From Oikopleura dioica (Eukaryota; Animalia; Chordata): a stretch of 64,000 bases of DNA. The translations under genes and the position numbers were made by a program. The DNA lies in NCBI GenBank assembly GCA_907165135.1, contig OU015566.1, positions 8,184,001-8,248,000 on the forward strand. The letters are read 5' to 3'. The notes under the pieces were generated by a model. The model made no database searches. It was not told the DNA's origin and worked only from the letters and a program-made list of their open reading frames with translations. Within the stretch, counting starts at the first letter, position 1. Each line of letters begins with the position of its first letter. This document shows positions 1-64,000 of the stretch, piece after piece.

Positions 1-3000
1 TGGGTATGACAGGAAGATAACCGATAACAAACATCGTGATGTTGAACTCCGTATCTGGTTCAAGGCCTTTGATAATTAAGTTGTCTTTTGTTGGTGGAAG
101 TATCGAGCTTGACATTTGAGCTGGTTTCGGATCGATTTTGATAACAGTTCCCCTAGACCCCTTTGGATTTTGCCATCCAAGTTGGAACTCAGTCGTCATC
201 GGTCGAACTGCATGCGGTGGAGGAAGTGGACCAGTTGAGACAACGATTTTGACGATGTTTGATTTGTAGTTAGAACCGCCTTTTCCAATACCGCGAATAT
301 TGATGTTATGTGTCGAACCACCTCGCAAACCACCAACAGCCGTTTGAACACAGTTTTCACCGCGACCGCCGCATTGGGGGATCCCGGCAGCCTCGAACGA
401 CTCCCAAATGCTCAAGTCCATGTAAAGACCATTCTTGAAACTCTCTGACTCCGGCCACACGGTTATTTCATAGCCGGCAAAATCATCGTTTTTCAATCTT
501 ATCAATTGTGTTGAGCGTGATTTTGTGTTGGCGGCTAGCATAATGCCAAGTTTTGGAAGTGTGCGGAAGGTGGCCTCGGAGTTGTATTCTTCAATATTGT
601 CACCGTCTTTAGTGATTGTTTTGAGAGTGATCTTGTAATCTGTATCTGGGCTGACAAATCGAATGAATTTGATTTCTGTTACTGTAGTGTTTCCATTTGT
701 ATGTGTTTGAATTGGAGGCTCGACATTGACTTCAAATGTCAAGAGGTTTTCGACGGCGCCCCATCTGACGTGGAACTCATCAGTTCCGACAGAAACAATT
801 TCAATGCATGGGCCAGGTCGAACGACAAGATTATCAATGGCAATGTCAGATTTGAAGTTGTCCCCTCTCGTGGCAAAAACGTCAAAGGCAACTTGAAAGC
901 TCTCATTTGTTGGTCTGTAGTTATACCTCAAGTTGTTCCATAAGTTTCCTTTGTCGCCTTTCAGTACGACGAGTTCTCTGCGAGAAGCTTTATCATCGTC
1001 TTCTTCTTCGTCGTCTTCTTCGCCTTCGAGGGTAGTTTTGATATCCAAGACTTGGCTCTGCGTTTTTTCTAGAGCAGTGATAGCTAAGGAGCCAGTTCCA
1101 GATCCCCACATGTGATAGTCGAGGGATACACAGTACGGAATCGATGCCATGGGAATAGATTTGATTCGAGCTCCTTGTCCATTTTCGACATCTGACGCCT
1201 CGAGGTACAAGTACTGATCAGCTTGGTCGTAATTTTTAGTTATGATGGGTCCGCGACCAGCTTCTGGCCCAGTCTCGTCAGATGGAGTACGAGAAGCCGT
1301 CCGTTTAAAATCTACTGCATCGATTCGTCCACCCAGTTGACTCCAGCCGCATTGATGAATGTTCTTCTTGTTCATGTCGCACATTTCAAGGCCTTTTGGA
1401 AGAGCCAAATCAGCAACAAGTGCTTCGACACGTTGTTCAAGACTGTTTTCATCGAATTGTTTGACAGCGTTGCAGTCGCTGGGAATCAAGGAAATTTCAT
1501 CAAGACCAATGTCCGATTTGTACGAATTTCCTCGAGTTGCCTCAAATAGGAACATGAACGGTCCCTTATTATCTTTTTTGACACTGATTCTTGCGTTGAT
1601 CCAGTTTTTGCCCTGATCTCCACTTTTATACCAAATCATAGTTGATTTATCGGGTCGTTGGCCATTTCTGATCATGTAAACTTTCAACTCTCCCATTGGA
1701 CTTCTGACGGTACTGGTAGTCCACATATGGTAGTAGAAATTCAGACAGTAATCAGAGTCCATCTCGAATTTTTTCGTCGCGATCATTGCATTATCACCGG
1801 GTCTGGCAGGTTTGGAAGCTTCAAGGAAAATATAACCTCCTTTTCCAGACACATCAGTCTGTGGACCAGTTCCTTCAGTAGGAGTGTAGCCCGAATGAAC
1901 AATCCAATCATGCTTTGCCATTCCTGGAGATTGTCTCATCGCACATTTATCGTCAAGACCTTTGTTGAAGTTGCAAGACCAACCATCACAAGGATGCATA
2001 TTACAGCTGCGGTTTTCTTTGAAGTCTCCGTTGCACTTTTCAATATTCTTCAGAGTGCACTCTCGCTCTCGGATCTGGACACCGCCACCGCAAGTATGCG
2101 AGCATTGATTCCATCCAGTCCAATCCGTCCAGATTGAGCATCTTGAGTTTGTGACTCGTACGTCATCGATGGCCATATCGCCTCTGTAACCATGACCACG
2201 CTCTCCTTCGATCGTGATGAAAACACCTTTGCCAGCTTTGGACGCGATTCTTTTGACGGCGTCCATTTGCATCTCGTCTTGCATCGTCTGGATGTATTCA
2301 AGCATATCAGCAAAATCGGCGTCGGTCATAAGAATACCAGTTGCTCCATTTCCATCACTTCCGGTGTGATGTATGGCAACATCATTGTCATAAGCTTGAC
2401 GTCGTTTTCGGGATTCGGACATCTCCGATTCGCTGCTTTCATAATCTTCTGTCTCGTAATCATAAATTGGAAGCCCATCCGATGATGACCCTTTTGATGA
2501 TGTGAGAATAGTCGGGTCAAATTGGTAAGCATCCTCTTTGACCTCCTCTCCGTAAGAGAAACTGTCTTTTCCAGCATCATTCAAGAAAAATTTCGGCTCG
2601 ATTTCTACCTCCATTCGGTACCATTTATCAAGTCGTTCGCCACTTTGCTCCCACAGTACACGTTCCAGTCCGTTTTCACCAAGTTTGATCTTTGCTCGTA
2701 GACTTCCTGTTTCTTGGCCATACATGTGATACCAGAAAGACAGACAGTGTTCTGTCTCAGTGAGTGGCGGAAGCTTGAGCTGAAGACGATCTCCTCTCAC
2801 GGCGGGCTGTGATGCTTCGAGGAAGAGGTACATTCCGGAACCAGTTGTGTGATCACCGATTGGACCTGTTGATTTACTTGGAGTCTGTCCCTTGTTCAGA
2901 TTCCATTTCTGCTCTGTTTCGCCGTGGGTTGCGCCACAAAGATGCTCATTTTCAAAAGCACACTCGTATGTCTCGACAAGTTCCAAATCGTCAGCGGAAC

Positions 3001-6000
3001 ATCCTTTTTTGAGGTTCAGGTTTTGCCATTTTCACCTAACTTTGATTGTAAAATAAATTGATAAAATAAAATAATTGAACCATTCCTTTGGTGATGTTTA
3101 AATTATCAATAAGAATATCCGACCATTCTCCATAGACCCAACCCTCAAAGATAAACTTCACTGCGTCGAGGTTCGTGATCGTGGCTAAAACCGCAAACGT
3201 GAAAAATATGTTTTTGAAGAACGCCAGTGTTCCGTCTTATGACGTAAAGAAAATTCCAGAATTCGTAATAATTATGGGCGCGGAGAATTAGAAAGTTATC
3301 ACGGAACCAAGTGGCCACTCCAGAAATTTTATCAGAGTCATCTCTGAGCCGGGCGAGACCGGATGAGGGCAGTTCTAGCTCTAGGTTCTTTTTGAACGAA
3401 ATTCAGATGGATTCAATGCCTTACTTAGAAAAAGGATCTTCTTTTACGAGGTACTTACGTTCCCATTTGAGGTGCTTGTTCTTCCAGTTAATCCCCTGTT
3501 TGCCTGTAATTTCAGTCAAAAGAGACGGGACAATATCGCCTCGATTATTTATCTCCACGGATTTGACATTCAACGTTCCCATCTGATCAGTCGAGTGCAT
3601 GAGATAGTCAAAGTTAATGCACTTGGAAGTCGGGCTAAGCCACGGTGTCATAATTGAAGCTGTGTCAGCCACTTGCCGATCCTTGCTGTTGAAGAAAAGC
3701 CATCGATCTAAAATTGACCGGGTTGATGAAAAATAATGCAAAACAAATGTATAACACCAAGCATGCAGTACCTTAGAAAGGCAATTTCAAAATTAATTTT
3801 GTAAAAAACTTGCAGATGTTTTTTTTTACAATCTGAGATTGTAACTTCCAGCTTCGCATATCTCAGTGGATAGAGAAGAAAAACGAGCATGGCGGCTTCA
3901 GAATTATGAAAACAGGAAACATAAAAATTTGGGGATACTCATTATTCCGGACTGACCCCCAGTTGATAATTTTTTTATTCATAACATGAAAAAAGCGTAA
4001 ACTTTACGAAATCAATTCCGTTGAATGAGTGTCTCTGTGTTTATGTCAAAGCGGCTTGTGGTCAAGTCCACCGTATCTTTACCGCAACGATAAAATACTA
4101 GCTCCGAAAATTAATTGATGTACCCGTTCTACTCGTAAAAACATTTGTTTTTGATCGAAACGATTATCCTAAACACATTATGAAACTAAACATAAACTGT
4201 TTATCATAAGTCGTTGGCAGCGACTAACCCTTTGCTGATGGAACATCCGCGAATGTTCAGCTCAAAAATAAAGGTAAGAAAATCTTGCGTAAGATTTCCA
4301 GCTTTTATGATTTCGTCTTCAGAAGAAATCGAGCCTTTTTACGCAGATTTACCTTCGTCGTCATCAGAACTACTAGTACCATTGTAGCCTAAATCTACAT
4401 CTGAGAATTTGATGCTCGAAGAAGAGGAGTAGTCGTCATAGTTCACTGAAAATCAAAATATTCTAGGGTTACTTGGATTCAACTGAAATCATAACTCCGA
4501 GATACCGCCAGTTCTCAGAAAAAAAATAATTTCATTTTACTGAAATTTTAATTTTATTGAAAATCTCGCAGCTGATTTTCAACATAAAAATTCGCGTTTT
4601 GAGTAGCTTTTGATTTACCTTCATCTGCACCTGAACGCGTCTGTTGAGGGTCGTTCTTTATAAAATATGTGGACCGAGTTAGTATACGTTGATAAATATA
4701 AAGTTTGTTAATAGTATGAAACAGTATGCTAATGTAGATTTTTACCAGCTTTTGAAGTGCTGTCTTTTTTGCTGCTTTTTTGATAGCCCGTTTTGTCAGA
4801 CTTAGAATAGCCACGCCCGACCTCCCATTTGAAATCGGCGATAAGACCTTCGCTTTCCATCCCGCAAACCGCATCATTCTTTTTGCTGTAGCTGTAGTGG
4901 AAGTCGCAGAAAAAGTCATCTTCTGTTTTCGCTGTCTTAGGACCGTAGTCGTTGCCTTGAATCGGTGGTGGGCCATCACCAGGCCAGTGAACAGTTTTGA
5001 AGCTGGCCTTGAATCCTCGCTTGTTCTTTCTTTTCTCATATTCTGGATTTTTTCCAGGAAACCATCCCGGTTCTGTGGCGAAAATAACGTACAGGGACTG
5101 GCCAGTAGAAGTGATTTTGAGATTAGTCTTTTGTCCGCAGATTCCTCTCCAGGCTTGTGCTTTTGGAGAATCTCCATCGTGAACGATAATTGCGTCATCT
5201 TCGCAAGTGTAGCTTTCATATAAATCGACCACGTCGAAAGTCAGCTCGACGAATGCACCCTTTCTAGCTGTGAGTTTCCAGGTGCAGTGTTCGCCTTTTT
5301 AAGTTTGAAAATAAATACGATTTAAAAAGTTAACTTTACTGGGCGAATGAACTCTCAAACTTTCCTTCCTCGTATCCATTTGGAAATTTATTGCTTTTGA
5401 AGGTGCCTTCAGTATCCAATTCACCACCACAAAACGCATAAGACGATTTGGAGCATGAATAGAGCCCGCGAACTTCCTCGATATCAAGAGGCGAGAGTCT
5501 GTCTCGCTGACCTATTTTAGGCTTGGGCATCGTTTTTGGAACGATTGTTTGGAGATACGGCTTCTTGTTCCAGGACAAGCGCGGGTAGTGAAGGACAGAG
5601 TTGTAATCGTAGACGACCAGGTTGTTCGTGACGGCCTTGTTGAAGTTAACTCTATAGTTGGAGCCAGGGACAATGTTGTCGAAAATAATGTCGACATAGT
5701 CGTCTCGATCCGATCTTGACTGTTCATGGTTAAAGCCGACAATGTGAAGCAGCTCGTGGATGATAATGCCCACTTTCATGCAATTGGGCTCTAAACAAGT
5801 GTTATCCCCTGCCCCAAGCAAACACCTGAGTCTGACAAAATTAGGCTTTATCTCCGGATTATCATCTTGCTAGAAACTTGAAGGTGAGTATCGCCCGCTT
5901 CAGCTTGCTAACGTTTCTTTACTTACGATCAAGGTAGATGTCATTTCTTCCTGTTCGCTTTCCGACCGATGCAGCACAACCTTGAACGGGGGCAATACGG

Positions 6001-7079
6001 ACGAAATCGTTTTCGTTACGTCTCTGCTCGAAAGAAATACAGGTGTATTTGCGGAGTACGTCCATGGCTTCTTGAATCAGATTGACGGAGGTCTGGTTGT
6101 ACTTGTTTCGTTCCATGAGGTATGGAATGCGGACGATACCATCGCGATCTTGGTGGAAGTTTTGAACTTAGTTTCAAAAATCAGATGTAAGTTAGTTACT
6201 CTAGAAGACTGGCCGTTGATTATCTATAGACTATAGTAAATCCATATTGATTTCGAACCAGCAATTAATAATTAGGTAGGTAGATCGATTTAAGAAACCT
6301 TCAAAAATATACATCGACGAAAAAATATTGTATATTATGGTTTTGAAAAAGAAAAAAATTTCAAAACTCTTCCTTTTGGCCAAAGTCGAGCAGGATCCTT
6401 GACTGCGTTCAGGATAGTTGCGATTTGTTCTTCCTCGTTCCTTGGCTGATGATCTACCGGAATGATAATATCGTCTTCAAGAAGAATGTGGTTGTCATTG
6501 TTCGCTTCGTCATCAGTAAAGAGCGTCTGTTCCAGCTCGACGTCCTGCTGAAGCTCAACAAAATCCGGTCGCCCCTCGAAAATCGCCGCACCATCATTTA
6601 CCCCCGCGGATTTGAGGGAAATAGAACTACCTTCATAAAGCTTTCCCGTTACTTTTTCCAGGCGCTTCATCGCCTTCTCTTGTTTTCTTTTCCATTTTGC
6701 TTCTTTTGCATTTGCTTCTGAGAGTCGTTCAAGGATGTCCTCAGTTTTTTCCTCGACGGATCTATTTGGATCACCAGCGTCGAGTGCCCCTATCAAAAAA
6801 TATGTTCAAGCTAAAATTTCGAGCTGCTCAAATGATTTTTTCTTAACTAAAAGAACGCTCTAATGAAAACATTTTGATTATTAAAGGAGCCGGTCTTCTA
6901 TCTTAGAAATCTAATTTTTATCATTAGTAAAAGTATGGTTCATCAAAATTTGGCAGCTTGATCTATTTATTCGTTATTTTGGCAGTATTGAAAAGTGCCA
7001 CTTTACTCAATTTTAAAAATAAGAATAAAACCGCCGACATACCAATTAGAAGACACCACCATATGGCGCAGTAGCGCAT
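1..7079 (-). CDS. Secreted astacin-family (M12A) zinc metalloprotease with CUB, four MAM, one TSP1 and FN3-like domains; 3' end lies outside the window
   Basis: First exon MRYCAIWWCLLI|GALDA (signal peptide, ATG 7079). Prodomain ORF 6335-6796. Astacin exons 5919-6116 and 5336-5821 with HELLHIVGFNHEQSRSDRD. CUB in ORF 4729-5232. MAM motifs (CINFDYLMH..MGTLNV in 3421-3741; FLEAS, CLSFWYHMYG, GDMAIDDV). TSP1 WTDWTGWNQCSHTCGGGVQIRERECT near 2130-2060. A ~1000-codon open exon 3003->1 has no stop before the edge and is therefore absent from the ORF track. Confidence 0.9.
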
Positions 7080-7977
7080 TGTTTCTGTTTTCTTTATCGA
7101 AACTCTCTCTAACTAAAGGTCTTCTTTCTTCCTCCTTATCTCTTTAAGAAAAAAAAGGTACACAGGTGTTGTGTTTTTCAGTAGTTCATAGTTAAGGCGA
7201 TTCCCCCACTGACGGATGATGGGGCAAAATTGAGAAAATGGAGGTGCTGGTGCCGTAAACGAGCGCTCTGGCGCCACCCCTCTTCACCAAAACGTCACCA
7301 CAAAGCCTAAATCAATTCATAATTAGTAGTACAGACACATCGCATCTATCAATCAAGATTGCATAATTATAGTTTGTCTATGATTCCTGCTTTCTAAAAT
7401 CACCAAATCCGGAGAAACGCAACCAAAGCACCGTCTTTTAGAGAAAATTCAAGACTGTATCTTTTCTGAACTGATATAATTTATAGCTTTTAAATAAAAT
7501 CTACTAAAAGAACGAAGGGTCCATTGCAAAATTTGACAAGCAAAATGCTCAAATGTCTGAATCCATCCAAATTGAACTGGGTCGCATCGTAATTTGACCA
7601 ATTTTATAGGCGATGTCACTTCTATTTTGGCTGAAAATACGACAATTCAATATGTTTCGAAAAGCTAAGAATTGCAAATTATCCCCTTGGATGGTAACAA
7701 AGACTTTAGTCAAAAGGATTTGCCTCGATTTTTGAAAAAATTCAAAAAAATTGCAGTAAATTAGGCGATTATATCATTTATCGACGAGGGCTGAAAATTA
7801 AACCGTATCTTTTTGACGGGAGATTTGATTGACGGAAATTTTTATTGGGAGGTTGTAAACTTGACCAGATCAAATCTGGATCGTACTTGGACAAGGTGTA
7901 TGTTTGTTTACGGTCAATAGTGAAAATACGCGTTTGTAGAAGCTTTGGCTAGACCAGAAAATCTCGCCGTCTTCAAG

Positions 7978-10900
7978 ATGGGCAAGAAGTTTCTTCCGTT
8001 TCTTTTTTCTTCATTTGTTAGAGCAATTTGCGTGAGAGAAGGCGCTAACGAATGCTGGCATTATACTGGCATCAATCATGATTTGGTGGTGAACACTTTA
8101 GGTTTGACAGAAAATCACATTCGACGAGCTTTCACGGATTTTTAAGGGGATAACTGTGGAAGGTATTTAAAAGCAAGCGAGTGGATAATCTTCCCAAATT
8201 ACTTCCAAGACGAGTCCATCGAAGATGCCGAAGCTCGACTCAATATCATCAGCGAAAGCTTGCCGCATCTCGACTACGAACAAAGGTTCACTGATTTTTT
8301 AACTCGTCTGAACTACAAAAGTACAGAAATAGATAAGAACGAGTTCAGTTTCTTTAATTGCTCCGGTTTAAATTCCGACTCTGCCCTTTAAATGAACGCG
8401 AAAGAAACTCGCAGAAGAAACGTAAAGGAATTTGTTAAGTGAATTGACTTGTGCGCTAATGTTCCCCAAATGTCAACGAAACATCTGCAGTACAAATTTG
8501 GCGTCGGGTTCTATTGAAAGCGATTATCATAATTCGAAAGACGTAGAAATAGAACCCTCGATAGAGCATACATATCTTTTCACTCAGTCGTATAATGTCA
8601 ATAAATGGAATTGCGAGAGAATTTCAAGTAAAAGTCGGCACATTTTCGATCCAATGAAAAAGTTAAAATATCTAAAAATTCAAAAAGAAGATAGAAATTT
8701 CTAACTAAAAAGATGCACACTGTCTTCACAAATGGTCAAGCTCGTCGAAAATCAAGATTTCACTGTGACGGTCTTCCAGAGTCGATTGAAAGAAAAATAG
8801 AAACAAAATCAATTCCATACACTCAGGGAGTTAACAGCGAAGAATGCCGACGGCGAGTGAAAACGCTCTATCATTTCAAAGACTGGATTTATGTTGAACG
8901 CTACTTGACTTGCTTGATAACTCTCTACGGCTCGAGCTCAATGAAGATTTATAAAATCGGAAGCTCAACTCGCAATTTGCCTCTTATCGCCGTAAAGGAG
9001 CCGGTTTTAAATTTTGAATAAAAGAAGTTCGAGTTTCGCTCCCTCTCTAAAATACCCTTGCAAAACAGATGCTTCCGAAAACCGTCGCTAAGATTACTGA
9101 GCCAGACACGGAAGAGACAAGAAGACATGCAAAGCCGAAAGTAAGACTGATGGGGAACATTCACGGAAACGAAGACCAGGTATTCACTAAATGAAATAAA
9201 CCCTTTTCAATTAATTCTATCGATCATTTTAGGGAATCTTCATTCTTCTGCCACTGATAAGAGACATTTTAGACGGCACACAAGAATATGCTCTCCTTAG
9301 AAAAAGCCTTGAATTGCACTTTTTGATTTCCGCAAATCCAGGTCAGTTCTAATATGTCGCATCGAGTGGGTTTTAATTATTTAGACGGATATCTACGTGC
9401 TCGAGCTACGTACCGCTCAAATGGAAAAATTTGCTGGGAACAGGTCACCAAAAACAATGTCATGCATAATGATGAGATTGGCGCCCTTTTAATGAACTTT
9501 CACGACATAAAAAGTGATTGAACGCGAATCGCGAAATGTCCGATTTATGTTCGCCACCATGGTGATCTATTTGAGACCTGTGGCCGCCAGAACCGGAATC
9601 GTGTTGATCTGAATCGCAATTTCCCGCTGCTCATAGAAGAGATCATAAAAACAAGAGAGCGTTTTGCTCAAACGGGATCACCCGTTTTTGCTGGTGCTGG
9701 AAATCAGGTAGCATTGGAATAAGCCAACTCATATCTATCTTTAGGTTTATATACCAATACCAAGCAGTTACTGGTCGTAAGTAACTACTGTAGTTCAGAC
9801 TCTGAATTTCAGAGAATGAATTTCAGAACTTGAACCTCTTATGCCTATTCTCCTGTATTTGATAACAAAACTTCAGCATCGGAAACGTGCAAGAGGAAAC
9901 GCTAAGCTTAATAAAGTGGACACGAAGCCGGAACTTTGTACTTTCCGGTAGGCTCTTAAATTTCACCACGAGTTTAATAAATCAAGTGCGCCCCGCCTTG
10001 TTAAGCATTATTTGGTACTTATAAACTGATTTCAGCGATGATTCATTCTGGTGCATGGGGCGCGTTCTAAAGCAGTTCATGCGCGAAAATAATCGAAAGC
10101 TGTGAGCTCCTTGGAGACACCGCATTTGCTTATTTTGGTGGTCGCGAAAAGTGACTACCAGGGGACTAGAACGCGCGCAAGGTCGTGAATTATCCTTATG
10201 ACACCTCAAAGCGTCACCCTTTGGCTGAGGCTCATGAAAATGAAGATGCCAATGCTTTCAAGAAGATTTCCAGGGACTTTGTCAAGCTTCACAAGACGTT
10301 GATAAAACAAGAGCCTTGCATGTAAGTTTTGATAGAGAATAATTTAATCAACTGCTTAGAAGCCGAGCTTTAGTTTGTTTTAGGCATGGAGCTGATGAGT
10401 TTTCGGAGAAGGGAATAACTAATGGTGCTGCATGGTATTCGACAATCGGCACACTTCAAGACTTCGAGTACATTGCGGAAGGAGTGATGTCTTTTACTCT
10501 CGAGCTTGGCTGCGAGAAGACAACTTCAAAGGCGAACCTTCCTGTTATCTATTCAGATGCGAAAGATGCAATGATTGACTTCATGCTATGGTTAAAAAAC
10601 TATTTTTATTCTCTGAAAGCAACCTTAGATCATAAATATTAACCAACTAAAAGTGGCATGGATACATGGGCATTAGGGGCAAAATCGAGGATGAAAAGGG
10701 CCGGGGAATTCCAAAAGCTGAAGTGTTCATTCAAGAGGTTCAAATTCATAAAAACAATCTTATGAGACTTCTCATTTCAAGAAATTTTGGAACGGAACGA
10801 CCGCGCTCAATCCATTGAGTACGCTAACTGATGATGATGGACACTACAACAAACTATTTTGGCCTGATGATATGACTGCCAGCATAACTTTATTCATCCA

Positions 10901-11103
10901 GGTTTTTAAGTAAGAATTAAGTCCATTTTTAACTAAAATTCTAGCACGAAAAATATCGAGAAAGAAGGTTCCCTTTCACGGACGAGTATCTCGCGTCGCT
11001 GAAAAATTTCCGAAGCTGTCGAAGAACATACAGTAGTCTAACAGACAGTTCCTGTAATTACGAGCTTCCAAAAGCGCTTGTTATCAAACTGCATAAACTC
11101 TAA
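7978..11103 (+). CDS. Metallocarboxypeptidase, M14B (CPE/CPN/CPD/CPM/CPZ-like) subfamily, multi-exon
   Basis: Signal-like MGKKFLPFLFSSFVRA. Spliced motifs KPKVRLMGNIHGNED (Zn ligands H/E), GRQNRNRVDLNRNFP, FVLS|AMIHSGAW|VVNYPYD (third Zn ligand), ITNGAAWY..LQDFEY, TLELGCEK (catalytic Glu), then a transthyretin-like GIRGKIEDEKGRGIPKAEVFIQ. Stop TAA 11101-11103. Confidence 0.85.
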
Positions 11104-12697
11104 CGCATGAGTAGACTTTCGTGACTTATTATTTCTTGGTGATGACATTTTATTTTCATAGAGAACCATTCATGTTCGCCGTTTGATGCCGTGAAATTCC
11201 CATTAAAAACATCGTAGGAACCTTGTTTTATCAAAATTTGTAACGCTCATCTTTCATGTTTCAGTTCGAAAGAGAGAAATCATTTGAATCGAGTTAAACT
11301 TTCAAGGTTAAAACTTATATCTTATAACAACAGTGTTGTTCGTTCAAATTTGTCGGATGATGGCCCTCAGAGCGCCAAGTTAACTATTAATGTCAGCAAC
11401 AGAGTAGTCTCTGGGCCAAAACCAAGGAGCAATTTATTTCCTCTTTTTCATATCAGTTGGTCACAAATTTTTCACAAGATTTTTAAATGCGCTCTTCATA
11501 TTCTTCCAATATTCGAAAGCGATGAGCCTAAAATCTCGCGACCGGCTCAGTCCATTAAGAGTCGTTAATAGAGAAAGTCCCCTGCAACAGTATAAGAAGA
11601 CAATTCAGAGAGTAAAATCTATCAAAGAGTATTGGACAGATTCGGAAGATGAACTTTCAGGTATAGAACCTTTCTTATTTGTCCTTGTTGATTTTTAGAG
11701 AGTGCCTTTATCTTGAGCTTTAATCTTATTATTATTCCATATGTCAGCATCCTGCGTGTTTATATTTTTTCAACTCATTGTCCTTAGCTGATTTCTAAGC
11801 GGTCTTATCTCAACAGACTTTGTCCATTTTTGATTCCCCGAAACCTGCCAGATTTTTCCTTGAAATGAGCAGAAATTATATCCAACTAAAGAAAAACTCT
11901 AAAGGTTTTTTTCCGCAACATAAGTCAAAGATAGATAGACTCTATGTTTTAGGATGTGTTCTCGCGTGTATTCTAGTACGCTTTGAATTATTAAAAAGTT
12001 TTACTAGAGATCGACAATGAACCATTATCGGCGCCATCCGTCGATGCTACAAAGTGTCTCAGCCTAACATGTGGTGTTTTTACAGTAAGTCAGAAACAAG
12101 CTCATCTCATCGACTCATAGTCGGTTGGCCGAGGAACCGCAAGATATACTGAAGTTACTCATGCTAAATGAATTAAATAGTTCTGTTGTGGAATGGTTGG
12201 CTACTCATTCTTCATTTATCTTCCAAAGCCACTAAAGACTGCTTCCCTTCTTTCCCAGGTATTTGTGGAACGCTTTTTCAAATCAAAACTTCTTCAGTCG
12301 TTATGGTTTATACTCCTGGGGATCGTCTTCCTTATCATTAGCCTTATTAGCGTTTATCATAATTCTTGCAACAACTCAGCAACCCAAGAAAGAGTTCAAA
12401 TAAACCCTTTATCTTCTATTTTCAAAGAATTATATTGCGAACTTATCTTTAGCACCGACACCAAAGCCCCAGGATTTGGATTTGATGAGTGGATCCAGCA
12501 CAGATGCAACAATGAATCCGAGAGGAAAGTGCTTCATTCAAACCATTGAATAATCGGAAGTAACAATCATGAAGCTTCAATAAAGATGTTATTGTCTACG
12601 ACGAAGCTTATGATGCAGAATTGCGCGAGACGGAACTGACATATGTTTGACTAAGAAGTTCTATGATGTTCTTTATTTATCGAGAAAACAGCAAAGA

Positions 12698-14715
12698 TCA
12701 ACAGAAGGTGGCCATCATGTCCTCAAACGTGTCCTGTCGACGAATCTGCCTTTTAAAAGGTTTACTTATGCGTTTTCTTTCTTGTAAAAACTCAATGAAA
12801 AACAATGAACTCTTCCTGAATTCACAACCAGTTACAAGAAACTCAGCTCTTCGCGGGCGCATATTGTAGTTGGAGCTCAGTACGTGACAGTACGCTCCTA
12901 CGTCCCAAAGAATGACCAGCTGGTTCGTGTTAATTTCGCTAGGAAGCTGAGCCGTTTTGTTCAGAAAATCAGCAGATTCACAGACGGGTCCGACGACCTT
13001 GTAAATTTTAGCGTCATTCTTGTCGGTTTTTTTCGCCAATGTCACTTGATGATAAGCCTGATAAAGAGCAGGTCGAATGCATTCTGTCATTGACATGTTC
13101 GTTACTAGAATGTTATCATTCTTGACTCCAAGAGATCTCCCGATGCAGCAGGCTGTACTTCCAACCAGAGATCTTCCAGGCTCAAAGATGAGCGTGTAGT
13201 CTTCGCCGAAATTATTGAAGCATTCCGTATATTCCTTTCATTATTTAGTTAACGCCGGAACGCATATACGACCCATTTTTGGGTAATACGATTTTGCTAA
13301 TCAAAAAACCCATATTATATTTGATATACACATATAATATGACCACGATCCAGTTATATTTTTGTAGCTTAGAGTCCGGTTATAATATATAAACCCGGAT
13401 TTTTATTCTCTTTATTCCCAAATCGCGACAATATTGGGTTAAAAATGGTCAGAAATTTGCAAAAATGGCCATGCGTTCCGGGGTTAAGGATAAGTACCTG
13501 TGGTGTAGGATATCCTTGGGCTTTCTTTTCATAATTAATTGCTAAACCTCCACCAACATTCACTACTTTTCTAAATTATTAAGTTATCTTCACTCATCTG
13601 ACGTTGTTTAGTACATTATGTACTGGTTTTAGTACTAACAAGTGTTACCTGGATGGTTCAAGGAAATCAGCGATTGATTCCATAATGAGTTTCAAGGTGC
13701 TCGAACATTCTCTTCGTTCCGATTCTTTAATTTTAATGAGAAAAGGTTTTTTATGTTTACACTAGTTTTTATTCAGAAATTAAAGATTGGAAATCTTTAT
13801 TTGACCCGGCCCCTGATAGGTTCAAGATTATTGATGGTACTTCCCAAATGACAATGAATGCCAAGCAAGCTCATTTTCTCATCTTCTGAAATCTTCTTTG
13901 CGAGACCAGTTATGTCTTCTTGCAAAACCCCAAACTTACAGGCTTTCCCGGAAGCTGTAGTATTGTATTGATGCACTTTCGGGTCGATATTGGGATTAAT
14001 CCGAATGAGGACTTGACATCTTGTTTCCAGTGTTTTCGATAAAGCAGATATTCGTTCGTAATCGAACCAAGAATCAACATTAATGATGTGTCCTCGCTTT
14101 CAATTTAGGTTTCAGTTATCAGTTCTATGAATAATAAGCGAGAATTCATAAATATAGAAACTGTCTAACTTTCCTGAATAGCGGTTTGCACTTCACTTGA
14201 ACATTTACCATTCCCATTGAATATAACCTTATCTGACTTGTAATCAAGTTGCTCACTTGGCTTCAAACATAGCCTCTCAATATTAAAACAATTAGAAATC
14301 GGGAATTCCTCTTTGTTTCAACGTCAAACTAAGGATCACACACGAATAGAGATAGCTCGTAGCTTCATCAAAATTTAACTATATTTTCTAAAACACATGA
14401 ACTCTCAAGACGTGTCAATTTCCATTGGAAGCTTTCCTTGGCCAACTCAAGCTCGCCACCTGAAACTGTTGTCAAGCCGCTAACACCAGCTGCCTTTAAA
14501 ATTTTGATAATGGCCGGATTGAAGTTAGATTTCATCGAAAAATTCAGTTGAGTCTTGCATTTCAGTGCCTTCAGTCCTGACAAGTAATTCTCAACATTGA
14601 CAACGAGCGCTTTCTCGGAATAAACGAAGACAGGATCTTCTAAATCTATCTTCTCCGCAAAGGTCTCCACAGATAACTCATCGATATACAGATTTTCATG
14701 CTTGAAATCGATCAT
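12698..14715 (-). CDS. lysA: Diaminopimelate decarboxylase (LysA-like, PLP fold type III), 7 introns
   Basis: Spliced motifs FSMKSN (PLP Lys), TVSGGEL, IFNGNGK, LIRINPNID..HQY..TA...KFGV, GIHCHLGS, NVGGGL, IFEPGRSLV, IRPALYQAYH, VVGPVCESADFL, DVGAYCHVLSSNYNMRPRRAE, IRRQDTFEDM. CESAD and SNYNxRP match DAP decarboxylase rather than ornithine decarboxylase. Confidence 0.9.
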
Positions 14716-15010
14716 TTCTCTAGCTTTGTTTAACGTTAACTAGAGATCTGACGAATTCTTGTTTGACCATGTACTTAGAATCACGATCAAACAATACAAA
14801 TGGCATGTTTCTTTCGTAAAACCACGCCTACAAAAGCTAGATGAAAGAGATCATAATATAATTTCCATGCTCATCTGCGTGAATGCAAGATCAAACCACC
14901 ACGATATAATAACTGGGAAGTTTGTATTAATTGGAACGGTGAAGTTTGACAGTGAAGATGTGTGGCAGTAAAAAATGTGAACTATAAACATATTTTGATA
15001 ATCTTCCCAG

Positions 15011-18000
15011 TTACTTTTTGTAGTCAATTTGTTCGGGCAATCCCTTATCCCAACCTTCAGGGATGTTGTGGCAGGTAGGGATTAGCCCGTAGTTGACAGT
15101 TGCACCAGCGTTGACGTACGGCAGCTTGCAGGCTAAAAATTGGATAAAATTTGATGATAAAAAGAGTTTTTTTACCTCGTGAACACTCGTTGATGAATCG
15201 GGAGAGGCACGGTCCTGTTTCTTTAGACGAGTTACTAACCGCGCTAAACCAGTCTTTGTACAAGCGCAGCGTATATCGGTCGATGTCTCTGTCAGTAATG
15301 CTCCAGAGCAAGGCCATTACTGACATAGACCCTGAGTCCAAGACCCTGGATTGATTAATTAGTATTAGCAATATATTATATATTTCAAACTTACTTTGTC
15401 ACTGCACCCCTCGGTTCAGTTCGACCATGATCGCGGAGTCTGCCGGAAGCACAGCCGATAAGGTGCATGGTGCTTTTTACACCTTTTCTGATCACACGTC
15501 CCCAGCCGCCAACGCAGTCGGAGCCGCTTCCATGCCCAGCAAAGACGTAGAGGTCGAATTTATTGAGTTTCTCAATCAACTCGGATGAATTCGGCATGAC
15601 GGACGCGTAACCGTTCCATTGCTTAACGCTCCTGAAGAAGTTTCCAACTGTCGCGGCCGAACTCGCGAGGTTGACCTGGTTGTCTACGACGTAGAGTAGA
15701 TTGGAGATGTCCATAGACCGTTTGCTCGCTGGTTGTCGAAGGAGGTACTCCGCATGTCTTACTGAGAGCATCCTAGAAATAAGCTATGGCAAAGCTTCAA
15801 AGCAACAATTTCGTACCTTGACATTCGAATTCCCTGACAAATGGGCATCCGTTCCATGGCGATCGATTGAACCACTCGTCCGAGGATGAGATATGTAGCG
15901 GTTGTCCGCTGATATTCCAATTCTTGAAAGACGTGGTTCTTTGCCAGACGATCGAGGTCGAGTTTAGTCACTCCAACGAGTCCAGCGACATTCGTCTTGC
16001 CGAGAGTGTTCAAATGAGACCAAGCCCGAATCGCATGGCTCAAAAAGTCGGCGTGAAGAGAGTTTTTGGGCTTGGGAACTGCATTGGTCCAAGTGATGCT
16101 TTTGGAGAATGTGAATAGAGCAAGAGCCGGACCAAGAACATCTAAAAAGAATATTTATTAAAGCCAAAGAAAAGATATTTTACCTGGGAGAACAGACAGC
16201 ACTAAATCCTTACAGTACTTTTCTCGTTCATCGCGCACCTTCCACCATTTGGTAGCGTTTTTGACATCTTTGCCAAGCTCTTCAGAGATCTTGTCGCACA
16301 TGTCGCGCATTCGCAGAGCCTCCTTGGCAAATGCATGACCATCGAATCCGATCGAAATACACTTCCCGTTGGGCTCCAAACGAGTGACGAGCGCGAGGCA
16401 ATTTTCGTATGTGCAGGATAGTGTCTTCGAAACATCTGGAATCAAGCTCACCAAGACGGCGTTATCATTCAGTTCCTGTCGCAGAAAAGGAAAGTCAATC
16501 CTGATATTCTCCGACAGATCTTCTGCTTGGATGAAGTTTTCTTTCGGAACTGAGCTGACATTGTTGGACATACGAGTATGAGCGCAGTACTGCGTGTCAA
16601 GAACTGCTCCAACGCCGTTAACATCAATGTGAAGCGCGGCTAGCTTTGATGAATTGCTCAAGACCATCGTGCTTTTCTGTGCGACTTGTTCCTGGCGCAA
16701 AATCTGGCCTATGCGAAGATTGTAGATCGCTCTGATGGTCTCCATGTCGCTGTTCTCCTTGGCGGTCGCGAGAGCTTCATCCAGAACGGCCTCTTCTGAG
16801 ATCAGCTGAGGCGAATCGCCTGCTCCAGTATGAGTACTGAAGATCGTGTTGATCTCAGACTCGATCGGAGAGACTGGTCGTGAACCGAAATTCTGGAGAC
16901 GAACACCCTCCGTCTTATCTTTTTGGCTCGTTTTGATGGGAGACAGATCTGGAATATCACCCATCGGTCCGACTCTCGCTTCTTCTTCAGGATCTTCAAA
17001 AATTGTGGCCCCGGCTCGATCTCCATCAGCGGCTTCTACTTTCATTCGACGAGCTGTAGCTCTCGTAGTCCGAGTTGTTCGAGTGGCCGAAACGGGAGTT
17101 CGAGGCTTATATTCAGCGTCGTTGATTTCTTTCTTGATTTTTGCGCTCTTTGGAGTTGCCAATGATATCGCCGCGTCGTCATTGAAAATTCGAAGCTTCT
17201 CTTTCTTCATTCTCTGTAGCTTCACATTGACCGGTTTCATCGGAGTAATCGCTGGAGTTTGATCGCCAGTTGTTTTCACTCTACCCCGTCGAGCGGGCGT
17301 CTTCACATCGCTGGTGATGACCATTTTTTGAAACGGTGCGGTTAGCTCAAGATTTTCCTTGTTCGCGTCGAAGGTTCTATTGTAAATGACGATTGCCACT
17401 TGCAATTTCGCGAATCGGCCGCACTTCTTTGGATTGACTTTCTCGGAGTTTCGGACAGGCTCGAGAGCATTTTTGACGTACTCAACAGCGTCAGATGGTC
17501 TATCGAGTTCCGTCGCGCGAAGAACGATTACGTATGCAAGCTCCAGGAGTAGCTGCGATAGTTGATGACCAGCGATAGCGATCTCTTTAAAGAGGAACAG
17601 GCCAGCGTTGACAGCTCGAGTAGGATCTGGATGAACACGGAACAAAGTTGTAAGTGCAATAACATAGTTCCGTGCAACATCGAGATCAAGCTTGCCAATT
17701 TTAGGAAGAACTGGAAGTTGAAATGTGAAGGCTTTTGTTGTTTCCGTTGTTGTTTTCTTCTTTATTTTCTTTGCCATCGGCGAGTCAGGGGTGAAACCGA
17801 AGAACTCTTCCTTGACTTTCGCAGTAGGCAAATGAGAGTTTGTTTGATCGACTTGGGAAGAATTTCTTCGGGGCGGGTCAAGTGAGATCGCCTGTGCTTT
17901 TGCTTGAGGATTGACTTCGCGCATAAATGGGTTGTCTTCGTTGATATCGAAGACTTTTAAAAGCGCTGGAACTTCGTCTTTCCACTTGCGCGTTTGACCT

Positions 18001-20883
18001 TCAAGCTCCAGTGCTCGTATTTGAAGTGTCTTCCCCATTATGTTGGCAGTCTGCAATCCCCAAATATCGGATAAAACAAGCAGCTCGTTGGAAAACATTC
18101 TCGCCTCGATCGACATGCCTCGTTTGATGAGATCATCGATGAAGTCGACACTTATCCAGATGGTTTTATCAAGCGCCCGCAGGGTCGCAATGATTTCTTT
18201 TCCAATTTTTTGGACTTTCATTGAACCCTCGGCCTTCGCCGAAGAAGCGAAGATCGTTTTGTAGAATTGCCGATCGCATGCACTCGACAGGAAAGTGATG
18301 ATGAGTTGAATGGCATAACGAAGGCCGCTTGTTTGATTCGCAGTTATCATCGAGCCCACATGACCAAAGGCCTTGTCATGATAATCTGACCAGCCGGAAG
18401 ATCCAGAGAGAGAGGTTTCTAACATGATTTGGGTGATGGACTCATCTTTCCAACCAATGGAGCTCTTTTTGGTCTCTGGGATGCCATCCTGGAACATCAT
18501 ATAACCAAAAGCAAGATGTTTCTTATCTTTCGAGGTCATATGGCAAACATTTGCTCGTTTCAGGGTCTTATGAATATCGTCGTCGTATTCGGGCTGGGTA
18601 GAGAGATGAGAATGCCGTCGCGCAACCCAAATTGACGAACCCAAGTCCATCACAAGATCACCGAGAAGCTCACTCACAGAAGCGTAAACTTTTGTCATCG
18701 GATAATACCAGTCGACGAGGGCAGTAAGCAGGCCTTTCAGGATCGTATTCCCAGCTTCTCGTTTTCCAAGAATCAAAAGAAGTTGCGCCGCAATGTAGTA
18801 CGTGTTGACATAGTTGCATACTTGCGACACAGAAGAAGTCTTTTTGAATTCTGTTTTGACCTTGATCTTGGATAATTTTTCAATGTCGAGTGAAGGGGGC
18901 TTCGAAGTGACTTTTTCCATTTTCTTGCTCCACGCGCCTTGAAGATCTCGTTGCCAAGTGGACAGGATCTTCCAGACGGTCGTCAGTTCGTCATTCTCAT
19001 CTCCGCCGGATCCGCTCATCGACGCAAGTTTTTTCGTCTCCTTCGGGAAGAATTCTTGCAATTGAAAAATGACGAGCTTGAGTAGGTCTTGATCTTCTTC
19101 CGTAAGTTTCTTGACGTCTCCGAACTCAAGAAGGGTATCGACGATTAGCACAACGGGCTCAGTTTTCTGCGGGATGCCATTCTCGCTCAGCGTGCTGATT
19201 AATATGCTCAAGAATCGGGCGCGTGATTCTTTCTCTACTTCGAACATATCGAAGAGCGAATTTTCGGAACAACGACATCGTTGATAAGGCTGAGAAAAAG
19301 TTGAGTGAGAAATAACTTTATGTAGACGATGTCCATTTTTGATAGTTGGCGGTTCTTAGGAAGATCGATTTCCATCTCTCTGAAGATTCTCACGCTGTTC
19401 GAGTTTTTCCAGCTGCAAAGATTGTTCGTTTCGCAAGTAATGGCGAGCTCGTTGATTGTCAATTCGATGAGATTCCAATGCTCCAGATTTGTGAAGTTAT
19501 CATCGTCTCTGGAAATCGAGTAGACGTACTTGAAAGAGCCTTCGAGATTTTTGAGCCCGGTCTCGACGATCTTGCGCTGCTTCGTTTTATCAAGATCGTT
19601 TCGTTTAGCGATCGTCTGGAGCACTCGAAGAAAGCTGTAGACTGAGAAGGCAGCATATTTGTGAGGGTGTTTGAATCTAGAACCGGTGAATCTACTCAAA
19701 GCTTCTGCCATGTGGCCTATCGATTCGTTGAGCGGAATCAGAACAGTCTCGAGAGCGAGGAGTACATTCGAGTCTTTTTCGGGCAGTGTGACGAGGTTTT
19801 GGCAGATATTGTGACAGATTTGCGCGAAGCCGTAGATGATCTCCTGGATGTCGTTTTCGACGATACCGCCAATAAGGCCATAAGGCGTGATGAACTTCCG
19901 AGTGAGATCTAAAATTTATACTTGAGAAATAATTTTTACTGGAGAAACTTACATTTGCTCATATATTTTATCAGTCGGGCCATGCAGACGAACTCGTGCT
20001 TTCTCCAGTTCTTTCCATTTGGAAAGCGGTTGAAGATGTCTTGCTTTAATGCGCTCATGAACGCTTTCAATTCTTTGTAAGTTTCTCGGATCGGCGATCC
20101 CAGCGCTTTCTTGTCGTCGAAGTCCATCATCTTTTTGTCGAGCGCTGGCACTTTGAATTTCTCGTCGATGAACTGTAGAAATTCATTTATGAGGCGGAGG
20201 CCGAGCCCAGGGACGCTTGATTGTTGGATTATGTCTTCGCGGAAGTCGTTGTAGAGCCGGCGACACTGCTGGTGAGTCGCCAACTCCCAGGTGTGGAAGA
20301 ACGCGCGCAAAAACTGAAAAATATGTTATTGAGATGATAGCTATCTAAGCGACCTTTCTACGAAGGTCAAAACACGGGCGGTAACGAACCCCCGACACCC
20401 GCGAGAAACCGGTAGATTTTATATTCTGATTGCTTACCCGTTTCGATTTTCCCCAACGCTCGAGCTTCAGCCACGCTTTTCGCCCGTCAATCCAAAGGTC
20501 ATCATCCAGCGTCATCATCAGAGTTGTGTGAGCCGCTGTGCTGTAAAGCTCCCACAGGTCCGTCTGTAAGCGAGTGCTGATGGCTGGAATGGAACTCGCA
20601 TATTTGGGAATGTTGGTAACCGTCAGATAGAGTTCCATGAGGTTATTAACGACTGAAGAGAGTTTTTTGTAGTCGACTGGGTTCTGCTTCTTTGCCGTTT
20701 TCGTCACGTAGTTGAACTCCATCTTAAAATTGCTATCAAACTATATTCTTGATCGTCAACATTCAACTAGAACTCTTTTACGAGTCTGCTCTAAGCTATC
20801 GTGATTCTTGATCTTACCTTGAAGGCCGCGGAAACGTTGCCAGCAGCGACCAGCTTCTGGTACTGAGCTTGGTCGTGGTCCAT
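15011..20883 (-). CDS. ESPL1: Separase (separin, peptidase C50)
   Basis: C-terminal catalytic motifs LYVFAGHGSG and LIGCASG, then ALLWSITDRDIDRY and CKLPYVNAGATVNYGL. Long helical N-terminal region includes the 1029-aa ORF 16158-19247. First exon MDHDQAQYQKLVAAGNVSAAFK (ATG 20883) splices GT-AG to MEFNY. Stop TAA 15011-15013. Confidence 0.93.
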
Positions 20884-21205
20884 GATTTTTCTCTGGTTCG
20901 ACCTTCTTTTGCACGCGGAAAAGCCCGAATGAGGCCCAAAAAGAAAGTCTCAACGAGCACACTGACGTGGCAGCCGAGAGAAGACGAGATGTTTCTCGAG
21001 ATAAAAATGTGTTTTTATGTCTGCATCGAAAACACCGGCGCGCGAACCCAAGTACCGGTTCAACTCATTTTTTCTCTCAATCTTTCTTTGCTAATTTTGA
21101 TTTTCACACGGAAATTCTTCCTCCACGCAAAAAAAGACGACCGAACCAGTAGAATGACTCATCGTAGTTTGAAAAATGCTTATTCTTCACAGCAGCGCTT
21201 TTCAA

Positions 21206-24200
21206 TTAATTTATTTCGTTTTTACATTCTAACGCGTTTATTTCTAGTGGAACAGTTGAAAATGGAACTTTTGAACTAAGAAGAATATTTTCGATAAAGT
21301 AAGGAAATTTTACAGATAAGGCTCCGGTCTGAGTTCTGTGAGATTCTCGTATGTTCCTCTGAGACCGTAGAGCTTCCAAATCGGCGTATCGATGTGGTCG
21401 ACTTCGAGATCGGTCCTGTCGCAGCAGTAGTCCCAGCCGCCGCCTTCGATGAAGCACCAAGTGCCAATATCATTGTCGAAGTTGGAGCAGTAGTTGTGGC
21501 TTTTCTTGTAGAAGATGCCCATGTCCTTGAGCCGCATCGCCCAGCTGAAGTTCATCTTTGGATGCGCGTCAACATCCCAGAACTCGCGATCCCAATGCTT
21601 GTCGTACCAAAACGGATCCCATTCGATGCACGGCTTGCCCATCATTGTGTGGTTCTGCCCGTCTCCCATATGCTTCTTGTGGACCTCGTCATATCGAGGC
21701 TCTGATGTCCAGTTTTTGAAGTTCTTTGGCATTGGTGAGTGGCAGACTTTTTAGGATTTTTAAAACGAATGGCGCTATCTCGATAAATAATGTATACTTT
21801 CATCTATGAGGTATCTATTGAAATCATTCCTAATGGATATGCATTGAGCTTCTTGTGCTTGCAGACTTTTCCTAGTTGGAAAATCGTGTACGCTCCGTCT
21901 TTACGCTGCTTATCGTAAGTCAGCTCCGTTTGACCCTGGGTCTTTGCCTCTCTCTTACTCTCCCTTGGATGACGCCATTCGTAGATAGTACCGATGCAAG
22001 ACTGGTATCGATATTTGAGCTGAGTCTTCGTTGTCGCCGAGCAGTAGGTCATCTCTGTCTTTTGTTCGACCATGCCTTTTTAGTGTTGAAAAAAGCTATT
22101 CTATTTTATAGCGTTACAGAATTATATTGATAGATAAGTTTGATTATCTCTCAACACTTCCCCATGTAATGTCGATTGAAGGCCCTATCGTACGGAAGTT
22201 TTCTATGAGGGAAGTCGTAAATACTAGATTCACCAAGAATTTCCATAGGTTGTGTCCAATCTGGCTCCACGTGTTTACAGACCTTTAGACAAAATTATAC
22301 TATCTAAAATCTAAAATTCTACAAGAGAACCTTGAACAGCCTGTTCTCATTCTCATAATCGTCGCAAGTGACAGTGCAGTTCGGTCGCTGGAAGTAACAT
22401 CTTGTTTTGTCCGGGCTAAAAGATTTCTGTAAGCTGTTCAAGGAAAAAAGCTTCATACTTGTCTCGATCTTCCTTTGCGCGTTTCACATCCGCCCGTACA
22501 GCATCAAGTCTCATCTCAGGACGCGCTAGCCAACCTTTTCTCCTCTTTGGATAGGAGATAAACTTTCTGTAGTTCAGGTTGTACTGATCGATGACAAGAG
22601 TCTCATCAGTAGAGTATTGCAAGTAATCGAATGTGTCGTTAACGCCCTTGTGTTCTTTTTTATACTCGAAGCAACTAAAAAATAATCAAGAACAAAGATA
22701 AATTTTGAAAGTCTTACTTGGTGAGGAGTCGAGATCGCGTGTCATTTGTGACTTTGAGACTGGCAGAGGAGACGAAGGAGCAGTTGAAAGAATAGATTTT
22801 TTCTTCCTTCATTTTCATGCCCATGAAGTAGGTATCCGCACCGCGAATGTACACAGTTCCTTTGCAAAGTTTTAAGAATTTCAATGCTTAACTCTCCTAT
22901 TACCTTGAATCTGTCCGAGAGGCATCAAATCATCACGAACATTATGCCGATGATAAACAGGGACTAAACGAAGAGGCATTTGGATTTCTCGATCAAGAGA
23001 GGGAATCATATCAGCAGCGGCAGGATGAAGCATACGCTTTTGAATGTATGGGAAAACGTCGAGGTTGAAGACCATCAAGCCATTTCTGTTCTCTCGTTTA
23101 CCTCCAGCGGACTGGATAACATTCTCTGCCAACATATAACAAACTCGGTTGTGGCAGGTCGTGTACTGATTTCTCCATTCCCACTGGTAATCCCAGTATG
23201 TCTTTTGATGATGGTGTTCGGTGTTGTTCATGTATCGCATCAAGTTGAAGTGAATGACTCTCTTTGCTCGTTGAACAATGATAACATCGTCATCTGCAAT
23301 TCGAAGCTCGTCGTAAGCCATCTCGTACTCGGATTGATCCCGAGGGATGATTCTGTTAGGAATCAAAAAGTACTCCGTAAAATCGTGGTTGATAACATAA
23401 CATCGCACTTGGTACTCTGGAACGACTTTTTCGTCACCATCATCAAGGCAGTATAGAATATGTTGGCTAATCAATTGTTCGTTTATTCGATTTAACTGCA
23501 TTCTACTTACGTGTGAGTATCACAAATATGTCGAGCATCAGCCATTTTACGAATCGGGAAATGGCCCATTCGAACGATTGAAAACGGAACAAACGCTTCA
23601 CTGGGTTATTTGAAAGTTAAATTTAATTTTCGGAGTGTAAAATTAAAAATGAGCAAATTCAAGTTGCTATTCAATTTACTCAATTTTAACCCGTTCGCTA
23701 ACATCTCTCCCTCATCAGTATTTAATCCAAGCCAGATATCGCCATATTGAACATGACAACTTTGTGAAAATTTGTAAATAATTTCCTTGTCATTTCCGAA
23801 ATCCTCCGTTGCATCCCACATAATTCCGCTCGTTAAGTTGACAGCCGCGATGTATTGAGGCTTAAAAAGTCTTAGAATATTTTTTTAATAACTTTTACCT
23901 TCGGGAAGAAAATAGTTTCGGGTTCAAGATGGACGTTTAGCGGCACATCAGGAGTATTCGTCACCCAAGAGACGACCCCTAACGCTCGTTTGGTATCAAT
24001 TTTGACCGCAGTCTCGACTTCCTGGAAATGTATATCGTGATAACCTCTCCAAAGTGAGTCCTTTCCGTCAACCCAATCGAAATCTCGAGCATCACCGCCT
24101 TCGTCGTTACCGTTTGAGTTCTCATCAAAACGCTTGACTTGAAGGACATCGTTGTGTTCTCTCTTTAGAAGTCGAATTCGATCGGTTGAGAGGGTAGAAA

Positions 24201-27200
24201 AGAGGAATCCGTGGGTGTGCGAGTTGTTAGGGATCTTTTGGTAGCATGAGACGCCATCCAAAGCTTGGAAATAGATCCAATCAAAGTTCTAAAGAGATTT
24301 AACCTGTGCTTTTCATATATTCATCTTACGTCATAGTACTTGTCTCCAGTAAAAGTTGCATCTGTTGAGCAGTTTTTAACACAGACGGGATCAAAAATGG
24401 TCTGTATACAAAATTCCTCAACGAGAAGACCGGAAAAGACCTTATTCAAAAAGAAAATCGCCGCTGCGAAAATAAAACAAAACAGGAGTTTGACCATGAT
24501 TTTCCAAAGGGATGAGTGTCGACGAACCCACATAGGCACAATTTGCGTCCAGACCCAAAGTGGAAACTCATCTCGCTCAGATAATTCCCAGTATTTGGCG
24601 TCGAGAACTCTCGAAAGAGCACCAATAAGTGGACAAATAATGAAAATACTGATGAATGTACCCCAGCTCCAAACTGCTCTATCTGTGTTGTAGTTGAGCG
24701 TTTCCACCATTGATGCAGTTTCATTAAAATACGGAAGCGGAACTGAGCCATTCTTCATGACTGTGTTCGCTTTGACGTAGTTGTCCTCCCAGTAAATTGT
24801 TTTGTTGTACATGAGATTCATGTAGGTCACTGTTTCGCGAAGACTTTCCAGCGACTGGAAATTCTGATCAATGGAGTTGACAGTCATTCGATCAAGGTTA
24901 TCCTTATCGTACTGTTTTGAATAAATGTCCTGCATCGCAAGCTGTTTGTCCCACTTGTAATAATAACCACCGTACGCATTGATTTCAACTTCAGCATGCG
25001 CTTCTAAGTCGTAACGGAACTCCGCCGGAGTGTATTTGAAAATATACGAATAACATTCCAAATATTTACGCTTGAAGAAAGGGTTGTTCAAGACTACCTC
25101 CAGTCCATTTTCGTTAATGGTATCATTTTTATAGCAGACGTTTTGCAGTGCATCGTTATAAATACAGATGTCCTCGAAACCAAACTCGTCGATATTTTTG
25201 ATGATGTCACCCATCACGCGAGGATGTGTGTAGTAGTCGTAATAGTGCGTTGCGTTTGGAACGCGCTCCCATTGATAAGGATAGTGAATGAAATCTTCTG
25301 TCGTATGCGTATGGGGCATGTCGGATATCAAAATGTTCATTTCGGCCGTTAGCAACGACGGCTTCTGACCGAGGGAATACCGGAAATACGTATCTGTGTA
25401 CAACGGGAAGGTGTTGTCAATCATGTAGACGTGCTCACTAGCATCGTACAAGTAGAAGCCATTCTCCCTGTAAAAAGCGATACCACAAAGCAAAAACATC
25501 CAAGTGACGATTTCGACTACGGTTCCATAGACAAGAGTCATGATCGTCTTTAGTGAAACTTTGTCTTTTGGTGTGAGTAGACCAACGTGCATTTCGAGGA
25601 AGTTGAGCTGGATGACGCCTTGATAGATACCGTACTTCATTCGGATGTCGTATGAAATCCATTTTTGCTTGAAAGACTTTACGTAGAGAGAGATCATGTT
25701 GATGATCATAGTCAACATCGGCACAAATATAAAGAGGAGGATACCCATGAGAACATAGAGCTTCTCTCCTTTCTTCTCCATATCAACTCGTTTCCATTTC
25801 CATCGTTCATCTCGGAAACCAATGTGAAGAATCAAAAACCCAATTACCGAACCCATCAAAATCGACATCGTAATGTGAACTAATCGGAGAAACTGGCTGA
25901 CGAATGACATTGGTCGACCACGACGGAAAATGTGCAGCATATTCGCCGAATCGAGAATTGTACTGAAAATTGTCCACGCATCAAGCAATCCTGAGATAAT
26001 GATCCAAACTCGTTTGCCGACAAAGATGAAATAAGTAGAAAGCGGGACGGAGGTGATATCCTGGTTTTGATGGAAGTAAATGAAGATCAACATACAAAGC
26101 TTGTAAGTTAGTTGGGTACTCTGTTCCATACCGATTTCTCGGAGTTTGAAATGGATCAAAGAAATACCTCCATAAGCTCTGACGTTCTTACTTTCTTCGT
26201 CATCTCCGACTGTTGTCATTTGATCCACGAGTTTGACTTTTTCATAGCACTGCAACATGACAGACGTAATGCACCCTAGCGCAATGACAGCACAGATAAC
26301 AGGGACCCTTATGAACGGATTGTCAGGAAGTTCGCGCATCAGTTGTTCCTCAACGTCGTTAGGACGAATCATCGCAAACATAATTTGGAAAGACGGAACA
26401 ACAATAACGTTAAAAGCAACAGCAAGACCAACAGCCTTTTCAAAACCCAAGTTAGAGCTCAAAAAAAGATATGCGGAGAAAATATCAGCGGACAAATCAA
26501 TGAATGGCAAAATAACGGCAAAGTATTGCATATTAGTTTGCATTTTCGACATTGCAGATGGACTCTGGACTAATCCAGAAGCGTTGAAGTTGCTGATCGC
26601 CCATTTCGGATACTCAGTTGTAACTCCCACTGTATCATAATTGTCGAAAGGAGACACAGTTTCTTCAATAAGCTCGGGTAACGCAGACTTATCGAAAATA
26701 AAAGGTGTGGAGCTATCCAAAAGTCGTTTGTAGTGTTCTTGCTGTTTCTTTCTAAGCTGAGCCGCCTCTTCTTCGGGAGAAAGACCTGTTTCTTCATCTA
26801 TTTCTTCTTTTACCTTTTTGCTGCCTTTGCTTTTCTTTGAAAGAAGAGAAAAGTTGGTGAACATTCTCTTTTGAGCTTCTTGATCTTCTCTCTCCTTTGC
26901 ATCGGCAGGAGTTTCTGAGGGATCCGACTTCTTATCATCTTCATTATCCTCATCTGATTCTTCTTCTTCATCATCATCATCATCTGACTCCTCGTCTTCG
27001 TCGATAGGAGTGATCGACTCAGTATCCTTGGATCGACTGGTAGTTGGTTCATCTTCATCATCTGACACTGGAGTGATCTCTTCTTCTGATCTCGATTTGG
27101 AAGGAGCTCGTTTTATCTGAGTGCTTCCCTGAGAAATGTTGTCGCCATCACTCTGAGCTGATGAACCAGCCTCTGTTGAGCCAGCTTCTGTCTTTTCCTC

Positions 27201-27488
27201 TGACGATTTTTCCTTGTATGGTGGTGGGTCCTCTTTCGGATAAGACGGAGGTTTCCCTTCAGAAGAAGGTTGCTCCGATGATGGAGCCTCCTCACTGACC
27301 TCACTACTCGCATTTACTAATAAGTCTTCATCAATATACTATTACCTTTCTGGACCATCAGCAATTGAAGGGATGTCATTATCATCTTGCTCATCATCTA
27401 CCTCTGGCTGTCGCTTATCAGTCTCTAAGTCATCTGGAACTGGATCCTTCCCCTCTGTCGGGTCAACTTTCGACTTAGAGTTGCCCAT
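21206..27488 (-). CDS. XK-related (XKR scramblase family-like) multi-pass membrane protein with a long extracellular C-terminal extension (C-type-lectin-like segment and kringle domain); roughly 1,800 aa
   Basis: The 915-aa ORF 24321-27068 has XK-like segments (KLREIGMEQSTQLTYKLCMLI; RPMSFVSQFLRLVHITMSI; GIYQGVIQLNFLE; LVYGTVVEIV). In-frame GT-AG introns join it to the ORFs 23872-24261, 23606-23821, 22881-23501 and 22416-22622; the links onward to 21804-22073 and 21310-21732 are less clean. The last exon has a kringle pattern (C..HMGDGQNHTMMGKPCIEW..HNYCSNFDNDIGTWCFIEGGGWDYC). Start MGNSKS at 27488. The 3' end is either 21310 or 21206. Confidence 0.7.
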
Positions 27489-27962
27489 TTTTAGTTAATA
27501 AAAACGGCGACTGAGCCGATGCGAAACGAGCGAGGAGCAGTTTCCTCAAAAGTCAACCGTAGAAAGGATTAGAATCGACATTTCGTTCAAGCAGTTTCAA
27601 CCGAGGTCGTAAAATATTTTTTTTGAAATCTTTTCTCCAGAAAACTCTTTACTCACTGTAATTTTGGGTAATCGGAGAATGATCACTTGAAGGGCAATTT
27701 TTTATTTTCACCGATTTTAAAATCAACAGTAGAAAAAATAGAAATAAACATTATCAGTATCGCTGGCGTCGAGGTCGATTATTAGGTCTTTGACTGCTGA
27801 AATATTCGAATTATTACAGTAATTCGTTCCTTTTACCTTGATTGCTGCGACGTTACAACCTCCACAGGAACCTGCATAAACCCGGTTTGAAAATTCGGAT
27901 CTTGAATCGCAGTATTTACGGGCACGCCTAAACTCAATTTAATAAAAGTACCGAAGAGGATC

Positions 27963-30729
27963 TTAACCTGGATGGAGACCAGCATTCGTTGCGTGATGGT
28001 TTTGAATTAATCGCTCTAAGCGAGTGACAACTTCGTAGTCTTTTTATGCTTAGAATTAGAATTAGCATCTATTATTGAAAAATATCACAGATTGCGACAA
28101 AAAACGGAATGGAATGATAGTATTTATAAACATTCCTGGGACAGCAAGTCTTGAGACATCAAGGCCAAGCATTCTAGCAACAACTTCGCGGAATTCAACG
28201 AGCTAATTAAAAACTTTTAGATGCAATGAGAGATATTAAAATCACCATTTTTTCGCGAGCGATGGCGTCATCAAGAGCTTTCTTTGTTGTCTGCAAGTCT
28301 GAGGTAAGAGCTTGTAAGTGTGTTTGCAGTGTTCCCCGCTCCGAATCAGCTGAATGCGACGAAAGCTTCAGTTCGTCTTTCAGCTCCTGAAATCATCGAT
28401 AAATTTGTTGAGAAAACTCTTTGCTCAACCTGAATGTGCTGTTTTTGCCTATCTCGGATCGCGGATAATTTCTCAACAGCTGTTTTGGCCTTTTCAAGTT
28501 GGTCGATCAATTCCATATTCGACGCTCGAAGTTCTCCGACATCCGACATTTTTGCTTTTAGCTCAAGAATAATTTGCCGTTCGTTCGCAAGCTCGACTTT
28601 CATTCTTTCGTTTTTCTTTTGCGTTTTCTAAAAAACACGGTTCTTCAATGATTCTACCAAAATGAACAACCTGAAGAGCTACAACTGCATCGTCTCTATC
28701 CACAGCAAGAGACGATCGTTGACCGGATTCGATTTCGAGGCGATTCATCTTCTTTCTCATCATCTCGATGTGCATTTCTTTGGATCTTACTTGGTCCCTG
28801 AAAAAAATTTTAGATGAGAGACAAATGAATGGCTCCTACTTTGCAGCTTTGAGTTGTCGCTTGATGGAGTAATACCCGGACGATTTCTCCGCAAGCTCTT
28901 CAGTATTCAATTGACCTAATTGCCGAGCTCGGTCGAGGAGGATATCTGTGGATAGCTCAAGATCACGAGCGGTGTCTTCAGATGTTACTTTCATTGCATC
29001 AGCAAGATCCTTATTTGAATTCGATTTTTAGAGAATCATAAAGTTTTTGTTTTATTGAGGAATAGAGATTTTAATCGAATTATATCAATTGATATTCTAC
29101 GGTAATAAAATTTGTCGAAGTTATCATAGTCGAACATTTCCTGAAGAAACGCATTGAAACGCTCCCTCTGATTCGAGAGCGTCGAGTTCAAGACAGATGC
29201 AGCTGCAAGATCATCCTCGATTCTGTTGAATCTGTTCTTATCTTGGTTATTTTCCGTCTCCAGTCGTTTTGCCCTTCGTAAGGTTTCGGTATGGATTTCA
29301 CATTGTTTTTCCAGTTGCTGAGTGACTAAAGCAAATATTTATCGATCATTATTTGACTATGAACGTAGTGACAATGTAGCTGATCAGAATAAATATTTGC
29401 GTAAAAGAGACAGAAATTAATAGTGAGTACCGGGTTGAAGGGTACTGCAGACTAGTCAAAGAAAAGACCTAGAGTTTGATCTTACCTTCAAGAAGCTTCT
29501 GCTCGAGAATCTTGATCGTTCTTTGGCTGCTATCTTGAGTTCCATACAAAGTCTTGACCCGATCGCGAACAGCGTCCATAGTTGCTTCAACGACAAGATC
29601 AGGCTTCGAGAGCATATTCGCCATGTTTCCAACAAAGAGATTTATTTCGGATTCCAATAAATTCTTTGCATGTGTCAATTCCGCAACTTCTGCAGCAAGT
29701 CCTTCTTTTTCCGCAGCGGCACCTCCGGTCTCTTCTTTTGCGGCTTCCCAGGCAGAGTTTGCGGCGTCTAATCGAGACTAAAGAAAGTTAAGCTTTATGA
29801 ACTGAAGAAGAACCGACCTTGAGATATGCGACTTCAGCTTCAAGTCGATCTTTCTCAGCGGCAGCTTCGATAAGGTGTTTATTCAGATCAGTTATCTCCG
29901 TTTTCTGATCATTGCTCGATGTTTGCGAATCAGTGATTTGGGCCGCCATTCGAGCAATTGTTTCTTGAGCGGACTCAGCAGATGCGCCGGATCGGTCAAC
30001 TTCTGTTTGCAACTAAAAACGCTTGAATTTTTTTTGTTGAAGAATGCTCTCTATTACCTGAGCATTTTTCGCCTGAAGTTCAATCATCTCTGATTTAACT
30101 TCTCTAGCTCTAGCTAAGACAACAGTAGTTGCAGCGACTTTATCTTCCTTATCTTCAATAGCAGCACCAAACAGCTCACACAGCTGAGTGACCATCTCAT
30201 CCCAGATTGTATTCATCGTTTTGCTTCCGGATTCAATGTCATTTTGTCCGCGTAAAAGATGATCCACTCGAGATTCAAGATCACGAACTCGAGCTTTTAG
30301 CCTTCGATTCTCTTCTGTTAGTTGAGTTTGCGCTTGATTATTGTACATCACAGGATATGAGTGGTAATTGTCCCGGTAATTATTTCCAGACGGATATCCC
30401 ATTGCAGATACAGGCCTCTGCCCGTAGTTGGGAATCAAGGGATCTCGAGGAACTTCGTGATAAACAGTGTGTTGAAATGTATTTGCTGGTTTTCGTTGCT
30501 CGATTCTTTCAAGCATTTCTGTCTAAAAATTCGGTTGAAGGAATCTTACGTTCAAGAAAAGAAATTACTCCTACAAATCAAAGAAAAAAAAATGAAATCA
30601 ACGAAAACTCTTATTATTTACCTTTCTTTGAAGTTCCGCTTTGACATCTTTCAATTCTTGCAACGGATCCTTCCTCAAACTTTCTCTCAGCCAATGCTCA
30701 TCTCCGAGCCCTATCAAATTCGTCGTCAT
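27963..30729 (-). CDS. CCDC170: Coiled-coil domain-containing protein 170-like
   Basis: Coiled-coil exons with SSLAVDRDDAVVALQ, ELKAKMSDVGEL and VEFREVVARMLGLDVSRLAVP|DYEVVTRLERLI, which match the remembered CCDC170 C-terminus (FREVVSQMLGLN..LALPDYEIIKCLERL). The start codon is uncertain. Confidence 0.8.
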
Positions 30730-32460
30730 CTTCTCCTGACTTCTTTTTAGATCTCCAAAGTTGATGCCGCTCTGTCTCTAATTTTCCTGAATCACAGCCG
30801 ATAGAACTGCTGATGCACGTCGTTAACCTCTTGAAACGAAATTTACACTTAAAAATTACAGAGCCGAGCCATTTAGTTTAGTTGCTGTCGATATTTTCCT
30901 TCCGCGTTGCCCAGACGACGGCGCTTCAGAACTCAAAGACAATTCGAGCCAGCTCTAAATATTTAACTCCTTTGACTCTAAGGGAAGCTTAAAATCCAGA
31001 TCTCCTGCTGAGTCATTTTTATATTTTAATAATATTTCATCAGTAGAAAATGTTTTTCATCGATTAGAATAGTGGTCTATCTGCGGAAGATTATAGACAA
31101 ACTTCCAATAAGAGTTAAATTATGAGCATTACACGTCATTTTTAATAGGAGTGCTTTTTTGAGAGATATTTTGTTTTGAAAAACAAAAGAGTAATTTCAA
31201 AGTTCACTGAGCTAGGAATTTATCATCCCCTGTCAAATCGATTCAGGGAGTCTCAGATCCCCACTGAGATCACTCGTTCGAACCGAATTTCATTAGATCA
31301 TCCGTTTTTTGTACATTCGATACATAAAACAGTATGTAGTTTTAAATGAAAATTTATTGTTGTTCGACAAGTTGTCGACGACAACCAAGAAGTTTTTCCA
31401 TTTTATTGCAGTTTTCAAGTCGTAAAGCAGAAAAAGTGCAGCCCCGCCGGATTAATTGTCATGAGAATTTGTTTACTGAAAAAGATAAGTTTTCATTCTC
31501 ATGCTGTGCTCAGGAAGAACAGATCAGCAATCCTGTGCCCAGCTTATTTCCATCTTCAGAAGTCGGTTAAACAGCGGAAATTAAAATTGTAATATATTCA
31601 TGGCTTTCCGAAATCAGCACCTGGTCCAATAATTATCGGTTTATCCACGTGGGAAGCGCCGTCATGGTCCAAGAGTCAACCCTCCAGAATGCTTAATGCA
31701 CTCGTTGTCTGTCCGATACGTTCCAAAAATCGATGTCAATATTTTCTGGCTCTACGGTTAGGAAGGAGCGCGCCGTACGGCTCCCCATGGCGTGGCGCTC
31801 ACTTCTTCTTCGATAAAGAATGACGAGCAAAGGCGCCCGATAGTTCCCTTCTTACCAGCGAACAAATCCGTTAGACAATATTGTTTAAAATTTCATTTTT
31901 TTTCTATCTGACAGACAATTAAAAAAAAAGAGAGTGACTCAGAAAACAACAGCCATGGCGAGTAGTTATACTCTGGTGTCAAAGGAAGGGTTTACCTTAA
32001 TCCGTTCTGACAAATTTGATTAATTTACATGACCATGCATAATCTCCCTCATCCTTTCAGGAAAATAGATGATTAGGCATTCTAATTCTCTGTATTATAA
32101 GAAAATCCCTAAGCTCCGTCTAAGAAATAAGGATATATCGTGTCCATATATGCACGTCGCAGCAGAGCGGCCATGACGACTTAGGATATTATATATTATC
32201 GCATGCACAATCATCACCGCTGTCGCCGCACTCCTTTTAGCTAAGAGTGGGAAAAGAGACGTGAGAGAAACGTTAGTGACTTTTGACGTGATGGAAATGG
32301 GGATGAAAATGCATCGATAACTTATCGACGATAAGTAAATAGCCTATCATTCGCGTGGATAATTTGCATTTGAGCTAGACTCGTAGACGTGAAAGAACGC
32401 GTCGATTCCGTCGTTAATCAGCGGAAAGCACCTCATAAATAATTATCACTAATTAATTAG

Positions 32461-33160
32461 GAGGAGAATAATGATGATCTTAGCGAGAACATATGGCGGG
32501 CAACCCACCTAAAGACAAGCGACTCTTCCAACGATAATATGGAGATCAACGACAACGATGATTTTGACAAGAAAAAGAGACATTCCCGCGTTTCGCTTTG
32601 CTCGGATAATTTCAGGTAAGGAAAATGGGAGACAACGAGGAGTACGAAAATGTTAAGAATCGTCAATGGAAAAATTCCAGTCACACTCGTCGCCATCCAA
32701 ACAATCTCGCTCATGATTTTAGTGGCGGCAGTTGCTTTATCAGGCACGTGATTTCGAATTAATAATTTGAGCTGCGATCGAGGACTTCTATTAGAGCCCA
32801 CTATAAATTTTATAAGAATAACGGGGCTTCTTTTCTTCTCAAGCCGGGCCACTTATTAGAGCAATTTCTTATCCAGAGCTCGGACAATTAAATATGAATG
32901 GGAGTTCACGGCATATTAATATTGCGCGCTACGTGGATTGAATAGCAGCAGTGTGGTGCTCATCCCCGTTTGATCAATTGTGAGATACTGTAGCCTTGTT
33001 TTGTAAGAACTAACTGATTTATCTTGTCTGTAATTGCTTCAAAATCACGTCAAAGTCGCCATCCTCATAATCCCTTTCTGGAAAGTGGCGCAAATCAACT
33101 CCCAGAAGTCAATCTCAATCGGTCTATTTTCAATCTGCTCCTCAACAAATACAAGTACCA
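32461..33160 (+). CDS. Hypothetical protein, internal exons only
   Basis: An AG-flanked open exon at 32461 to ~32615 (EENNDDLSENIWRATH..DKKKRHSRVSLCSDNFR|gtaagg) and a further open stretch near 33040-33160. No recognisable domain. Confidence 0.25.
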
Positions 33161-33732
33161 CTTTTGCCTTTTGGAATGACGACATCGCGTGGAAGGTTTG
33201 TCACTGACATGAAAGATGCGCTCGATAATTTCGAGAAAAATTGATTTTTAAATCATTAAATCATGCAACTAATGGACCTCAAAAAGGCCAAAACAAGATT
33301 AAAATGCCTTCATGGTCGATATTTATTTATAATTAACAGAGTGCCAATGAAAACAATTTTTACATTATCTTCAGCTTGAAATCCGCGATGAGCCGAGCTA
33401 CATTTTCTTCGCTAGAACTTTCCTTCTATTTTCCTTCGTCACTGGTTTATTTGGCACGTTTCTGTCGATTCTGGGAACTGGAATGGTTTGCTGCAAGGTC
33501 AGGTGCACCTGCCTGGTGCAGTTTTTTGCCTCCGTCTTCATCGTTGCTGCTGGAGTACTCAGTGGCCTCACCGGTTGTTTATTTCCGATCATGTTCAAAG
33601 AGCCCGTTGACAACTCACAACAGGCCACGGACTCAAAATCGCGCGATTACTGAATAACTAAGTGCAGCTGCAAACGGATAAATAATTTTTTGATTGAAGA
33701 TACTTTTCGATCGATCGTACTTTTTGCTGCCA

Positions 33733-34520
33733 CATGATTTACAAGCACAAAAAAAGTTTTACAACTTTTTCGCTGTTGTCCTTTATATTGCCTCGTACGA
33801 CTAAATCAATACGAGTGCCTTCCGTTCCCCAGCTGTTTCTACTCTTTTGGCGCGCGTATTTTGCATATCCGAGTTACAGGACCAGATCAACCTCATCTTA
33901 TCCAAGGAGAAATATTTTGAAATCGATGAGCAAGTCCGGACCACCTTCCGAAATGGAATCTGCTTATTTGTGTGTTGGGGAGTGATGGCCCTGTATGCTA
34001 TCGGAACCTCGCTGTATATCTTCTCCGCGTTCTTGGTTTGCTCACCGAATTTAAAGCCGAAGAAAATGAGGTATTAAAGATCACGAAATTCAACATTTCT
34101 TAAGCTTTAATTTCGGATATAAATAAGGAGCGAGAGTTTTGTTCGAAACAACTTTCACTTCCGGATAAAAACGAGTCAACCGGATTTGCCCAACGACCAC
34201 AATTAAAAAAAAACCCTTATTTTGAATAATTCTGTAGAAAAAGGCTATTCCGAAAATGCTATTCAGATACACATCCGTTCAAACGATCCAGGAAGAAAAA
34301 ATGATCACGAAAATCCACTCCCGAATGAACCTCGTCGACCAAGGATCGAGCAACAATCTGGAGCTTCGTCAGCAAATGGTATTTTTGTCGCTTGATTTTG
34401 CTTAGACGTCTTTTCTTTCAGGTACAAGAACAAGATCAACATCAATGTCTTCTTCCCGGCGAGCGACATGGAGCGCGTGAGATTACGCCCGGTCCACCTC
34501 AGCAACAGGTACGAAACAAG
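33733..34520 (+). CDS. Hypothetical membrane protein, multi-exon
   Basis: ORF 33847-34077 has a hydrophobic segment (GICLFVCWGVMALYAIGTSLYIFSAFLVC), followed by short GT-AG-flanked hydrophilic exons. Confidence 0.3.
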
Positions 34521-35601
34521 TGAAAGTAACAAGGGCGAACACGAGTTTTTATATTAGAAACGAAAAAAATAAGCCTCTATGTTAACATTCGCAGAGGTCC
34601 AGCTAGTTCAATCCCTTAATAAAGAACACACTTCTTCTACGAGGTTCTTAAAAGCGCAAACTTCAGTCAACCAAAGTTTCGAGCGTCATTTTGGGTAGGA
34701 AATTGATCTTCCGTCGAACATGGAAATATCAGACTTGTGGATAGCTCGGAAGTCGTTTAATTGATAACAGCTTATCATAGCAGAGGAACAAGATGCCACG
34801 TGCGTACTCGCCGGTGTACCCAGAATATGTAGAAGAAATAAAATCGACACAGGACAATGTGAGTAATGGCTCTTTCCTCTATCTTCAAAGATTCGTGGTC
34901 AAAAGATTGCTGAACTTGACGTTGTCCTCCTTTTTAGACGCCGGCAAAGATCCCTAATCCTCCATCTATAAACCGCGCCAATTTCGACACTTCTTCGATT
35001 CCCTCAAGATCTCAGGTAAGCTACCGTGAAAGCACGTGCATTACATAGTTTTCTATCGATTGGCATTAGAATACCGAGGCGGAAATAAAACGCTTTCGCC
35101 GACGAGAGAGCGGAAGATCGTACTGTCAGGTTAATCTAATTGGATTTCGCTTTTTTTGATTTATCATGCATACGATTTTTAAGAAATTAACGCAACATGA
35201 AGAACAGTACTAATTTATACTTATCATAATCTATAATTTATTTTTCTTTTAAACCAAAGTCACTACGAGAAAAGTGGTTATCATGAAGTTTCATTTTGTC
35301 GTTCTCCAGATACAATTATTGACGCATGGCTAAGTCCTAAAGATTCATTTTAATTCTCGTTTTTTTTGTTGTATTTCGGGGCTTCCAGCCGAGTTATATG
35401 CACTCCCGTGAAATTTATCAGACCAAGATCGAACTAAAATGTGTCCCAATTCGTAAGATAAGCTCCTTGCCTTACCTTGCACCTGTGCGACGCGAATAGT
35501 AAGTCGATTATAAAATAAGAGTATTCCTGGATCGTTCCGAGTACAAGTATGATATCATAGGATTCGTTTATTATGTCAGTGAGGCGGGTATATTTTGGCA
35601 G

Positions 35602-36266
35602 CTAAAGCACAGTGATAATTTTGAAGTGAGAAAGGAGGAAAACTGCTGACGCAATGAGCAGTAGGAGGATGAAAGCCAGGAGGACCCAACAGCGGGTGTT
35701 TTTCTTTTCTAAATTACTTTTTGAGCATTTTTTATTTCCTCCGAAAAACTTACTTATATCAACCTCAACGCCGTGGAGGGCTTCTATTTCCGGAACCGTC
35801 CATCCCGTGTAAACTGACAAGTAGCTCATCTCATCCTCAGATCCGCGGTAAAGTTTCGTGGTAATTTTCGAGTCTTTAGCTTTCCAGCGAGGGAGTTTCA
35901 TGAGCATTTTTGCGCGTTGTTGTTCAGTTAATCCTTGAAAATCAGGTATTTTCTTCTTTTTCTGAAATCATTTTTGAGAAACAACATTTTTAGCATAAAT
36001 CGAACCTGATATTTTTCAATGCAAATTCGCATAAAATTCATTCTTTCAAAAAGATCGCCAGACTCGTCCTGTATATTCGGAATCGTTGTATTCAGCGATT
36101 TCCCAACTGGGATCTCGTCACAGCTCATTTTCGAGCATACTGTTTCGTTCAGTTGCACCAAGGTCATCGTGTTTCGTGAAAAGATCTGATACGGGTCGAG
36201 GTCTTTGTCTGTCATGCATTCTACGGATAAAATAGTCCTCTTATGATGACGAAGGCTTACCTTCAC
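35602..36266 (-). CDS. Hypothetical protein with C-terminal transmembrane anchor
   Basis: ORFs 35928-36266 and 35602-35907 can be joined by a short intron; the product ends CWVLLAFILLLLIASAVFLLSHFKIITVL. Confidence 0.35.
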
Positions 36267-37586
36267 TTTTTGTCTCGACCGGCTCGACCTTGTTTCTCGA
36301 CTTTTTCACATTTTCTGAAAGCAAAAATGACTGCGACATGTTCTCTCGATTTTTTCCAAGTTGAATCTGAGAAAAATCAACTGCAAAAAACTAATTCTAG
36401 AAATCTCGCGAGCACTTTGAGTTTTTTTCAAGTTTTAAAAAATTATATTTGGCCGAAAATTATTGAGAGCTACAGAGAGAAGTTCAGAGGGTTACAAGGA
36501 TTTATAATGTTTCATAGACATTGAAGATCCGTCTCAAAGAGGATGAGCCTTTTCTGATAAGACGTGTTACTCTTTTTTCTTATCCAAGTTTTTCTTGTAG
36601 CAGAGATAGGCGAAACCAGCGAGAACACCGACAAGAATCAAGTTGCACGCGTTCTGAACGTTTATTACTTCCAGGGTCAAGTGAGCTTATCTTCCAGAGC
36701 TTTCGGTGATATCATATCACTGATATGTATCGAAATAGATTTTATTAATTTCCTCGGGGATTTCAGCTCGATAAATGAACTGATCCGTAAAATAACCCTA
36801 AACATGCCAAATTAAAACGGCATGAGCGCAAGATTAAGATCCTTAACTCAAGTGTCAACACATGAATAATTCCACAGGGAAAATTTTTGCTAGAAGCTGA
36901 TGAACGGCAAATTTGTCGATTCCCTTCCGCCAAAAATAAAGCCCCGGATCGCCGAAATTGCAGATTAACGGCTGCGTTCATCAAAATTGATCCGTTTAGG
37001 TAAGGGTACTATTTTGGCTGTGTTGAGCATGTCGACAACGTGGTGAAACACTTTTTAGAAAATTTGCGTCAAGATTCAATTCATTTTTACTTATTTCATT
37101 ATGACGGGAGCAGCTAATAGATGTCTGTTCTCACCCAAAATATTATTACCTGATGAGTGCTTGAGACTTCTTTGCACATTTTGACGGCTTTGAAATGAAT
37201 CTCTTTCGAAAAACGAGAGGTTTTTTCAGTCTTTGGGAAAAGGGAGAGTTATTGATCGAGGTGAAAAACAGCCCCGGGTGAACACATTGATTCTCGAAAA
37301 GTCGTTCAACGGTTACGTAACAAGCTGCTTTAGGCACGCATCCAAAATTGACCCTTCATAAGCTATATTTTATACACTAGCCAAATTCTACTATTATTCA
37401 TGCAATAACACTAACTCCATTATCGATTTGATTATTGCTGAAAAATAATTATTCAAATATTAAAATTTTAAGACATTTCCAATGCAAAATGAAGGCCGAG
37501 ACCTAAGCAATCAAATCGACCAGATAATATCCGCAGACGTAAGTCAATAATAAACCTTTATCTTCTTCCTTTCTTTTTTCTCCTAG

Positions 37587-38066
37587 AAATACGCCTTTGA
37601 CCAGAACTACGGGAGTTTGTACGAGTACGACCGCGAAATGGAACGCGAACTACCGTCCAAAGCTGCTTCGGTTCACTCAGTCACGCTCGCTGCGACGAGG
37701 GAAAATCGGTACACAGACTCAGTAAGATTCAAGTCCGCATCGTTTTTGTTTGTACTGCACTTTCGCATGAATCAACAAGCATCAACCTTGGAAGTTATAC
37801 CGTATAACTTATACGATTAAGATATCTTTATCTCTCGCAAGGAAGGATCTTAATCGGAAAGATGTGGTACTACCAAAATGTCGTGATAAAATTCATCTCC
37901 AATTATACATCGCGTCAAGGATTGGACGTGTAGAACTTCCTTGAAATTAACGGATTTTCCAGACAACTGATGAGCAGCGTGTCTCAGATGTCTAGCGCTG
38001 CTGGAGACGAGGAGGAGGAGGATGAAGTTGAAGAAGCCGAGGTGCCTTTCATGGACGATCTGAAAG
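37587..38066 (+). CDS. Hypothetical acidic protein, two internal exons
   Basis: Canonical ctag|..|gtacac and ccag|..|gtgagc boundaries give KYAFDQNYGSLYEYDREMER..ENR|QLMSSVSQMSSAAGDEEEEDEVEEAEVPFMDDLK. Confidence 0.3.
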
Positions 38067-38981
38067 GTGAGCCAGCGTTAGAAATACAGTCCGCTTCATG
38101 TAAATATTCCCGAAGCTTTGGAACGCTCCAAACTCCGCTACTCGCCCAATCCAACTGTCGACGCCCCTTCCAACTTTTAATTTCTAACAGCATATTTCTA
38201 AACAACCACTCGATCAAGTTACATTCTTCTGCTGCCATTTCTACCTTATCATGCGAATATTGTGTTTTACCTTCTTTCATTCTTCAAATAAAATTAGCGA
38301 TTTGAGATTTCGACCACAATTTGAATGAAACAAAAAATATTAAAAATTTTTAATTATAATTTATAATTTTTAATAGTCATTTTTAACCAATCATGCTAAC
38401 AAAACAAAGCCAAGAAAAAGGATAAATGAACAGAAAAAGTTTATTATTTCATCAAATTTATGAAATGATAACAGTTTTGTCGATAGTTTTTATATATACA
38501 GTCATTTTTGTTAACAGTTACGTTTGTGACGGCCTCACGATTATCTTTTGGGCCACAAGTCGTCTTGGTAATTTTTTTTGTAGGTTTTTTTTTTAAAGTT
38601 GTTTGTTCAATTTGTACAGATTCATCATTTTTGTCTTTTGGATTTTTTTTTGAATAATTTAAACAAGTGTCGTTTGAGCGTTTCTTCAAGTTTCAGAAGA
38701 GTTTTGTCGATTGGGAAGTTGGCATCTGGAGTTAGCAGGATTTCGGGAAGGTCATTTTGACGGTTCGTTTCAGCTCATGTGGGATTTATACTGGTTCATT
38801 GGTTTACCTGGGTTTAGAAGTGGAAGAAGTTAATTACGTTTACGATTTCGATGCTTCTAGTTTTAGTTTCAATCAAGCGCTACGTCAGTACTGGTTCCTT
38901 TAAGGATGTTCCGATTCATGAGAGAGGAAGTGAAATGGTGGTGAAGGTCCTGGATGTTTGTACTTGTTGGTGGTGGTGGGG

Positions 38982-41900
38982 TTAAGTGTTGTTGGAGGCG
39001 AGGGTGCCGGTATTCAGTTGAATCCTTAGCTTGAATCCTTTGGTGCCAGCTCGTGGTCCTCGTGGCTGCCTAATTGCTTCCGATTCGAGCTTCTCGGCCA
39101 GCGTGATGTAGTCCAGGTCGGGAAGTCCAGCTGGTCGAGTGTTTATTTTGGAAAATTTAGAAAGAAATTCGCGATCGTAAACTTTAGGCTCGCTGCTTAT
39201 TTTTGGCTCTACGGCCGAAACGACTTTTTTGACTACTGGAGAAATTGGAAGAGCTTCCCGAGCGGGAGAAATGGTTTTAGCAGGAGCGGAAACGAATTTG
39301 GAAAAATTAAGAGTTTTAAGATTGTGCTCGCCGTCAGAGTCGGAGAGGATCTCGGGCTCGGAGCTAGCAGATCGCTCGGAAGCGGAGCTAGAGCGGACGC
39401 TGTCGCCGGAGTGAGCATCTTCGGAGGTGACTCCAGAGTCGGAGGTGTCGAGGGAAGAGGACAGGTTAAGATCAAGCTTGGTTGTGTGAACGGTCTCACT
39501 GAAAAATCAAAGTTAGTTTTTCTGTCACTGGAATAAGTACGTCTACAAACGAACAACCCTAATCCCCTTATTCTGATTCTGAATAAAGTCCAACAGGCAG
39601 CTTACCGCTCAGAGTAAAGTTTCTCGTCGACGCCTGGTTTGAGAAGCGCGCAGCGGAAGCCCATTTCATTCTCACGCTGTCGGAAGACGTGTACGGCGAA
39701 TTTGGCAGCGCGAGCTGTCTCGAAATCGATGACAGCGCAAGCGGTTCGTCCGAGATCCGGAATCAGACGGATCCATTGTTTGATGTCGGCGGGGATGTTC
39801 TTGCCCGGCTTAAGGAAATATAGACGGGGAAATCATAATATAAAAATGTCGGGAGGGAAAGTAACGGAAATGGGGTTTCTTGGATCAGTTGATGGGATAA
39901 CAATTAGCTTTAGAAAAAAATAATATGTTGGTCGACTTTTTGCTGAGTAATCATTGTTAGAAAATGCTTTGCAAGAGCACTAGATTCAAGATGTTCGATC
40001 GAGTGTGATCGATAATATCAGCTGTGGCGTAAATAGATTTACGTTGCCGCTACTCAGTGCCAATTTCTGGCCTTCAGTTGAGCCTATCGAAAAAACACTG
40101 GCCACGTTTTTGCGTAAAATCGTTTCCCGTAAATTCTTAACTAGTTTGCTCGAGCCTTTGAGCCTATGATGACGGGACCGATAATATGGTGACGCAAAGT
40201 CTAAAGGGAACTCGGTCTAAAACGCGCGATGACTTTTACAAACGTGCTGGCTGTTAGCTCCTAATCCGGGCCTGGTTGAAGAGTGGGAAGTTGGTCAGCC
40301 TTATCGCCTCGCTTTCAAAACACCAAAACGTATATCGCGGTACTTTTCTTACATTTCCCAAAGGCCGCTTTTAGTTTGATCAGATTTCCGAAGCTCGCCC
40401 CGTTCTCTAAGCTATTTCAAGTGTAATGCTATTTTCGCTGATGCTATTTTCAGACAAGAGCGCTTTTTGCTGAGTGTTCAAAAAAGGCACTTGTGTAACT
40501 TGCTTAGTTCTAAAAGGGGGAGGACCAAGATAATTAAAGCTCTTCAAAAGGAAATTACACAAACAGGACTTGGTGTTCTAGTTTTTGCTGGAGTACCTCA
40601 AGTTTGAAAATGGGGGGAGGAAAACTGGACTTACCTTCAAAACACGGACGATGTTGACATCACCATAAGGATGGAAAACGGAAGTGAGAGCTTCGACATT
40701 CTGATACTTGGCCGGCAAGTTGATGGCGACGATTCTCTTGAAGGGTTGAGCCTTCTCTTCTTCCGGCGCATTACTGGCGCCGTTGTTTCCGGATGTAGCG
40801 TTGTTATGGTTGTTACTAGTGTTCTGCTGTCGGGCTTTGAACTGTTTTCGTTGGTTCTTTGGCAAGTTGTTCGGTGTACCGTGTCCAGATCTAAAGAAAA
40901 TACGCTTAGAATTTAGAATTTTCCAACCGTTTGTAAAAATAACTCAATCCGAAAATCCGATAAGAATCCTGAAAAATTCCAAAGGGAAATTTTAGAACAA
41001 TTTAAAAAGAGTGCTTACCTTGAGTGATGATGAGATCTGGGCGAGTTGAATAACTTTTGAGCTTCTAAAAGTCGCTGAAGCTGCTGAAGTTGGAGTTGCT
41101 GCTGGATTTGAACCTGAAACGAGGCATTATCTTATCAGTCCTGCTCTTTGGATCAATTTTCATTTCGGGAGAAACTTTCTCGGTAAGCGAGATTGACTTG
41201 ACTTCGCTGGTAAGCGAACTTGACTTAGATCATGTCCTTACCTGAGCAATGAGAGGGTTGATGAAGGGCAGGGCTTGGGCAGAGCCGAAGGCTTGCTGGG
41301 CGAAACTAGGAGCTTGGGGCTGAGCTTGAGCCTGAGCGGCCATCATTTGTTGCTGGAGACCTGAAAGAGAAGTTTTACTTCACGAAGAAAGAAAAACTGA
41401 ATTTTGGATAGGTGGTGGATTATGGTCAAGGGAAGAGATCACGTATTATATTTTTGGGAAAAGGGATTAGCATAAAATTGAATCTTTGCAAATTTGAAGG
41501 TCCAGTATTTTTGGAGGGCTCTTTGAAAATGGGCAAACCCATGATTTTTCCAAGTGGTGTTTGGATTTTGAGCTATAATTTAGAAGCTTTAGGGGTGGTT
41601 CATTATATAAATACACCACGCGCGGCGGTTTATTATGCTTTGCGATTATCGCAGTTGCTGTATTATTGGTCAAATCTAACGTGGAGAAGCCAACCCTTCT
41701 CTGAGACACGGGATTGAGACTAGCTGTCTTTATACTAAATAGAAGAGGGCTTTTGATAATTTTGAGATATCGTAGCTGACATGAGTTGTTAGAGTATGCC
41801 ATAAACATGTATGAACAAGGGTACAAATGAGGAGAAGGGGTTGGTACACCGAAATAATGAGGGAAGTGAATTTGGGGTAGAGAAGGTCCATAGATTCGAT

Positions 41901-42328
41901 TTCTCGATGCTAAACAAGAAGAAAGTGAAATTTGAACGATTTCTGTAGAAGATGCTATCGGGACAAGCAGAGAAGGGTAATCACTCAATTTCATAGCGCA
42001 ACCTGATAGCTCTGCGGCTTGTCCAACTGTTTAGTCAGAGCAGGCGCTCCATCAAAATAGACGACGTGGAGAATGGGTGCGGGTTTTATGCGGGAGTAAA
42101 TAATTATGACCGGGGTTCGGCGCTGGATCTCCAGGAGTTTGGAGATTAAAAGGATAAGGTGCGAAGGATGATAAGGAAGAGAGGGTGTTACAGGGAGGAT
42201 TTACGGGCTTTTGGGAAGGGGAAAGGTTTTATTCAAGGAGTTGACTATGGATGAAACAGATAACGATTAAACTTACCAGCAATTTGGTGAGACCACAAAG
42301 CTTGAGCTTGATCCTGGTTAAACTGCAT
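38982..42328 (-). CDS. LARP6-like RNA-binding protein: Q/N-rich N-terminus, LARP6-type RRM and C-terminal SUZ-C/LSA motif; no La motif visible
   Basis: Spliced RIVAINLPAKYQNVEALTSVFHPYGDVNIVRVLK|PGKNIPADIKQW..CAVIDFETARAAKFA resembles the LARP6 RRM (SSVRILKPGRELPPDIR..CAIVEFE). The last exon has IRQPRGPRAGTKGF (SUZ-C). ATG 42328, stop TAA 38982-38984. Confidence 0.75.
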
Positions 42329-45292
42329 CTTTCCCTTTCAGCTTTGTCTTTTTGCTTGATCTAAAAAGGTTAGTATACTTACGAGTCCGTTTTGGTCTCG
42401 ATCGTTCTTTTTTTATAGATTTTAACTCTTGAAATTCTTCTTCACTGGATTCTTATTGCAGAGTCGTTTTTCTCCGACTAGGGAAAGAAACGTTATTCGA
42501 ACTGTTCTCTTTTGCTGGTATGAAAGAATACCAATCCGTGAATTTAAAAATTCTTTATTTTTCTTCTTCGAGAAGGCGATTTGTTGCTTTCGAGTTAAAA
42601 ACTTGAAGACGAAGAACAGCAGGCGATATTATATATCGACTCGGTTATCTTTATGTTTCTCTCTCTATTTGCTGAATGAAAAGCCGTCCATCTCAACGTG
42701 AGTGGTCGCGAGTGCGCCGTGGCGCCATCGCGCATCGCGGCGCAAAAACAGCGCCATCTGTAGCGCGCGATTGAAATTTGCGCAAAGCGTAAGAGAGCTT
42801 CTGAAAGAGCTGGAATGAGAATCGAAGCGATCCTGACGCATAATGAGGAGCTAAGCGCCAGGTGACTTGAACGACTGTGGCAGCTTCAGTAGAGCCGGGG
42901 ACTGTTCTAATGGGAATTATCTTGTTGGGTGAGCGAAAGCTGAAAGGATCAGCTGTAATGGGGCATCTTCTGCTGAGGATTTTTTAGAACTGCAGCTTTC
43001 AATTGAACTTTGGAAGATTTATCAGAACATTCTCATTCTCAACTGAAAATCAAGTCTCATATTTATGGTCAGCGTCTGATAGGACACTGAGAGCCTCAAA
43101 GAGTTCAAGAAAGATTTGTATTTAGAAGCCTATGTAACATAGGCTATGTTCATATAGAAATCGCAGCTGCAGCAAAAGCCTTTCCCTGCATTCGCTGACT
43201 TATTGACTGCGTTAATCCGTTCTCGATTTCGCCTGGCGCCGCTTACCATCCAATCTTAGCACTAACGTTGTCCCCTCTCTTCGGACGAAGAAACCAAATC
43301 CGCAAATCGCTGGTCGTGTTATTTTGTTAGCGAAGCAAGCGACATTCTAATAGTTCAAGACGTCGTCGAAATCCTTATTCCTCAACCTGAAGTCATCCAC
43401 AAGTCCTTCCAAATCCTTGGCTCGCTCGAGTTACTTTCGAAAGAAGAGCTACTAGATTACTTCGAAACCGAACTGCGCAGTATTCTGGAACTTTGCCACA
43501 TAAGGTGACACCAGCAGCTTCCAAGGGTCCGTGAACTTTTTCGCGCACGTCATCATTTCCAAAATGAACTTTTAAAAGGAAATAGGCATAGTATTAAACG
43601 CTGGTTCATTTTTTTCTTTTCTTTTTCTTTTGAGCGGGATAATTCTCCAAGAATCCGCAGGCGGTTCAATGTGGAAATTTTCTAAAAATTCTCACTCACC
43701 GCGCTAATGAAAAAAACGCCTCGCCACATGTGTAATTATCCCGAGTTTATACAGCATGTGGCCTTGCATGTGGCATTTACACACATCTCCGTGTATCAGA
43801 AGAAGCTCCTCACTTTCTCCATTTAGCCAAAATGAGTGACCAACCACTTTGCTCTGGAATAACGTTTGATTGGAGCTACTTTATCAAGTTGTTAGAAAGC
43901 TCATATGTTTTGCGGCAGAAATTACAGCAAGCTTTGAATTTTCAAAAAGATTTTTTTTTCTAAAACAGCGAAGCTAGATTTCGGATGTTTAGGCTCCGGT
44001 AGAAATTCGGGTGATTTTCATATGCTAAGAGTCTAAAACTATATTTTCAACTGCACTGTGCAAATTTTGCACTTTTTGAAAGGATAAACAAGAAGCTCCT
44101 TCTATTGGATTGGCAATACTAGAGGTGTAAAAAGCTGACAGCGCCCTATCATTATTCCAGTACCACCTGACATGCTGGAAAAATAATTAGAACCCAACGC
44201 GAAACTCCATCGCACAAGTTAAAATACTGATAAACGTAACTCCGGCGAGGAAATGAGTTCTGGCAAGTCACGAGGCGCTCTCCTGTAGGCTCCACTCACC
44301 CTAACCCTCTTATCATGATTAAATCCCCTTGAATGCAAAATCACTCGAGCAAAGCTCGTCAGATTATTCGCTCATGAAAATTCCAACAGTGAACCACTTC
44401 AACCGAGCCCCTCCATATTCGCGTAATAAGTCCGCCTCCGACGAGCATTTTTTAGAAAATTGAACTCCCGTTCATTCATTTCGGTCCCCCTTTCATTGAT
44501 CCCCTTTTTGCCCATCTAAGTGCCAGGCTCGTCGATTTTAATACAGTGGAGCTTATTACGCCATGTTCCGAAAAAAATGAAATCATCGGGCGCCGCGAGA
44601 ACTTTGTCAAGTACTTATTGTCTCTTTGCCATTCAATTTTATTTTTAGCTGACTGGAAATTTTTTTTTATTCTTCGATGGAACGATACTTTGCAGAGTTG
44701 GCAGTGACAAGGGTTTCGAGCAGCTGGAGCTTTTCTTTCTTGGTCATGGAGGATTCTAAAATGAGAGATCGAGTCATCAATATTTTCATACAATCAAGCT
44801 AATAATAAGCATTATCTATAAAATAATGGCTGACCTAGTAAGGTGTTATCTGCGGTACCATGATATGATATCAATGTCTTTTCTATTTACGAAAATACTG
44901 AATAAGGATTACTCCTTAAACACATGTTATATGAGTTAAACTTTTAAGGCTAATTAACCTCGTAGCTAAACATAAAAATATGTTTATGAGCTTTTTTTTT
45001 GTTTATATCAAAAACGCGACAAAAAGGCTCGTCCATAAATACCACTAACAAAGGCAAACTAATTTAATTGGCCTTTGATAACATTATGTTAGAGGCTTTC
45101 CGTGAAGCGTTTATTTTAAAAATGATGTTGATAATAAAGAAACATTTTGGAAATAAAAATGACACGTGAGTAAATTTGCTTGCACTACTGATAAATGACT
45201 AAAGTACAATCACACAATTGCGTTTTTTTACGACGTAAAATACAATTCAAATGCAGGTCAGCCCTTATTTTCGGAACCATACCGGTATTCTA

Positions 45293-45930
45293 GATGATTT
45301 CAAAAAACTTTTGTGGGGCCGGAAATCGTAAAAACTGCAAGTGCAGTTTTCTTCAGCTCGTCAAGACGAGTCGAATGATGGGTCTAACTCCTGATAATTC
45401 TAAGGATTGACCGGTTTACCGGCTGGTTACCGGAAAATACGTTGTCACCGGCCGTTTTTGTTCTAGAAGTGATAGACTAATGTTTGACACCGGAAATTGT
45501 TTCTTTTAGTCAGTTCTCCTGCAGGCTAAAAGATGAAGAGTTTATCAATACTCTGAAGAGAGTTATCACTAAAATACTATTTTTGGCGAAAATGGGACTA
45601 GAAATTAGGAACGTGCAGCAACAACATAATTTTAGTAAAAGTTACTGTTTTTAGTGATAACTCTCTTCAGAGTATTGATAAACTCTTCATCTTTTAGCCT
45701 GCAGGAGAACTGACTATAAGAAACAATTTCCGGTGTCAAACATTAGTCTATCACTTCTAGAACAAAAACGGCCGGTGACAACGTATTTTCCGGTAACCAG
45801 CCGGTAAACCGGTCAATCCTTAGAATTATCAGGAGTTAGACCCATCATTCGTCTCGTCTTGACGAGCTGAAAAAAACTGCACTTGCAGTTTTACGATTTC
45901 CGGCCCCACAAAAAGTTTTTTGAAATCATC
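45293..45930. mobile_element. Foldback/MITE-like non-autonomous DNA transposon, 638 bp
   Basis: Near-perfect inverted arms 45293-45574 and 45649-45930 (about 282 bp, few mismatches) with a 74-bp spacer. Flanked by CTA on both sides (45290-45292 and 45931-45933), a candidate 3-bp TSD. Confidence 0.85.
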
Positions 45931-48900
45931 CTAGGCATGAATTATACTGATGATTTACCTACGGCAAGCGGAGTTGAGGGCCAATTTGTTACTTGCTTGA
46001 AATATTCGGCTGCAGTCTTGAATTCCAGTCGTTGTTCGGCGACGATTCCAAGAAGATAGTACCCTCGTGTTGACATTTTCAGATCTGAATTTCTGTTTTA
46101 GCAACATCGTCAAAAACCGGATATAAAGAACCATAAAGCTAGTATATTTTCCAGCATTATGTATTTAAAGAACAGGGGATTTTTCTGAATTCACTTGTTA
46201 AAGCTTTTTTTGTTAATCTATGGCATGCCGCATGAACACCTTTTGAAACTGATAAGAATTTTAATGACTCATCACTTCAAGAGCGCGCAAAACGACGCTC
46301 AAATTGAGCCTTGAGGATCCCTTCCAGCTCATCCGAAATCCCTAATCACCGTCGATAATTTTCCTTCAAATCAGTGTATTTGTAAACAAGGCGACGAAGC
46401 TGGAGTCGCGAAATCCGGGCACTCACACATGTATACCGTTAATTAACGCATCACGTGTTGATGCCTTGATTACTCGTCGGGATGAAATCGAGTTCAATAG
46501 ACTTGTATATGGATAAGCAGGATTCTGTAAGAGACGGCTTGCATATTTGGCTCGTATCTTTGATAAATTGACCTTATCTTTATCATTTTTCATTTTCTAA
46601 TCTTTGAAAATGTTCATTAACGCAAGTAGTTACAAATAAGAAAAAACGTGTCTGCGGAATAAAACTTACCAATTGCGAATTGAGCATTCAGATCGGCTCC
46701 TTCAAGGTCTCCACTTAGTACTGCTACTTTCGCCCTGAAATGCTCGTCTTATCCTTTTTAGAACACTTTGTTTTTGACTTTACCGTTGTAAGAGAATGAT
46801 CTCAAGTCGCCTCTTGAAGTCCTCCTCTGCAAGCCCTTCTTTGCTGAAATGCTATTAGCTGGTGTTCAAACTAAAACTGTAATTTCGAACGCCGTAACGA
46901 TTCTAAGAGCTTCCTCATTGCGGCGGAAGAATGAGACAAAGTGTAGGCTTAAGGTCTCAGATATGATCCGACGCGGTAAGGCGTAGTAGTCAATGCAGGT
47001 TGGATTGCGGCGAAAATGCGGCCGTAATAAGAACCAAGAAGATTTTCGACTTGAATCGAATATAGAAGCACAGTCGAATGCACAACTTGACCACGAACAC
47101 TTTTGTGCGAGTATATACAGTCAAGTGAGACAGGAAGCCGCAAAGATGATTACTGATTACTAAGTACACGATGTTCGATCTTACGGTCACTTTGCGGCGC
47201 AACCTGTCTCGACCGCCGTATTTGGAGAAGCAGTCGAATTTCTACCGAAGACGTTCCACAAGGAAAAACATCGCTCAGCATTTTTATTAATTGGATTATT
47301 AGCGTGAATCTGCTTCGAATTTCGGAGATGGATGATCAATATTCTCTCAATTATTCGTTTTTGAAGCTTCCTAACAATAATTTCTCAATGCAAGCTTTCA
47401 CAAAAAAGACTGACGTCATTAAATTCTGCAGTGGCGAGAAAAATGTTCGCAAAAGTATTTCTAAGCCGTTCCGGCACGCGGCATTGTATACAGCCCGGCG
47501 GTCGTCGAAATTCACGGCTCTAGGTGAGATGGTATCAAATGCATTTAGGAACGCGTCTACACACTCCTTTACGCTGCGTTACCTAAGTTTTTCTTCGGAA
47601 CGTTTGAGCGCCTCTGAAATTGTAAAATTGCGGTTTAGCTCAAGAAATTTTTTCGCAGCGGGAATACCTAACGCTTTGTCGAACAAGCGCTGATGCTTTG
47701 CGGCGACTGCCATGAAGTAGAGCTCTGGTACCGCGGAGATCAAAGGGAGACGTTCAGATTAAGTAATTGATCATTTTTGGAGCGCGCTAGAAATGTGCGA
47801 AAATGGTGGAATTCTCCCGGACGTCGTTTTTTATCACATTGAATTTGAAAAATTGCTGTTTTTTCGTAAAAATCAACCCAAAAATTTTTGGCGAAAATAT
47901 TTTTTGGCTGAAAAGTCTTCGTTCATAAATAATGATTCTAAATAAAAGCTCTTTATTCAGCGGAAAAACGCCGTACTAAATTTCCGATTTCCTAAGCCAC
48001 CAAAATCGGCATGAAAATCACTGGCTTTTCCTTGCGAAAAAGCCGCTCCGATTAAACTCTCGGATGGCACACACATGCGTAAGGGCAGCATAATATTGGT
48101 GGCACGTTTTTTGATCGTACTTTCGAACCGTGTGCGGATCAGCACCGGTTGGATCATCTTAAAGCTCTGAGCTGGATTCGATTCCAGTAGGAAGAAAATT
48201 AAAGGAGAATAATGCTTCTATGAAAAAATGCTTATTAGTGGCAAAAACCGTTTTCTAAATTATTTCTCTGAAAAACACTTCTGTGGTTTTTTGATACACG
48301 ATTTCTTTGATCTCCGGTTCCTAAGCTGGTGGGATCGTTACGTGAATGGAAAGTGCCATACGAGACTTTGTTCTTGGTCATCGTTTGGAAACTCTTGAGC
48401 GTGTTTGGACTTCACGCGGAATGTCGAATCGCTGTTCATGTGGCTTCATAGACTTCGTTTTTTGAATCACTCAAATATTTTAAGATGTGTTAGATGGCTC
48501 AATAAAATTTTCTTCCGAAAAATATCTTCCAGCAATAGTGCTTTGCCGTTAATCTTCTTTCAAAGTTTTGTCCAAATTTTTAACTTTACTGTACGACTGT
48601 AATCATCTTGTGGTCCTTTCAAATTTCGAGAATATAATTAGTGATACTTGGACATTGACGGATATATAATTTTAGACTTGAGCGCTCCAGAAATACGACC
48701 AAGACTGGAAGAGCCGAACCCCAGCGCGGCCAGGTGTCCTTGGTCCTACTTCCTTAGCGGAGTTTGGTTTCACGTCGGCGGTAGGAGCCACTCTCGACGT
48801 TATCGCCTTATCACCCCTATACGCCCGAAAGGAAGTCTTCCGTAGCTTCTGATCACAAGTCTTATTATCACTAAGACTGTCGGTCCATCGCCAAAGCAAA

Positions 48901-50862
48901 TAATTCTCCACATTTCTCCAAGGAAGTGAGGTCGAGTTCAAACACGTGGATTTCTAGCTACAAATAGCAGTAGTACAATAGTCATTGATGAGTACAAAAA
49001 ATAACTCTAACAAGAAAGTGTTATTTTAGTTGAACAAAAACTGTGTACAACGAGCATTTCAAACACACCAGAACACGAGCCAAAAGGTAAATATTAATGT
49101 TAGAAAAAAGGGCTCTCCGAAAAAACTGTAATGCAGCGCGAGAGCAACAGTTCTGAACAAGCAAATTCGAGGAATGTCGTGTTTGAGCGGTCAAAATCTA
49201 ATAAAGTGGCGATTTGACTAATCTGCCGAGAGCTTATTTCTTTAAGATATTGTCAAATCTTCGATAATGAAGCGCTCGAATCCGATTGCACGTGTTCAAT
49301 CCGCTGAATTACAACTTGTAAGGGACTGATCGCAGTTGAAATGCGGCTCCGTCTATTGAAAATTCTTGGGTTATTTGTTCTTGTTTACAGCTCGCTACAG
49401 AAGATACTTGGGCTAGAGACAGTGGAAAATAGGCGGCTTTCACCTCAAGATCGACTTTAATTTCAATATTTTAATTGATAAGGGGGTATCAACTCTAAGT
49501 CAAAAATTGTCCTTCTAGTAGAAAAGGCAATCATGTCGAGCGTCGCGTAAAACATGGACGATTTAGTTGTCCAAAAACACGGCCGAACATGGCGATTTCC
49601 TCGAAGGCGCCAGCTGGAGCTTCTTGTCTCCAGATTTAGATTGACTCTGCTCCAACGTGTTTCTTGCTGGAATATCAGCGGTTCTTTCGGCTTTCGCAGA
49701 AAATCAGTCCTTGAAGTAATGGCGCTGGAAGAAAGTGGTGATAAGGACTTGAAAAGCGCTGAAGGTGGAAAAACAGCTCGAAGGGCTTATGGATACAAAA
49801 GCCATTAAAGTGCCCTCGAGATGTGGATATGGCAGCGACCGCAAGGCTACTTGAGGATGTTTTATCGAGAATGGCTTGGAGCACGAACTTTGACACGTAT
49901 CGCCAGCTTGATAAAAACGTGATTTTTGAGTGCTATCTTCGAAGTTCCTGACCATGATATTTGAATTTATTGAAATTTCTCAGTTTCGAAATATCAATTT
50001 TTTTTCTATCTAAAATTCTGGTCACAGTAAAACGGGGCTAAATGAGTCTAAAAATAAACGAACGATTTAATGATTTCAGTAAAAATATTTGAACAATCCT
50101 CAATTAAAATTGTTTTGCGTTGCCGCGTTTAGGTTAAATTTATGATAGGCCATCCTTCTGGTAAAATTATTTTGAAAATACTAGGGTAATTATCCCAAGC
50201 AAAAAAGACGCAACTTCAATTGATCTGAAAATCGATTGATCTTTTTGACCTAACTTCTGATTATAATTGAGAGGCATTACAAGCTCTTACTATAAGACCC
50301 ATCGTTAACCCACGATCGAGAATATAAACTGTCATTTTTGTTTTTGCAAAATCATAAAAATGAACAGACAAGTCAGAACAAGCTTTAAAAGATTGGAGCC
50401 AAAACATTCTCTGGAAGAATCGTTCAGTTTTCCCTTATTTTCAGCCCATTTAATTCTTATTTCTGTTTGCATTAAATATTGTTTCCTGTTTTGACTACAA
50501 AGTCATTTTGCTGTCCAAAAAACAATGCAGTTCACGAGAAACGCTTCATTGTAAACGAAAATACAGAGTGGCACAATCGTTCCAGAAAAACGTGACGGAA
50601 TTGGCCAGTCACTACAAACAACGAGTTAATTATGGCGATATTTTTATAATATCAGAGTGGCGATAATGATGGTCAAATCGATCAATTAGCTTTAATTGAA
50701 TGACAGCAAACTATGTCTGTTCATCAAACGGAAGACAACGGAAATAAACGCAATAGCAGAAACTCGGATGATCTCAAATTAGTCGTCCGTCGTAAAATAT
50801 GTGAATGGGCTCGGCGAGATCGATGATGTTTTCTCCATCTTTCCTATAAATTGCGGACTACA

Positions 50863-51640
50863 ATGACGGAAAATAGAGAGAATACGATTTCGGAGAGCTC
50901 TGTTGGCGATTACAGAAATGATCCCGACCTTAATGCAGCCATAGGGGTTCCTCAAATAATGAATGTCGACTTCAACTCTGTTATCAATCGTCTTGTTGAA
51001 GAAATGTCCATTCTGAGAGCTGACGTTAGGAAGCTGAAAGAGCAGAAGAAGAACCTCTTAACCCAAGAAGAGAAGAGAGAATTAGCAAATAAGAACATGC
51101 TCCAGATAATCAGAAATCCTGATTGGCGTTCAGCTAGCAGTATTGATGAAATCTACTTATTTTTAAAAGCGATTGGATCTGGAGAACCTTATGCCAACAT
51201 TGTTGTTCGCTACAAGCTTTCGCATCTTCAAGATATAAACAATGAGAAGACGATCCACGCTCCTATCTTGCAGGAAAATGGACAACATAACTCAAACAGC
51301 AACCATCCCATGTCATGGGTTGGAAGTTTTCTTCGAAAATAAAATTGTCGAGATATGTCCTCTTAAGAAAGACAGATGGGGGAAAATGCAATATTCAAGG
51401 ACTCTTATGCAAAAAATGATCCTCAACTTACCAGAGAAAAAGAATTTGAGGATTTTTGCTCAAGAATCGAAGTTCGACACTGTCAGTAAAATCTATATTC
51501 TCGCAGTCAATAAAACTGAGAAAGAAGAAGAGATAATGGGAGTAAAAAGATTTCAATATACCTTTGGAACTTCATCAACAATTGATAACGAAAATTTCGC
51601 TAGAAAAATAACATGGACTGTAATCAATGACGATAATTAA
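50863..51640 (+). CDS. Hypothetical protein with a short coiled coil
   Basis: ORFs 50851-51342 and 51242-51640 are joined in frame by a ~49-nt GT-AG intron (MSW|KDRWGK). Confidence 0.45.
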
Positions 51641-52485
51641 TTATTCTCGAATAAATCAAAAAACGAAACTAAAACCCAGCATGTTTTTGAGCATGATCAT
51701 CAGAAAGACGTTAATTTGCAAAGAGAAGGCGAGAAACAAATTTCCCACAGCTTTAGTTGAAAATTATAATTTGATGGGACGTTGGGATGAGTTTAGAAGG
51801 GTCGGCGCGTTTGTAATTTCCGCGCAAAGCTCAACGGAGCGGGGCGGCCGCGCCACGTCGCAAAATTAAAAATTCCACGTTAAGATGCACCTGTTCGCTT
51901 TGTACTTCCAAATTTAACCTCACACGGGACGCGGGTGGTCATTTGCGGCGCATTAGAAACCGACTTTCTCTCTGGATCGACCACGACTGAGATTGAACTC
52001 CTCAAATTAGGCTACCTCTTTCTCTCCTTCAAATCCTGCTGCTTTGAACCCAATTCTAGGTTAATTCTTGTGAGCACTTTGTTGAACCAAATATCTTCGT
52101 CTTGGAAAATCCGATCTTAACACTTGAAATCAACAAAGAATCTGGCTTTGAACATATTTTGTATAAACAGATCAAGTTTGACTTAATTTTAATTGTTCTG
52201 GCTGTCAGCTTCGCTCAAAACGAAATCTGAATTGGTGACAAGCTGCTGTATCAAATTTACTTTCGCAAAGCGCGAATTAATTCGTAAAGAGTGCCTTGGC
52301 GAGTAGACAATTCCAGAGGTTGAGGTTTTCCGTTAATCATTGAATTTTTCACTTTGTCGATTCGAAAAATGAGTGAAAAAAAAAGACGTGGCAACTAATT
52401 TCGTCTTTTGATAAAAAATAAACATCTTTTTAATGCGAGCTGACTCGCAAGGAGCAGGGTGGGGAATGTCTTAAGAAAATTCAAC

Positions 52486-52600
52486 GGCACCGGCACGGCA
52501 CGGCACACCAAAAATTCCTGTGCCGCGGCACGGCACGGCACGGCACGGCAAAAAAATTAAGAACGCGTGCCGGGACACGGCACAGCACGTTACGGCACAG
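52486..52600 (+). repeat. Subterminal (GGCAC)n cluster of the hAT element, mirrored by (GTGCC)n at about 55701-55808
   Basis: Directly visible pentamer repeats, in opposite orientation at the two ends. Confidence 0.85.
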
Positions 52601-52801
52601 TTTTTTCCTTTTTTTTTCTCGTAAAAAACACTCAAAAATATTTGAATATAATTTTATTTAATAAATTCGTCTGCAACGTAAGTCGGCCGAGAAATTTCGT
52701 GAAAAATTATTTTCAAAAAATTTAGAATTATTTTTTTTGAAAGCTGAATAAAAACCATAATTTGAATTAAAACCTGGATAAATTGTATTTTAACAGTTAG
52801 T

Positions 52802-52860
52802 GGGGGTGGGTGGGGTTTGGGAAGTAACTGAAATTGATCACCTCAGAGTTCCCTGCCATT
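52802..52860 (+). other. Array leader: G-quadruplex-forming tract plus TGATCA-centred hairpin
   Basis: GGGGGTGGGTGGGGTTTGGG (52802-52821) fits the four G3+ run pattern; TGATCA at 52835-52840 is flanked by CTGA/TCAG. Confidence 0.6.
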
Positions 52861-55681
52861 GTCAAGCCCCTTAAATTTAAAAATCAAGGAACGGGGCTGA
52901 AACGGCCCGAAGGGCCGTCAAGCCCCTTAAATTTAAAAATCAAGGAACGGGGCTGAAACGGCCCGAAGGGCCGTCAAGCCCCTTAAATTTAAAAATCAAG
53001 GAACGGGGCTGAAACGGCCCGAAGGGCCGTCAAGCCCTTAAATTTAAAAATCAAGGAACGGGGCTGAAACGGCCCGAAGGGCCGTCAAGCCCCTTAAATT
53101 TAAAAATCAAGGAACGGGGCTGAAACGGCCCGAAGGGCCGTCAAGCCCCTTAAATTTAAAATCAAGGAACGGGGCTGAAACGGCCCGAAGGGCCGTCAAG
53201 CCCCTTAAATTTAAAAATCAAGGAACGGGGCTGAAACGGCCCGAAGGGCCGTCAAGCCCCTTAAATTTAAAAATCAAGGAACGGGGCTGAAACGGCCCGA
53301 AGGGCCGTCAAGCCCTTAAATTTAAAAATCAAGGAACGGGGCTGAAACGGCCCGAAGGGCCGTCAAGCCCCTTAAATTTAAAAATCAAGGAACGGGGCTG
53401 AAACGGCCCGAAGGGCCGTCAAGCCCTTAAATTTAAAAATCAAGGAACGGGGCTGAAACGGCCCGAAGGGCCGTCAAGCCCTTAAATTTAAAAATCAAGG
53501 AACGGGGCTGAAACGGCCCGAAGGGCCGTCAAGCCCCTTAAATTTAAAAATAAAGGAACGGGGCTGAAACGGCCCGAAGGGCCGTCAAGCCCCTTAAATT
53601 TAAAATCAAGGAACGGGGCTGAAACGGCCCGAAGGGCCGTCAAGCCCCTTAAATTTAAAAATCAAGGAACGGGGCTGAAACGGCCCGAAGGGCCGTCAAG
53701 CCCCTTAAATTTAAAAATCAAGGAACGGGGCTGAAACGGCCCGAAGGGCCGTCAAGCCCTTAAATTTAAAAATCAAGGAACGGGGCTGAAACGGCCCGAA
53801 GGGCCGTCAAGCCCTTAAATTTAAAAATCAAGGAACGGGGCTGAAACGGCCCGAAGGGCCGTCAAGCCCTTAAATTTAAAAATCAAGGAACGGGGCTGAA
53901 ACGGCCCGAAGGGCCGTCAAGCCCCTTAAATTTAAAAATCAAGGAACGGGGCTGAAACGGCCCGAAGGGCCGTCAAGCCCTTAAATTTAAAAATCAAGGA
54001 ACGGGGCTGAAACGGCCCGAAGGGCCGTCAAGCCCCTTAAATTTAAAAATCAAGGAACGGGGCTGAAACGGCCCGAAGGGCCGTCAAGCCCCTTAAATTT
54101 AAAAATCAAGGAACGGGGCTGAAACGGCCCGAAGGGCCGTCAAGCCCCTTAAATTTAAAAATCAAGGAACGGGGCTGAAACGGCCCGAAGGGCCGTCAAG
54201 CCCCTTAAATTTAAAAATCAAGGAACGGGGCTGAAACGGCCCGAAGGGCCGTCAAGCCCCTTAAATTTAAAAATCAAGGAACGGGGCTGAAACGGCCCGA
54301 AGGGCCGTCAAGCCCCTTAAATTTAAAAATCAAGGAACGGGGCTGAAACGGCCCGAAGGGCCGTCAAGCCCCTTAAATTTAAAAATCAAGGAACGGGGCT
54401 GAAACGGCCCGAAGGGCCGTCAAGCCCCTTAAATTTAAAAATCAAGGAACGGGGCTGAAACGGCCCGAAGGGCCGTCAAGCCCCTTAAATTTAAAAATCA
54501 AGGAACGGGGCTGAAACGGCCCGAAGGGCCGTCAAGCCCCTTAAATTTAAAAATCAAGGAACGGGGCTGAAACGGCCCGAAGGGCCGTCAAGCCCCTTAA
54601 ATTTAAAAATCAAGGAACGGGGCTGAAACGGCCAGAAGGGCCGTCAAGCCCCTTAAATTTAAAAATCAAGGAACGGGGCTGAAACGGCCCGAAGGGCCGT
54701 CAAGCCCTTAAATTTAAAAATCAAGGAACGGGGCTGAAACGGCCCGAAGGGCCGTCAAGCCCCTTAAATTTAAAAATCAAGGAACGGGGCTGAAACGGCC
54801 CGAAGGGCCGTCAAGCCCCTTAAATTTAAAAATCAAGGAACGGGGCTGAAACGGCCCGAAGGGCCGTCAAGCCCTTAAATTTAAAAATCAAGGAACGGGG
54901 CTGAAACGGCCCGAAGGGCCGTCAAGCCCCTTAAATTTAAAAATCAAGGAACGGGGCTGAAACGGCCCGAAGGGCCGTCAAGCCCCTTAAATTTAAAAAT
55001 CAAGGAACGGGGCTGAAACGGCCCGAAGGGCCGTCAAGCCCTTAAATTTAAAAATCAAGGAACGGGGCTGAAACGGCCCGAAGGGCCGTCAAGCCCCTTA
55101 AATTTAAAAATCAAGGAACGGGGCTGAAACGGCCCGAAGGGCCGTCAAGCCCCTTAAATTTAAAAATCAAGGAACGGGGCTGAAACGGCCCGAAGGGCCG
55201 TCAAGCCCCTTAAATTTAAAAATCAAGGAACGGGGCTGAAACGGCCCGAAGGGCCGTCAAGCCCTTAAATTTAAAAATCAAGGAACGGGGCTGAAACGGC
55301 CCGAAGGGCCGTCAAGCCCTTAAATTTAAAAATCAAGGAACGGGGCTGAAACCGCCCGAAGGGCCGTCAAGCCCCTTAAATTTAAAAATCAAGGAACGGG
55401 GCTGAAACCGCCCGAAGGGCCGTCAAGCCCCTTAAATTTAAAAATCAAGGAACGGGGCTGAAACGGCCCGAAGGGCCGTCTAGCCCTTAAATTTAAAAAT
55501 CAAGGAACGGGGCTGAAACGGCCCGAAGGGCCGTCAAGCCCTTAAATTTGAAAATCAAGGAACGGGGCTGAAACGGCCCGAAGGGCCGTCAAGCCCCTTA
55601 AATTTAAAAATCAAGGAACGGGGCTGAAACGGCCCGAAGGGCCGTCAAGCCCCTTAAATTTAAAAATCAAGGAACGGGGCT
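52861..55681 (+). repeat. Tandem array of about 50 near-identical 55-56-bp units
   Basis: Unit GTCAAGCCCCTTAAATTTAAAAATCAAGGAACGGGGCTGAAACGGCCCGAAGGGCC, period 56 (52861 to 52917). Variation is mostly in C-run length plus rare substitutions. Confidence 0.98.
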
Positions 55682-56206
55682 GCGCCTTACCCTAACCCCA
55701 GTGCCGCGGCACCGTGCCGTGTCCAAACTGAAATTCACTGAATGGAGCGGCACAGCACGGCACGTGCCGTGCCGTGTCCGTGCCGCAGTGCCGTGCCGTG
55801 CCGTGCCGTAGACTTTTCCCCACCCTGGCAAGGAGCTTATTCCGTTTCGTCTGGTTTTCAAAACAAGCCAGCCAAGTTCAATAAAGCTGATATTTTCGCC
55901 GCTTAGCAGTTTTTATAACACGTTTTTATATTATGAAAATAGTCATAAAGGTTCTGATATGGTTACTTTTATCGTGTATTTATGGCGGAAAAGGTTCGAT
56001 AAGATTTCCGAAAAAAACGTTTCACTCTTTTTCGTTAACCGCTCATTGTTTTTGCTGATAGGTGATAGTTGCTGGTAGAAGCTTTTGAGCTAGCAGAAAT
56101 GGCGATAGAGAAGAACGTGATAGAGGGTCAAAAAGGAAGAAAAAGATTGAATAAGAAAGCGAGAGAATTTATTGATAAGAAAAGTACAAGGCGTAAATTT
56201 ATCTTT

Positions 56207-57048
56207 TTAGAACTGATTGAAAAGAGCAATCGTTGCAAAAAGTGAAAAATTGAGCGCTGATAAGCGAGCTGCTGAAATATTAATTAACGGCGCGTCATCG
56301 TAGAAGCTGAACCAGTCATCGGAAGTGTCCTTGCTGATATCGTCGCCTTGCTCGAGTTCTATGAGCTCTCTGTCAAACTGCGAGTAAGTGTATCTAATGG
56401 CGAGCATTGTGTGGTAAGTTTCTTTTCCTTATTTAAAAGTTCAATACATTTTCATCAATTTTTTTGCGATTTTCTTCACGCTTTGAACTTTTTCCTTCAA
56501 GGAAGCTTCCAAAAGTCTCATCAGTTTTAAACGCCGGGCAAATTGAATCTAATTTCTAAAGATAAAAGAGAATATTACCCCAATCATCAACTCAATTATT
56601 ACCTCGTTCAGCAGCCATTCTTCATCTCGGATGTCCTCAAAAGCGATTTCTAGCGAATCGCTAATCACATTAAAAATAATCCTGCTTTATCGGCAAATAT
56701 CAGCTTGTTGGCTGCATCTTGAGCTTCTCTGCAAATCGCTTTCGTTGGAAAATTAAGTTCAATCAAAGACTGGCTTCTTCGCTGATTGTTGATTAGTTGG
56801 ATTATGTCGCAGGCTTGTTGAGGGTTTTTGTGTTTGTTCTGCACCTCTAGTATGTAGATGCAGATATCTCTTTTCAGAAGGCTCTTTTGTTACAGTTGGT
56901 TATCGTTTAAAAATTGTTAAAGAAGTTGCCCGTGCCTGAAATCCTCTTGAATTTCTTCGTACACTTCCTGTTCCATTACTGCATCGACAGTAGTACTGAT
57001 ATTCATACAGTACCCAAAAGTAACGAAAGAAGGAAGCCAAGCCCTCAT
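56207..57048 (-). CDS. Hypothetical secreted, probably GPI-anchored protein, multi-exon
   Basis: N-terminal MRAWLPSFVTFGYC. Exons join through a GC-AG and a GA-AG intron. Hydrophobic C-terminus AARLSALNFSLFATIALFNQF. Confidence 0.5.
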
Positions 57049-58495
57049 GTTTTTATCTGCGCCGGATTCTCGCTGAATGAAGCGATTTTATAAGGAATAT
57101 GCTGAATCACTCTTTCTTGGCAGAGATTCTTTTCAGCTTCGTTTACCGGATAAAAGTCACCGGCAGATGATTATTGTGCGTTTTTAGTTTGCCGAAGGAG
57201 GAATCATTTTTTACTATATTGTTCGATATTTATTTTTTCATTTTCGAGACAGTTTTATTTTTCAATAAATGATTGATTTCCTCCTTGAAAATCAAGAAAA
57301 ACGTTTAGTCATAAAAGCTTCAATAGTAATGTTTTTCATTGTCAACGTGCTCGGAATTAGTGTTTGTTTTATTTGAGCTTCAGTTTAAATCTTAGTTGCT
57401 CCACGAGCGGATTTTAATCAACCTTTTTCAGGGTACTGTTACTCTTTTTCACGTGCATTCACGTGGTCGCTTGAACTCTTCAGATTAATTTTATTTCAAA
57501 TTTAAATTTTGAAATGCAAAATGAATTAATTAATTTCAACAAAAGTATGACGGAATTTGGAAAAAACGAACCTTCCAATAAACTCCAGGTTGTCAGGTTT
57601 GTGAGTATGAAAAATATTTGAGAAGAATGCGGCTTTCGGCTCACCTCAAAAACGTATTCTACAAACGGTAGTTAGTATACTCTGAGGGCTACACAGCGAA
57701 AAATGTCCAAAGATGTTTTAGTGCGGCAGTCGGAGTACGTTGTCTAAGCACCGATCAATCAAGCGGTTTGGAGACAAAACGACGCGAAAATTTTCGTTAT
57801 AATAAACTTATCACTAAAGTTTAGTGACTCTTATTTCTAAATTTTCACGCTTGGAACAACCGTCGGCAAAGTGGCAGCTTTGTGATTGTAATGAACCGTA
57901 AATCGAACGTGCGCGCAGTGATCTCAGCCGCCGGTGTCAACGACCGCTGCTTCTTGATTCGCATTCCATCGCGGTGAGCCTCAAGTGCCTTAGAAGGTGT
58001 CGCGCTGAGCTTGATGTAACCAGCTGGCGGCAATTGAGCTAACCAAAGACTCGTCGAATGTTCCATTTCAAGACTTCTGCTCATTTAGAAAGCATAACTG
58101 AATGGAAACAATCATACCCTTATTCTTAGGGCCTAAGAGTAGTAGCGAAGTTCGTTTCACATCAGCATATTAGCAAGTATGCCCTTTCAGCCGTGAAGAT
58201 CACTGATCTTAGATCAGCATCTATTTCCACTAGGGCGGTTGATTGAAATCGTTTTTTGTATATAATTTTCATATCAAACGGCGGAATAAGTAAGAGATCT
58301 TAAAAATGCGGAAAGAGAATAGGATAATTTTTATTTGTCTCATCTTCGGCGCTGTTATTATAAAAAGTTCTGAAATCTTTCAATATGCTGTGGATAGTCG
58401 AATTCATACAATAATCCTATTCCTTTTGAAATATAAAAAAATGATCAATTTGATGATTTAAGTAGAACTTTGTTAACAGACCTTCAACAATAGTT

Positions 58496-59407
58496 ATGGT
58501 CAATCTTTTCTACGACACCTCGATAAACATAAATGAAGAAGTCAACCTTGACGTCCAGCAAGAAGAAGAAGAGCCAGTAAGAATGTTTTTCGCAGCGGAA
58601 ACTGGATGCCTTTTTGAAAACGAAACTTCCCAGCACATCAATTTTAGTAAAAACATAACGAATTTTTGCTATCCGGATTGCACCGAGCTGTATTTCTACG
58701 AAACTATCAATGAGGTGAGCAAATTTGAAATATAAGCATTTACATTCTTTAGCTCCTTTTTGATAGGATTTTTACAGAGTTACTTTCTATCGGACCTTAT
58801 GGGCCTTACAGATATGACAAAGAAATAGCAAATTTTTTCAAAGCTCAATTCGACGATAGCATCATCACAACTATTCCTGGAAGAGAATGGTTAGTCTAGT
58901 CACTTCTATAATTTGATAATTATTTTAGTCGTAACTCAAAGTGGGGAATGGCATTTCGCAATGGAGAGTTTCCCGAAAATGAAAAATCACCCGGCATCCC
59001 AAATGAAATAAGCATTTTCGCAAAAGAAACTTCAGCAGATTATCCTCTTGCGAATATTACTTTCAATGTAACGGAGACTCATAAATTTCACGAGTTTGAA
59101 CGGGCGACGACAAACTACTCACTTGGAATGGATTCAGAATATGATCTCAAACTCTGTCGACTCAATCAAGTTTTGGGCATTTTCTACAATTTTCTGTATG
59201 TTTCCGAGGACTCTAAGGGCCTATCCTATCTTATCATTGTTATTTAGGTATCCAACATATGAAAATCTGGGAGTTATTAGCTGTCCACCAACTTCTGTTC
59301 TTTGTGGAAATTCTTATGTGCTCGAATTTCGAAGAGAATGCAATGATTTCATGGACGAGATATACAATATTCCAGTTGATTCTACTGTTTTAAATGTTTC
59401 AGAATAA
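58496..59407 (+). CDS. Hypothetical Cys-containing glycoprotein-like product, multi-exon
   Basis: ORFs 58496-58735, 58948-59247 and the end of 59096-59407 look like consecutive exons with several NxS/T sites. Start not resolved. Confidence 0.3.
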
Positions 59408-60556
59408 AACCATAAATAGCACTAGAGACCTTATCAACGTGAAAACGCGTCGGTACAAGATCATGAATTGTTTTTGGATGAAATAAGCGCAGTGGAAAGT
59501 AAGTGACTCGCAAAACAAACTCGCAAGAGGAGAAGGAATCCAGCTGAGCCAAAGAGGGCCGAGACGAAGTTGGAATCAAGTACCCAAGGAAATAGTCTTG
59601 AGCCAACTTGAAATACGCTCGAGTCCGTTTTGGATTAATCTTTGCCCGTCTGATACTGACACTTTCTCAAATAATATTTTAAGAATTTTTAATTAGCGCT
59701 TTCGCACGCTCTTTCTAAATTCCAAATTTCAAAAGTCTTTGATAACAAAAATCACCCTTATGACCACAAATAACTAGTTCTGTTCTATCTACAGTGGTTT
59801 GAAAATCAGTGTCCTTCTTATGTCACTTAAATTTACCCACCCTAAAATTTAGGGTCCCTAAATTTAAGGGCAAACCGCAACAATCGATTTTCAGCGAGAA
59901 AATGATGAAATTTTTAGAAATATTATTATTGACAAGAATCTTGAAGAATAAGAGTGAACAGCTCAAGGAATATAAGGAAAGTGTATATAAAAGTGGATCT
60001 GAAGAAAGTTTCGTGAATTTGAAGATTAGCAGTTTTAAGTTGAACGAATTTCAGCGGCGCTCCTTCCGCTGTGAATTTAGAGATGGGCACCCAACCGGTC
60101 CATTTCCGCGATCGCATAATCGATGTCTTCCTTTCTCACCGCCGGATTCGAAACTGAAAGGTAAATTTTAGTGAAATTCAGACTTGTTGAGATTCAGGTG
60201 CAGCGAGAATATCTTTGCGATGCAGCAGGGCGAGTGTACTCACACTAACAAACACCTTGTTTGGTGAGATCATCTAAGTGTTTTGTTTATGTCATTGCAT
60301 AAACTAGGTACTGCAAGAAACTAGGTATAACTGCCATTTACAGCTGCAATAGATCCGGTTTATCGTTCTACTCAATTTTATGGTAAATCGACCTTCTAAC
60401 GGGATCAAGTTTAAATCCAGAAAACATGTTCTTCTCCCTATATCATGGCTTTGAAGTTCATGTCACATGAACCCTGAATCATGACGTAAAATTGTGAATT
60501 TCGTATTGGGAAAAAATGATAGATGAAAAATCAGGCGCAGTAAAATTTTAAGCGCT

Positions 60557-61000
60557 CTATCTTATTTGCGGAACATGCTCGGCGATAATTTGCGATAATA
60601 AGTCGCGAGAAGTTCTTTGAACTTCTTCACTCGAAATCGGCTTCTAAGAGAGATTATCCTTACGTAAGATAGGATTCTAAGTCTCACCTCGAATATTTTT
60701 TTTTATAAAAAATTATCAAATCGCCTAGTTCCTTCCTGTCATCTACCGAATCTCTTGAATAACCGATCGGCGATCGCCCAATCGATAAAAATCAACTTAC
60801 CGATCGCTCTCCAAAAGTTGGGTTGTCCCTTATGTGGCTGAAAGGTTATCATCAAGGACCCTTCAAACATCATCTTTTCCTTCAACGCTGGGGCGACCTT
60901 ATGAATCTCTGCCTTCCAAATCGTATCGTGGGGTCTGCATCGGAGCCGCTTTGGGACGTACCAGAAGCAGATATTCGTAGGGTAAACGCACAAAAAAATT
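60557..61000 (-). CDS. 3' exons of a group II PLP-dependent decarboxylase (GAD/CSAD/GADL1-like)
   Basis: PTNICFWYVPKRLR..IHKVAPALKEKMMFEGSLMITFQPHKGQPNFWRAI matches the GAD/CSAD C-terminal domain (TNVCFWYIP..LHKVAPKIK..MM..G..MVGYQP...NFFRM). No upstream exons are recognisable in the window. Confidence 0.8.
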
Positions 61001-61596
61001 AACTTTTTCCGTCGGAAGAGTATTGACCTGAAACTTGGCATGGTAATAGATGATGCATAACTACTTTTCAAAATTTTTTTTTCAAAAAAAATTTTTAAGG
61101 TTTTCAACCTTTTTAAGCCTGGAAAAATGCTAACTTCTGAGTGGATCATGTTAGAGGGCTCTTGAATAGCTAGATCGGCGCGGAATGAGCTCCTGATCAT
61201 TATCATAAAAAAATTTAGTGACCATATCTCCGATGACTCAGAAATCGCCGAAGAGTGTTACGTAACCTTGTTATGTAACACTAATTAAGACATAAAATTG
61301 CTGTAGGACCAAAGAAATATATCTAAATACTTTTCAGCCCAAAAAATAATGACAATTTTTCATCCCTTTTCCTGGAGGACCTAAGGGAGGACTTTTTTCA
61401 GGAAAACAAGGCATTGCTTGAAAAAAAAAACTTTTTAATTTTTTTTTAAATTTAGTTAAAGAAATATTTTAACGTAAAAAAATATAAAATAACCTTCACA
61501 AAAACCACTTTCTTTAAATAAAAACTTATAAAAATTCCGAAAAATAAACACCATAATAGAAAAACCCGTAGAGGAAACATGGTAAAAAATAGAAAC

Positions 61597-61665
61597 GGGT
61601 GAGGGTGGGGTTGGGGACAGAACTAAGACTGATCATCTTAGTCTTGTTTTCTTATCCCGGCCTTT
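61597..61665 (+). other. Array leader 2: G-quadruplex-forming tract plus TGATCA-centred hairpin
   Basis: GGGTGAGGGTGGGGTTGGGG (61597-61616); ACTAAGA-CTGATCA-TCTTAGT hairpin. Confidence 0.6.
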
Positions 61666-61990
61666 GTCAAGCCCATTTTTAATTAAAAGCCAGGGACGGG
61701 GCTGAGATGGCCCTTCGGGCCGTCAAGCCCATTTTTAATTAAAAGCCAGGGACGGGGCTGAGATGGCCCTTCGGGCCGTCAAGCCCATTTTTAATTAAAA
61801 GCCAGGGACGGGGCTGAGATGGCCCTTCGGGCCGTCAAGCCCATTTTTAATTAAAAGCCAGGGACGGGGCTGAGACGGCCCTTCGGGCCGTCAAGCCCAT
61901 TTTTAATTAAAAGCCAGGGACGGGGCTGAGACGGCCCTTCGGGCCGTCAAGCCCATTTTTAATTAAAAGCCAGGGACGGGGCTGAGACGG
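61666..61990 (+). repeat. Tandem array of 5 full plus 1 partial 56-bp units, homologous to array 1
   Basis: Unit GTCAAGCCCATTTTTAATTAAAAGCCAGGGACGGGGCTGAGA(T/C)GGCCCTTCGGGCC, period 56 (61666 to 61722). Confidence 0.97.
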
Positions 61991-62360
61991 GAGAGTTTTT
62001 ATTTAAAAAAGCAGAAAATAAAAATTTTAAATTTCGAATTCTTCCATCATCCAGATGTCTTCCACCAGACAAAGTCCTCCAAAAGTCCTCCAGGTGATCA
62101 CATGATATTTATCAATTTATTTTAGATAAAATTTAGGATTTAATTTACTAAATTACAAAAATCATTATTCTTCCAGCATTTTATTGGTCTTCCAGCAAGA
62201 AGCAAAAGGTCCTCCGGGTGATTCCTGATCGATCAGAGACATTGTCACTAAATTTTTTTATCTTAAATTGATCAGAATTTCGAGGCGCATCGAACTAGAC
62301 TATTCACGACTTGATAAATGATGACATCTCGTCGATAAATGAGTTCGTTTTATTTGCAGT

Positions 62361-62403
62361 GGCTTAACGTTTTCGGAACAGCAAAAGTTCCATCATCAGA
62401 GCC
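62361..62403 (-). ncRNA. Minimal type I hammerhead ribozyme (antisense copy)
   Basis: Exact reverse complement of 62710-62752. Confidence 0.75.
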
Positions 62404-62709
62404 GAAGTCTTGGAGTTACTTGTAAACCTTCCAAAAACAGACAAACGTACCTTTTGGTGAAAACTGCAGAACTGATCAAGCTCCCAAAAACAACCATCCC
62501 TCCAGATAGTGTTCTAGAGAATTTAACCCATTAAAAACTCGAAAATTTGTCAGAGGCTCCTACTCAAATTTTCGAGTTTTTAATGGGTTAAATTCTCTAG
62601 AACACTATCTGGAGGGATGGTTGTTTTTGGGAGCTTGATCAGTTCTGCAGTTTTCACCAAAAGGTACGTTTGTCTGTTTTGGAAGGTTTACAAGTAACTC
62701 CAAGACTTC

Positions 62710-62752
62710 GGCTCTGATGATGGAACTTTTGCTGTTCCGAAAACGTTAAGCC
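62710..62752 (+). ncRNA. Minimal type I hammerhead ribozyme
   Basis: GGCT-CTGATGA-T-GGAAC-TTTTGCT-GTTCC-GAAA-ACGT-TA-AGCC: stem I GGCT/AGCC, core CUGAUGA, stem II GGAAC/GTTCC, GAAA, 1-bp stem III with palindromic ACGU loop, UA cleavage site after 62748. This is the form described for Penelope-like elements. Confidence 0.8.
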
Positions 62753-62785
62753 ACTGCAAATAAAACGAACTCATTTATCGACGAG

Positions 62786-64000
62786 ATGTCATCATTTATC
62801 AATTCTTATGGCAAGCGACATCAAGATTTCAAGTCCTTGGATACTCTTGCAAGTAAATTGCACAGGACCAGGCAAACGCTGCATTTCTTAGACAACTGCG
62901 TTTCTGATCAAGTACTTCCAATTTTTACCAAAATCCCAATTCAGGTGGTAAAATTTTGTAAATGGGGTCGAAATAAAATTAAGCGGGAACGATTAAAAAT
63001 TTTAATTAATGAACAAAAAATCTGTAGTTACAAACTCGAGGAAATTCGAATATTATTCAATGAAAGTCTATCCAAATTTTTTGAGAAAGAAGGTATTGGT
63101 TGTGAAAAAGAAAAAATGATAATAATTTTAGATTTAGAAAATCGTGCGAGAATCCGAGATGAGGAACGCGACAGAAAAAGACAATTAAAATTCGGCAAAT
63201 TGAAAATTCAACAATCATTTCGGAAACCACTTAAATATGAAGTAAAAAATTTTTCAAAAAAACAAATTCCTACTAATATAATAAACATTCTAGAAAGAGG
63301 TTGGAAGGCCCCTCTTGGGGGGCGACCGCACTCGATAAATTTGCTCCAACAATTTGATAGCCTGATGGGCCATATAAAAAAATATGATCAATTTCAACAA
63401 CTCACACCAATGACTCAATTTCATTTAAAAGGCAGATTGACTTCGATTCACGAAAAATTAACTACTTGTTTCGGTAATGACAATAGTAACAGGATGATAA
63501 GACAGTATTTACGGGAAAACAGGGAAACTGTGTTTGTTTTATCGGACAAAGACTCAGTTATTTTAATTTTGGACCGTTCTCAATACGAGAATTCTATGCA
63601 TCGAGAATTTTCAGATGAGACAAAATTTATTCAATTAAATTCCGATCCAACTGAGGAGGACACTTTGGAAATGAGGCAAAATTTACGCAAAATGGAAAAA
63701 TTTGCGGACAAGAATTTTTTCAATAGAAATAAACCGGTTTCGAGGATAAAAGACGCATATGGACTTGGCAAATGCCATAAAGAAACTTTCGAGCAGGAGC
63801 TTAATATGAGAACTATAGTTTCAGCAAGAAATTCTGTTTGTGAAAATTTTCATAAAAATTTTTTGGCAAAATTATTAAATAATCTCAAAAGCAAATTCTC
63901 ACTTCGTGGGTCTAAAGAATTCGGCTTATGGTTTAAAGAGCAAAAATTCAATTTTGATGAAGTTGATTTTGCAAGTTTTGATATAGTAAAACTCTACCCA
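62786..64000 (+). CDS. Penelope-like reverse transcriptase ORF (partial, runs off the window)
   Basis: Open frame from ATG 62786 (MSSFINSYGKRHQDF..LHFLDNCVSDQVLPIF) with VFVLSDKDSVILILDRSQYENSM, FIQLNSDPT, YGLGKCHK..MRTIVS and FASFDIVKLYP (RT motif A). Not in the ORF track because no stop is reached. Confidence 0.88.
   Translation, partial: MSSFINSYGKRHQDFKSLDTLASKLHRTRQTLHFLDNCVSDQVLPIFTKIPIQVVKFCKWGRNKIKRERLKILINEQKICSYKLEEIRILFNESLSKFFEKEGIGCEKEKMIIILDLENRARIRDEERDRKRQLKFGKLKIQQSFRKPLKYEVKNFSKKQIPTNIINILERGWKAPLGGRPHSINLLQQFDSLMGHIKKYDQFQQLTPMTQFHLKGRLTSIHEKLTTCFGNDNSNRMIRQYLRENRETVFVLSDKDSVILILDRSQYENSMHREFSDETKFIQLNSDPTEEDTLEMRQNLRKMEKFADKNFFNRNKPVSRIKDAYGLGKCHKETFEQELNMRTIVSARNSVCENFHKNFLAKLLNNLKSKFSLRGSKEFGLWFKEQKFNFDEVDFASFDIVKLYP

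Follow-up and report, generated by a model that had tools for sequence, protein, structure and literature searches.

Textbooks list lysine among the amino acids that animals cannot make. On a 64,000-nucleotide stretch of DNA (the window), an exact match to GCA_907165135.1, OU015566.1 (Oikopleura dioica OKI2018_I69 chr1), an earlier reading made from the letters alone (the sequence-only reading) had recognised a gene resembling lysA, which encodes diaminopimelate decarboxylase (DAPDC), the enzyme that completes lysine synthesis in bacteria and plants. The locus raised the question of whether such a gene is truly part of a chordate genome, how it came to be there, and whether its product could be expected to make lysine from diaminopimelate (DAP).

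Structure and genomic context of the lysA gene

The gene spans positions 12698-14715 on the minus strand, from an ATG at 14715 to a stop codon at 12698-12700. It is intact, and its seven exons, stop-free pieces in three frames, encode a LysA-type PLP decarboxylase of 415 aa (Table 1). The chromosome carrying it measures 14.5 Mb, with animal genes on both sides of lysA. Upstream, and likewise on the minus strand, lies separase, whose stop codon at 15011 leaves a gap of 295 nt to the lysA ATG, in agreement with the roughly 300 bp given in the sequence-only reading. The public annotation at this locus is a 274-aa product over 14217-12698 which carries PF00278 alone and is without the true N-terminal third of the protein, including the PLP lysine. 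This shortening was probably caused by non-canonical splicing, introns 1 and 2 both being GA-AG, and the exon model presented here corrects the truncated public one. The LysA protein has no N-terminal extension, and is therefore probably cytosolic.

Table 1. Features of the lysA locus in the window
Feature	Coordinates	Strand	Description
Separase, 3' part	15011..19247	minus	Peptidase_C50 domain; upstream ORF 100% identical to O. dioica separase OKI2018_I69.chr1.g2176
Exon 1	14437..14715	minus	93 codons; ATG at 14715 and PLP lysine (FSMKSN); ends ...GGELELAK
Intron 1	14252..14436	minus	185 nt, GA-AG (donor AAG/GAAAGC), phase 0
Exon 2	14174..14251	minus	26 codons, NGNGK motif; colinear with L093 and L004
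Intron 2	14097..14173	minus	77 nt, GA-AG (donor CAG/GAAAGT), phase 0; absent in L093
Exon 3	13813..14096	minus	94 codons + 2 nt; RINP, VH.Y, HCHLGS; PF02784 E = 7e-13
Intron 3	13712..13812	minus	101 nt, GG-AG, phase 2, within Arg codon 11 residues past HLG
Exon 4	13649..13711	minus	1 + 60 + 2 nt; colinear with L093 and the uninterrupted L004 frame
Intron 4	13571..13648	minus	78 nt, GT-AG, phase 2
Exon 5	13498..13570	minus	1 + 72 nt; GGG phosphate-binding motif; TIGR01048 positions 230-248
Intron 5	13235..13497	minus	263 nt, GT-AG, phase 0
Exon 6	12816..13234	minus	139 codons + 2 nt; EPGR, IRPALY, GPVCESAD, GAY, SNYN; PF00278 E = 1.8e-15
Intron 6	12750..12815	minus	66 nt, GA-AG (donor CAG/GAAGAG), phase 2
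Exon 7	12698..12749	minus	1 + 48 nt + stop codon; ends ...QIRRQDTFEDMMATFC and stop

Four of the six introns are non-canonical. The sequence-only reading had counted seven introns and described host-type GA-AG introns among them; the GA-AG type was borne out, with three examples, and the count had to be lowered to six. The model is colinear with the metagenome contig L093 over 412 whole codons with zero gaps, three further codons being split by introns. In L093, exons 1-3 form a single open frame, which runs through the position of intron 1 at equal length, and intron 3 is GC-AG. Contig L004, from a more distant larvacean-like source (57% on exon 6), continues in frame where the window has introns 3, 4 and 5, at near-equal length, while its own introns sit elsewhere and at least one is apparently GA-AG.

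Junctions 2/3, 3/4 and 4/5 are supported by RNA from a diverged lineage bearing the same species label, and the others (1/2, 5/6 and 6/7) by colinearity and conservation. Across junction 2/3, the RNA (loose end at 14098) reads ...TAIE/RGH, matching ...TAIQ/RGH in the window. Junction 3/4 is present in the same material (loose end at 13714), and reads covering exon 4 join it to exon 5, where RNA with a loose end at 13655 reads ...EPGRKVVNVGGG across junction 4/5. Exon 1 is colinear with L093 and matches positions 6-90 of the lysA model TIGR01048 (E = 1.5e-10), the lysine of its FSMKSN falling in the same alignment column as the K in Y-S-x-K-A-N of animal LysA. The acceptor of intron 1 at 14252 was picked from three in-frame AGs by colinearity; longer versions of exon 2 starting at 14260 or 14275 were dropped on colinearity with L093 and L004. 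At the 3' end, 23 of the 24 residues of exon 5 and 14 of the 16 of exon 7 are identical to L093, and exon 7 shows zero differences from the Tara contig L001. Intron 6 was placed by two criteria, how conservation is distributed across the window, L093 and L001, and the family's standard spacing from LV to IRR; its GA-AG register is the sole one that keeps the L093 frame open. A last intron of 48 nt with GT-AG ends (12781-12828), which would give 421 aa, was rejected: it is unusable in L093, where a stop follows, conservation begins only at ...AGGCAG/ATT, and it is the GA-AG register that restores the family spacing.

Intron 5 contains a 239-nt element (13249-13487) with 17-nt terminal inverted repeats starting TTAA. 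The element is missing from L001, which has 27 nt in its place.

Assignment to the LysA family

The exon pieces were scored separately against family profiles. The domain pair of the fold-type III PLP decarboxylases was present in the Pfam scan: exon 3 (48.9 bits) and exon 1 (below the cut-off when taken alone) matched PF02784, the N-terminal PLP-binding barrel, and exon 6 matched PF00278, the C-terminal sheet domain, at 57.4 bits. Among the NCBIfam models, TIGR01048 (lysA) was the top match for all four exon pieces that scored, at 40.2, 73.1 (exon 3), 11.3 and 126.5 bits (exon 6). The sum for the window, about 251 bits, is a sum of separately scored pieces set against a cut-off of 297.9 that is meant for a whole protein; the two large pieces of L093 gave 148.2 + 123.5 = 272 bits over 352 of about 415 residues against the same whole-protein cut-off. 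LysA proteins encoded on chromosome-scale contigs of other animals scored 395-400 bits, above the cut-off.

Grouping with ODC or with arginine decarboxylases, which the sequence-only reading had named as the outcome that would contradict its assignment, was not seen. The NCBIfam ODC models gave zero matches on the exon pieces of the window, and speA reached 27.6 bits on exon 3, against 73.1 for lysA, and did not match exon 6. The DokD model scored far below lysA on every piece. When exon 6 was searched against solved structures, 17 of the 18 PDB matches were named DAPDC, the exception being a D-Orn/D-Lys decarboxylase (E = 5e-4), and the best match was the Arabidopsis DAPDC LYSA2 (6n2f; E = 7e-26, 94 bits).

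The DAPDC catalytic motifs that had been recognised earlier are indeed kept, since FSMKSN, HCHLGS, NVGGGL, FEPGRS and DVGAYC all aligned with animal and bacterial LysA; the roles of the PLP-binding and catalytic motifs of LysA have been described (PMC12599289). The substrate-selecting motifs EPGR, IRPALY, GPVCESAD and SNYN were found in the window, in L093 and in L004. Within them, selection is ascribed to the Arg of EPGR, the Tyr of RPxLY, the Cys-Glu-Ser that the partner subunit contributes, and the Tyr of SNYN. The arginine of EPGR is said to direct the preference for meso-DAP, and a diatom LysA has been reported to be substrate-promiscuous (bioRxiv 10.1101/2020.10.01.322594). Two sites show no variation among the ten sequences of a reference alignment and are changed in all larvacean sequences: Cys stands in place of the Ser before KFG, and Ala in place of the Arg in K-D-R-x-L (after CES). 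Its profile scores and motifs assign the Oikopleura gene to the LysA family rather than to ODC or ADC.

Selection and expression

Comparison of exons 5-7 with L001 (95% nucleotide identity) gave a dN/dS of 0.08. Against L093, 334 of 412 residues (81%) are identical, with 76% on exon 1, and pN was 0.11 at a saturated pS of 0.78. Poly-A RNA reads of the diverged lineage, 85-93% alike to the window, cover parts of exons 3, 4, 5 and 6; 20 of their 23 differences fall at third codon positions, including all 16 in exons 3 and 6. None of the RNA runs examined matched the window above 95%, and the three bulk runs came from the diverged lineage. Expression in those three was low (6-15 reads per sampled run), and the single-cell run examined contained zero lysA reads. 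In all, the gene was found in four or five independent larvacean-like sequence sources. It is thus under strong purifying selection across several larvacean lineages, and it is transcribed and spliced in the sister lineage.

LysA in other animals and in prokaryotes

Exon 6 was searched against 1.84 billion representatives. The matches were metagenomic Oikopleura-like fragments, followed by full-length proteins at about 50% identity. The top bacterial match (P0003) was 51% identical over exon 6. By cluster names and a profile search, LysA was located on chromosome-scale contigs of sturgeons, paddlefish, Branchiostoma, two hemichordates, Lingula, many molluscs and Owenia. The earlier suspicion that LysA-like genes may exist in other marine invertebrates was thus well founded, and extends even to sturgeons. 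Shorter contigs also yielded copies labelled as bdelloid rotifer and sponge; the sponge copy, from Ephydatia, has no introns and clusters with sequences of algae and bacteria, and was left out as animal evidence. When sturgeon LysA was compared with 185,579 prokaryotic species genomes, Poribacteria were best at 48% and the rest reached at most 41%.

Related cases have been published. Trichoplax sp. H2 has nuclear dapF and lysA (PMC6879607), DAPDC is listed as a transfer candidate in corals (PMC4878875), choanoflagellate DAP-pathway genes have orthologues in sponges and cnidarians (PMC7971027), and whiteflies and mealybugs carry horizontally acquired lysA/dapF (table in PMC4943190). With the Trichoplax and coral cases published and the genes widespread in aquatic animals, the novelty of an animal lysA is weakened. 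The animal LysA genes sit in databases and are hardly discussed; our literature search found no paper coupling Oikopleura with diaminopimelate, and no paper on DOKDC specificity.

Origin of the larvacean gene

For Branchiostoma, Ptychodera, Huso, Owenia and Mactra, intron positions were derived from exact spliced translations. Six lysA intron positions are common to at least two phyla, and an intron-bearing lysA therefore appears to predate the bilaterian split. Oikopleura intron 3 (alignment column 241, phase 2, in a gap-free stretch) coincides with introns at aa 227 in Branchiostoma, aa 229 in Ptychodera and aa 229 in Mactra. It is the only one of the six Oikopleura introns at a shared position, and about 0.03 matches would be expected by chance for six introns and six conserved positions among some 1,260 possible sites. 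The presence of an intron at an ancestral bilaterian position thus favours vertical retention over a new transfer.

A maximum likelihood (ML) tree, in which exons 1, 3 and 6 entered as separate rows, placed the larvaceans on a long branch beside bdelloid rotifers and outside an animal-rich clade (support 96/95) that also contains red algae and Poribacteria. Moving the larvaceans into this clade was not rejected by the AU test (p = 0.249). Taking the tree placement together with the intron data, we read it as vertical retention combined with long-branch effects. As to origin, horizontal transfer and patchy ancient retention had both been left open earlier; the intron 3 match speaks for retention, while the ML tree keeps the larvaceans apart. 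We infer, with fair support, that Oikopleura lysA descends vertically from the intron-bearing LysA of the bilaterian ancestor. That LysA would have been lost in most animal lineages and retained in amphioxus, hemichordates, molluscs, annelids, brachiopods, sturgeons and larvaceans.

Predicted function and alternative explanations

Taking these observations together, we consider the gene to be a functional nuclear O. dioica orthologue of LysA, a fold-type III PLP-dependent meso-diaminopimelate decarboxylase, vertically inherited and predicted to make lysine from DAP, and we put the probability of this reading at roughly 70%. As judged from the family, the enzyme would link PLP to the D-centre of meso-DAP through a Schiff base, release CO2 and yield L-lysine. 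It could be envisaged as the second half of a terminal two-step module in which DapF converts LL-DAP to meso-DAP and LysA converts meso-DAP to lysine. We know of no upstream DAP-pathway genes in Oikopleura, and the simplest reading would therefore be that DAP is exogenous, perhaps drawn from the peptidoglycan of ingested or resident bacteria.

Other explanations of the locus were weighed against this reading. That a lysA gene in an animal assembly might stem from contaminating bacteria or an assembly error, or might be a dead pseudogene, is suggested by the mainly bacterial distribution of the family and by the 274-aa fragment in the public annotation, but the six spliceosomal introns, the 14.5-Mb chromosome with its flanking animal genes and the recurrence of the gene in four or five independent larvacean-like sources speak against contamination, and the open frame with its dN/dS of 0.08 against a pseudogene. 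As far as sequence data go, this explanation is refuted, and we regard it as extremely improbable. The sequence-only reading had likewise dismissed bacterial contamination, and the host-type introns, the separase neighbour, the chromosome, the purifying selection and the sister-lineage transcripts all bear it out. A more serious alternative is that an ancestor of the larvaceans acquired lysA independently, from a bacterium or another eukaryote, and that introns were gained afterwards, in which case the gene would not be orthologous to the LysA of other animals. The exclusion of the larvaceans from the animal-rich clade fits such a history, as does the readiness with which Oikopleura gains introns, illustrated by the absence of introns 1 and 2 from L093 and the different placement of those in L004. 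It is harder to reconcile with the position and phase of intron 3, which match those of amphioxus, hemichordate and bivalve, or with the distance of bacterial genomes from the sturgeon protein (best 48%, the rest at most 41%); moreover, the sequences closest to the larvaceans in the tree also come from animals (rotifers) and sit on long branches, and vertical placement was not rejected by the AU test. We thus consider an independent transfer unlikely.

A further alternative is a change of job, the larvacean protein being derived from LysA and now acting on D-ornithine/D-lysine or another diamino acid, with no lysine made from DAP. The gene is fast-evolving, its summed lysA score, obtained on pieces only, falls far short of the 395-400 bits that LysA proteins of other animals reach, two otherwise invariant residues have been replaced, and animals are without the upstream DAP pathway; the substrate promiscuity reported for the diatom enzyme would also be in keeping with such a shift. 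Set against this, the EPGR arginine associated with meso-DAP preference, IRPxLY and CES are all kept, and DokD scores far under lysA for every piece. A changed substrate is thus judged somewhat less probable again than an independent transfer, and decarboxylation of meso-DAP by a vertically inherited LysA is the reading that we prefer.

A broader proposal, which we offer tentatively and consider rather doubtful at present, is that a DapF-LysA pair was already present in the first animals and has persisted in many aquatic animals, some chordates among them, that filter-feed or eat bacteria, where it turns DAP from digested bacterial cell walls into lysine. Were this so, lysine would not be strictly essential in the diet of such animals. 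Independently of that proposal, a fast-evolving chordate now joins the animals, so far little noticed, that retain the enzyme for the final step of lysine synthesis in bacteria and plants, and the use of DAP by animals becomes a testable question in a small laboratory chordate.

Comparison with known systems

Bacterial LysA (the TIGR01048 equivalog) resembles the Oikopleura protein in fold, motifs and predicted chemistry. The bacterial genes, however, are intronless and form part of a complete pathway, and their products share no more than about 40% identity with the animal type, as represented by the sturgeon protein. The chloroplast DAPDC of plants (Arabidopsis LYSA1/2; 6n2a, 6n2f) shares subfamily traits with Oikopleura, for example the replacement by V/T of the Asp that precedes SGxE, but differs in carrying a transit peptide and in being the final enzyme of a plastid DAP pathway that is complete.

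Among animals, the lysA/dapF genes of whiteflies and mealybugs are alike in that a terminal lysine enzyme encoded by the animal completes a pathway begun by bacteria. They were nevertheless acquired recently and in particular lineages, from bacterial groups that can be identified, and they serve obligate endosymbionts, whereas the Oikopleura gene is without a close bacterial relative. Trichoplax and corals offer a nearer parallel, namely a nuclear animal genome with only the last one or two steps of the DAP pathway. The papers on Trichoplax and corals read these genes as bacterial or algal; in contrast, the bilaterian intron shared by Oikopleura argues for a long vertical history. In Trichoplax a rickettsial endosymbiont could supply DAP, while no such partner is known for Oikopleura.

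The closest comparison is with the LysA of Branchiostoma, Ptychodera, Glandiceps, bivalves, gastropods, a chiton, Owenia, Lingula, sturgeons and paddlefish, which are the same in family, domain pair and motifs and are likewise nuclear and intron-bearing. Oikopleura LysA stands apart from them in its identity of about 40-50%, its long branch and its fewer lysA bits, summed over pieces, and five of the six introns of its gene lie at other positions, four of the six being non-canonical. One intron, however, is held in common exactly, in both position and phase, and on this evidence we would date the presence of lysA in animals, with fair support, to the bilaterian ancestor or earlier rather than regard the gene as repeatedly borrowed.

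Gene start, introns and neighbouring separase

The LysA gene of O. dioica is represented in the public OKI2018_I69 annotation by a model (12667-14186 in L092) with a 274-aa product consisting of the C-terminal domain alone. The annotated start of this model is an out-of-frame ATG within exon 2, and the true start of the gene is at position 14715, as opposed to the annotated 14217.

All three GA-AG introns of the gene (3/3) share the donor start AG|GAA(A/G)(G/A). Two of these, introns 1 and 2, are absent from the diverged lineage represented by the metagenome contig L093 (1305-1943), where exons 1-3 form a single frame, and the presence of introns 1 and 2 thus varies among O. dioica lineages. 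Intron 3, which is GG-AG in the window, is GC-AG in L093.

Intron 5 contains a 239-nt element which looks like a MITE. The Tara contig L001, although 95% identical, lacks the element and carries 27 nt at this site, and no second copy of the element was found within the window.

Features of the LysA gene (minus strand; window positions)
Feature	Position	Description
Public model	12698-14217	274-aa product
Intron 1	14252-14436	GA-AG
Intron 2	14097-14173	GA-AG
Intron 3	13712-13812	GG-AG
Intron 5	13235-13497
239-nt element	13249-13487	Inside intron 5; 17-nt terminal inverted repeats, first letters TTAA
Intron 6	12750-12815	GA-AG

Separase, the upstream neighbour of LysA, is encoded by three genes in OKI2018_I69 (P0302, P0303 and P0304): the chr1 copy, which is that of the window, and two copies in the X-specific region, with 83% and 79% identity to it.

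LysA in other organisms

A LysA orthologue from a larvacean-like metagenome organism (L004; ENA ERZ27290921, contig k119_1686837), with 57% identity over exon 6, shares no intron position with the window gene, and at least one of its introns is apparently GA-AG.

Among sequences labelled as animal, the Ephydatia 'sponge' LysA (contig L009) has no introns and clusters with sequences from algae and bacteria. In the tree, the Rotaria-labelled sequences (P0216 and P0011; bdelloid rotifers) form a close group, with short branches, with metagenome entries called as intact genes. Both are regarded as putative animal genes, their status being uncertain.

Sturgeons and paddlefish, although vertebrates, have kept a LysA gene. 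That of Huso huso (L008, CM072674.1) lies on a 41-Mb chromosome, has three GT-AG introns and scored 400 bits on the lysA family model TIGR01048. LysA of Poribacteria, which are sponge symbionts, nests among animal and red-algal sequences (L012; tree rows P0228, P0240 and P0275), and is 48% identical to the sturgeon protein, as compared with at most 41% for every other bacterial genome among the prokaryotic species genomes. This placement and identity hint at a cross-domain transfer of LysA.

What the first reader, a model, noticed from the sequence alone, without database searches (positions are those of the whole stretch)
21206..27488. XK-related scramblase-like protein apparently fused to an extracellular lectin-like/kringle tail
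What look like several separate ORFs splice into one frame through canonical short introns (YYD|NFDW at about 24289-24329; FPK|PQY; HT|QHIL; IQ|GTVY; LTN|CFEY; DN|PDKT). The core resembles 10-TM XKR lipid scramblases but has a ~250-aa Tyr-rich extracellular loop before TM10 and an extra TM helix. That helix would place several hundred N-glycosylated residues outside, including CHVQYGDIWLGL (C-type-lectin-like) and a terminal kringle. I know of no XKR protein with ligand-binding ectodomains; this could be a receptor-gated scramblase. The weakest junctions are between 22330 and 22075.
Basis: partly seen in the sequence, partly recalled or inferred. Interest (0 to 1): 0.75.

Follow-up and report, generated by a model that had tools for sequence, protein, structure and literature searches.

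The report
XKR-like membrane protein with kringle tail
One real 12-exon Oikopleura dioica gene encodes a roughly 1,855-residue membrane glycoprotein whose multi-pass core looks like an XK-related lipid scramblase, joined to a large orphan extracellular tail ending in a kringle, an architecture not described for this family.

Summary
Window 27488-21310 (minus strand) is one Oikopleura dioica gene. Comparison of three O. dioica lineages shows conserved, third-codon-biased exons separated by diverged short introns.

Two exons missing from the public model are real:
- a 30-codon exon at about 23600-23511;
- the terminal kringle exon, 21746-21310, joined by a conserved GA-AG intron.

The XKR reading of the core is probable but unproven.
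- For: language-model neighbours are XK-related clusters (0.91-0.93; 21 of 30 hits). The D-x-x-x-D and K-x-x-E-x-x-x-E-x-x-x-Q-L motifs match the spacing of essential Xkr8 residues.
- Against: Pfam PF09815 and all sequence searches of solved structures find no XKR.
- Untested: both AlphaFold jobs failed (pLDDT 37 and 32), so no fold comparison was possible.

The kringle has sub-threshold Pfam support, PDB hits that are all kringles, and six cysteines. The C-type-lectin claim has no support; the rest of the tail is orphan. "Receptor-gated scramblase" is speculation. A built-in partner, like Kell for XK, is at least as plausible.

The parts
27346..27488 (-). Exon 1. ATG at 27488. It begins M-G-N-S-K-S-K, an N-myristoylation consensus that is also present in Norway (M-G-S-S-S-S-K).
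27295..27345 (-). Intron 1, 51 nt, GT-AG in both lineages.
24330..27294 (-). Exon 2 (2,965 nt). It holds an acidic low-complexity cytosolic N-terminal region, the whole multi-pass core, the long loop and the two last TM segments.
   Evidence: codon-position differences 93/57/493
25464..26525 (-). XKR-like core, ORF aa 182-535. Seven hydrophobic segments plus two weaker amphipathic ones, compatible with two repeats of 2 TM, hairpin, 2 TM.
26484..26501 (-). Motif I-D-L-S-A-D in the first TM segment. Two Asp four residues apart, as D26/D30 of Xkr8 and D125/D129 of Xkr4.
26109..26147 (-). Motif K-L-R-E-I-G-M-E-Q-S-T-Q-L. The K, E, E spacing equals K/R134-E137-E141 of Xkr8. The E-x-S-x-Q core is invariant in all 26 aligned family members.
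24681..25463 (-). 261-aa loop (ORF aa 536-796). Tyr 10%, five N-x-S/T sequons; predicted extracellular.
24591..24680 (-). Hydrophobic segment at ORF aa 797-826. It would be the last helix of an XKR core, running out to in.
24405..24518 (-). Extra hydrophobic segment at ORF aa 851-888. It would carry the C-terminal tail to the outside.
23899..24288 (-). Exon 3. It follows intron 2 (24289-24329, 41 nt, GT-AG). No start codon or signal peptide of its own.
23691..23860 (-). Exon 4. It follows intron 3 (23861-23898, 38 nt). It holds the C-H-V-Q-Y-G-D-I-W-L-G-L stretch. No lectin signal was found.
23511..23600 (-). Exon 5, about 30 codons and in-frame. It is absent from the public Norwegian model but conserved in three lineages. 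Its 5' boundary is either 23600 (GT-AG, possible only in this lineage) or 23595 (the AAG|C acceptor shared by all three, which needs a phase-1 non-canonical donor).
22904..23466 (-). Exon 6. It follows intron 5 (23467-23510, 44 nt, GT-AG).
22718..22859 (-). Exon 7. It follows intron 6 (22860-22903, 44 nt, GT-AG).
22459..22674 (-). Exon 8. It follows intron 7 (22675-22717, 43 nt, GT-AG).
22331..22415 (-). Exon 9. It follows intron 8 (22416-22458, 43 nt, GT-AG).
22153..22282 (-). Exon 10. It follows intron 9 (22283-22330, 48 nt, GT-AG). Its 3' end is ambiguous. 22153 gives a GA-AG intron after a Cys codon conserved in three lineages. 22162 gives GG-AG here and GC-AG in the public model.
21830..22075 (-). 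Exon 11. The frame is fixed by conservation (differences 8/7/43). If read through past 21830 it reaches a stop at 21804; these read-through tails are not conserved among lineages.
21747..21829 (-). Proposed intron 11, 83 nt, GA-AG. The donor T-T-A-G|G-A-A-Y-G-A is conserved in three lineages and fits the published O. dioica GA-AG context (AG before, A after).
21310..21746 (-). Exon 12, the terminal kringle-like exon including the stop (21310-21312). Six Cys; the first lies upstream of the only ATG of this lineage. It is not annotated in the Norwegian assembly.
21237..21242 (-). First AATAAA after the gene, about 65 nt past the exon 12 stop. There is none between exon 11 and exon 12 in either lineage.

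Best explanation
Window 27488-21310 (minus strand) is a single 12-exon protein-coding gene of Oikopleura dioica, about 1,855 codons long. Its product is most likely a plasma-membrane glycoprotein built as follows.

1. An N-myristoylated, very acidic cytosolic N-terminal region of about 300 aa.
2. A multi-pass core that is a highly diverged member of, or close relative to, the XK-related (XKR) lipid scramblase family. It keeps the acidic residues on the first helix (D-x-x-x-D) and the K-x-x-E-x-x-x-E stretch that Xkr8 needs for scrambling.
3. A 261-aa Tyr-rich glycosylated extracellular loop inserted before the last core helix.
4. One extra TM helix that turns the chain outward.
5. An extracellular tail of about 880 aa, Cys-containing, with 11 sequons. 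It is orphan apart from a C-terminal kringle-like domain.

Inferred mechanism: the core moves phospholipids between leaflets as XKR proteins do. The extra helix and ectodomain act as a covalently attached partner, in the orientation of Kell on XK (type II: N-terminus inside, C-terminus outside), used for trafficking, stabilisation or binding of an extracellular ligand or matrix.

Shown: the gene structure, purifying selection on every exon, the hydropathy pattern, the motifs and the kringle-like sequence signature. Inferred: XKR homology, topology and scrambling activity. Speculative: the role of the ectodomain.
For: Gene and exons:
- The public orthologue model maps collinearly on the window.
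- The exon/intron conservation contrast and third-position bias hold for E2-E12.
- A third lineage, L007, confirms E5 and E12.

Kringle exon belongs to the same reading frame:
- Codons upstream of this lineage's ATG (C-H-S-P) differ from Norway only at synonymous sites.
- Norway and L007 have no ATG at that position.
- An in-frame stop lies directly before the AG acceptor in all three lineages.
- The phase-1 GA donor with an AG|GAA context is conserved and matches the published O. dioica GA-AG class.
- There is no poly(A) signal between E11 and E12.

XKR-like core:
- Atlas features for the whole ORF give XK-related clusters as the top 3 hits (0.86-0.87; 187-190 of 256 features shared).
- For the core alone, hits 2 and 3 (0.92, 0.91) are XK-related clusters and hit 1 (0.93) is an unnamed cluster; all three share 205-212 features. 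Of the 30 hits, 21 are XK-related and none belongs to another named family.
- The motif positions match the spacing of D26/D30 and K/R134-E137-E141 shown essential in Xkr8, and the three conserved acidic residues of Xkr4.
- The E-x-S-x-Q core is invariant across 26 family members.

Topology:
- An odd number of hydrophobic segments lies before the sequon-rich loop, and two lie between the loop and the tail.
- The myristoylation consensus is conserved.
- Kringle signature.
Against: - Pfam PF09815 (XK-related) gives no hit at E<=10 on the ORF, its parts, the orthologue or the metagenomic relatives.
- phmmer and profile searches of all PDB sequences, which include Xkr8 and Xkr9 structures, find no XKR.
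- An exhaustive phmmer of 1.8 billion representatives finds only O. dioica copies and two short fragments.
- AlphaFold2 gave unusable models (pLDDT 37.4 for the core; 32.5 for the kringle exon), so the fold was never compared.
- The Pro of the XKR E-x-x-P-Q stretch (P316 of Xkr4) is Thr here.
- The cytosolic C-terminal regulatory tail of Xkr4/8/9 is absent.
- The atlas tool states its scores are leads and were not calibrated for parts of proteins.
Confidence: 0.6

Rival explanations
1. The gene model is right, but the core is not an XKR homologue. It would be a lineage-restricted multi-pass family of unknown fold and function. Its resemblance to XKR would then be generic (helix lengths, composition, short charged motifs).
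For: All HMM-based tests fail. phmmer on 1.8 billion representatives finds no XKR. Atlas recognition for the whole ORF is low (1757) and scores below 0.9 are only leads. Short motifs can match by chance.
Against: For the core alone, 21 of 30 feature neighbours are XK-related and no other named family appears, with 205-212 of 256 features shared. The two motifs fall in the expected helices, in the expected order, with the exact spacing of the residues essential in Xkr8.
Confidence: 0.22
2. The kringle exon (21746-21310) is a separate downstream cistron, for example trans-spliced in an operon. The membrane protein would then end at the read-through stop at 21804, as in the public model.
For: The public Norwegian model stops before it. 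The donor required is non-canonical (GA). Only 57 nt separate the read-through stop from the acceptor, and this lineage has an ATG 14 nt inside the exon.
Against: That ATG is absent in Norway and L007, yet the codons before it, including the first kringle Cys, are conserved with synonymous-only changes. A stand-alone product would lack a signal peptide and, in two lineages, the first Cys. The read-through tails after 21830 differ in all three lineages. There is no AATAAA between the exons. GA-AG introns with this context are common in O. dioica.
Confidence: 0.1
3. Exons 3-11 (the orphan tail) belong to a different gene from the TM core, and the two are fused only by annotation.
For: Nothing beyond the lack of RNA data. 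Prokaryote-style gene callers on metagenomic contigs stop at 24321.
Against: Exon 3 has no start codon or signal peptide. The 41-nt GT-AG intron is conserved and in phase. The public eukaryotic model joins them. The tail needs the preceding TM helix to reach the outside, where its sequons and kringle make sense.
Confidence: 0.03

Closest known systems
XK-related (XKR) scramblases: Xkr8-basigin, Xkr9, Xkr4, CED-8 (PF09815; PDB 7DCE, 7P14)
   Same: - A multi-pass core of about 350-400 aa whose helix pattern is compatible with two repeats of 2 TM, hairpin, 2 TM.
- D-x-x-x-D on the first helix and K-x-x-E-x-x-x-E-x-x-x-Q-L on the helix after the first hairpin, with the spacing of the residues essential for Xkr8 scrambling.
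- Nearest language-model neighbours are XKR clusters.
   Different: - No Pfam or PDB sequence match.
- The Pro of E-x-x-P-Q is replaced.
- A 261-aa extracellular insertion lies before the last core helix.
- There is no cytosolic C-terminal regulatory tail. Instead there is a ninth TM helix and an ectodomain of about 880 aa.
- There is a long acidic myristoylated N-terminal region.
- Activity is untested.
XK-Kell complex (XK disulfide-linked to the type II glycoprotein Kell); from established knowledge, not tested here
   Same: An XKR-type core associated with a single-pass helix oriented N-in/C-out that carries a large glycosylated ectodomain. The extra helix plus tail here has that orientation.
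   Different: Here the partner-like part is fused in the same polypeptide. Its ectodomain shows no M13 peptidase or other known domain except a kringle.
Kringle-bearing membrane proteins (Kremen1/2 appear among the PDB hits; ROR1/2 and MuSK are named from general knowledge)
   Same: A single extracellular kringle-like module with the N-Y-C-x-N-x-D ... W-C signature and six Cys.
   Different: Those are type I single-pass receptors with membrane-distal or central kringles. Here the kringle is the extreme C-terminus of a multi-pass protein. It is about 30 aa longer between the first and last Cys and has adjacent Cys5-Cys6. It scores below the Pfam threshold.
Public record CBY19523.1 / E4XEM8_OIKDI (unnamed protein product, O. 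dioica Norway)
   Same: Orthologue: 92% identity over the core, with the same junctions for most introns.
   Different: The public model lacks exon 5 and the kringle exon and carries no family or function annotation.

Membership tests
XK-related (PF09815) | Match to the Pfam family model at or above its gathering score | tested here: not met
   No PF09815 hit even at E<=10 for the 915-aa ORF, the core pieces, orthologue P0005, or relatives P0015/P0016 and the L003/L005 exons.
XK-related (PF09815) | Sequence similarity to solved XKR structures (Xkr8, Xkr9, Xkr4, XK) | tested here: not met
   phmmer and profile hmmsearch against all PDB sequences at E<=10 list no XKR chain.
XK-related (PF09815) | Fold: 8 TM helices plus re-entrant helices in two pseudo-symmetric repeats | tested here: inconclusive
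   AlphaFold2 model of the core has pLDDT 37.4 and pTM 0.27, too poor for a fold search. The hydropathy pattern is compatible.
XK-related (PF09815) | Three conserved acidic residues: two Asp four apart on TM1 and one Glu on TM3 (D26/D30/E141 in Xkr8; D125/D129/E313 in Xkr4) | tested here: met
   I-D-L-S-A-D at ORF aa 190-195 in the first hydrophobic segment, and the E of M-E-Q-S-T-Q-L at aa 315. Spacing and helix order are as. The equivalence is by motif position, not by a significant alignment.
XK-related (PF09815) | Basic residue and second Glu on the same helix (K/R134, E137 in Xkr8), essential for scrambling | tested here: met
   K308-x-x-E311-x-x-x-E315 against 134-137-141. The second Glu is not kept in the metagenomic relatives.
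XK-related (PF09815) | Cytosolic C-terminal tail that plugs the core and is released by caspase or kinase (Xkr4/8/9) | tested here: not met
   After the presumed last core helix come a 24-aa linker, another hydrophobic segment and an extracellular-type tail. There is no cytosolic C-terminus.
XK-related (PF09815) | Lipid scrambling activity | not testable with these tools
   Needs expression or reconstitution.
Kringle (PF00051) | Match to the Pfam model at gathering score | tested here: not met
   E=3.7e-4, 21.2 bits against a cut-off of 34.3; profile positions 14-74 of 79 are covered.
Kringle (PF00051) | Six Cys in kringle order, plus the G-x-x-C-x-x-W and N-Y-C-x-N-x-D ... W-C signatures | tested here: met
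   Six Cys (C1, C39, C86, C97, C107, C108) invariant in two lineages. G-K-P-C-I-E-W and H-N-Y-C-S-N-F-D-N-D-I-G-T-W-C-F align to the corresponding kringle stretches of plasminogen and urokinase. Cys5 and Cys6 are adjacent, which is unusual.
Kringle (PF00051) | Specificity of hits among solved structures | tested here: met
   All 37 PDB sequences at E<=1 are kringle proteins. The best is plasminogen at E=9.3e-7; single kringles score about 0.003-0.01.
Kringle (PF00051) | Kringle fold | tested here: inconclusive
   AlphaFold2 with a two-sequence alignment gave pLDDT 32.5.
C-type lectin-like domain (PF00059) | Match to the family model or to solved C-type lectin domains | tested here: not met
   No Pfam hit at E<=10 for the orthologous region P0005:1000-1190 or for window exons 3 and 4. 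No PDB hit at E<=10.
C-type lectin-like domain (PF00059) | Four conserved Cys forming two disulfides around the W-I-G-L core | tested here: not met
   Exons 3, 4 and 5 hold one Cys each. Only the W-L-G-L tetrapeptide resembles the motif.

The most novel reading that the evidence does not exclude
This is a natural single-chain fusion of an XKR scramblase core with a Kell- or basigin-like ectodomain subunit. Lipid scrambling, or a derived lipid-handling function, would be controlled from outside the cell by what the long loop and the kringle-bearing tail bind. This would be the first XKR gated or targeted by an extracellular domain of its own. A related, still unplaced family of marine eukaryote genes shares the core.
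Probability: 0.2. Interest if true: 0.75.

Novelty: new variant of a known kind. Interest (0 to 1): 0.55.

Why it matters
XKR scramblases are known as compact proteins of about 400-650 aa. They are regulated from the cytosol by caspase cleavage or phosphorylation of a terminal tail, and they depend on separate single-pass partners (basigin or neuroplastin for Xkr8, Kell for XK).

A chordate protein that keeps the scrambling residues would show a different way to control or target an XKR core. It replaces the cytosolic tail with an extra helix and a large ectodomain, and it carries a 261-aa extracellular insertion. It would also give a natural cis-linked model for how partner helices dock.

The work also corrects a public gene model, which lacks two conserved exons. 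It documents conserved GA-AG splicing in this gene across three O. dioica lineages.

If the core turns out not to be XKR, the finding reduces to an orphan lineage-specific membrane glycoprotein with a kringle. That would be of modest interest.

Tried and rejected
No transcript evidence was obtained. Logan, JGI and ENA contigs carrying fragments are genomic and read through into introns.
- Structure: AlphaFold2 on the core with a 27-row alignment gave pLDDT 37.4. On the kringle exon with 2 rows it gave 32.5. Both are unusable, so no fold search was run, because matches of such models are meaningless.
- Sequence links to XKR: Pfam at E<=10. PDB phmmer and profile searches, including short windows around the two motifs. 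Exhaustive phmmer of 1.84 billion representatives. Word-indexed searches with the protein and with a profile. None reached a canonical XKR.
- Profile-profile comparison: no XKR sequence was obtainable from the tools, so hhalign against the XKR family could not be run.
- Metagenome scan with the family profile: it returned only another O. dioica contig.
- Flanking exons of the metagenomic relatives (L003, L005): they look collinear and carry D-Y-I-[ST]-D, but pairwise BLAST is not significant. I do not count them as proven homologues outside the central exon.
- LrgA hit (E=0.002, 18.5 bits against a cut-off of 28): rejected as a hydrophobic-segment artefact.
- Tail: no Pfam, PDB or word-search relatives.
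- Literature: a motif-string search found nothing useful.
Exons were searched by reference, and the public orthologue P0005 was used where a multi-exon query was needed.
Full report
**What is in the sequence**

The minus strand between 27488 and 21310 carries a chain of ORFs, the largest being 915 codons at 27068-24321.

The organism is Oikopleura dioica. The only close database relative of the large ORF is a cluster of O. dioica proteins at 92% identity. This cluster includes the Norwegian reference protein CBY19523.1 / E4XEM8 (P0005, 1,649 aa, "unnamed protein product", no Pfam domain).

tblastn of P0005 maps collinearly on window 27488-21819.

**Is the splicing real?**

I used three-lineage comparison instead:
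- the window;
- Norway (L001);
- a third lineage from an ENA assembly (L007; 86% nt identity to Norway and 73-80% to the window).

A global alignment of window against Norway shows 70-93% identity in every proposed exon. Identity falls sharply, with indels, in every proposed intron.

Differences inside exons are concentrated at third codon positions: E2 93/57/493, E3 8/2/59, E5 3/0/10, E11 8/7/43, E12 21/16/64. No exon holds a stop in its assigned frame.

Nine of the eleven introns, 38-90 nt long, can be drawn as GT-AG in this lineage. One of these, I4, has no GT-AG solution in Norway or L007. My exon table sums to a multiple of three, about 1,855 codons. Exons were searched by reference, and P0005 served where a multi-exon query was needed.

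**Two exons that the public model lacks**

*Exon 5.* A stretch of about 30 codons (about 23600-23511) sits inside what the Norwegian model treats as one long intron.
- It is 87% identical between window and Norway and is also present in L007. Nearly all changes are synonymous.
- Its 5' junction is ambiguous. A GT-AG solution exists only in this lineage (23690/23600). An AAG|C acceptor shared by all three lineages (23596/23595) needs a phase-1 non-canonical donor.

*Exon 12, the kringle exon (21746-21310).* It is conserved in all three lineages but unannotated in Norway. Several observations say it is the last coding exon of this gene and not a gene of its own:
- The codons C-H-S-P upstream of this lineage's only ATG differ from Norway only at synonymous positions. 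They include the first kringle cysteine.
- Norway and L007 have no ATG there.
- An in-frame stop lies immediately before the AG acceptor in all three lineages.
- The only phase-compatible donor beginning with G is T-T-A-G|G-A-A-Y-G-A at 21829, and it is conserved in all three.
- GA-AG introns with AG before and A after the GA are a documented, frequent class in O. dioica (PMC7072748).
- The read-through tails after 21830 differ in all three lineages.
- There is no AATAAA between the exons. The first one lies about 65 nt after the exon 12 stop, in the window and in Norway alike.

The public model uses GC-AG. A GA donor after a conserved Cys codon works in all three lineages. The frames on both sides are fixed by conservation, so only two or three residues are in doubt.

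**Anatomy of the product**

- *N-terminus.* Exon 1 begins M-G-N-S-K-S-K, an N-myristoylation consensus conserved in Norway. A very acidic low-complexity region follows.
- *Core.* Hydropathy gives seven clear hydrophobic segments at ORF aa 182-535, plus two weaker ones.
- *Loop.* A 261-aa loop follows, with 10% Tyr and five sequons.
- *Last segments.* Two more segments lie at 797-826 and 851-888.
- *Tail.* It spans the end of E2 and E3-E12, holds about 25 Cys and 11 sequons, and ends in the kringle-like domain.

This gives a cytosolic N-terminus, seven passes before the loop, and two passes between loop and tail. The topology is self-consistent, with both the loop and the tail outside. It is an inference, not a measurement.

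**Is the core XKR-like?**

Against:
- Pfam PF09815 gives nothing at E<=10 for the ORF, its parts, the orthologue or the relatives.
- PDB sequence searches, by single sequence, by profile and by motif windows, list no XKR.
- An exhaustive phmmer over 1.84 billion representatives finds only O. dioica plus two short fragments.
- AlphaFold2 failed (pLDDT 37.4), so the fold could not be compared.

For:
- The ESM-Atlas feature search puts XK-related clusters first for the whole ORF (0.86-0.87; 187-190 of 256 shared features).
- For the core alone, the best hit (0.93) is an unnamed cluster and the next two (0.92, 0.91) are XK-related; all three share 205-212 features. Of the 30 hits, 21 are XK-related and no other named family appears.
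- The first hydrophobic segment carries I-D-L-S-A-D. The helix after the first hairpin-like segment carries K-L-R-E-I-G-M-E-Q-S-T-Q-L.
- In Xkr8 the residues D26, D30, K/R134, E137 and E141 line the proposed lipid path and are each required for scrambling (PMC8500837).
- Xkr4 has the corresponding three conserved acidic residues D125, D129 and E313 (PMC12334663).
- The spacings 4 and 3+4, the helix order and the following Q-L all agree. The Pro three residues after the Glu (P316 of Xkr4) is Thr here.

A profile search brought in about 22 exon-sized fragments (140-209 aa) from marine metagenomes in which E-x-S-x-Q is invariant. Neighbouring ORFs on two contigs carry D-Y-I-[ST]-D in a first-helix-like segment. 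Those flanking ORFs are not significantly similar by BLAST.

I rate XKR kinship at about 0.7. By the membership table it fails the HMM criteria, meets the residue criteria, and the fold criterion is untested.

**The ectodomain**

*Kringle.* Pfam gives E=3.7e-4, below its threshold. All 37 PDB hits are kringles, aligned on the N-Y-C-x-N-x-D ... W-C and G-x-x-C-x-x-W stretches. Six cysteines are invariant between lineages. The AlphaFold2 model was useless. I accept it as a diverged kringle.

*C-type lectin.* The idea rests on a W-L-G-L tetrapeptide. There is no Pfam or PDB signal, and there is one cysteine per exon in that region. I reject it as unsupported.

*The rest.* The remainder of the tail has no detectable relatives.

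**How it probably works**

The most likely reading is a diverged XKR-type lipid scramblase core whose usual cytosolic C-terminal regulator has been replaced. In its place are a ninth helix and a large glycosylated ectodomain, with a second large extracellular insertion.

The orientation of the extra helix and tail (N-in, C-out) is that of Kell, the type II partner of XK. This comes from established knowledge and was not tested here. Activity, localisation and ligand are all untested.

**Novelty**

The gene is in public databases only as an unnamed, domain-less and incomplete model. No paper in the searched library links Oikopleura with XK-related proteins, scramblases or kringles among the top hits.

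I class it as a new variant of a known kind, conditional on the XKR assignment.

Noticed in passing
L001:11529-12028 and L001 about 9780-9870 (Norwegian O. dioica scaffold FN653042.1): The public model CBY19523.1 lacks two conserved coding exons: the 30-codon exon 5 and the terminal kringle exon. It ends at a read-through stop. The kringle ORF is unannotated there.
   Followed up: yes
P0016-P0037; L002, L003, L004 (ENA ERZ27294083 and a TARA assembly): A multi-copy family of exon-sized ORFs (140-209 aa) from marine metagenomes shares the central helices of the core, with an invariant M-A-R-E-A-S-I-Q-L-V-Y-like stretch. At least 22 distinct paralogues or alleles are present. The source organism is unknown, and none has a Pfam hit.
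   Followed up: partly
L005:3186-5143 (ENA ERZ508537, NODE_1410, 13 kb): A more distant relative has at least three collinear exons: a first-helix D-Y-I-T-D exon, the central exon P0015, and an L-K-Y-G-I-Y exon. The contig ends before any loop or tail could be seen.
   Followed up: partly
L003:2562-3188: In one metagenomic relative, the ORF after the central exon continues past the last visible TM segment into a hydrophilic stretch of at least 60 aa. The long extracellular loop may therefore be a family trait and not an O. dioica novelty. Similarity is not significant by BLAST (E=0.27).
   Followed up: partly
window 22152-22161 and 23596-23691; L007 and L001 equivalents: Within this one gene, three introns need non-canonical donors (GA, GG or GC) in at least one lineage. 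The donor type appears to differ between lineages at the same intron.
   Followed up: partly
window 16158-19247 (-) and 19235-20722 (-); L001:14436-15519: The downstream neighbour in the window is a minus-strand gene with a 1,029-codon ORF. In Norway the next called gene downstream is a ZP-domain gene on the opposite strand. This may be a local synteny difference between lineages.
   Followed up: no
window 26900-27060: The acidic run in the N-terminal region is about 60 nt longer here than in Norway: two fully gapped 30-column bins at window 26974-26915. It is a fast-evolving low-complexity segment.
   Followed up: no
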